Source of the DNA: Candidatus Iainarchaeum sp.
Lineage (GTDB): Archaea; Iainarchaeota; Iainarchaeia; Iainarchaeales; JACQJH01
Length of the DNA stretch: 32,000 nucleotides
NCBI GenBank assembly: GCA_016205145.1
Contig: JACQJH010000001.1
Coordinates: 360,001 to 392,000, forward strand
Direction of reading: 5' to 3'
The notes beneath the pieces are model-generated. The model saw nothing but the letters and a program-made list of their open reading frames with translations, made no database searches and was not told the DNA's origin. This document shows, piece by piece, positions 1 to 32,000 of the stretch; position 1 is the stretch's first letter; every line of letters starts with the position of its first letter. A program made the position numbers and the translations under genes.

Positions 1-270
1 TCCGACCTCGCGGTTGTGGGCAGGTATCTGCTCACGCCGGAAGTGATCGGCATACTTGAAAAAACGCCTCTTGCGGGAAAAGAGCTTTTCGTGACCGACG
101 CCCTTGAGTCGCTTGCCTCCGCCAAAAAGCTTTTTGCTTTGGAGCTTGACGGCAAATGGCTGACCACCGGAAAAAAACTCGATTATGTCAAGACAGTCGT
201 CGAGTTCGCCCTATTGCGCGAGGACATCGGGCCGGAGTTCAGGGCTTACCTTAAAAAATTGCTTGAATGA
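1..270 (+). CDS. galU: UTP--glucose-1-phosphate uridylyltransferase, C-terminal fragment (5' end lies outside the window)
   Basis: Frame 1 is open from nt 1 (SDLAVVGRYLLTPEV...). VVGRYLLTPEV, FVTDALESL, GKKLDYVKTVVEFAL and EFRAYLKKL mirror the C-terminal third of GalU-type enzymes (remembered E. coli GalU: VVGRYVL, IQLTDAI, KLGYMQAFVEYG, EFKAWLEE). The GTG at 16 in the ORF track is internal. Confidence 0.75.
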   Translation, partial: SDLAVVGRYLLTPEVIGILEKTPLAGKELFVTDALESLASAKKLFALELDGKWLTTGKKLDYVKTVVEFALLREDIGPEFRAYLKKLLE

Positions 271-291
271 TTTTTTTGTGGTCGGTCTGTG

Positions 292-1221
292 ATGGAATCT
301 GTTGTTGTAACGGGCGGTTCGGGCTTCATCGGTTCGCATCTCTGCGACCTTCTGCTTGGAAAAGGCCACAGGGTTTTCTGCGCCGACAATTTCTGCACGG
401 GGCAGAAAAAAAACGTGGCGCACCTTCTGGAGAACAGGAATTTTTCCCTGATTGAGCACGACATTGCAGTGCCACTGCGCCTTGATGAAAAAATCGGCAA
501 GGTTTTCAATCTCGCCTCGCCTGCATCGCCCGCGGATTTCGAAAAAATTCCCTTTGAAATCATCCGCACGAACACGGATGGCGTGAGGAACATGCTTGAG
601 TTCGCGAAAAAAAACAACGCGGTTTTCCTTCAGGCATCGACTTCCGAGGTTTATGGGGAGCCGCTGGAGCACCCGCAGAGGGAATCCTACAACGGCAATG
701 TTTCAATGCTGGGCGAAAGGGCGTGCTATGACGAGTCCAAGCGCCTTGCCGAAACCATTGTCAGCCTTTACCGCAGGAAACATGGAGTGGACGCGAAAAT
801 CATCCGCATTTTCAACACTTACGGGCCGCGCATGAGGGAAAACGACGGCCGCGTCATACCGAATTTCATTCCAAGCGCCCTCGCGGGAAAACCCATAACG
901 GTTTACGGCAACGGCTCGCAGACAAGGTCGTTCTGCTATGTTTCGGATCTGGTTGCAGGCATTCATGCCATGATGGATTCCAAGGCGCCCGGGCCCGTCA
1001 ATCTCGGCAACCCGCAGGAAATAACCGTCAAGGCGCTTGCGGAAAAAATTGTTGCGCTCACCGGCTCGAAATCGAGGATAGTTTTCAAACCGCTTCCGCA
1101 GGACGACCCCACAAGGCGGAAGCCCGACATTTCCCTTGCGAAAAAAGCGCTGGGCTGGGAACCGAAAGTTTCATTGGACGATGGCCTGAAAAAAACCATT
1201 GATTATTTTGCGGGCAGGTGA
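292..1221 (+). CDS. UDP-glucuronate decarboxylase (UDP-xylose synthase / ArnA-C-type extended SDR)
   Basis: Rossmann motif GGSGFIGSH is present. NFCTGQKKNV..FSLIEHDI, STSEVYG, YDESKR (Ser/Thr-Tyr-Lys triad) and RRKPDISLAKKALGWEP are hallmarks of the UXS family. The ORF-track start at 289 is GTG; the adjacent ATG at 292 was chosen. Confidence 0.85.
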   Translation: MESVVVTGGSGFIGSHLCDLLLGKGHRVFCADNFCTGQKKNVAHLLENRNFSLIEHDIAVPLRLDEKIGKVFNLASPASPADFEKIPFEIIRTNTDGVRNMLEFAKKNNAVFLQASTSEVYGEPLEHPQRESYNGNVSMLGERACYDESKRLAETIVSLYRRKHGVDAKIIRIFNTYGPRMRENDGRVIPNFIPSALAGKPITVYGNGSQTRSFCYVSDLVAGIHAMMDSKAPGPVNLGNPQEITVKALAEKIVALTGSKSRIVFKPLPQDDPTRRKPDISLAKKALGWEPKVSLDDGLKKTIDYFAGR

Positions 1222-1225
1222 GGCG

Positions 1226-2218
1226 ATGGCACTGCTGAAAACCGTGAAGGAAAACTTTGTTTTCGCGGTCCTTTTCCTGCAGGCCGCAATGTTCCTGTTT
1301 GGCTTCCTGGTGGTCCCGCATTCCGCTTACTCCATCGGAGATTCAAAGCATTACCTTCTCCAGATAGGCGATTTTTCGCGTTTCAATGCTCCGTCAGGCA
1401 ACAAGTTTCCGCTGTTTCCTGCGCTTGCCGCCATTCCGAATGTTTTGCTTGGCAATCCGGTTGCCTCCGCATTGCTCGTGCAGTTCCTTGCCTCGACCCT
1501 TGCACTGCTCGCGTTTTATTTCTGGACCGGCTCGAAAAGGCTCACGCTCGCATTCATGTTCTTCCCGCAGTTCATACTGTTCTCTCACGGCGTTTACTCC
1601 GAACCATTGTTCCTGCTGTTTGAAATCCTGGCCTTGTGGCTTTATTCGCAGGCCAGGCTTGCAAAGTCCTTTTTGATGCAGGGCGTTTCAATTCTCGCGC
1701 GCGGCACGGGCTTTTTCCTTTCCGCCGCGCTCGCCTTTTCAATGTTCCTGCAGCGCCGCAGGCTTTCAGACGCAAAATTCCTGCTTCTGCCTGCGGCGGG
1801 CGCGCTGCTGCTCTCAGCATACTATGCGGTTTTCTTTTCCGACCCATTCCAGCCGCTGGGCATTTTTTTGAGGGGCGGAGGCCTGCAGTTCTCTGTTCCC
1901 GCGATGAGCCTGAAAGAGCTTTTCGTTTCGGGCGCCGCAATTTTCCTTTTCATTGCGACAACGCTTTTCGCGTGGCTGCGCTTCAGGCAAAAACAGTCCG
2001 AAATTTTCTGGGTTTCGCTTGCGTTCTCCGCGTTCTACATCCCCAGCGGATTTTTCGGCCCGATACAGCTTCTGCCGGGGCAGATCGACCGCTTCTATCT
2101 GACGGTCCTGCCAATAACCCTCATCGTCTTCCGGCCCGAAATAGAAAGGCATTTCAAATTCATTCTGCCGGCATGCGTCATCGGGGCAATTGTTCTGGCG
2201 TACGGCTGGTGGTTTTAA
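1226..2218 (+). CDS. polytopic membrane protein, possibly a GT-C-like glycosyltransferase or glycan polymerase
   Basis: The track start (TTG 1199) overlaps the upstream gene. The ATG at 1226 lies 4 nt after the UXS stop and is preceded by caGGTGAGG. About 9-10 hydrophobic segments are present. The FPLFPALA and SEPLFLLFEILALW loops resemble PIG-V/DUF2029/GT-C enzymes, so the function is tentative. Confidence 0.5.
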   Translation: MALLKTVKENFVFAVLFLQAAMFLFGFLVVPHSAYSIGDSKHYLLQIGDFSRFNAPSGNKFPLFPALAAIPNVLLGNPVASALLVQFLASTLALLAFYFWTGSKRLTLAFMFFPQFILFSHGVYSEPLFLLFEILALWLYSQARLAKSFLMQGVSILARGTGFFLSAALAFSMFLQRRRLSDAKFLLLPAAGALLLSAYYAVFFSDPFQPLGIFLRGGGLQFSVPAMSLKELFVSGAAIFLFIATTLFAWLRFRQKQSEIFWVSLAFSAFYIPSGFFGPIQLLPGQIDRFYLTVLPITLIVFRPEIERHFKFILPACVIGAIVLAYGWWF

Positions 2219-2238
2219 CACGCAGTTTCGGCTGCGTG
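2219..2238 (+). terminator. perfect 7-bp hairpin directly after the stop codon (cacgcag-tttcgg-ctgcgtg); a T-run ttttatttt follows at 2279-2287
   Basis: Read directly: 2219-2225 is the reverse complement of 2232-2238, with a 6-nt loop. It sits in a convergent intergenic gap. Its role as a terminator is inferred only. Confidence 0.3.
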
Positions 2239-2256
2239 GAGCGACGACTGGTACTT

Positions 2257-2357
2257 CGCGCGGCTCAGTACCCATCTGTTTTATTTTCGCATTAAACATT
2301 CGGGGGTGTGAGGGGCGGCCCCTACACTGGAAGCCCGCGCGGCTCGATACCCATCTG
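2257..2357. repeat. two copies of a 22-nt direct repeat (2257-2278 cgcgcggctcagtacccatctg; 2336-2357 cgcgcggctcgatacccatctg)
   Basis: Hand alignment gives 20/22 identical, with an ag/ga swap in the middle. Both copies lie in the 142-nt gap between convergent genes. Confidence 0.6.
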
Positions 2358-2360
2358 ATT

Positions 2361-3647
2361 TCAAAATCTCTTGTAAATGAAGCCCGCCTTTTCCGCTTCA
2401 GCGCGGGAAAAAACCCATTTGGGGTCCACGAGGCACGGCCTTTCATTGCACAATGCTTTCAGCCCATGCAGGCCGATTGCCCTGATTTTGTCGTGCGCTG
2501 CAGCAATGATTATTGCGTCGACTTTTCCGGCAATTTTTTCCGGAGCGGTGTTTTTCACGCCGAATTCTTTTTCGACTTCCTCGTTTTCGAGCAGAGGATC
2601 GAATGCAATCGTCTCCTTTACCCTGCCTTTGAGTGCCTTCAGGATTTTTTCCGCGCCCGAATTGCGCGGGTCCTTGACGTTTTCCTTGAAAGTCAGGCCG
2701 AGAACAAGGATGCGGGCGTTTTCCGGTTTTTTTCCGGCTTCGGCAAGAGCAGAGAAAAGTAGTCCGGCGGCATGCAACGGCATTGAATTGTTGGTCTCCC
2801 GTCCGGCAAGAATGACGTTGGGAGTATAGCCGAGCTGTTCGGCTTTCCATGTGAGATAATACGGGTCGACCGGAATGCAGTGCCCTCCGACCAGGCCGGG
2901 CCTGAATCTGAGGAAATTCCATTTTGTTCCCGCGGCCTCAAGAACTTCTTCGGTGTCTATGCCCATTTTTTCGAAGACGAGCGACAGCTCGTTGACCAGC
3001 GCTATGTTGAGGTCGCGCTGTATGTTTTCAATGACCTTTGCGGCTTCCGCGGTTTTGATGTTTTTGGCCCTGAAAACTCCGGCTCCGATTATTTTTGAAT
3101 AGCATTGCGCGATTTCTTCCGCGCTTTCATTGTCCATTCCCGAAACAACCTTTTTGACTTTTGACAGGGAATGTTCCTTGTCGCCCGGATTAATGCGTTC
3201 AGGCGAATAGCCTATTTTGAAATCCCTGCCGCATTTCAGGCCGGATTCCTTTTCAAGTATGGGCGCGCAAACCTCTTCAGTCGCGCCGGGGTAGACCGTT
3301 GACTCGAACACGACAATCGCGCCCTTTTTGAGGTTCCTGCCGACCGTCCTTGACGCGCCTTCGACGAATGACAGGTCCGGAAGATTGTCTTCCGTTACCG
3401 GCGTGGGCACTGTCACTATGACCAGGTCTGCTTCGCGGATGCGATTTTCGTCTGCAGTGAACTGCGCTTTTGTTTTTTTGAGTTCCGCGGAAGGCGTTTC
3501 GTTGTTGCGGTCGTTTCCGGCTGAAAGCTCTTCAATTCGTTTCCTGCTGGTGTCGAAGCCGATGCATTTGAAGTGCCGGGCAAATTCCAATGCAATGGGC
3601 AATCCAACGTATCCAAGGCCGGCAACGCAGACAGTTTTTGTTTTCAT
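2361..3647 (-). CDS. nucleotide-sugar 6-dehydrogenase, N-acetylhexosamine branch (TviB/WbpO/WecC/CapL-like)
   Basis: 428 aa. It has an N-terminal NAD fold (VAGLGYVGLPIA), the branch-typical GFDTSRKRIEELSAGNDRNNE, and a catalytic Cys region (LVGGHCIPVDPYY). The ATG at 3647 was confirmed. Confidence 0.85.
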   Translation of the reverse strand: MKTKTVCVAGLGYVGLPIALEFARHFKCIGFDTSRKRIEELSAGNDRNNETPSAELKKTKAQFTADENRIREADLVIVTVPTPVTEDNLPDLSFVEGASRTVGRNLKKGAIVVFESTVYPGATEEVCAPILEKESGLKCGRDFKIGYSPERINPGDKEHSLSKVKKVVSGMDNESAEEIAQCYSKIIGAGVFRAKNIKTAEAAKVIENIQRDLNIALVNELSLVFEKMGIDTEEVLEAAGTKWNFLRFRPGLVGGHCIPVDPYYLTWKAEQLGYTPNVILAGRETNNSMPLHAAGLLFSALAEAGKKPENARILVLGLTFKENVKDPRNSGAEKILKALKGRVKETIAFDPLLENEEVEKEFGVKNTAPEKIAGKVDAIIIAAAHDKIRAIGLHGLKALCNERPCLVDPKWVFSRAEAEKAGFIYKRF

Positions 3648-3670
3648 ATTAGTGATTTGTTGTGGGGTGT

Positions 3671-3733
3671 TTTTTTAAATATGCGACCGCTTTTCATTTC
3701 GGTTTTTGCACCAAAACGCTCGGCTTTTTTAAC
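3671..3733. promoter_or_regulatory. divergent promoter region with two T/A-rich TATA-like boxes (ttttttaaatat 3671-3682; ttttttaac 3725-3733)
   Basis: Each box ends about 24 nt from the start codon it faces (ATG 3647 on the minus strand, ATG 3757 on the plus strand). No Shine-Dalgarno lies between. This is compatible with archaeal-type promoters and leaderless or very short-leader mRNAs. Confidence 0.4.
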
Positions 3734-3756
3734 TGGTCCGCACAATCTATTTTTTC

Positions 3757-4656
3757 ATGCGCGTTTCGGCTGTCCTGCCGGTTTTCAACGGCGAAAAGTT
3801 CGTCGCCGGCTGCATTGAATCTTTGCTCGCGCAGTCGAAAAAGTTTGATGAAATAATCGTCGTGGACGACGGCAGTTCGGATTCGACCGTGAAAATCTGC
3901 CGCGGCTTCGGCGTGAAAATAATCGAGCCAGGCCATGTCGGCAGGTCGCGCGCGCGCAATCTCGGCCTCAGGAAAGCAAGGCACGAAATAGTTTTTTTCG
4001 TCGAATCCGACGCGGTTTATTCGAAAAATTTCCTTGCCGACTGCCTGAAGCATTTTTCGGATTCCGATGTTGGCGGGGTCATCGGCAAACTTGAAGTGCG
4101 CAACCGCAATGAGAGCGCCTGGACAAGGTGCAGGGCGGCTGAGCTCGACTCAAGGTTTTCCGATTACAAGCCGTTCACTGCATGGATGTACCGCAAGGGC
4201 GTTGTTGAAAAGCTGGGCGGTTTTGACGAACGGATTGACGTGGGCGAGGATACCCTTCTCGGGGAAAAGGTGCGGCGTTCGGGCCTGAGGCTTGTTTATG
4301 AGCCCAATGCCGTGTGGAAGCACCTGGAGCCGGCTTCCCTGCGCGCTGTATTGCGGAAGTCGTGGCAGCGCGGCCTGGGTTTGGGCCAGAAACACGTTGT
4401 GCTTGGGCTTTTTCCAAAAATCCTGCCCGCGGACGCGATTTTTTTCGCATTCTTTTTCATGGGCATTTTGAATGTTTTTTTCCTGCTCGCGGCCTTCGCT
4501 TTCATTTGCGCCCAGCTTTTCGTGCGGAGGAAACAGTTTTTTTTCATAGGGCGGCGCTTTTGGCCGCACCTAGTTTTTTTTCTCGTGCTTAACATCCTGG
4601 CTTTCAAGGCGGCGAGGCTTCTTGGAACTGTTTTTTTCGTTTTGAAGGGTGCGTGA
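3757..4656 (+). CDS. family 2 glycosyltransferase with C-terminal membrane segments
   Basis: VLPVFNGEKFV...IIVVDDGSSDST and FFVESDAVY form a GT-A fold with a DxD-like motif. The last ~80 aa (FFAFFFMGILNVFFLLAAFAFI...VFFLVLNILAF) are hydrophobic. Confidence 0.85.
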   Translation: MRVSAVLPVFNGEKFVAGCIESLLAQSKKFDEIIVVDDGSSDSTVKICRGFGVKIIEPGHVGRSRARNLGLRKARHEIVFFVESDAVYSKNFLADCLKHFSDSDVGGVIGKLEVRNRNESAWTRCRAAELDSRFSDYKPFTAWMYRKGVVEKLGGFDERIDVGEDTLLGEKVRRSGLRLVYEPNAVWKHLEPASLRAVLRKSWQRGLGLGQKHVVLGLFPKILPADAIFFAFFFMGILNVFFLLAAFAFICAQLFVRRKQFFFIGRRFWPHLVFFLVLNILAFKAARLLGTVFFVLKGA

Positions 4657-6096
4657 ATGCTTTTCAACAGCTTCCAGTTCGCGGTTTTCCTGGCGGCAGT
4701 GCTGCTGGGCGTGCATCTTCTGCGCAACCGGAAATCCCAGTTCATTTTCCTCGCCGCGGCCGGCTATTTTTTTTACTTTGTTGACAGCGGTTTCCTGTTT
4801 GTCCTGCTGCTGTTTTCAACGCTTCTCTCGTTTTTCTGCGGCAAAAAAATCTTTGAGGCGAAAGGCGCGGGTTCGAAAAGGCTTTTTCTAGCTTTGGGCG
4901 TTGCCGGCAATCTTCTTGTCCTGGGCTTTTTCAAGTACGCAAATTTCGCGCTGGATTCCGCGAACAGGCTTTCGGCTTTTCTGGGAGTTCCGGCAGCCTT
5001 TCCTTTGCTTTCAATTGCCCTGCCGGTCGGCATCTCGTTTTTCACTTTTCTTGCAATCAGCTATGATTTTGACGTTTTCCGCGGAAAGCTGAAGCCCGCA
5101 TCATTCCTGGATTTCCTTCTTTACATTTCATTTTTTCCTGCGCTCCTGGCCGGCCCCATAACGCGTGCAACCGATTTTTTGCCGCAGTTGAAAAAGCCGA
5201 TCGGATTGCGCTGGCCTGAAATCAAGCTTGGCCTGACGCTCATTGCATGGGGCATTGTGAAAAAGGTCGTTTTTGCCGACAACATCGCACCGTTTGTCAA
5301 CGCGGTTTTTGCCGACCCCACTGGCTATTCAAGCGTTCCGATAATGCTTGCAACTCTCGCTTTCGGAGTGCAGCTTTACTGCGATTTTTCCGGCTACACC
5401 GACATTGCCGTTGGTTGCGCAAGGCTGCTCGGCCTGCGGCTTGCGAAAAACTTTGACAAGCCGTATTTTGCGAAATCGCCTTCGGAGTTCTGGCGCAAGT
5501 GGCATATCTCGCTTTCAAGCTGGGTCCGCGACTACATTTACATTCCGCTCGGCGGCAGCAGGAAGGGAAAAATCCGCACTTACGCTAACCAGCTCGCGGC
5601 AATGGCATTGATGGGTCTGTGGCACGGCGCGGCCTGGAATTTTGTATTGTGGGGTTTTTTCCACGGTGCTCTGCTGGCAATGCATAAATTCCTGTCGGGC
5701 TTTCGCGTGTTCCCGTCCTCCATTTTGCGTTTCCTCAAATCCCTGCCGGGAAAGGTTTTCTGTTTGCTGCTGACGCAGTACCTTGTCTTTTTCGGCTGGC
5801 TCCTTTTCCGTGTCCGCGGCTTTTCTTCACTTGCCTATGCCGCGCAAAAATTCGTGCTATTTGATTTCGTTTTCAACGCGAAAACCCTGGGCCTGCTCGA
5901 AGCCAATTCCCTTGCATTGTTTCTGATTGCCGCCTTCGCATTCATTCATGCCCTGAGCTATCTCAAAAAGGACACGATTGAATGGATTTATTCCTTCCGG
6001 TTCAGGTACTGGATTGCGTTCATCGTCCTGGCAGTGTTTTCGCTGATAATTTTCATGCCGGCATTCAACTCGCAGTTCATCTATTTCCAGTTCTGA
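4657..6096 (+). CDS. MBOAT-family membrane-bound O-acyltransferase (AlgI/DltB/PatA-like)
   Basis: 479 aa and highly hydrophobic. FWRKWHISLSSWVRDYIYIPLGGSR, with the invariant His, is the MBOAT signature. The ATG immediately follows the GT2 stop (tgaATG). Confidence 0.85.
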   Translation: MLFNSFQFAVFLAAVLLGVHLLRNRKSQFIFLAAAGYFFYFVDSGFLFVLLLFSTLLSFFCGKKIFEAKGAGSKRLFLALGVAGNLLVLGFFKYANFALDSANRLSAFLGVPAAFPLLSIALPVGISFFTFLAISYDFDVFRGKLKPASFLDFLLYISFFPALLAGPITRATDFLPQLKKPIGLRWPEIKLGLTLIAWGIVKKVVFADNIAPFVNAVFADPTGYSSVPIMLATLAFGVQLYCDFSGYTDIAVGCARLLGLRLAKNFDKPYFAKSPSEFWRKWHISLSSWVRDYIYIPLGGSRKGKIRTYANQLAAMALMGLWHGAAWNFVLWGFFHGALLAMHKFLSGFRVFPSSILRFLKSLPGKVFCLLLTQYLVFFGWLLFRVRGFSSLAYAAQKFVLFDFVFNAKTLGLLEANSLALFLIAAFAFIHALSYLKKDTIEWIYSFRFRYWIAFIVLAVFSLIIFMPAFNSQFIYFQF

Positions 6097-6120
6097 TTTT
6101 GCGGTCTTGGCATTTGGCAG

Positions 6121-7233
6121 CTATTTAACAGTAAAGCTTGCCTGCAGGAATTGCGCGATTTTTTCCGCTGCGAAAGCGTGGCCTTTTTCGTTCCAGTGGC
6201 CGTCCCCCGCGAAATACATTGCGCTTTGCGCGCCCGCGTCTCTGCCAAGGTATAGAATCGGAATTCCGGTTTGTTCCGAAAAAGACTTCCAGTATTCGGG
6301 AATGCGGTTTTCGTCAAGCTCTTGCGCGGGAACGCCGAAATAGCCGGCGGCCTTTTCAAGTTCCGTGCCGTCAACTTCCATGCGCGCCGGAATGACTGCA
6401 ATTGCAAACTTTGCGCCTGCGCTTTCCGCGGCTTTTTTCATTTTCTGCAGTTCGGTTTCGGTAAGCTCCCTTTTTCCGGTCCTTCCGGAAAATTCCATGC
6501 CCTTGTTTTTTTTCATCATGGCCATTGAATCCGGCAGAGCGGAATCGCTTATGCCGGTTGCCCTGAAAACAGTCTTGAACGGTTCTATGAGTTCAAGCCT
6601 TTTTTCGACAAAGTATGCGAGCCTGGAATTCTTGAAAACGAATGCCTTCGCCTTGTCGAAAAGGCTTCCCCTGCCAATGCAGCCATTCACGACAGTTGTT
6701 TTGAGGAAGTCATCATTGTTTTCGGAAAAATCGTTGCCGTTGTAGAATGCCAGTAAAACGACGTCGGGTTTTATTTCCGGCATGAGGCCTTCAAGCATTA
6801 TCCGTTCCTGCCTTGTGCCGTAAGCGCTTGTTCCCGCATTTATCGTTTCAACGCTTCCGCCTTCCGCGGCAAGATAGTTTTCAAGCTTTCTTGTGAAAGT
6901 CTTTTCTTCGGCAACGCCCTGGCCGACAACCCACGAGTCGCCCAGCACCAGAATCCTGGTTTTTGTTTTTTCGGCTGACGGCTCCGGGCCGCGGAAGCCA
7001 AGCGAATTCGTTTTGATGCTTGCCCTGTATTCCTGTTTTTCCAGTGTTGCCTGCGCGTTCGGCTGGAACCTGAAGCCCAGCTTTCCATCAGCCTGGAAAA
7101 TGCAAAGCGGCTGTTCGTATGGCGCGAGGAAAACCCTTGCAGTAATTTCAAGGCCCAGAAGCAATAACAGCAGAACCGCAATGGTCGCCGGTATTTCTTT
7201 CTTGTTTATTTGCATAACCGCGCCTTTTGTCAT
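6121..7233 (-). CDS. secreted or anchored SGNH/GDSL-type acyl-esterase/transferase, likely partner of the MBOAT
   Basis: It has an N-terminal signal anchor (IPATIAVLLLLLLGL) and block I ILVLGDSWVVGQG. The C-terminal GDGHWNEKGH resembles the D-x-H-W signature of AlgJ/AlgX/DHHW O-acetyltransferases. An alternative start is the Met at 7215. Confidence 0.7.
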   Translation of the reverse strand: MTKGAVMQINKKEIPATIAVLLLLLLGLEITARVFLAPYEQPLCIFQADGKLGFRFQPNAQATLEKQEYRASIKTNSLGFRGPEPSAEKTKTRILVLGDSWVVGQGVAEEKTFTRKLENYLAAEGGSVETINAGTSAYGTRQERIMLEGLMPEIKPDVVLLAFYNGNDFSENNDDFLKTTVVNGCIGRGSLFDKAKAFVFKNSRLAYFVEKRLELIEPFKTVFRATGISDSALPDSMAMMKKNKGMEFSGRTGKRELTETELQKMKKAAESAGAKFAIAVIPARMEVDGTELEKAAGYFGVPAQELDENRIPEYWKSFSEQTGIPILYLGRDAGAQSAMYFAGDGHWNEKGHAFAAEKIAQFLQASFTVK

Positions 7234-7257
7234 TGGCAGAAAATTTTTTGGCTGCCG

Positions 7258-8346
7258 CTACCTGAACGAGTTTGCGGCTTCAATGACTTTTGAGATTTCC
7301 TCTCCGCCGAGTTCAGGGTAAATGGGCAGTGAGAGTATGCGCTTTGCGTTCCATTCCGTGGCCGGCAGCTTTCCTGCCTTCACTTTGCCGGCAGAGGCTT
7401 TCTGCAAATGGCATGGTATCGGATAGTGAATCTGCGTCTGCACGCCGTTCCTTTCAAAGTGCGCCTTGAGCGTGTCGCGCTTTTCGCTTTTCGCAACGAA
7501 CAAATGGAAAACGTGCCGCCTGCCGGACTGATCCGGGGTCTGGATTTTCGGGTTTGTCATGCCGCCGATGTAAGTTTTCGCTATTTCCCTTCTCCGCTCA
7601 TTCCACTTGTCAAGGCGCAGGAGCTTTTTGCGCAGGATTGCCGCCTGCAGTTCGTCGAGCCTGCTGTTCAAACCATAAACATCGTGAACGTTTTTTTTGC
7701 TCTGGCCCAAATCGCGGAGCATCGCCATTTTTTCCGCCAAAGCCCTGTCTTTTGTCACGATCATTCCGCCGTCGCCGTAGCATCCGAGGTTTTTTGTCGG
7801 ATAAAACGAAAAGCATCCCGCGCTTCCGAAGCTTCCGGTTTTTTTTCCATTGAATTCCGCGCCATGGCTCTGGCAGCAGTCCTCGATGACGGGAATCGCG
7901 TGCTTTTGCGCGATTTCCATTATTTCATCCATTGCGCACGCCTGGCCGTAGAGGTGCACCGGCACGATTGCCTTGGTTTTTTTGGAAATTTTTTTCCCGA
8001 TTTCGCCCGGTTCAACCAGGAACGTTTCCTTTTGGGTGTCGGCAAAGACCGGGGTTGCATTGCATGCAAGGATTGCGAGCACGGTCGGATAGGCCGTGTT
8101 GGCAACCGTTATGACCTCGTCGCCGGCTTTCACGCCTGATGCCCTCAGCGCTATCTCGATTGCCTGCGTTCCGTTCGCGGCCCCGACACCGTGCCTTGTG
8201 CCGCAATAGCCTGAAAATTCTTTTTCAAACGCCCTGACTTCCCCGCCGAGAATGAACGAGCCGTTCTGCAAAACCTTTGAAACCGCGTGGTCCAGGTCCT
8301 CTTTCATGCTTTCGTATTGCCTTGTCAGGTCGAAAAACTTTATCAT
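7258..8346 (-). CDS. DegT/DnrJ/EryC1/StrS-family PLP-dependent sugar aminotransferase
   Basis: FDLTRQYESMKEDLDHAV..GSFILGGEVRAFEKEF and the PLP-lysine region SFYPTKNLGCYGDGG are present. 362 aa. Confidence 0.9.
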   Translation of the reverse strand: MIKFFDLTRQYESMKEDLDHAVSKVLQNGSFILGGEVRAFEKEFSGYCGTRHGVGAANGTQAIEIALRASGVKAGDEVITVANTAYPTVLAILACNATPVFADTQKETFLVEPGEIGKKISKKTKAIVPVHLYGQACAMDEIMEIAQKHAIPVIEDCCQSHGAEFNGKKTGSFGSAGCFSFYPTKNLGCYGDGGMIVTKDRALAEKMAMLRDLGQSKKNVHDVYGLNSRLDELQAAILRKKLLRLDKWNERRREIAKTYIGGMTNPKIQTPDQSGRRHVFHLFVAKSEKRDTLKAHFERNGVQTQIHYPIPCHLQKASAGKVKAGKLPATEWNAKRILSLPIYPELGGEEISKVIEAANSFR

Positions 8347-8386
8347 GCGAACACGCCACTCTTTTCCATTGCATCCGCGCTTTTCC

Positions 8387-9382
8387 CTACCAGTAATGCG
8401 CCTTGAATTTCCTGTAGTAATCGATTGTTTTTTTCAGGCCCGCGTCAAGCGGAACCTTCGGTTCCCAGCCGAGAATTTTTTTCGCCTTCGAATAATCCGC
8501 GTAATAGTCGCCGATTTCGATTTTTTTCTTTTCCGGCGGGAACGGCACCATTTCAAGCTTTCCAGTGCCCGCCACAGCAATCAGCTTTTTTGTTATGTCC
8601 AGCACGCTCACTCCGTTTCCGGAGCCGAGGTTGAATGCTTCGCCGTCCGCCTTTTCGCTGGCCGCGGCAAGCAGGAACGCATCCACCGCGTCGTCGACAT
8701 AGTTGAAGTCCCTCAGTTGTTTTCCGTCGCCGAAAATTTTTATCGTCTTGTTGTCAATCGCAAGCCTCATGAACCATGCCAGGAATGTCTGCCTGTCGTT
8801 TTTCATCATCTGCCTCGGCCCGAAAGTGTTGGTCAGGCGCAGAGAGCTTGCCTTGATGCCGTGCACCCTGTTGTAAACGAGGTGGTACATTTCGCCTGCA
8901 ATCTTGTTTATGCCGTTCACGTCGGTCGGATTGAACGGGTGCTTTTCGTCAACCGGCAGGTATTCCGTCCTGCCGTATTCGCTTCGCGTGCCCGCAAAAA
9001 CGACCTTGACGTTGTCGTTGTTTTTCCTGCACGCCTCAAGCAATGTCATCTGGCTCCTGCAGTTTATTTCCAAATCCGTGTAGGGGTCATTGATTGAGTC
9101 AAGGTGGCTTACCTGCCCGGCGAGGTTGAAAATGTAGTCTTTGTCCTTCACAAGGCAGTTCATGCTGTTCTCGTCACGGATGTCAGCGATGTTTATGTCG
9201 ATCTTGCCCTTTATTTCCTGCACGTTGAACGGGTTTCCGCCGTAGCTTGGAATCAGGGAATCGACGACCTGCACTTTCGCGCCCAATGCAACGAGTTTGT
9301 GGCAGAGATTGCTGCCGATGAAGCCGAGGCCGCCCGTAATCATGACGTTGGCGCCAGCGAACTTTTTAGTCTGCTCAGCCAT
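8387..9382 (-). CDS. extended SDR (NAD-dependent sugar epimerase/dehydratase family) with an atypical active-site motif
   Basis: ITGGLGFIGSNL Rossmann motif and GTRSEYG are present, but NGINK occupies the position where YxxxK is expected. The ATG at 9382 (MAEQTKKF...) overlaps the upstream stop by 8 nt (ATGGCTGA). The track start at 9442 would run 68 nt into the upstream gene. Confidence 0.8.
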   Translation of the reverse strand: MAEQTKKFAGANVMITGGLGFIGSNLCHKLVALGAKVQVVDSLIPSYGGNPFNVQEIKGKIDINIADIRDENSMNCLVKDKDYIFNLAGQVSHLDSINDPYTDLEINCRSQMTLLEACRKNNDNVKVVFAGTRSEYGRTEYLPVDEKHPFNPTDVNGINKIAGEMYHLVYNRVHGIKASSLRLTNTFGPRQMMKNDRQTFLAWFMRLAIDNKTIKIFGDGKQLRDFNYVDDAVDAFLLAAASEKADGEAFNLGSGNGVSVLDITKKLIAVAGTGKLEMVPFPPEKKKIEIGDYYADYSKAKKILGWEPKVPLDAGLKKTIDYYRKFKAHYW

Positions 9383-10133
9383 TCCTTTTCCCACCGTAAT
9401 CGCGCGTCCACCCGAACACCACAAGGCGGATCCATTGAACAAATAAGCCGTAAAAGACTTTTAATATGTGCACGGGCCTGAAAAACTGGCTGCTGCCATG
9501 CGTTCTGGGATAATGGTGCACTCCGACTTCTTCAAAGGCAGCCCCGGCCATCTGCAGTTTTTTCACCATTTCAATGCAGATGACGCCCGAATCCGACCTG
9601 AGGCCGATGCGGTCGACAAAAGTTTTCCTGATGAGCCTGAAATCGCAGTCGATGTCCCTGATTTTTATGCCGAACATGAGCCTTGAAAATCCGTTGTACA
9701 TGTTGCCGAGAATGACGCGATGCCGCCTGTCGCTTCTTTTTATCTTGTATCCGTTGACAACGTCTGCGTGGGTTTTACGCTGCTTTTCAACGAGCCTTTC
9801 AAGCTCTTTCGCATCGTACTGCGCATCTCCATCAGTGTAGAAAACCCATTCGTGCCTCGCCGCCCTGAAGCCCGACTTCAAAGCTCCCCCGTATCCCATG
9901 TTCTTTTTGTGGTGCACCACCCTGAGGAAAGAATGCTTTTTTGCGAGTCCGTCGGCAATCTTTCCGCTGTTGTCCGGACTCCGGTCGTCGACGACTATGA
10001 TTTCGAATTTTTTTGCAACCTTTGCGGCTGTTGCCGCGGCGTCCAGCACCATTTTTTTTATGGTTCCCCCGTCGTTGTAGGCGGGAAAGAATATCGAGAG
10101 GCTTTCAAGCTTTTCCATCGGCACCGTTTCCAT
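9375..10133 (-). CDS. GT2 polyprenyl-phosphate glycosyltransferase (DPM1/ArnC/GtrB-like)
   Basis: SIFFPAYNDGGTI...FEIIVVDDRSPDNSGKIA...KNMGYGGALKSGF...FYTDGDAQYD is the classic pattern for dolichyl/undecaprenyl-phosphate sugar synthases. Confidence 0.85.
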   Translation of the reverse strand: METVPMEKLESLSIFFPAYNDGGTIKKMVLDAAATAAKVAKKFEIIVVDDRSPDNSGKIADGLAKKHSFLRVVHHKKNMGYGGALKSGFRAARHEWVFYTDGDAQYDAKELERLVEKQRKTHADVVNGYKIKRSDRRHRVILGNMYNGFSRLMFGIKIRDIDCDFRLIRKTFVDRIGLRSDSGVICIEMVKKLQMAGAAFEEVGVHHYPRTHGSSQFFRPVHILKVFYGLFVQWIRLVVFGWTRDYGGKRNG

Positions 10134-10147
10134 TTATCCGCAATCAA

Positions 10148-11791
10148 CTATTTTAATTGTTGTTTAGGGCACGAAAAAACGAAGCCCGTTTCGTATCCTT
10201 TTGAATAAAAAGTTTTGGCAAGCGGGCATTTTTTTTGCAGTTCAAGCCACGCATCGTTTCCCCTGCGGGGCGGCAGGTTGAGGAAAAGAGCGGTTCCGCC
10301 GCCTTCAAGCATCTGCATGCTCTTGCTCTTGTCGAGGTGGTAAAATGACCCGAAGCCTTCACCCGCATAGAACGCGAGGTCCTCGTTGGTTGAAAAAACC
10401 GGCTTGATGCCGCCGCGTTCATGGAAGAATTCCGCCATGCCGTTCATGGTCTGGTTGTAGTCCGGGGTTGTCGCAAAGAAAAGGTATTCCGACAGGAGCA
10501 CGGCGTTGAACGCGATGCCCAACCCGATCATGAGTGCAAGAGCAAGCGCCTTCGCCTTTCCGCTTTTTGCGAGCAGGAAAACCGCCGACAGGACAAGCGC
10601 GGCGATTGTTGTGAAGAGCAAACCCCACAATGCCATTATCACAAGCGGGCCGGACGTTCCGGCAAGCCAGACGTCAGGATTTTTCAATGCGAGCGCGAAA
10701 TCGAAATGCTCGATGCTGAAGGTTTCATGCAGCCTGAAAACCTGGAACGCAAAAAGCACGGCCGCAAATGCGAGCGCGGAGCCGGCAATAACATGAATGT
10801 TTTTTTTCAGGCTTTCGAGGTTTTCCGCCGCAACCGCGCCGGCGAGAATGGAAAGCGCGGGCAGGATTATCATCTGGTTCCTTTCAATCTGGCCTTTCTG
10901 CGCGAGCAGGATGAACATTGCGAGCGCGGCAATTGCAAACGCCCAGAAAATCAGGGCTTTTTTTCTCTGCTTTGAAAGCAGGCCGAGCAGCGGCAGGAAA
11001 AACAGCAACGGCCCGCCGTATTCGGCTATCCTGTAAACGTGCTTGAAACCGGCCTTAGCGGTTTCAACGGGAATGTTTCCGCCGCCGGAAACGTTTTTTC
11101 CGCCCCATTCGATTGTTTTCAGGAAAACGCTTTCATTTCCGGTGGCAAACGATATGGCCGGAAAGATTGCGAAAAGCGCAATGCCTATTGCAGCCGCCGC
11201 CGCAACGCCCTTCCATTCGGGTTTTTTTCCGCCGAGCAGTTCAAAAACCGCGATTGCCGGAATTATCGCGATGGCGGTGTATTTTGTGAGCATTGCAAGG
11301 CCGAAGAAAATTCCCGACATCGCCAGCAGGCTGTTCCGGTTTTCCCTCCCTATGTGCGCCCTGTAATAGAAGTAAAGCGAAGCAGTGATGAGGAGCGTGA
11401 GCAGGTTGCCGTCAATGTCGATTATGTTCCTTGCCAGCAGGCCGTAGAAACTGAATGCTATTATGGCCGAGGAGATTATCGCGGTTTTTCTGTCAAACGC
11501 GAGCAGGGCAAACCTGAACGTGAGCGCAATCAGGAGCAGTCCGTAAAGGACGGAAAGCAGCCTTATCGGCGGAGAAACGCCCAAGCCGGAAAGCGCATTT
11601 CTTGCCTGCGAGAACAGGTAAAACGATACGGGCCCTGCCGGAGGATGATCTTGGTATTCCGGATAGCCGCCCTTTGCTATTATGCCTGCCGTGAACTCGT
11701 TGATTGCCTCGTCGTCGACCAGCAGATGGTTTATGCCGAAGAGCGAAACTGCCAGGGCCAGGACAAGTATTCCGGCAAGCGCCTTATCCAC
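10148..11791 (-). CDS. GT-C fold membrane glycosyltransferase (ArnT/PMT-like, GT39/GT83-type)
   Basis: 547 aa with about 13 hydrophobic segments. An acidic first loop (LLVDDEAINEF) follows TM1. The start is GTG at 11791-11789, overlapping the upstream stop by 8 nt (GTGGATAA). Confidence 0.8.
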   Translation of the reverse strand: MDKALAGILVLALAVSLFGINHLLVDDEAINEFTAGIIAKGGYPEYQDHPPAGPVSFYLFSQARNALSGLGVSPPIRLLSVLYGLLLIALTFRFALLAFDRKTAIISSAIIAFSFYGLLARNIIDIDGNLLTLLITASLYFYYRAHIGRENRNSLLAMSGIFFGLAMLTKYTAIAIIPAIAVFELLGGKKPEWKGVAAAAAIGIALFAIFPAISFATGNESVFLKTIEWGGKNVSGGGNIPVETAKAGFKHVYRIAEYGGPLLFFLPLLGLLSKQRKKALIFWAFAIAALAMFILLAQKGQIERNQMIILPALSILAGAVAAENLESLKKNIHVIAGSALAFAAVLFAFQVFRLHETFSIEHFDFALALKNPDVWLAGTSGPLVIMALWGLLFTTIAALVLSAVFLLAKSGKAKALALALMIGLGIAFNAVLLSEYLFFATTPDYNQTMNGMAEFFHERGGIKPVFSTNEDLAFYAGEGFGSFYHLDKSKSMQMLEGGGTALFLNLPPRRGNDAWLELQKKCPLAKTFYSKGYETGFVFSCPKQQLK

Positions 11792-12344
11792 CGGATTCCC
11801 TCCGCGGCCCGAAGTAAAACACGTCGCACAACCAAAAAACGCTTTTGCGCGCCTTTAACCGGAAATGCCTTTGCAGTATTTCCAACTCTTTTTGCGGCGG
11901 CAACAGGGTATTGGAATGGGCGTCCGGCTCTCCCGCCAATACCGCCAAAATTCCGCCCAACAGGTTTTGGCGGGCAATTCCAACAACCAATTCCGTGCCG
12001 GGATTTTTTGCCTTGAATTCCCGCAAAATCTTTTCAAGCTCTTTTTCCGAAAAAAGATAAAACACCTCGTTGGCGGCAACAACGTCAAAATCAACGGCTC
12101 TCCAGTCCTTGACATCGGAAAGTTCGGGCAAAACGTCAAAACCCGTTACCTTTTCGCCGAGCAGTTTCTTCAGTTCTCCGCAACCGCAGCCAAAATCCAA
12201 AATCCTGACGTTGCGCCGGTCAAGTCTCGCGATTCCGGCAATTGTTTTCAGAATGCCGTGGAAGTAAATGCCTTTCAGGCCCGTATAATAGTTTTTTGAA
12301 AAATCCTTGCCCACAAAAGCAACTCCCTTTTTTCCCTTTGCCAT
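11784..12344 (-). CDS. class I SAM-dependent methyltransferase (small-molecule/sugar type)
   Basis: Motif I is RILDFGCGCGEL, with an acidic residue after beta-2 (VTGFDV) and a Methyltransf_11-like remainder. The ATG at 12344 (MAKGKKG...) was preferred, because the track start at 12422 would overlap the upstream gene by 56 nt. Confidence 0.75.
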   Translation of the reverse strand: MAKGKKGVAFVGKDFSKNYYTGLKGIYFHGILKTIAGIARLDRRNVRILDFGCGCGELKKLLGEKVTGFDVLPELSDVKDWRAVDFDVVAANEVFYLFSEKELEKILREFKAKNPGTELVVGIARQNLLGGILAVLAGEPDAHSNTLLPPQKELEILQRHFRLKARKSVFWLCDVFYFGPRRESGG

Positions 12345-12366
12345 TTCAGACGGCCTCCCGCGGACC

Positions 12367-12945
12367 TTATCTCCACGGGTTTTTTTCCGAATTAAATTTT
12401 TTTTCCGCCTTAAGCCTTTCATATTTTTTCTTGTCCCTGAACTTTTTCACCTGTGCCGGGTTGCCTGCAACCACCGCGCATGCCGGAACGTCTTTCACCA
12501 CGACCGAGCCCGCGCCTATGACCGCGCCCTCTCCGACAGCCGCGCCGCCAAGGATTGTCACGTTCGAGCCGATCCAGACATTGTCGCCAATCCTGACCGG
12601 CTTTTTTATGCGGGTTTTGCCGTAGGGCAGCTCTTCTCCTTCGTAGTCGTGGTTGTCGCTTATCACAAAAAGATTTTCGCCGGCGCGCACGTTGTTTCCG
12701 ATTGTTATGCTGCCTGTTCCCCGCAGTTTCGTTCCGCTGTCAAGGCAGCTGTTCTCTCCGATGCTCACGCATTCGGGATGCGAGATTTCAACGCGGCCCT
12801 TGAAATAGCTCGCCCTGCCGAAACCTTTCATGGCGCGCGCCAGTTTCAGGTTTTTGCTTTGCACGTGGGCTTTTTCAAGCCTTTCCAGGACAGCCCTTAT
12901 TTTCAGAAAATTGAAAAGTTTTGCCAGCAATCCTTCCACCGTCAT
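12367..12945 (-). CDS. hexapeptide-repeat (left-handed beta-helix) acetyltransferase
   Basis: GDNVWIGSNVTILGGAAVGEGAVIGAGSVVVKDVPACAVVAGNPAQV is a canonical LbH O/N-acetyltransferase C-terminus. The ATG at 12945 forms an ATGA overlap with the stop of the upstream small ORF. Confidence 0.85.
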   Translation of the reverse strand: MTVEGLLAKLFNFLKIRAVLERLEKAHVQSKNLKLARAMKGFGRASYFKGRVEISHPECVSIGENSCLDSGTKLRGTGSITIGNNVRAGENLFVISDNHDYEGEELPYGKTRIKKPVRIGDNVWIGSNVTILGGAAVGEGAVIGAGSVVVKDVPACAVVAGNPAQVKKFRDKKKYERLKAEKKFNSEKNPWR

Positions 12946-13256
12946 TTTTTTTGCTCCGCAAGCACATGTTTCTCTATTGGCCGCCATCCCTTTTCAATGC
13001 GTTTTCTTGAATACTGCCAGTCCACGAACAACGGAACCTCGATTTCTGCGAGAATTTTTCCTTCGCCTTTTGTTGCCCTCGCAAGCCATGTTATTTTGTG
13101 GTTTTCCGGAAACTTGGTGTCCCCGGCCATTTTTTCGAATTCGAACGAATCCGGTTCCTCGTGTTTTTCAACCCACCCGTCCGAGATGAGCGCTGCCTTG
13201 AGCGAGTTGAATGCGGCAGTGCAATTTTTTGCGGTGATTTCTTTTTCGACAATCAT
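12942..13256 (-). CDS. hypothetical protein, 104 aa (MIVEKEITAKNCTAAFNSLKAALISDGWVEKHEE...)
   Basis: This is the internal-Met portion of track ORF 12942..13589. The ATG at 13256 lies 5 nt downstream of the carbamoyltransferase stop. The stop overlaps the acetyltransferase ATG (ATGA). Composition is balanced and globular-like. No family was recognised. Confidence 0.55.
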   Translation of the reverse strand: MIVEKEITAKNCTAAFNSLKAALISDGWVEKHEEPDSFEFEKMAGDTKFPENHKITWLARATKGEGKILAEIEVPLFVDWQYSRKRIEKGWRPIEKHVLAEQKK

Positions 13257-13261
13257 TGCCT

Positions 13262-14998
13262 TCACTTCACAATCCAGTTTCCGATTGCTAGGCAGTCCTC
13301 GCCGCCCTGCAAGTAAGACCTTATCGCGTCTTCCGGCGAGCAGACTATGGGTTCGCCGTGCATGTTGAATGACGTGTTGATTATTGACGGCAGGCCGCTG
13401 AGCTTTTTGAATTCCTCGAGTATTTTGTAATAGCTTGGGTTCGCGTTTTTGTCGATTATCTGCGGCCTTGCGGTTCCGTCGACGTGCACCACGCCCGCCA
13501 TGTCTTTCTTCATGCGGTCTGTGCAGTCCAGGCTCACTATCATGAACCTTGCCGGAATGCATTTTTCCCAGTCGAATCCCCTGTAGCATTCTTCCGCAAA
13601 CTCCCGCATAGTGACGGGCGCGAACGGCATGAATTCCGTTCTCGAAAGCCTTTCATTGAGCCAGTCCTTTGTCGTCGGGTCCTTGGGCTGGTACAATATG
13701 GAGCGGTTTCCCAACGCTCTCGGCCCGGCTTCCATCCTGCCATTGAACCTTGCAATGACCTTGTTTTCAAGCAGCAGTCCCGCTATTTCCTTTTCAACGT
13801 CGCGCGCCTTTTCCGCCCGGCCGGAGAGGCCGAATCCATTTATCGCGTTTTCTATTTCCTTTTCCGAATAGCCCGGGCCAAGGTACATGTCCTTGATTGC
13901 GTGCGGTTTCGGCTCTTCGCCGTGCTCTGTCATGCTTTCCGCCCAGACTTTCAATGCCGCGCCTTCGCCCAGGCCTGCGTCCGACATGTTTGGATAGACG
14001 AACATTTTTCCGATGCCGCCCGTTTCATAGATGCGCTGGTTTGCGCGCACGTTCGCGAAAACCCCGCCGCACAGGCACACGTCGCTTATGCCGGTTTTTT
14101 TCACTGCATTGCTGACAAGCTTTGAGATTATTTTTTCCGTGAACCTCTGCAGTGCCGCAGCAACGTCTTCCGTCCTGAATGTTTCAAACAGCTTTTTGTA
14201 ATACATCGCTTCAGGCTCGAATCTCGCATGATACAGCTGTTTTCTTCCTTCCGGCTTGACGAAGCGCAGCCCGCTTTCGTCAAGGAAAACGTGCTTTTCA
14301 AGTATTCCTGTTTCCGCGGAAAGGTCTTTTTTCTGCGAATAGCCTGCGAGGCCCATGAATTTTCCTGCCTCTGTCGCGGGCTTGAAGCCGTAGACTGCGA
14401 TGAGCCTTGCCCAGATGCTGCCGAAGGAATCGCACGCAAGGCTTTCCGCGACCGGTTCGAGTTTTCCGTGCTCCGCCCTGAAAATTGTCGAGGAAAGCTT
14501 GTCGCCGCCCGCGTCGACGGTCACGACAGTTGCCTGTTCAAAGCCGGACGCAAAATACGCGGCGAAGGCGTGCGATGCGTGGTGGTCCACGTAAGTCACG
14601 GGTTTTTCGGCTATTCCGATTTTTTTGAGTTCGGATTTTATGCCGGACATCGCCTGCGCCCTCAACTGCGGCGCCTTCAAAGCCATTGACGCGCAGATTT
14701 TGAGCCAGTGCGCCGCGCTTTTATTGCAGAGGAACTCCTCTTTTGCGAAGCGTTCGAAGCTGTGGCCATCCGAGCCGGAATAAGCTATTGCGTCAATCTC
14801 TTCCGGTTTCGTGCCGGAAATTTCAAGGACTTTTTGAATGGAAAGCGCCGGAAACCTGCCCTCTACTTTCACCCTTGTCAGGCGTTCCTCGTTGACGACC
14901 GCTTTCAGGACTCCGTCCTCTATGAGCGCAGCGCCCGAGTCGTGCATCCTGTTGAACGAGATTCCGAGTATTTTCAATCCTGCCACCGTTCTTTTCAA
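13262..14998 (-). CDS. carbamoyltransferase (NodU/CmcH/NovN family)
   Basis: 578 aa. KILGISFNRMHDSGAALIEDG at the N-terminus and the overall layout match NodU-type O-carbamoyltransferases. The track start is TTG at 14998. A TTG at 14977, preceded by GGTGG and 5 nt, would give the canonical MKILGIS start. Confidence 0.9.
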   Translation of the reverse strand: MKRTVAGLKILGISFNRMHDSGAALIEDGVLKAVVNEERLTRVKVEGRFPALSIQKVLEISGTKPEEIDAIAYSGSDGHSFERFAKEEFLCNKSAAHWLKICASMALKAPQLRAQAMSGIKSELKKIGIAEKPVTYVDHHASHAFAAYFASGFEQATVVTVDAGGDKLSSTIFRAEHGKLEPVAESLACDSFGSIWARLIAVYGFKPATEAGKFMGLAGYSQKKDLSAETGILEKHVFLDESGLRFVKPEGRKQLYHARFEPEAMYYKKLFETFRTEDVAAALQRFTEKIISKLVSNAVKKTGISDVCLCGGVFANVRANQRIYETGGIGKMFVYPNMSDAGLGEGAALKVWAESMTEHGEEPKPHAIKDMYLGPGYSEKEIENAINGFGLSGRAEKARDVEKEIAGLLLENKVIARFNGRMEAGPRALGNRSILYQPKDPTTKDWLNERLSRTEFMPFAPVTMREFAEECYRGFDWEKCIPARFMIVSLDCTDRMKKDMAGVVHVDGTARPQIIDKNANPSYYKILEEFKKLSGLPSIINTSFNMHGEPIVCSPEDAIRSYLQGGEDCLAIGNWIVK

Positions 14999-15006
14999 AT
15001 TTTTTC

Positions 15007-15023
15007 TTTAAAAATATTTAATT
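15007..15023 (-). promoter_or_regulatory. T/A-rich TATA-like element (tttaaaaatatttaatt) upstream of the carbamoyltransferase operon
   Basis: This is the only strongly AT-rich stretch in the 95-nt gap upstream of the long minus-strand operon (14998 down to 6121). Its function is inferred. Confidence 0.3.
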
Positions 15024-15093
15024 GCGTTTAGTTTTCTGCCATTCTCTTGCAGCCTGTTGGCCAAATATTTGTTTTCTAGCCGTGTATTAAACC

Positions 15094-16404
15094 TTATTGA
15101 TTTTTCCTTGCGAAATTTTTGAGCATTACCGCGGCAACGGCTGAAGCGAAAAATTTCGCGTCTTTCGGCTTCGGAATGATTTCGATGCTGTAACCGAGCC
15201 GTTTTGCAAAATAATAGCCTGCGCCGCCCTGCAGTGCAGCGTACAATGCCATGAGCGAGATCGCGCCGGGGAGGCCTGACTTTATCGCGACAAGAAAGCC
15301 GTATGGTATGCAGACGAGCAAGGCGATGACGTTTGTCGCGAGCCTGAACTCTATCCTGTTTATGCTGATGAAAATCTGGCCGATGGCTGTCGCCGACTGC
15401 ACGGCTATGGCAATCACGAACAAGGGCAGGAGATAAAGGCCGGGCGCGTATTTTGGCAAAAGCAAGGGCACGAAAACGTATGCCGCGGCGGTGCTGACTG
15501 CGCCCAGGCCGAGCGCCAGCAATATGCTTGCCTTTATGTTCATTGAAATGAAGTTTTCAAGGGTTTTCTTTTCCGCGTTTTTTTCCATGACGTACGGGTG
15601 AAGGACGTCGTCCAGTGCCGAGTTGCCCGTGCCGATGAAAACATTCGCAATCTTCTGTATTATGTAGAAATAACCGAGCTGTGCCGCTCCCGCAGACAAT
15701 CCGAGCACTATGTTGAAGAACGTGTCATAGGCCCTGCTCAAAAAACTTGTCGGCAGGGAAAAAACCGAAAACCTTGCGATTTCCCCGAAATTTATGGGCT
15801 TGTCCTCGAACGGCAGCTTCCGGTACTGCGCGTACAGCAATGCAAGCGCTATCATTGAAGCGGTGAACTGCGCGTAAATCACGCCAATGCCCCCGAACTT
15901 GAGTGCGACTACCAGTAGCAGGGCAAGGCAAAGGTTTGAGGAATTCATGATGACTTCCGCAACCATGGTTTTCTTGAACTGCTTGAACGTGCGCATCAGG
16001 AAAAGGAAACTCATGTATGCCGGCATGGTCAGTATTGTGAGGACGCTTGCCTGCAGAAGGAAAACATCTTTCTTTTCAAGGAACAGAGTGATATCAGAGG
16101 CGAACAGCCAGATTGCCGCGCCGATGAGCAGGACAACCGCGAGCTGTACCTTCATCAGCAGGCCGAAAAATTCCCTGGACTTGTACCGCGGATTGAACGT
16201 CTGGAAAACATTCTGCAAAAAATACAGGCCGAACAGGTTGGCGAGGCTCGCCACGAAGCTGATGAAGTATGTCACAAGGCCGTATTCTTCCGGGCCAAGA
16301 AAATTTGCGACAAGATATGTGTAAGCAAGGCTTATTCCGATAATCCAGAGCTTCTTGCCCTGCTCGAAAAAAAAGTTTTTAATGAATCCTTCAATCTGTG
16401 CCAC
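15094..16404 (-). CDS. Wzx-like polysaccharide flippase (MOP superfamily)
   Basis: 436 aa with at least 12 hydrophobic segments. It has the typical 'polysaccharide biosynthesis protein' layout and sits in a glycan cluster. The start is GTG at 16404. Confidence 0.8.
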   Translation of the reverse strand: MAQIEGFIKNFFFEQGKKLWIIGISLAYTYLVANFLGPEEYGLVTYFISFVASLANLFGLYFLQNVFQTFNPRYKSREFFGLLMKVQLAVVLLIGAAIWLFASDITLFLEKKDVFLLQASVLTILTMPAYMSFLFLMRTFKQFKKTMVAEVIMNSSNLCLALLLVVALKFGGIGVIYAQFTASMIALALLYAQYRKLPFEDKPINFGEIARFSVFSLPTSFLSRAYDTFFNIVLGLSAGAAQLGYFYIIQKIANVFIGTGNSALDDVLHPYVMEKNAEKKTLENFISMNIKASILLALGLGAVSTAAAYVFVPLLLPKYAPGLYLLPLFVIAIAVQSATAIGQIFISINRIEFRLATNVIALLVCIPYGFLVAIKSGLPGAISLMALYAALQGGAGYYFAKRLGYSIEIIPKPKDAKFFASAVAAVMLKNFARKNQ

Positions 16405-16427
16405 AAAAACACCCGTTTCCGCCGAAG

Positions 16428-17567
16428 TCAGCCTTTGAGCGCGCCTTCAACGGCCGAAACGACGCAATCAACCTGCTCTTCGCTCATGCCGGCAAAAATC
16501 GGAAGCGTGACAATCCTTTCCGCGACGTTTTCCGTAACGGCAAGCCCGCCTTTCTTTCCGCCGATGTTTTTGTAGTACGGCTGCAAATGCACTGGCGGAT
16601 CGAAGTGCACGGACGCCTGCACCCCGCTTTCGCGCAATTTTCCGACAAACGCCTGCCTGTCGGTTTTTTTCCCAACCTTGACAGTGTACATCTGGTAAAC
16701 GTGCCTGCATTTTTCGGCTTCGACCGGCAGATCCAATGCATCAATGCCGGCGAATGCCCTGCCGTATTTTTTCGCAATCGCCTTTCTCTCATCGTTCAGC
16801 CTGTCGACCTTTTTCATTTGCGCGACGCCGATTGCCGCAAGCACGTCGCACAGCCTGAAATTGTAGCCCGCAACCTCCGCCTGCCTCAGCCACGGCCTTT
16901 CCTTCCTTTCGCGTTCGAACGCGCTTGACGAAATGCCATGCGCCTTCAGGGCTTTCGCCTTCTCCGCAACAGCGTCATCGTTTGTCGTGAGCATTCCGCC
17001 CTCGCCGGTCGTGATGTTTTTTGTCGGATAAAACGAAAAGCAGCCCGCATCGCCGAAGCTTCCGGTTTTTTTGCCCGAAAACTCCGCGCCGACTGCCTCC
17101 GCGGAATCCTCTATCACTGCAAGGCCGTGCTTTTCCGCAATCTCCATTATTTCATCCATTTCGCACGCCTGGCCCGCGAAGTGCACGGGCATTATGGCAA
17201 CCGTTTTTTTTTCTATCGCCTTTTCGACTGCCTGCGGGGAAACATTGCACGTCCCGTAATCTATGTCGGCAAACCTCGGCGTGCAGCCGGCCGTTACGAT
17301 CGCATTGGCGCTTGCCACAAACGTGAAGCTCGGCACGATTATTTCGCCTTTGAGGCCGAGCGCCTGAATCGCGGCATGCAATGCGGAAGTGCACGAGTTC
17401 ATTGCGATTGCATGCTTCACGCCGGCATAATCCGAGAACAGCTTTTCGAATTCCGCGTTTTTGGGGCCGTGCGCCAGCCAGCCTGAGCGCAGTACAGCGG
17501 AAACCTCGCTTATTTCCTCTTCACCGATTGACGGCACGCACAAGGGAACTTTCACAGCCGGCATCAT
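16428..17567 (-). CDS. DegT/DnrJ/EryC1/StrS-family sugar aminotransferase (ArnB/PglE-like)
   Basis: VPSIGEEEISEVSAVLRSGWLAHGPKNAEFEKLF and the PLP-lysine region SFYPTKNITTGEGGML are present. The ATG at 17567 lies 1 nt after the upstream stop (17569-17571). The track start at 17594 would overlap the upstream gene by 26 nt. Confidence 0.9.
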   Translation of the reverse strand: MMPAVKVPLCVPSIGEEEISEVSAVLRSGWLAHGPKNAEFEKLFSDYAGVKHAIAMNSCTSALHAAIQALGLKGEIIVPSFTFVASANAIVTAGCTPRFADIDYGTCNVSPQAVEKAIEKKTVAIMPVHFAGQACEMDEIMEIAEKHGLAVIEDSAEAVGAEFSGKKTGSFGDAGCFSFYPTKNITTGEGGMLTTNDDAVAEKAKALKAHGISSSAFERERKERPWLRQAEVAGYNFRLCDVLAAIGVAQMKKVDRLNDERKAIAKKYGRAFAGIDALDLPVEAEKCRHVYQMYTVKVGKKTDRQAFVGKLRESGVQASVHFDPPVHLQPYYKNIGGKKGGLAVTENVAERIVTLPIFAGMSEEQVDCVVSAVEGALKG

Positions 17568-17568
17568 G

Positions 17569-18531
17569 TCAGCCCGTTTTCTTGACAACTTCAACGTATT
17601 TCGCTATGCCTTCCTCGACATTGGTTTTCGGCGAAAACCCGATCAGCCTCTTCGCCTTTTCAATGCTCAGCGAACCCCTTTTCGGCCTGCGGATGTCAGT
17701 GCCGGATTCAACGAATTTTGCGTTCGGCACGTGCTTTGCGACGATTTCCGCGAATTCCCGTATGGTGCGGGCATTCCCTGCAGTGATGTTGAACGTCTCG
17801 TTTTTCGCCTTCGCGGATTTTGATGCGAGCACAAAACCGTTCGCGGCATCTGTAACATGCGTGAAATCCACTTTTTCCAGGCCGCCGTCAAAAAGCTTCA
17901 ATGGCTCGCCTTTCAGGGCGTTTTCCACGAAAACCTGGGACACGCGCCGGTTGGCGTCGCCGGGACCGTAAACCGCGGACGGCCTGATTATAGTGTAATC
18001 GATGCCGAACTTTTTCGAATAAGCTTTCGTCAGCACCTCGCCCGCAAGCTTTGTGCCGCCGTAAATGTCAATCGGGTTCAGGGGATGCTCCTCGTCCGCA
18101 ACTTCTTTCACAAAGTCGCCGTAGACGAAGCTTGAAGAAGTGTAAACGAACCTTTTCACGCTTCCGAGTTCGCGCAGGCTTTCGAGCACGTTGACAAGGC
18201 CGTCAAGGTTTATGCTTATCGCATCCTCGGGAAACTCGTTGCTTTTGGTTGCGATCGGCAGCGCCGCCAGATGGATCACTATTTCGGGCTTTTCCTCACG
18301 GAGCGCGCGGAGCAGGCCGCCCTTGTGCCTTATGTCACCGCGGATGATTTTGACCTTGTCCTTTATGTCGGCAAGCCGTGCCTTCAAAATTTTTTCGTAA
18401 TTGCTTTTGAGCGGGTCAATGAAGTTGAGGAAAGCGTCGAAGCACACGACCTCGTCGCCTTCGGCCAGAAGCTGCCTTGAAATGTGGCTTCCGATGAAGC
18501 CGCAGCCCCCGATTATGAAGAATTTAGCCAT
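17569..18531 (-). CDS. extended SDR, NAD-dependent sugar epimerase/dehydratase
   Basis: IIGGCGFIGSH, SSSFVYG and a canonical YGGTK are present. The ATG at 18531 (MAKFFIIGG) was preferred, because the track TTG start at 18573 lies only 4 nt from the TATA-like tttaaaaa (18577-18584). Confidence 0.85.
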   Translation of the reverse strand: MAKFFIIGGCGFIGSHISRQLLAEGDEVVCFDAFLNFIDPLKSNYEKILKARLADIKDKVKIIRGDIRHKGGLLRALREEKPEIVIHLAALPIATKSNEFPEDAISINLDGLVNVLESLRELGSVKRFVYTSSSFVYGDFVKEVADEEHPLNPIDIYGGTKLAGEVLTKAYSKKFGIDYTIIRPSAVYGPGDANRRVSQVFVENALKGEPLKLFDGGLEKVDFTHVTDAANGFVLASKSAKAKNETFNITAGNARTIREFAEIVAKHVPNAKFVESGTDIRRPKRGSLSIEKAKRLIGFSPKTNVEEGIAKYVEVVKKTG

Positions 18532-18724
18532 GTGGTTCAGCCCTTTTTCCTTTCTTAGATATTGGCGTTCCAAGCCTTTAAAAATGCAAGCGCCCTCGCG
18601 CCTGCATGGTACAATTTTCGATTTTCTAAACCGCGGAGGGGGTCCACCCCATCCCCAGTTTTAAGGTAATCCTGACCCTCCCCCGCTATGCGAATTGTTT
18701 TCAAGCTTTTGCCATATAATCCTG

Positions 18725-19378
18725 ATGATGCCGAAAAAAATCGTGGTTCTCACCGCGGAAACCGCGAACAATTTTGAAATCCTTGAGCCGCTTTTCAGGC
18801 GCGCTCCGGCTGATATCTGCGCGGTCTTTGTTGACGGTGTTCCGGCTGAACGCTTCGGAAAAAACCTCAAGCGGGTTCTCAAGTTCGGCCTGCTCCGCCT
18901 TCCCAAAGCCCTGCTTGCAAGGCTTGCGGGAATGCTTTCCGGAAGGCAAAAGTCAATCACACGCCTGTGCGCGCAAAACAAAATCGAAGTGCACAAAATC
19001 AGGGACATGAATTCCGCAAAAACCATTGCACTCCTAAATCGGCTTGCCCCCGATTTGGTTGTCTGCGCCGGCTTCAACCAGATACTGAAAAAAGATGCCC
19101 TTGGAGTCTGCCCGGCCATAAACCTGCACCGTTCCCTGCTGCCGAAGTTTGGCAACAGTTTCCCAATCCACCGCGCCCTGGCGGCCAAGGAAACCGAAAC
19201 TGGCGTTACGATTCATTTCATGTCGGAAAAGGTCGATTCCGGAAAAATCCTCGCACAGGCAAAGGTCAGAATCGAAAAAAACGATTCAGTCGAATCGCTT
19301 TACCAAAAAACGTCGGCGGTCGGCGGAAAGCTTCTTGCCGACACAGTTGAAACCATGCTTGCAGGCAAAAAACGCTGA
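18725..19378 (+). CDS. sugar N-formyltransferase (Formyl_trans_N domain only; ArnA-N/WbkC/VioF-like)
   Basis: The Asn-His-Asp triad context is present: CAGFNQIL, INLHRSLLP and MSEKVDSGKIL. There is no Fmt-type C-terminal domain. ATGs at 18725/18728 (MMPKKIVVL) were preferred over the track start at 18695. Confidence 0.8.
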   Translation: MMPKKIVVLTAETANNFEILEPLFRRAPADICAVFVDGVPAERFGKNLKRVLKFGLLRLPKALLARLAGMLSGRQKSITRLCAQNKIEVHKIRDMNSAKTIALLNRLAPDLVVCAGFNQILKKDALGVCPAINLHRSLLPKFGNSFPIHRALAAKETETGVTIHFMSEKVDSGKILAQAKVRIEKNDSVESLYQKTSAVGGKLLADTVETMLAGKKR

Positions 19379-19470
19379 CCCGGCCCAAAACCCGCCTGCC
19401 CCGCCTGCCAAAAGTATTTAAACAACCGGGCCTTAAAATACATGGCAAAATCAGCGAGAGGTGTTTTTTG

Positions 19471-19737
19471 ATGGCTGAAAAACTTGACATTAAATCCGGG
19501 GCGGTTGCAGGCGGATTAACCGGGGTTGCGCTTTCAATTATCTGTGCCGCGGCAATCTATGCTTTTCCGGGCGCGGCTATGGGCCTGTTCACTTCAATGA
19601 TCCACTCAAACATTCCGATTGAACCCAGGCCTTTTGAGGCTGCAGGCTTTTTGTCTGGGCTGGTTATGGCATTCATTATCGGCGCAATAGTTGTCGGCAT
19701 ATTTGTGCCAATTTACAATGCCTTGGCTAAACGCTGA
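19471..19737 (+). CDS. small membrane protein (2-3 TM), unknown function
   Basis: GAGGTG lies 7 nt upstream of the ATG at 19471. Gly/Ala-rich hydrophobic helices are present (GGLTGVALSIICAAAIYAF, GLVMAFIIGAIVVGIFVPI). Confidence 0.55.
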   Translation: MAEKLDIKSGAVAGGLTGVALSIICAAAIYAFPGAAMGLFTSMIHSNIPIEPRPFEAAGFLSGLVMAFIIGAIVVGIFVPIYNALAKR

Positions 19738-19740
19738 ACC

Positions 19741-19748
19741 TTTATTTT
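19741..19748 (+). terminator. oligo-T tract (tttatttt) 4 nt after the stop of the small membrane protein gene
   Basis: Read directly. Oligo-T tracts act as archaeal terminators (established knowledge). The assignment here is inferred. Confidence 0.25.
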
Positions 19749-19804
19749 GTGCAGGCAACCGGCGGAAAAAAGGGCAAACAAGCAAAACACCGGGATGTGC
19801 AGGC

Positions 19805-20902
19805 TCATCCCAGTATTTCCGCCGCCTTTTCCGCGATTCCGGCAAACTTTTTTTCCGGCAGTGTGAGCGGGATTTCGATGTAAGTTCCAGCTGTCCTTTC
19901 CGCGTTTGGAAACCTTCCTTTCACGCCGAAAACCTTGTTCAACGGCATTGGAAATTTGGGGTTCACTGTGAGGCCGGCTTTTGCAAACATTTCAATCGCC
20001 ATCCGCCTTTCAATGCCCTGCAGCACAACCGGAAAGTACGGTGCGGCGATTTTTCTTTTTTTTATGGCCGGAAGCACCGCTTTACGGCTTTTTGACAGCC
20101 TTTTGTGCAATGCGCAAAAATTATTGTGCCTCAGTTCTGCAACGGAATCAAACCTTTCCAGCTGGTTCAGGAAAACCTGCACCGCAACATTGTCCGCGCG
20201 CGCAAGCTCCGCGCCCCATCCTGCCGGCCTGTGGAATTTTCTGAGCAATGGATAAGTCCATTCATTCGCCGAGCCATAACCGCAAAACGCTTTCATTTCG
20301 GCAATGCCGAAGCCGTTTTTTGGCAGGCCTGCAAGCAGCCGCCTTGCCTTTTCCGCGATTTTTCCGTCCTTCGTGAAAAGCATTCCGCCTTTTCCGGCGC
20401 CGAAACTTTTCCCGAAACCGAAGCTGATGAATCCTGCCGTTCCGTTGCACCCGATTTTTTTGCCGTCGAATTCCGAGCCGAAGCCGCGCACGAAATCCTC
20501 TGCAACAGGCAGCCTTTCATTCGCTTCAATTATTTTTTTCGTGTCCAGCGGAATGCCGTAGGCGTGCTCCGCCACGGCGCAGTCCGCGCTTTTCGGAATC
20601 GCATCAAAATCCATCCCGAAAGTTTCCGTTTCCACGTCAACCAGGATTGCCTTTGCGCCGGCCTTCTGCACTGCGAGGAAAACCGAGGGGCAGGTGAATG
20701 CCGGCAATGCGACCTTTTTGCATCCGAGCGCCTTCAATGCAATCCAAAGCGCGGTGCTCCCCGAACCGGCAATTATCGCGTGCGGTGCGCCGGTTTTTTC
20801 CGAGGCAAGCCTTTCCGCGCGCGCAAAGTTTTCAGCCGAATAGTTTCCGAGCAAATCGGAAAACCGGAACATTGAAACTATGCCGGGCAAAGTTCCGTTC
20901 AT
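19805..20902 (-). CDS. DegT-like PLP-dependent enzyme (aminotransferase-fold, N-terminally short)
   Basis: AIIAGSGSTALWIALKALG..LPAFTCPS...AEHAYG and the Lys region SFGFGKSFGAGKGGMLF are present. The ATG at 20902 lies 1 nt after the upstream stop. The 152-aa N-terminal extension in the track (to 21358) is a low-complexity overlap with the FemAB-like gene. Confidence 0.75.
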   Translation of the reverse strand: MNGTLPGIVSMFRFSDLLGNYSAENFARAERLASEKTGAPHAIIAGSGSTALWIALKALGCKKVALPAFTCPSVFLAVQKAGAKAILVDVETETFGMDFDAIPKSADCAVAEHAYGIPLDTKKIIEANERLPVAEDFVRGFGSEFDGKKIGCNGTAGFISFGFGKSFGAGKGGMLFTKDGKIAEKARRLLAGLPKNGFGIAEMKAFCGYGSANEWTYPLLRKFHRPAGWGAELARADNVAVQVFLNQLERFDSVAELRHNNFCALHKRLSKSRKAVLPAIKKRKIAAPYFPVVLQGIERRMAIEMFAKAGLTVNPKFPMPLNKVFGVKGRFPNAERTAGTYIEIPLTLPEKKFAGIAEKAAEILG

Positions 20903-20903
20903 T

Positions 20904-21890
20904 TTACAGCAGCCCCTTTGCAATCCCGTACGCCTTGAGCGAAACCTGCCACGCGGCCCACTTTGCATGGTCGTTGATTTTCTGCATTGTATAAAACTCC
21001 CTGGGCTTTCCGCCGAACCTTTCCTTGAACCGCTCAAGCTCTTCCGTTGCGGAGGTTCCGAAGTCAAAAAATTCGCAGCCGCGTTTTTTTGCAAACAGCA
21101 TGGCTTCGTTGAGCAAAAAGTTGTTCGGGTTTCTGCCCAAAAATCTTTCATCCGACGCCGAACTGAAGTAATGGCACGTTTTGCCTGCCTTTGAAAACAG
21201 CAGCATGGTTCCCGCAACGGCTCTGCCTTCAAGTTCGGCAAGCAGGATCGTGCCCAGGCCTTTTTTGAACAGCAGTTCTTCCGCCTTGAGGAAGAATTTT
21301 TCGTTGAAGGTTTTTCCGGCCCCAAGCTTTTCCATGGTCTTTTCGTACATTGCGGCAAAAGTTTTGATGTCGCCGCTTGCTTTGGCTTCCCTTATTGAAA
21401 AGCCCTGGCCGTAAGCTTTCCTCACGGCATTACGCGTTTTCTTGTGGTATGCCGAAAAGATTTCCTCCCCGCTTTTGCCGATTTCGGCAACCGTTGCAGA
21501 AAAAGCCTTTTTTTCAAATCCGAGTTCTTCAAAAATTTTTGCGTCTTCCAGGCTTTCGACCCTGCAGAAGCACGCGACACAGCCTTTTGATTCAGCCGCA
21601 AACTTTTCGGCCAGGCGGCGTTTTGCCTTTTCACTGCCGAGCGGCCCGCCCTCGTAAAACTTCGGGTAATTCGGGGGCATTGAAATGAGGTGCTCGAACA
21701 ACGCATGCCTTGCCTTCATTGCCGGAAAAACGCCCTCGATTTTTCCGCCGCTTTTTTCCGCAAGCATTATGGGCTCATAGCCCAAACATTCGTGCAGTAA
21801 TTCCGCAAATTCCGTCCGGTGGAAAACCGTGCCGCCATTCTTTTCCACGAATGCATTCCATTCCTCGTCGCTTAAACTTTTTTTTCCCAT
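20904..21890 (-). CDS. FemAB-like / GNAT (Acetyltransf_6-type) acyl- or aminoacyl-transferase
   Basis: 328 aa with an EEWNAFVEKNGGTVFHRTEFAELL N-terminus. LAELEGRAVAGTMLLFSKAGKTCHYFSSASDERFLGRNPNNFLLNEAMLFAKKRGCEFFDFGTS...ERFKERFGGKP matches the FemX/FemAB-type C-terminal GNAT lobe. Confidence 0.7.
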   Translation of the reverse strand: MGKKSLSDEEWNAFVEKNGGTVFHRTEFAELLHECLGYEPIMLAEKSGGKIEGVFPAMKARHALFEHLISMPPNYPKFYEGGPLGSEKAKRRLAEKFAAESKGCVACFCRVESLEDAKIFEELGFEKKAFSATVAEIGKSGEEIFSAYHKKTRNAVRKAYGQGFSIREAKASGDIKTFAAMYEKTMEKLGAGKTFNEKFFLKAEELLFKKGLGTILLAELEGRAVAGTMLLFSKAGKTCHYFSSASDERFLGRNPNNFLLNEAMLFAKKRGCEFFDFGTSATEELERFKERFGGKPREFYTMQKINDHAKWAAWQVSLKAYGIAKGLL

Positions 21891-21900
21891 ATGGCCCGCC

Positions 21901-23148
21901 TTACCTGTGCGCCGTTATGCGTTCATAAAATTTTTCATACCGTTCAACGGCTTTTTCCTGCGAATATTTTTCCTTGACGCGTTCAAGCGCCTTGCTTCCT
22001 AGGATTTTCGCTTTTCCCGCATTCTGCAGCACTTCGAGTATTTTTTCCGCCAAATCGTTTTCGTTGCCCGGCTTAAATGACAGGCCGGCGCCGCCTTGGA
22101 TGACTTCGGCCATGCCGTCGATTTTGCTTGCAATGCACGGCTTTTTGCACGCCATCGCCTCGACAAGCGAGTTCGGAGTCGTGTCAAAAAAGCTCGGCAG
22201 GACAAATGCGTCGCACGAATTGCAGTAAAGGGGCATTTTTTCCCTTTCAATGCTGCCGCGGAATTCCACTTTATTTTCAATGCCCAAGCTTTTTGCCAGC
22301 GCCTTCAGGTTTTCCTCTTCCGCGCCTTTTCCGGCAATCACAAGGTTTGCCTTTTCATCGCTTGCGCAGACCCTGCGCATTGCATTCAGCAGGACATCGC
22401 AGCCCTTCCATTTCACGAGTCGCGCGGAAAACAAAACCGCTTTGCCATGCATTCCAGTCTGCACGCGCGCCTTTTCTTTCGGCATTGGCGCAAACTTTTT
22501 CATGTCCACGCCGTTTGGCAGGACCGAAACCTTGCCTTCATGCACGCCGCGCTTAACCAAAAACTTTTTTCCGCCATCCGCATCCGCGGCAATGAAGTCG
22601 GCGCTTTTGAAATACCAGTCCTCGACCTTGTGCAGGATTCCCGCAACGCCTTTTCTGTGGGCAAGCGTTCCATCAAGCCCTTTCCTGCAATCCCAGTCCG
22701 GAAAATTCTTGATTGACAGGTACTCGTAGACCATGTCGCCGCCGTATTTCATCACGCATGGTTTTTCCGCCAAAATTTTTTTCGCAAGGCAGAGGCTGAA
22801 AGCGCCGGTTGAAAGGTCGTGCGAGTGGAAAACGTCGTTGTCCCGGTTTTCGAGGATTTTTTTTGCGAATGCAACCGAGCCGATTGCCATGTTCGCGTTG
22901 CTGAATTCAAGGCTTCCTTCAAGCGTGAACGCGCGTTTTATTTTCACGCCGCTTTTTTCGCTTTCCTTGGGCCGGCCCTTCATTTTCTGTGTTATGACCG
23001 TAATCTCAAACCCTTTCCGTGCGAGGCTTTCGGACAGAATCTCCAAAAAAGAGCCGCTGCCACCGACTTTCGGCGGGTAGAAGCGCGAAACCATGCAGAT
23101 TTTCAACAAAACACCTGTGTGGGGTGCAAAGAACTTGGCCTTCCCCAT
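21901..23148 (-). CDS. GT4-family (GT-B fold) glycosyltransferase
   Basis: KICMVSRFYPPKVGGSGSF at the N-terminus and the C-terminal EX7E-like region (LPSFFDTTPNSLVEAMACKKPCIAS) are present. An alternative TTG start at 23106, preceded by AGGTG, would give MKICMVS. Confidence 0.9.
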   Translation of the reverse strand: MGKAKFFAPHTGVLLKICMVSRFYPPKVGGSGSFLEILSESLARKGFEITVITQKMKGRPKESEKSGVKIKRAFTLEGSLEFSNANMAIGSVAFAKKILENRDNDVFHSHDLSTGAFSLCLAKKILAEKPCVMKYGGDMVYEYLSIKNFPDWDCRKGLDGTLAHRKGVAGILHKVEDWYFKSADFIAADADGGKKFLVKRGVHEGKVSVLPNGVDMKKFAPMPKEKARVQTGMHGKAVLFSARLVKWKGCDVLLNAMRRVCASDEKANLVIAGKGAEEENLKALAKSLGIENKVEFRGSIEREKMPLYCNSCDAFVLPSFFDTTPNSLVEAMACKKPCIASKIDGMAEVIQGGAGLSFKPGNENDLAEKILEVLQNAGKAKILGSKALERVKEKYSQEKAVERYEKFYERITAHR

Positions 23149-23150
23149 TC

Positions 23151-23501
23151 TTATTTCTTTTTTTCCGCGCTTTTGCGCAATGCCATTTCCCTCGCCAGGC
23201 CGGTTATTTCCGCTTCAAGGTCCTTCTGCCTGAAATACGTGCGTATAGTGAAGAAAAGCGCGGTGATGGAAATCAGGCTGAGGAACGCGGCAGCAGTGTC
23301 CCTGAAACCGAGGCTTTTCGTCAGCTGCAGAGTTATTTCCGGCATGGCGACCATCACAAGTAGCCAGAAAACGATTATGAGCAGGAGCGTGGAGAAAAGG
23401 TCCATGCCCTTCTTGCGCATGTTCGCAACGACTATGCCGGCAATTGCCAGCAATGCAAGTAAGCCGATTATTGTCGTCAGGCCCGCCATTTCAGAAACCA
23501 C
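23151..23501 (-). CDS. small membrane protein with C-terminal coiled coil (DUF2304-like, glycosyltransferase-associated)
   Basis: 116 aa with 3-4 TM helices followed by RQKDLEAEITGLAREMALRK. The size, topology and position next to a GT fit my recollection of DUF2304. The GTG start at 23501 lies 24 nt from a TATA-like aaatttaagg. Confidence 0.6.
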   Translation of the reverse strand: MVSEMAGLTTIIGLLALLAIAGIVVANMRKKGMDLFSTLLLIIVFWLLVMVAMPEITLQLTKSLGFRDTAAAFLSLISITALFFTIRTYFRQKDLEAEITGLAREMALRKSAEKKK

Positions 23502-23611
23502 CAGTTTCTATGTAAAATGAAAAGCCTTAAATTTGAAACCATGAAACTTAATTATTGGTTCAAAAATAAAATCCAATGAAATTTAATTAAAATTCCTGGT
23601 TGGCGTTTTTT

Positions 23612-23854
23612 ATGGCTGCAAAAAAAGGTTCCGCGCAGAAAATAACGACTGTTTCCATTCCCGCCGAGCTTGCGGAAAAAATCAGGAAAAAATGCAAGAA
23701 CACGGGCTTCCATTCAGTTTCCTCTTATGTTACATACGTTCTGCGCATAATCCTTTCCGAGCCAAGCGAGCTTGAAAAGGACAAGCGCCAGGTTTTCTCG
23801 AAAGAGGACGAGGCAAGGGTAAAGGCAAATCTCAAAGGCCTCGGCTACCTGTAG
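23612..23854 (+). CDS. ribbon-helix-helix (CopG/Arc-like) DNA-binding protein
   Basis: KITTVSIPAELAEKIRKKCKNTGFHSVSSYVTYVLRIIL is a beta-strand/helix/helix RHH pattern. The ATG at 23612 was preferred over the TTG at 23600. A TATA-like atttaattaaaa ends 20 nt upstream. Confidence 0.7.
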   Translation: MAAKKGSAQKITTVSIPAELAEKIRKKCKNTGFHSVSSYVTYVLRIILSEPSELEKDKRQVFSKEDEARVKANLKGLGYL

Positions 23855-23862
23855 CGGCCTTT

Positions 23863-24411
23863 TCAAATCCAGCCTTTTCTTTCAAGCGCTTCAAAAATCT
23901 TTTGCGCGCTTTCTTCCGGCGTTTCCCTGTCTGTGTGAACGATGGCATCCGGTGTTTCGGGCCGCTCATATTCCGTGTGAATGCCGATGAAATCCTTTAT
24001 GTGCCCTTCGCGCGCCTTTTTGTACATTCCTTTCGGGTCGCGCTTTTCGCATTCCCCGAGCGGGCAGTCGACAAACACTTCCAGATAGTGCTGCAACTCT
24101 TTTCTTGCGTGCGCCCTGCTCTCAGCAAACGGCGTTATGACGGGAACGATTGAAACGCCGCCGTGCCGTTCAATGAGCCCGCTCAAAAAGACTATGCGCT
24201 TGTTGTTTTCGATTATGTCGTCGCGGCTGAAGCCGAGGCCCTTTGAAATGTTCTGGCGAATGGCATCGCCGTCAAGGGTTTCGACAAGAAACCCTTTTGA
24301 CGAAATTTTCCGCGACAATATTGCGGTTATCGTAGACTTGCCGCTGCCAGGCAGGCCGGTCAGCCAGACCACAAAGCCGTGCCGCCTTTCATTGGCGCCA
24401 GCGCCGGTCAT
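23863..24411 (-). CDS. cysC: adenylylsulfate (APS) kinase
   Basis: GFVVWLTGLPGSGKSTIT is the P-loop, followed by LDGDAIRQN..LGFSRDD. The start overlaps the sat stop (ATGA). Confidence 0.9.
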   Translation of the reverse strand: MTGAGANERRHGFVVWLTGLPGSGKSTITAILSRKISSKGFLVETLDGDAIRQNISKGLGFSRDDIIENNKRIVFLSGLIERHGGVSIVPVITPFAESRAHARKELQHYLEVFVDCPLGECEKRDPKGMYKKAREGHIKDFIGIHTEYERPETPDAIVHTDRETPEESAQKIFEALERKGWI

Positions 24412-25559
24412 TTCACGAAAACCTCTTCGCCTTTTTTCATGTGCTCAAGAATCATTCCGGAAATTTCCGGGCGCATCGCCTCTGCCGGAGGCATTTCGCC
24501 GGCCAAAAGGATTTTTCTCAGCTGGGTGCCGCTTATGTGCAGCCTGTGCTCTTCCCCGACTTCGCTTGCATGGCCGTATTTCCCGGTCTTTTTTGAATAA
24601 AATACCTCGTCAAACTTGACAGGCACCACATCCAGGTCGTCGAACCTGTCGAATATCTTGTGCGAATCGAAGGGCCCGTAAAAGTCCTTGACTCCCGTGT
24701 GGTCCCTTCCTACAACAAAGTGGCTGCAGCCGTAATTCTTGCGCACCAGCGCGGTAAAGATCGCCTCGCGCGGCCCGCCGTACCTTGAAAAAGTCGACAG
24801 CGCTGAAAACACGACCCTGTTTTTTGGATAGAACTGGTCCACCATTATCCTGTAGCTTTCAACTATTATGGGCGTGGTGAAATCGCCGCTCTTTTTCCTG
24901 CCAATGACGGGATGCACGAACAGGCCGTCGCAGCCGCTTTTCTTCAGGCCCTCCATCTGCACGAACTCGTGGCTCCTGTGGATGGCATTCCTGGTGTGGA
25001 AGCCCAAAACATTGCTCCAGCCGCGCTGTTCGAAAATTTTTCTGGTTTCGCCCGGTGTGAGTTCCCATTTCTTGAACGGGCTTTGCGCCCGCTTGACCAA
25101 ATCGATTTTTCCGCCCACAAAAATCTTGCCGGCATCAAAAGTCCTTTTCACGCCCGGATGCTCCAAACTTTTAGTGCCGTAGACCTTTTCCACTATTTCA
25201 TGCCGGTCAAATTCGAATTTTTCCTCGACGTGCAGCAATGCAATCGCTTCATTGTTCTTGTCCGCAAGCGCAATCGTGTCGTTTTCGGAAAAGTTTTTCG
25301 CTTCTTCTTCCGAAATGTTCAGGGTTATGGGCAGGGTCCACGGAACCCCGCTTTCAAGCCGCATCCTGTCGACAACGCTTTGCAAATCGTTCCTGCAGAA
25401 AAAGCCTTCAACCGGCGAAAACCCGCCCAACGCAATCTGTTCCGCGTCCATGACAACTGTTTCATCCGCATTGTGCACGAACAATTCCTTCAATTCGCTT
25501 CCGGAAATTTTCGCCGGCCTTTCAACAAGCCTTCCGCCGTGCGGTTTTACAAGCGCCAT
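24408..25559 (-). CDS. sat: sulfate adenylyltransferase (ATP sulfurylase)
   Basis: GFHTRNAIHRSHEFV (QxRNxxHxxH-type) and HFVVGRDHTG motifs are present. The ATG at 25559 (MALVKPHGG) was preferred over the TTG at 25571. Confidence 0.9.
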   Translation of the reverse strand: MALVKPHGGRLVERPAKISGSELKELFVHNADETVVMDAEQIALGGFSPVEGFFCRNDLQSVVDRMRLESGVPWTLPITLNISEEEAKNFSENDTIALADKNNEAIALLHVEEKFEFDRHEIVEKVYGTKSLEHPGVKRTFDAGKIFVGGKIDLVKRAQSPFKKWELTPGETRKIFEQRGWSNVLGFHTRNAIHRSHEFVQMEGLKKSGCDGLFVHPVIGRKKSGDFTTPIIVESYRIMVDQFYPKNRVVFSALSTFSRYGGPREAIFTALVRKNYGCSHFVVGRDHTGVKDFYGPFDSHKIFDRFDDLDVVPVKFDEVFYSKKTGKYGHASEVGEEHRLHISGTQLRKILLAGEMPPAEAMRPEISGMILEHMKKGEEVFVK

Positions 25560-25586
25560 GCAATCCACCAATAACCCCTGATAAAC

Positions 25587-26630
25587 TCAAATGTAATGCA
25601 GTGCCTCAAGCCTTTTGATTATCTCTCCGGAATCGCTCATCGGTTCGACAAGCTCCGCATTTTCGCACAGTTTTTTCAGCATTTTCACGGTTTCAACAGG
25701 AAACTTTCCGTTTGCGGTTTCGCCCGCCAGAACCAATCCTGAAGCGCCGTCAAGAATCGTGTTTGTAACGTCCGTTGTTTCCGCGCGCGTCGGCTTGGGC
25801 TTTTCGGTCATGCTTTCAAGCAGGTGCGTTGCAATGAAAGTTTCCTTTCCCATGCCTTTCGCCTTCGCTATGACGATTTTCTGCACGAAAGGGATTTTTT
25901 CAACCGGGATTTCCGCGCCAAGGTCGCCCCTGTCAATGTAAACAATGTCGGATTTCGAGATTATGCCGTCCAAATCCTTTAGCGCGGCCTTGTGCTCGAT
26001 TTTTGAGATTATTTTCATGCCGCCGGAGATTTTCCTCAGCTCGTCGACGTCGTTTCCCGTGCGCGCAAACGACAGTGCAACGAATTCAACGCCCTTGCGC
26101 AAGGCAATCCTTATTGCCTCAACGTCGTTTTCGGTCAGGACCGGCCTTTCCGAATCCTGGTCAATGCTGATTGTCTTGTAGCTTGAAAGCCTTCCTCCGA
26201 CAAGTATCCTGCATTTCACGCCGCCTTCGCCGGTTTCAATGACTTCCGCCTCAATCGAGTTGTCGTCAATCAGCAGTTTAGTGCCCTTCTCCAAGCTTTT
26301 CATTATCCACGGAGTTTTGAGGCAGATTTTTTTTGCGTTTCCCTCTATTTGTTCCAATGCGATTTCGATTTTCGCGCCGGTTTTAAGTTCGACCGGCTTT
26401 TTCATTTTCCCCGTCCTGATTTCGGCGCCCTGCAAATCCAAAATTATGGGAATGGCTTTGTCCGTGCCCCGGATGAGGCCGGCAAGATCGGCGAATTCCT
26501 GCGGCGTGCAGTGCGAAAGGTTTATTCTCGCGATGTCCATTCCAGCCGCCTGCATTGCAAGGATTTTTTCCCTGTTCCATGTCGACGGTCCGATCGTGCA
26601 GACTATTTTTGTTTTCCTCGCGTTTTCCAT
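25587..26630 (-). CDS. pyk: pyruvate kinase, A+B domains only (no C-terminal regulatory domain)
   Basis: KTKIVCTIGPS, ARINLSH, DRGDLGAEIP, FIATHLLESM, PTRAETTDVTNTILDG and LAGETANGKFP are present. The ATG at 26630 (MENARKTKIV) lies 4 nt after the upstream stop. The protein is about 347 aa and ends shortly after the last barrel helix. Confidence 0.85.
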   Translation of the reverse strand: MENARKTKIVCTIGPSTWNREKILAMQAAGMDIARINLSHCTPQEFADLAGLIRGTDKAIPIILDLQGAEIRTGKMKKPVELKTGAKIEIALEQIEGNAKKICLKTPWIMKSLEKGTKLLIDDNSIEAEVIETGEGGVKCRILVGGRLSSYKTISIDQDSERPVLTENDVEAIRIALRKGVEFVALSFARTGNDVDELRKISGGMKIISKIEHKAALKDLDGIISKSDIVYIDRGDLGAEIPVEKIPFVQKIVIAKAKGMGKETFIATHLLESMTEKPKPTRAETTDVTNTILDGASGLVLAGETANGKFPVETVKMLKKLCENAELVEPMSDSGEIIKRLEALHYI

Positions 26631-26634
26631 GCTT

Positions 26635-28059
26635 TCACTTTTCCAGCAGGCTTTTTCCCTGCAGATCCTTTGGCTTTTCCTCACCCAGAATGTCCATCAT
26701 CGTCGGGAACACGTCCAGAATGCTGATTGTCCCCATGTCGCCGCGCCCGCCGATTTTTTCGTCGACAATGACAAAGCTGCCTTCCGGCGCATGCCCCGCG
26801 TCATCGCTGCCGACTGTCGTCGAGGTTGAATAAAGCCCCTTGTTGCCCACGTCATTGTTCACGCCCCAGACAAGGTTGTCGAAGTAGACAATCATTTCCG
26901 GGCATTCGTCATCGAAGCCGTTTTTGTAAATGTCCTTCGCAAAAAAGACCTTGTTGTCGAGCTTTTCGCCTTTCCCGCCCCTGATTGCCAAAAGCTTTTT
27001 TTCAAGTTCCCCGCCGAGCCAATCGCATTCGTCTTTTCCGAGAATGCCCTTGTGGCCCAATGCCTTCCTGTCCCGGTTGAGATAGATTCTTCCCTGATAG
27101 CCGCCGACCGCAAATGCTTTTGTCTTCTGCCAGTCGATGCCTGAAAGCCTCAGCCTTGCGGGCTTTTCCGCGGTTTCGTTTTCAAATTCCTTTTTGAGAA
27201 CAAGATAGCCTTCCCTGCGCAGCCAGTCGTTGAGGTTGACGCGGCCGTCCATGCGCTCCATGCCGTGGTCGGATGAAACAATGATGCTGGTGTTGTCCGG
27301 CAGCAATTTGAGCAGTTCGCCCAATTTTTTGTCCACGAAAGCGTAAAAGTCGCGCACCGCGTTTTTGTACGGCGAATCCCCTTGGAAGTTTACATGCTTT
27401 TCGTCGAAGAACCGCCAGAGCATGTGGTTCAGCCTGTCGGTTCCAATCACAACCGCCATGAAAAAATCCCATTCCTTGTTTTTGAGGCAGTGCTCCATCA
27501 GCTTGAAGTGCATTTCCGTCATCTTGTAGGTGCGGTTCAGCAGATCGTCCACGTCAAGTTTCTTGTAGCCTGTGAACCCGGCAACGTCAAAAACGTATTC
27601 CTCGCCGCCAAGGAGTTCAAGCATTTCTTTTTTGAATTCTTCCGGATAAACGCAGTCGTACTTGAAGCCAGGCGTCATGAAATCTGAAACCATTATCCCG
27701 TTTATTTTCCTGACCGGGAAAGTGAGCGGCACGTTCAGCACAACGCTTTTTTTCCCCTTTTCCGAGAGGATGTCCCAAATCTGCGGCTTTTTTTTCAGCG
27801 TCGAGTCCACAAGCCTTACTCCGTCGCTTTGCGGCTCGAAGCGCGTGTAAGAGTAAACCCCCAATTCACCCGGATCCCTGCCGGATGCAAGGGCATTCCA
27901 TGCAATTATAGTGCTCGGCGGAACAGTCGACCTGATTTTGGCATACGCGCCTTTTTCCATCAGCCTTGAAATGTTGGGCAGATGCTTTTTCCACTCGCCG
28001 AAAACGAGCTTCGGCGGAGCGCCGTCAATGCCGAAAACGAAAACCTTTTTGCCTGCCAT
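26635..28059 (-). CDS. alkaline-phosphatase-superfamily enzyme (type I phosphodiesterase/nucleotide pyrophosphatase family)
   Basis: FVFGIDGAPP (metal Asp), TVPPSTIIAWNALASG (nucleophile Thr region) and IVSSDHGM are present. The ATG at 28059 (MAGKKVFVF) was preferred over the TTG at 28083. A TATA-like atttatt lies about 23 nt upstream. Confidence 0.8.
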   Translation of the reverse strand: MAGKKVFVFGIDGAPPKLVFGEWKKHLPNISRLMEKGAYAKIRSTVPPSTIIAWNALASGRDPGELGVYSYTRFEPQSDGVRLVDSTLKKKPQIWDILSEKGKKSVVLNVPLTFPVRKINGIMVSDFMTPGFKYDCVYPEEFKKEMLELLGGEEYVFDVAGFTGYKKLDVDDLLNRTYKMTEMHFKLMEHCLKNKEWDFFMAVVIGTDRLNHMLWRFFDEKHVNFQGDSPYKNAVRDFYAFVDKKLGELLKLLPDNTSIIVSSDHGMERMDGRVNLNDWLRREGYLVLKKEFENETAEKPARLRLSGIDWQKTKAFAVGGYQGRIYLNRDRKALGHKGILGKDECDWLGGELEKKLLAIRGGKGEKLDNKVFFAKDIYKNGFDDECPEMIVYFDNLVWGVNNDVGNKGLYSTSTTVGSDDAGHAPEGSFVIVDEKIGGRGDMGTISILDVFPTMMDILGEEKPKDLQGKSLLEK

Positions 28060-28161
28060 GAAAAAACCCTGCCAGACCGCCAATAAATCTTAATTAGTCT
28101 TAATTAACTATAATTGGCGGATTTTTAAACCTTTTTGGTGCAATCGCCGGTTCTTTGCATA

Positions 28162-28818
28162 TTATTTTGATTTGTTCCAATTGCAGTATCCGCATTCTTC
28201 CGCGGCGCGCGGTTCCGAGCCATTCAGCGTTTTTAGCGCGTTGTCGAATATTTTTTGCGCGTTTTCAGTTGAAATTTTCATTTTTTTGAGGTCGCTGTGG
28301 AATACCGCGTCGCCGTTTTCATTGATTTTGTTTGGATGGTAGAACAGCAGGTAGGCGTAGTCTTCCGTTTTGTGGCCGTTTTTTCTGAGCAAAAAGTTGT
28401 ACAAATCCATTTGGTCCTGGTAGTGTTCGTGGGTGTCGTCCTTGCACGGATAGCCCCTTGTCTTGAAGTCCAGGACGACAAGCCTGCCTTTGTGCACCAA
28501 AAGGTTGTCAACCGCGCCCATCAAAACGTTGCCTTGGCCGTCTATCCAGCGGATGCCCCTGAAATTGTTGCGCCAATCATCCAGCAGGGCCTTGTCGTCG
28601 AAAAGCCTGTATTCGCCGTCCAATTCCTTCAATTCCGGCGGCAGTCTGCCCTTGTCCCTGAACGAGTCAAAATGCTCCTTCAAAACCCTGTCCATTCCGG
28701 ACGGCAGGGAAGGAAAGATTCCGGAGGGCCGCTTCACGCCCTTGTTGAACTGCAGCCAAAAACAGCGCGGGCAATCCTTCAGCAAAGACAAAGACGATGG
28801 GGAGAATTTGTAGGGCAT
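28162..28818 (-). CDS. Cas4/RecB-like PD-(D/E)XK nuclease with four Cys (CxxC...CxxC)
   Basis: SPSSLSLLKDCPRCFW at the N-terminus, GAVDNLL-x9-LVVLDFKT (D...D-x-K), QDQMDLYNFLL (QxxxY) and C-terminal ECGYCNW are present. There is no adjacent cas1/cas2 or CRISPR array. Confidence 0.75.
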   Translation of the reverse strand: MPYKFSPSSLSLLKDCPRCFWLQFNKGVKRPSGIFPSLPSGMDRVLKEHFDSFRDKGRLPPELKELDGEYRLFDDKALLDDWRNNFRGIRWIDGQGNVLMGAVDNLLVHKGRLVVLDFKTRGYPCKDDTHEHYQDQMDLYNFLLRKNGHKTEDYAYLLFYHPNKINENGDAVFHSDLKKMKISTENAQKIFDNALKTLNGSEPRAAEECGYCNWNKSK

Positions 28819-28825
28819 TATTCAA

Positions 28826-29002
28826 TCACTTCAATTGTTTGAAATATTTCAGCATCCTTATTGTTTGTAAAATGGCGGCATCATATTTTCCTATTTCATT
28901 AATTTCTTTTATCAGCGTGGGTATTAAATCATCAAAAAAAAGTACTTTAATATTTTTTTCTTGAAGTTTTTTCACCCAATAATCTAATTTTACTTTGCCC
29001 AT
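28826..29002 (-). CDS. unlisted 58-codon ORF (MGKVKLDYWVKKLQEKNIKVLFFDDLIPTLIKEINEIGKYDAAILQTIRMLKYFKQLK), or a +1-frame extension of the upstream gene
   Basis: Translated by hand codon by codon. It runs from ATG 29002-29000 to TGA 28828-28826. It is below the 60-aa cut-off of the supplied track. It overlaps the 3' end of gene 28947..30173 by 56 nt and ends 7 nt before the Cas4-like ATG. It is open despite the very AT-rich context. Confidence 0.35.
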   Translation of the reverse strand: MGKVKLDYWVKKLQEKNIKVLFFDDLIPTLIKEINEIGKYDAAILQTIRMLKYFKQLK

Positions 29003-30173
29003 TTAAAAATTTGTAAGCCGGAATCAATTTCGTGATTTCTTCACTTACTGTTATTAAAAATTCTTTTTTGTGAAGGTCAGAATAATCTCGTGGATAAATT
29101 TTTTTTATTGCAAATTGAAAAAGTTTCCGGTTTTTTATTTTTTTAATTAAATATTCTGTGTCATTTTTTTTGAAATATTTTCCAGTTTCTATTTCAAGAA
29201 TGGTACTTTCTTTCTTTTCTCTTGGGCGAATCATCACTTTGTCATCAAGTCTTATTTTATGTTCTTGTAACTTTTGGCAAATTTTTGTAAATTCTGCTGG
29301 TTTTGCTTCTATTTGGTTAAGTACTTTTTTTGTTGCTATTTTTCCTTCGGCCCATAGTTCTACCCCAAAACCATTTTCGTTTAGATATACTGAATAATGA
29401 ATCTTTTGTACAATTGACAGTTTTGAATCTTTGTCATCATATATTGCCGACCAGACGCCCCTGGAATCTTTTTTTAAATTGCCAACTGGTTTATGATTTG
29501 GTTTTTGGAATGGCTGGCCTTTTTTGATTTTTTCAAATAGTTCGTTGCTAAATTGTTCAAATTTTCTTTTTACTACTTCTCTTTTTTCTCTGATTGGATC
29601 TTCGTCTATATTTAAAAATGCGTCAAAATCACTTTTTTTAAATCCTAAAAAACTGCTCAAACCCATTACCTCCATAAATTCGGTAAATTGTGATATTAAA
29701 AATTGATCTTTTTCGGTTAATGCAGGTATTTCTTGGATTTTTTTTGTTATTTCCTGCCAGGTAAAAAACTTAGCGTTAATATTTTCTGTAATTTTTTTGC
29801 TTTGTGGATCTTTAGTCAAAACTAGCAAAATATTATTATCTTTTTTTGGGTCAAATTCAATTTTGTGATTTTTTAACTGTTCTAATGTGAGTTTGGCTTG
29901 AACTTTTGATTCAATTACAATTCTTGTTTTTTCATAATCTATCACTGCATCAGGGGTGGATTTGATTGACTTTGTTTGAAGCTGAAAAATTGTGTTTTTT
30001 GCAATTGGGAGTTCAAGTTTTTTAAATATTTTGTTTTTTGTGTCCTCGCTACAAAATTCGAGCAAATTTATGAGTGATTTGGTGACATTATTTTCAATTT
30101 GATAATCTATTTTGTTCTTATTAGATGACTGGCTGCGATAGTAAAAGAAGATGTTTTGGTGCGGATCTTTCAT
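28947..30173 (-). CDS. PD-(D/E)XK nuclease-fold protein (N-terminal ~130 aa) fused to a ~270-aa uncharacterised region
   Basis: IENNVTKSLINLLEF ... PDAVIDYEKTRIVIESKVQAKLTLEQLKNH gives an E / PD / E-x-K / Q pattern. The remainder is Lys/Glu-rich alpha/beta with no motif I recognise. The ATG overlaps the upstream stop (ATGA at 30170-30173). G+C is about 22-27% by hand count on sample lines. Confidence 0.7.
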   Translation of the reverse strand: MKDPHQNIFFYYRSQSSNKNKIDYQIENNVTKSLINLLEFCSEDTKNKIFKKLELPIAKNTIFQLQTKSIKSTPDAVIDYEKTRIVIESKVQAKLTLEQLKNHKIEFDPKKDNNILLVLTKDPQSKKITENINAKFFTWQEITKKIQEIPALTEKDQFLISQFTEFMEVMGLSSFLGFKKSDFDAFLNIDEDPIREKREVVKRKFEQFSNELFEKIKKGQPFQKPNHKPVGNLKKDSRGVWSAIYDDKDSKLSIVQKIHYSVYLNENGFGVELWAEGKIATKKVLNQIEAKPAEFTKICQKLQEHKIRLDDKVMIRPREKKESTILEIETGKYFKKNDTEYLIKKIKNRKLFQFAIKKIYPRDYSDLHKKEFLITVSEEITKLIPAYKFLNGQSKIRLLGEKTSRKKY

Positions 30174-30820
30174 TTTTTTATCATCATTGAATTTTCATTA
30201 TTTTTCATGCGTATTTTTTTTGTATTTGGATATTTGCCGTTGTGGTCAAGAATATATTCGAATTCCTTGAACCACTGTGTTTCTTGTTGATTTCTCCAGA
30301 GTTCTAGTTCCTTGTTTCTAATGTTGATTTTAGTGCCATTTACAAATTCTCTTAGCGCATGGCAGTATGCGATGTACTGCGTTTCATCATTAGTATTAGT
30401 CAGCGTGTCTTGAAAGTAGGCAACTATTCTGAAGTCAAAAACAGCGTATTTGTCTGGCAATTTGAATGCAAGTATTGCAGATAGCATTGGCAGATTAATG
30501 CCTTTGGCCCCTTCTCGTTTAAGTTCCAGAAGTGCCGCTTTTATTTTTTTACGTTCAATATCTGCGCTTAAATTAGATTCTTTTAGGTCGGCCAGTAATT
30601 TATTCAATATGGTAGTGTGTTTATCTTTATCAAAATGACGGCGAATTCGTGGGGATTTCCAGTTTGCTATTGCCTTAAGCTGTATATGGGTAAGTTCGCT
30701 ATTGACAATTTTTTTGGAGGCTTCTAACTGAGAGTCCCTCTTTTGAACGGGCTCTTTTAGACACACTAAAATTTTTTTGGTGATTTCTTGCAACTCGGCG
30801 GGTTCGTCCATTTTGTTCAC
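30170..30820 (-). CDS. HhH-GPD-like (endonuclease III-type helix-hairpin-helix) protein, possible DNA glycosylase or DNA-binding module
   Basis: GINLPMLSAILAFKLPDKYAVFDFRIVAY aligns without gaps to the remembered E. coli Nth segment [29 protein letters not shown], including the Asp. The start is GTG at 30820 or ATG at 30811. Confidence 0.6.
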   Translation of the reverse strand: MNKMDEPAELQEITKKILVCLKEPVQKRDSQLEASKKIVNSELTHIQLKAIANWKSPRIRRHFDKDKHTTILNKLLADLKESNLSADIERKKIKAALLELKREGAKGINLPMLSAILAFKLPDKYAVFDFRIVAYFQDTLTNTNDETQYIAYCHALREFVNGTKINIRNKELELWRNQQETQWFKEFEYILDHNGKYPNTKKIRMKNNENSMMIKK

Positions 30821-30827
30821 ATTCTTG

Positions 30828-31892
30828 CTATTTTTCCTGCGTTGTTTGGTTTGTGTGTTTGTCGTTTATTTCAAATTTGACTTTGTAGTATTTTAGGCTT
30901 ATTTGGTTTTCCACCGGCATTATAGCATAGTCGAGCCTGTTGTCCGGCTCGTTTGTGATTATTATTGCCCTCGCGTTTTCTGATTTGTTCTTTTTTATCC
31001 AGCCCAGGTATCTGAGGGTTTGCCCGACGACTTCGTCGCTTGACCGGCCTTTTTTGAGTTCTATTATGACTTGTTTGCCTTTTTGGTCTTTGCATAGCAG
31101 GTCTATTTTTCCGACTTCTTTTGTGTTGAATTCTTTTTCCGTTAATTGCAGTCCTTTTTCTATCAAATGCGGGTTTTTTGCGAGGTATTCTTTCAGGTCT
31201 TTTTCCAATGAGATTGACGAGTAGTTTTCGAGGATTTCTTCCGGCATTTCAGGGTTTGCGGATTTTTTGCCAAACCATATGAGGTTGTTTACCGACGTGT
31301 ATTTTTCGGTTCCGAGCAGGTTTTTGATTTCTTCGAAAATTATGAAGTTTGTCAGGTAGTCTATTGTTCTGTCCAAGTACTTTGTCGGGTCATCAATGTT
31401 AAAGTGGCGCATTGCCAGTTCATAGGCTTTTTCTTCCTGTTGGGGGCCCAGGTTGAGGGCTTCGGTTGTTTGCCAGGTTATCAGGGGAAATTTTGACGGG
31501 TCTTTGGCGACCAAAAATTGGGAGAGCGTTTGCTGGCCAATTCCTTTGAGCTTAAAGAATTCGTTGACCCTGTTGACAAAGTCGGTTTCGTTTCCAAACA
31601 AAAGCGCGCGCAGTTTTTCGTTGAATTGTTCCAAGCCATTTTCCCGGTATAAAAGGTTTGAAAGCGCCCTGTTGTTGGAAAAATTTCTCATTAAATGAAA
31701 AATCGTGTCAAAATCTTCCGAAGCCAAGTTGTTTCCGGAATCAAAGTTTTTGTCATTGAATATTTTGCTTATTTCCTGTTCTGCCTTGTCTTCCTCGGCT
31801 TTCCACAGCATTGCCTTTTCGGTTTGAAGGCTTTCATTCCATGCCCGCAATTTGTCTATTTGCTCTTCGTAAAAAATTTCACTCACAACCAA
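30828..31892 (-). CDS. two-domain protein: N-terminal HhH-like module plus C-terminal NucS/DUF91-type PD-(D/E)XK endonuclease domain
   Basis: The C-terminus GKIDLLCKDQKGKQVIIELKKGRSSDEVVGQTLRYLGWIKKN...ARAIIITNE is a NucS-like core. The N-terminal LKGIGQQTLSQFLVAKDPSKFPLI is an HhH-like hairpin. The track start is TTG at 31892; a GTG at 31886 has better spacing from AGGTGA. Confidence 0.75.
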   Translation of the reverse strand: MVVSEIFYEEQIDKLRAWNESLQTEKAMLWKAEEDKAEQEISKIFNDKNFDSGNNLASEDFDTIFHLMRNFSNNRALSNLLYRENGLEQFNEKLRALLFGNETDFVNRVNEFFKLKGIGQQTLSQFLVAKDPSKFPLITWQTTEALNLGPQQEEKAYELAMRHFNIDDPTKYLDRTIDYLTNFIIFEEIKNLLGTEKYTSVNNLIWFGKKSANPEMPEEILENYSSISLEKDLKEYLAKNPHLIEKGLQLTEKEFNTKEVGKIDLLCKDQKGKQVIIELKKGRSSDEVVGQTLRYLGWIKKNKSENARAIIITNEPDNRLDYAIMPVENQISLKYYKVKFEINDKHTNQTTQEK

Positions 31893-31904
31893 TCACCTGA
31901 AAGT

Positions 31905-32000
31905 TCACATTCTCGCAATCTTTCCCGCGTCCGTCAGCTTGAATCCTTTTCCGTCTTCTGTTTCTTCGATGAAGCCTCGTTGTTTCAGTTCTTTTAGGTT
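31905..32000 (-). CDS. 3' end of a gene encoding a winged-helix-like C-terminus (...NLKELKQRGFIEETEDGKGFKLTDAGKIARM*), with the 5' end outside the window
   Basis: Hand translation of the minus strand from nt 32000 gives an open frame ending at TGA 31907-31905, 12 nt upstream of the next gene. The L..GlI....dG...LT..G pattern is typical of wHTH wings. The fragment is too short to be in the ORF track. Confidence 0.5.
   Translation of the reverse strand, partial: NLKELKQRGFIEETEDGKGFKLTDAGKIARM

Follow-up and report, generated by a model that had tools for sequence, protein, structure and literature searches.

Six co-directional ORFs lie on the minus strand at the right-hand end of the window, by which we mean the whole 32,000-nt stretch that was analyzed, and we refer to them, from upstream to downstream, as F, A, B, C, D and E (Table 1). 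All six were present where an earlier note on this DNA had placed them. Its account of the junctions also held: F and A are separated by 12 nt, A and B by 7 nt, and D and E by 7 nt, while B and C share an ATGA overlap and C and D overlap by 56 nt. A low-GC island spans 28.85-32 kb, with a G+C content of 29-41% versus 50-54% on the side of the host (a Candidatus Diapherotrites MAG), and the drop was sited at about position 28,850. By gene, G+C was 29% in C, 37% in B, 41% in A and 50% in E, and GC3 was 0.23 in C, 0.37 in B and 0.52 in A, compared to 0.61-0.69 in host genes; A, B, C and E represent four different composition classes. As had been reported earlier, there was no CRISPR array: no tRNA, Rfam RNA or tandem or CRISPR-like array was found across the window. 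The absence of a methyltransferase, helicase or integrase was likewise borne out, with no Pfam match to any of these among the window ORFs scanned, although the methyltransferase result covers the window only, and further partners, a methyltransferase among them, may sit past nt 32000.

Table 1. Features of the ORF string, with positions in the 32,000-nt window.
Feature	Position (nt)	Strand	Description
F (partial)	31905-32000	-	last 31 codons of a gene for a small winged-helix regulator; runs off the window
Direct repeat, upstream copy	31903-31930	-	28 nt, imperfect, ACGCGGGAAAGATTGCGAGAATGTGAAC; spans the 3' end of F with the stop codon
A	30828-31892	-	354 aa, two domains; predicted END-type (modification-dependent) restriction nuclease, NucS class
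A, N-terminal domain	31257-31892	-	aa 1-212; all-helical, OGG/EndoIII-like HhH domain
A, C-terminal domain	30873-31208	-	aa 229-340; NucS-type PD-(D/E)XK nuclease; D264, E278, K280 intact
Direct repeat, downstream copy	30815-30842	-	ACGCAGGAAAAATAGCAAGAATGTGAAC; runs from the 3' end of A across the 7-nt gap into the GTG start of B
B	30170-30820	-	216 aa; standalone OGG-like HhH-GPD protein; Asp D129 kept, Schiff-base Lys replaced by Pro111
C	28947-30173	-	408 aa; rare-family nuclease; translationally coupled to B via the ATGA overlap
C, N-terminal core	29724-30092	-	aa about 28-150; PD-(D/E)XK; E27, D75, E88, K90 invariant
C, C-terminal domain	28998-29651	-	aa about 175-392; DUF1054/YktB fold
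D	28826-29002	-	58-aa ORF; shares 56 nt with the 3' end of C; GC 27%
TATA-like element	28842-28849	-	AAATATTT; 24 nt upstream of the ATG of E
E	28162-28818	-	218 aa; solo Cas4/RecB-family nuclease at the island border; PDDEXK_1 2.3e-13, PADLOC Cas4 1e-8

The upstream fragment F, whose translation ends in KELKQRGFIEETEDGKGFKLTDAGKIARM before the stop, is the winged-helix fragment noted earlier, and its Pfam matches were only faint (MksE, HVO_A0261_N, HTH_45 and PadR at E values of 0.01-0.15). It probably leads a transcription unit, and co-transcription of F, A, B and C is probable. D matched no Pfam, NCBIfam or PADLOC family and had no homolog in any fetched locus except in the same genome; because of this, and of its overlap with the end of C, we treated it as unsupported. 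D is probably spurious, and its region an AT-rich spacer with the candidate promoter of E. E contains the proposed Cas4/RecB-like core with four cysteines (Cys 16, 19, 209 and 212) and matches the PDDEXK_1 and PADLOC Cas4 models, but against Cas4 (TIGR00372) it scored 25 bits, where the cut-off is 65. The TATA-like element could serve as an archaeal promoter from which E is transcribed with a short leader or none; E is host-like in composition (GC 50%, GC3 69%) and probably has its own promoter, which agrees with the caution in the earlier note.

The start of A is uncertain by a few codons, and the public gene call (GTG 31886, 352 aa), located 6 nt past the motif AGGTGA, is probably the true one. 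The claimed NucS/DUF91-type core of A matched Pfam NucS_C (6.9e-17 over aa 230-314), and the nuclease domain found NucS (2vld, 6e-11) and EndoMS (5gke, 2e-7) in a profile search of the PDB and 5gke again with Foldseek (2.6e-5; the AF2 model of A has a pLDDT of 85.5). Residues D264, E278, K280, Q291, R294 and Y295 were invariant in 25 homologs, giving the core D-ExK-QxxRY. However, A differs from NucS in that the NucS N-terminal domain is missing, and it scored 69 bits against the NucS equivalog, whose cut-off is 216; the PADLOC models PDC-S02, S11 and S18 matched A over the nuclease domain only. The N-terminal domain of the A family aligned with the B family in hhalign (prob 81%, E 1.2e-5, aa 52-147), the B HMM matched it, and Foldseek returned SsoOgg (3fhg, E 0.034, prob 0.94, TM 0.38), while Pfam, including its OGG model, matched it in none of 25 family members. 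We tentatively assign this domain to the glycosylase fold from these profile-profile matches and the weak fold match. In A, Q121 stands in place of the Ogg Lys and T139 in place of the Asp, and in 25/25 homologs the Lys column held Q and the Asp column T, S or N; with both catalytic residues gone, the domain is predicted to be catalytically inactive.

About 85 full-length homologs of A, at 50-60% identity, were found in Bathyarchaeia, Nitrosopumilaceae, Omnitrophota and Dehalococcoidia, and because bacterial and archaeal homologs share this level of identity, A appears to have spread horizontally. Homologs of A adjoin type I R-M (L090, L091), Mrr_cat genes and integrases, and its close homologs are flanked by unrelated genes. 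In 79 loci with A relatives, tblastn over as much as 10 kb to either side found no homologs of B, C, D or E, except in L075, where the nuclease has a NucS_C architecture different from that of A. The earlier note saw no recognizable counterpart for the block, but A has the domain architecture (HhH sensor plus NucS-type nuclease) of the NucS-type END nuclease END-Mag, a modification-dependent restriction enzyme published in 2025 (Yee et al. 2025, PMC12191111). In that paper END joins an iEndoIII sensor to a 'NucS'-like PD-DExK nuclease, and the tested member, END-Mag, restricts modified-G phages; the structural template reported for END-Mag is likewise SsoOgg 3fhg (PMC12191111).

The start of B is also uncertain by a few codons (the public gene call is ATG 30811, 213 aa). 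A word-indexed search with B matched nothing beyond B itself, as encoded in the Ca. Diapherotrites MAG, and an exhaustive single-sequence phmmer search found 31 distant relatives, or 32 proteins among 1.84e9 cluster representatives, in which W54, K55, G107, S114, L117 and D129 are invariant. The profile of this family matched Ogg2 glycosylases in the PDB (9o00, 8e-6; 3fhf, 2e-4), and its members matched Pfam OGG PF21790, DUF6308 and Ogg-HhH. The two HhH modules proposed earlier, in A and B, are both real, and they are mutually homologous. Relative to Ogg, B lacks the lyase Lys but keeps the catalytic Asp. This Asp was invariant in 30/30 standalone B-family proteins and in the partners in L104, L109, L110, L114 and L075, and was lost in every NucS_C-fused copy. 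Monofunctional HhH glycosylases (MutY, AlkA) need the Asp and not the Lys. However, the Asp of the HhH-GPD fold also caps a helix, and its retention in B therefore does not prove catalysis and may be structural only.

C matched no Pfam, NCBIfam or PADLOC family, and its homologs were limited to nine among 5.8e9 clusters and 50 loci in JGI metagenomes. The E/PD/ExK core claimed for its N-terminus was confirmed: D75, E88 and K90 were invariant in 10 homologs, and the AF2 model (pLDDT 80.4, pTM 0.76) matched PD-(D/E)XK nucleases in Foldseek (AF1548 1y88, MspJI 4f0p, Bax1, R2 endonuclease and Can2) as well as viral models annotated 'PD-(D/E)XK' or 'restriction endonuclease'. The C-terminal domain matched 2a8e (E 9.4e-6, TM(target) 0.72) and 3mqz (2e-3, TM 0.68) by fold, with no sequence-level match in PDB or Pfam, and we infer a putative DNA- or partner-binding module. 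Elsewhere, C homologs neighbor type I R-M, OLD/AAA_15, HNH and CARF/WYL/wHTH regulator genes; HTH regulators (CARF-wHTH, WYL, AsnC) lie upstream of C homologs in L104, L130 and L004, Cas4-like DUF2779 genes directly follow them in L004, L104 and L105, and a NucS_C protein follows in L103. One C homolog (L007) lies on a contig that looks phage-like and carries a terminase.

In five unrelated metagenome loci a C homolog adjoins a B-like gene or one from another glycosylase family, so that B-C is a recurrent module. The B-like genes of L104 (B HMM 8e-47) and L109 (1e-13; hhalign 96.7%) adjoin C homologs of only 30-36% identity, the partners in L110 (DUF6308, 1e-4) and L114 (Ogg-HhH, 1.5e-4) are weaker, below Pfam gathering thresholds, and that in L093 is an UNG-like gene of the UDG superfamily that has the catalytic GQDPY motif. 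Across some 50 C loci there were four HhH/OGG-like genes and one UDG-like gene, each touching C, and the B-C junction was a 4-nt overlap or a 0-nt gap in L109, L110 and L114. Because phmmer with B yielded so few proteins, chance adjacency of B and C is negligible. Most C homologs, however, have unrelated tight neighbors (ADP-ribosylglycohydrolase, YgjP, HAD, SurE) or none, so that a B-like partner is not a strict requirement for C; the difference in GC3 between B and C is also odd for a long-standing pair. L075 has a full-length NucS_C nuclease of the PADLOC type PDC-S02, whose stop a B-like gene overlaps, and in L104 the overlapping string CARF-wHTH, C, B-like and Cas4-like DUF2779 resembles F/B/C/E. 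The DUF2779 genes beside C homologs favor membership of E in the B-C module, and the composition of E speaks against it. The module was absent from PADLOC 2.0, and we found no description of a two-gene version of sensor plus nuclease. Recurrence of the gene set in other genomes, on which the earlier note would have relied, thus applied only to the B-C pair.

A 28-nt direct repeat, its copies identical at 24/28 positions and 1088 nt apart, brackets A exactly; in sixty block-shuffles of 27500-32000 the best repeat match was only 20-22/28. F and A read the repeat in different frames, which argues for duplication at the DNA level and not protein homology. Because the repeat lies on both sides, A looks like an inserted cassette of 1.09 kb that probably entered between F and B.

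The best reading of 28.85-32.0 kb is that it shows one portion of a defence-type region that a DPANN archaeon acquired horizontally, a part of the earlier interpretation that the low G+C and the defence-gene neighbors of A and C homologs uphold; to our knowledge, no virus of this host has been reported. Our preferred explanation, with a probability of about 0.6, is that the island holds two separate type IV-like restriction modules, A and B plus C, which would share one principle: a glycosylase-like HhH domain would probe for non-canonical bases or flip them out, and the cut would be made by a PD-(D/E)XK nuclease. We call both modules type IV-like because neither has a methyltransferase, and cleavage dependent on modified or odd bases and independent of a methyltransferase, as suggested earlier, is still the best reading. 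In the first module, A alone would join an OGG/EndoIII-like sensor to an intact NucS-type nuclease, and its N-terminal domain could only sense, because the catalytic Lys and Asp are both lost. The second would be a split version of this logic, in which B would locate a modified base and might also remove it, leaving C to cleave the DNA so marked. F probably regulates the transcription unit, and E would be a resident solo Cas4-like nuclease under its own promoter.

A variant of this explanation makes B an enzyme rather than a pure sensor, that is, an active monofunctional DNA glycosylase that excises the modified base from invader DNA before C cuts at or near the abasic site. The pattern of Asp retention in standalone proteins and loss in fused copies favors this variant, as does the use of Asp without Lys by monofunctional HhH glycosylases, but, given the helix-capping role of the Asp, its retention is no proof of catalysis. 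The UNG-like partner of C in L093 agrees with it, whereas C has no recognizable AP-endonuclease or AP-lyase fold, and we consider this variant possible but doubtful. Defence by a glycosylase only has a precedent in Brig1 (cited in PMC12191111).

In place of two modules, A, B, C and E could be independent single defence or selfish genes that share a hot spot and are uncoupled. The lack of a B-like neighbor for most C homologs, the unlike GC3 of B and C and the pairing of a B-like gene with a different nuclease in L075 would fit this, and defence islands are mosaics. We judge it unlikely, because the ATGA overlap is echoed in the junctions of L109, L110 and L114, and the four HhH/OGG-like genes and one UDG-like gene all touch C although the B family is extremely rare.

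The opposite extreme, close to the single new six-gene system of the earlier note, would make F, A, B, C, (D) and E one defence machine with three cooperating nucleases. Tight packing, co-orientation and probable co-transcription of F-A-B-C are compatible with such a machine, as are the L104 string and the NucS_C protein of L103. We found this improbable: the A-relative loci lack B, C, D and E homologs (L075 excepted), close homologs of A have unrelated flanking genes, the genes fall into four composition classes, the duplication around A resembles a later insertion, and E is host-like in composition, with a TATA-like element of its own.

Finally, that the genes form a mobile or accessory set for base-excision or mismatch repair of host or mobile-element DNA is the least probable reading, since, although the domains come from repair families (NucS, Ogg2, RecB/Cas4), DPANN archaea, with their reduced genomes, may borrow repair genes, and one C homolog is on the phage-like contig, A has neither the NucS N-terminal domain nor an Ogg-like domain with its catalytic residues, B has no Ogg lyase Lys, the genes are compositionally foreign and patchy, their neighbors elsewhere are R-M, Mrr, OLD, HNH, integrase and CARF/WYL regulator genes, and the identity between bacterial and archaeal A homologs points to horizontal spread.

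The gene string at 28162-32000 is best read as part of a foreign island with two restriction modules that would sense modified bases, one formed by gene A alone and the other by the pair B-C, and we give this overall picture a probability of about 0.6. Re-reading the ORFs from the sequence reproduced the six co-directional minus-strand ORFs of the earlier note with all of their spacings and overlaps, and the three PD-(D/E)XK cores that it had claimed were borne out, in A by NucS_C, in C by residues D75, E88 and K90 (invariant in 10 homologues) and in E by PDDEXK_1. An OGG-like HhH domain accompanies each of the two nuclease modules. The G+C content collapsed at ~28,850 of the window, and gene-by-gene G+C and GC3 values place F-A-B-C in foreign DNA of mixed origin and mark E as resident by composition. 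The genomic context is of the defence-island kind.

Coordinates, composition and context of the minus-strand ORFs, of the direct repeat that brackets A, and of glycosylase-family genes that touch C homologues in numbered metagenome loci
Feature	Positions	Strand	G+C	GC3	Remark
F, partial wHTH gene	31905-32000	minus			truncated at window end
A, HhH domain and NucS-type nuclease	30828-31892	minus	0.41	0.52	public gene call is 352 aa, start GTG 31886, 6 nt past AGGTGA
B, standalone OGG-like HhH	30170-30820	minus	0.37	0.37	public gene call is 213 aa, start ATG 30811
C, PD-(D/E)XK and DUF1054 fold	28947-30173	minus	0.29	0.23	separate from B but translationally coupled
D, ORF	28826-29002	minus			no gene-level support (family scans; homologue search of fetched loci)
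E, Cas4-like	28162-28818	minus	0.50	0.69	predicted Cas4/RecB-family nuclease
Host genes			0.50-0.54	0.61-0.67	
28-nt imperfect direct repeat, copy 1	31903-31930	minus			spans F end and stop
28-nt imperfect direct repeat, copy 2	30815-30842	minus			spans A end, spacer and B GTG
L104, B-like	3757-4335				downstream of C, overlapping; B HMM 8e-47
L109, B-like	913-1584				upstream of C, 4-nt overlap; B HMM 1e-13, hhalign 96.7%
L110	3331-3957				upstream of C; DUF6308 1e-4, hhalign E 1.7e-4
L114	4736-5536				upstream of C, overlapping; Ogg-HhH 1.5e-4
L093, UNG-like UDG-superfamily protein	1568-2296				downstream of C, 10-nt gap; VIILGQDPY and HPA motifs; UDG 6.6e-8

The C-terminal domain of A (aa 229-340) matched Pfam NucS_C (6.9e-17), and a PDB profile search recovered the NucS/EndoMS structures 2vld (6e-11) and 5gke (2e-7); 5gke was also found by Foldseek with the predicted model of A (2.6e-5), and the A-family profile matched nothing past NucS among PDB sequences. 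The catalytic domain is homologous to that of NucS/EndoMS and shares its D-ExK-Q..RY core, with D264, E278, K280, Q291, R294 and Y295 invariant in 25 homologues. However, A lacks the N-terminal dimerisation and DNA-binding domain of NucS and carries an OGG-like N-terminus instead. When compared with the NucS equivalog NCBIfam NF003270, A scored 69 bits (cut-off 216) and aligned only over aa 223-315, so that A is a protein other than NucS itself. The PADLOC single-gene candidates PDC-S02, S11 and S18 have the NucS_C domain in common with A, but A covers only positions 161-306 of the 308 in the PDC-S02 profile and has a different N-domain. PADLOC returned no Shedu match for A, and SduA_C matched just four of the 25 A-family members, with a best E of 0.011.

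The N-terminal domain of A (aa 1-212) is all-helical in the predicted model, and the N-domains of 25 family members had no match in Pfam. Comparison with the OGG-like B family by hhalign aligned aa 52-147 (probability 81%, E 1.2e-5), the B HMM matched A together with the N-domains of NucS_C fusions in four further loci (L024, L025, L034 and L045), and the model of A resembled the archaeal SsoOgg 3fhg in Foldseek (probability 0.94, E 0.034). Sequence and model give moderate support to placing this domain in the EndoIII/OGG HhH-glycosylase superfamily. Ogg2 glycosylase/AP lyases carry a Lys in the HhH (G-x-K-x-A-S) and an Asp ~18-22 residues further on. In the aligned HhH motif of A, LKGIGQQTLSQFLVAKDPSKFPLIT, Q121 stands at the position of the Ogg Schiff-base Lys and T139 at that of the catalytic Asp, and every one of the 25 homologues of the A family has T, S or N in the Asp column. 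The sensor domain of A, which has neither residue of the Ogg2 catalytic pair, is predicted to be catalytically dead as a glycosylase, and it is encoded in one ORF with NucS_C.

The name END nucleases has been given to nucleases with an EndoIII/OGG-like sensor that is inactivated (Yee et al. 2025, bioRxiv; PMC12191111); the sensor shares one polypeptide with a PLD, a NucS-like PD-DExK nuclease or an McrB GTPase. In one of them, END-Mag (MDV2503288.1), the sensor is joined to a "NucS"-like PD-DExK nuclease and has 3FHG as best template, and phages whose guanines are modified were restricted by this enzyme (PMC12191111). A has the architecture that is described for END-Mag and would be a new member of the family described in 2025. 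The two have in common an inactivated EndoIII/OGG-like HhH sensor joined to a 'NucS'-like PD-(D/E)XK nuclease, the archaeal Ogg 3FHG as closest structural match to the sensor, and a single gene, without a methyltransferase, in defence islands. They differ in that A comes from a DPANN archaeon. The sensor of A lies at its N-terminus. The accession MDV2503288.1 was absent from those shown for 10 clusters of A homologues, most of which had no listed accession. END-PaCF1 follows the modular logic of a dead glycosylase domain that senses hypermodified bases broadly, and its sensor matches Pfam OGG PF21790, as do some B-family members; however, its nuclease is an N-terminal phospholipase D, compared with the PD-(D/E)XK nucleases found here (PMC12191111). 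Brig1 is a glycosylase that acts as a defence alone, with no nuclease partner and a different fold (PMC12191111). The type IV enzymes MspJI, McrBC and SauUSI also operate without a methyltransferase and combine a base-flipping reader with a nuclease, but their reader domains are others (SRA, EVE and others), and no GTPase or helicase was present here.

We next considered how A relates to its neighbours. Some 85 full-length homologues, at 50-60% identity, were found in Bathyarchaeia, Nitrosopumilaceae, Omnitrophota, Dehalococcoidia and other lineages, and this spread over distant archaea and bacteria points to horizontal transfer of the family. These homologues directly adjoin type I R-M operons (L090, L091), Mrr_cat genes (L091, L092) and integrases. 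Since tblastn detected no homologue of B, C, D or E up to 10 kb away in any of 79 loci with A relatives, and since the adjoining genes are unrelated to one another, A is an autonomous single-gene module. The co-occurrence that the earlier note had proposed as a check of the gene set was not found for A with B, C, D or E in these 79 loci, but a glycosylase-family gene adjoined the C homologue in five metagenome loci. In a separate observation, two tandem ORFs of 338 and 364 aa in L045 (8855-10963) each matched the OGG-like N-domain, and they may be duplicated END-type nucleases with differing specificities.

The two copies of the 28-nt repeat bracket A exactly, are identical at 24 of 28 positions and lie 1088 nt apart; 60 composition-preserving shuffles reached at most 22/28. 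As the frame of the repeat differs between F and A, it is a DNA duplication and not a protein similarity. This arrangement suggests that an older F-B-C unit took up A as a 1.09-kb cassette, and in the simplest reading the ATGTGA stop of F would have overlapped the GTG start of B in the ancestral unit before A was inserted. A role of the repeat as a general cassette site was ruled out, because its 14-nt core occurs only in contigs of this genome.

A word-indexed protein search with B gave no match besides B itself. An exhaustive single-sequence phmmer search, by comparison, yielded 32 proteins among 1.84e9 cluster representatives, 31 of which are distant relatives of ~155-290 aa, and W54, K55, G107, S114, L117 and D129 are invariant positions of the family. 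The B-family profile matched Ogg2-type 8-oxoG glycosylases in the PDB (9o00 at 8e-6 and 3fhf at 2e-4, and also 3knt, 3fhg and 3n0u, from 8e-6 to 1e-3), and some family members matched Pfam OGG PF21790, DUF6308 or Ogg-HhH. B aligns with the Ogg2 AP lyases (MjaOgg 3fhf/3knt, SsoOgg 3fhg and 9o00) over the HhH (GVxxPxASAIL vs GxGxKEASHFL), the Asp motif (IDRH vs IDFR/FDFR) and the C-terminal motif (LDxALW; (E/L)D..(I/L)W). However, B differs from these enzymes in having Pro111 at the position of the Schiff-base (lyase) Lys, which leaves the Ogg2 catalytic pair incomplete although Asp129 is kept and invariant, and in an extra invariant WKSPR motif, a foreign composition and its coupling to a nuclease. 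The Asp was kept in all standalone B-like proteins (the B-family alignment A3 and the proteins of L075, L104, L109, L110 and L114), compared with T, S or N in all OGG-like domains fused to NucS_C (the A-family alignment A1, L024, L025, L034 and L045).

No family in Pfam, NCBIfam or PADLOC was found for C, whose homologues comprised nine in a database of 5.8e9 clusters and 50 loci in JGI metagenomes, with no relatives in IMG/VR viral contigs. In the AF2 model of C (pLDDT 80.4, pTM 0.76), the N-terminal domain folds like the PD-(D/E)XK nucleases AF1548, MspJI, Bax1, R2 and Can2 (Foldseek), and it also resembles viral restriction-endonuclease models. The C-terminal 215 residues have the DUF1054/YktB fold (Foldseek; 2a8e, E 9.4e-6 and TM 0.72; 3mqz, TM 0.68). 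DUF1054 proteins, however, are standalone and not fused to a nuclease, and this domain of C had no DUF1054 match at the sequence level in Pfam or the PDB; the full C profile gave nothing significant against PDB sequences. We found no functional study of DUF1054/YktB in the literature. Residues 1-27 of C (window 30093-30173) hold a peptide, MKDPHQNIFFYYR...D.Q.E.N.TK, that is nearly invariant in a family of 28-56% overall identity; it is modelled as unstructured, with pLDDT <50, and may serve to bind a partner or DNA. A bacterial contig of phage- or plasmid-like character (L007, 1-18007) carries one C homologue (P0009) and also encodes a large terminase, a ParB-methyltransferase and a sigma-70 factor.

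The metagenome homologues of C share merely 24-36% identity with it, and in five loci a glycosylase-family gene touches the C homologue. Chance adjacency of B-like genes to C is negligible, given how few proteins phmmer yields with B. The link surfaced only through the metagenome scan and the HMM search: BLASTP detected nothing similar to B among the neighbours in the first three C contexts (L004, L007 and L008), the tight upstream neighbours of C, when compared all against all by BLASTP, shared no partner family, and hhalign found most of these neighbours unrelated to B. As most C homologues have other tight neighbours or none, the pairing of B with C is recurrent without being obligatory. 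Defence-type genes near C homologues included type I R-M (L004, L097), OLD/AAA_15 (L137, L094), HNH (L119) and NOV_C (L125), and the regulators there were CARF-wHTH (L104) and WYL (L130). Glycosylases of two unrelated superfamilies were thus observed beside C, OGG-like in four of the loci and UNG-like in L093. Separately, in a Parcubacteria MAG (L075, 394-1877) a NucS_C nuclease that matches the PADLOC PDC-S02 profile over its full length (4.7e-88, positions 2-306) has its stop codon overlapped by a B-like OGG gene, so that the sensor-like subunit pairs with different nucleases; PDC-S02, which is listed as a single-gene candidate, may in some cases comprise two genes.

The sensor inactivation and the sensor-nuclease fusion that mark END nucleases are both found in A (Q121 and T139, in one polypeptide with the nuclease). 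In contrast, B has lost only the Lys and keeps the Asp, B and C are separate genes, and the nuclease of C is not of the NucS type. B-C, which is absent from PADLOC 2.0 and of which we found no description in the literature, is best described as a putative split variant with the Asp retained and a different nuclease. The earlier note had judged the string a mismatch with R-M, BREX, DISARM, CRISPR, Shedu and NucS repair, and in that string we likewise found none of these by its defining features. In particular, Pfam, NCBIfam and PADLOC scans of the ORFs at 28162-32000, where the view ends at nt 32000, revealed no methyltransferase, and thus not the cognate DNA methyltransferase that R-M types I-III, BREX and DISARM have at the locus.

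With regard to mechanism, the dead glycosylase domain of A would recognise modified bases and NucS_C would cleave, as in END-Mag; B would recognise, and possibly excise, modified bases, C would cleave next, and F would regulate the unit. Within this picture, we regard the variant in which B excises first as doubtful. Still less likely, in our estimate, is that B-C, with an optional Cas4-like/DUF2779 gene and an HTH regulator, forms an undescribed glycosylase-initiated multi-gene restriction system, in which an active monofunctional HhH or UNG-like (L093) glycosylase removes modified bases from invading DNA and the PD-(D/E)XK-DUF1054 nuclease turns abasic or glycosylase-bound sites into lethal breaks. 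If this were true, the retained Asp would set B-C mechanistically apart from END nucleases, which only sense.

To return to the favoured picture of two base-sensing modules, if A is a working END nuclease, then broad sensors of hypermodified DNA reach DPANN archaea, as well as many lineages of archaea and bacteria that are uncultured, and DNA modification would be common among the unknown viruses of those lineages. The B-C pair would make the glycosylase-like sensor a separate, exchangeable subunit, as a B-like sensor is found with C and with the PDC-S02 NucS_C protein, and a UDG-superfamily protein can replace it. The loss of the Asp in fused domains and its retention in standalone ones suggests evolution from excision-based to sensing-only immunity. 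Such enzymes would be practical reagents for detecting unknown DNA modifications.

E matched PDDEXK_1 (2.3e-13) and PADLOC Cas4 (1e-8) and scored 25 bits against the TIGR00372 cas4 equivalog (cut-off 65); no cas genes were recognised among the ORFs scanned, and the window holds no repeat array. E has the RecB motifs and four Cys of solo Cas4/DUF2779 proteins, but it lacks the C-terminal half of DUF2779, and it differs from CRISPR Cas4 in having no cas1, cas2 or CRISPR nearby. It is thus predicted to be a solo Cas4/RecB-family nuclease. Its host-like G+C and the TATA-like element 24 nt upstream of its ATG, both reported in the earlier note, held up in the composition and sequence read, and the host-like composition implies that E was resident before the island arrived. 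Cas4-like DUF2779 genes, however, lie directly 3' of C homologues in L004, L104 and L105, and the order CARF-wHTH, C, B-like and DUF2779 in L104 mirrors F / B / C / E, which makes a functional link of E to B-C conceivable. The motifs of E and the DUF2779 N-domains are collinear, with a likeness at the superfamily level only (hhalign E 0.13, not significant). The genes of L104 (1943-5783), a CARF-wHTH (PADLOC CARF3, 5.8e-67), a C homologue, a B-like OGG and a DUF2779 gene with Cas4-like and RNase H-like parts, form an overlapping string that may be a fuller B-C module under cyclic-oligonucleotide-type regulation.

An exact-protein look-up of the window proteins gave matches only in short Logan contigs from SRR12113383-5. 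A strain-variable island, which the public Logan contigs L001 and L002 seemed to indicate by stopping at the G+C border, was ruled out, as their 19-20 unaligned nt (1-20 in L001 and 1-19 in L002) are the Nextera/Tn5 mosaic-end adapter AGATGTGTATAAGAGACAG; this adapter end, exactly at the border, is an artefact easily taken for a strain-variable junction. The window holds no tRNA, Rfam RNA or tandem repeat. Its first 23.8 kb are a surface-glycan biosynthesis cluster, beyond which lie genes for APS kinase, ATP sulfurylase, pyruvate kinase and a phosphodiesterase-family protein, all of them, including the cluster, at ~50-54% G+C. The gene content of the cluster includes UDP-glucose dehydrogenase, MBOAT, PMT_2, a carbamoyltransferase, a flippase, three DegT aminotransferases and a GT4 gene (21901-23148) that also matches Pfam 'GT4-conflict' (2e-8). 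Together with the ATP sulfurylase and APS kinase genes that come after it (window 1-25600), this cluster hints that a DPANN archaeon makes a sulfated glycan for its cell surface.
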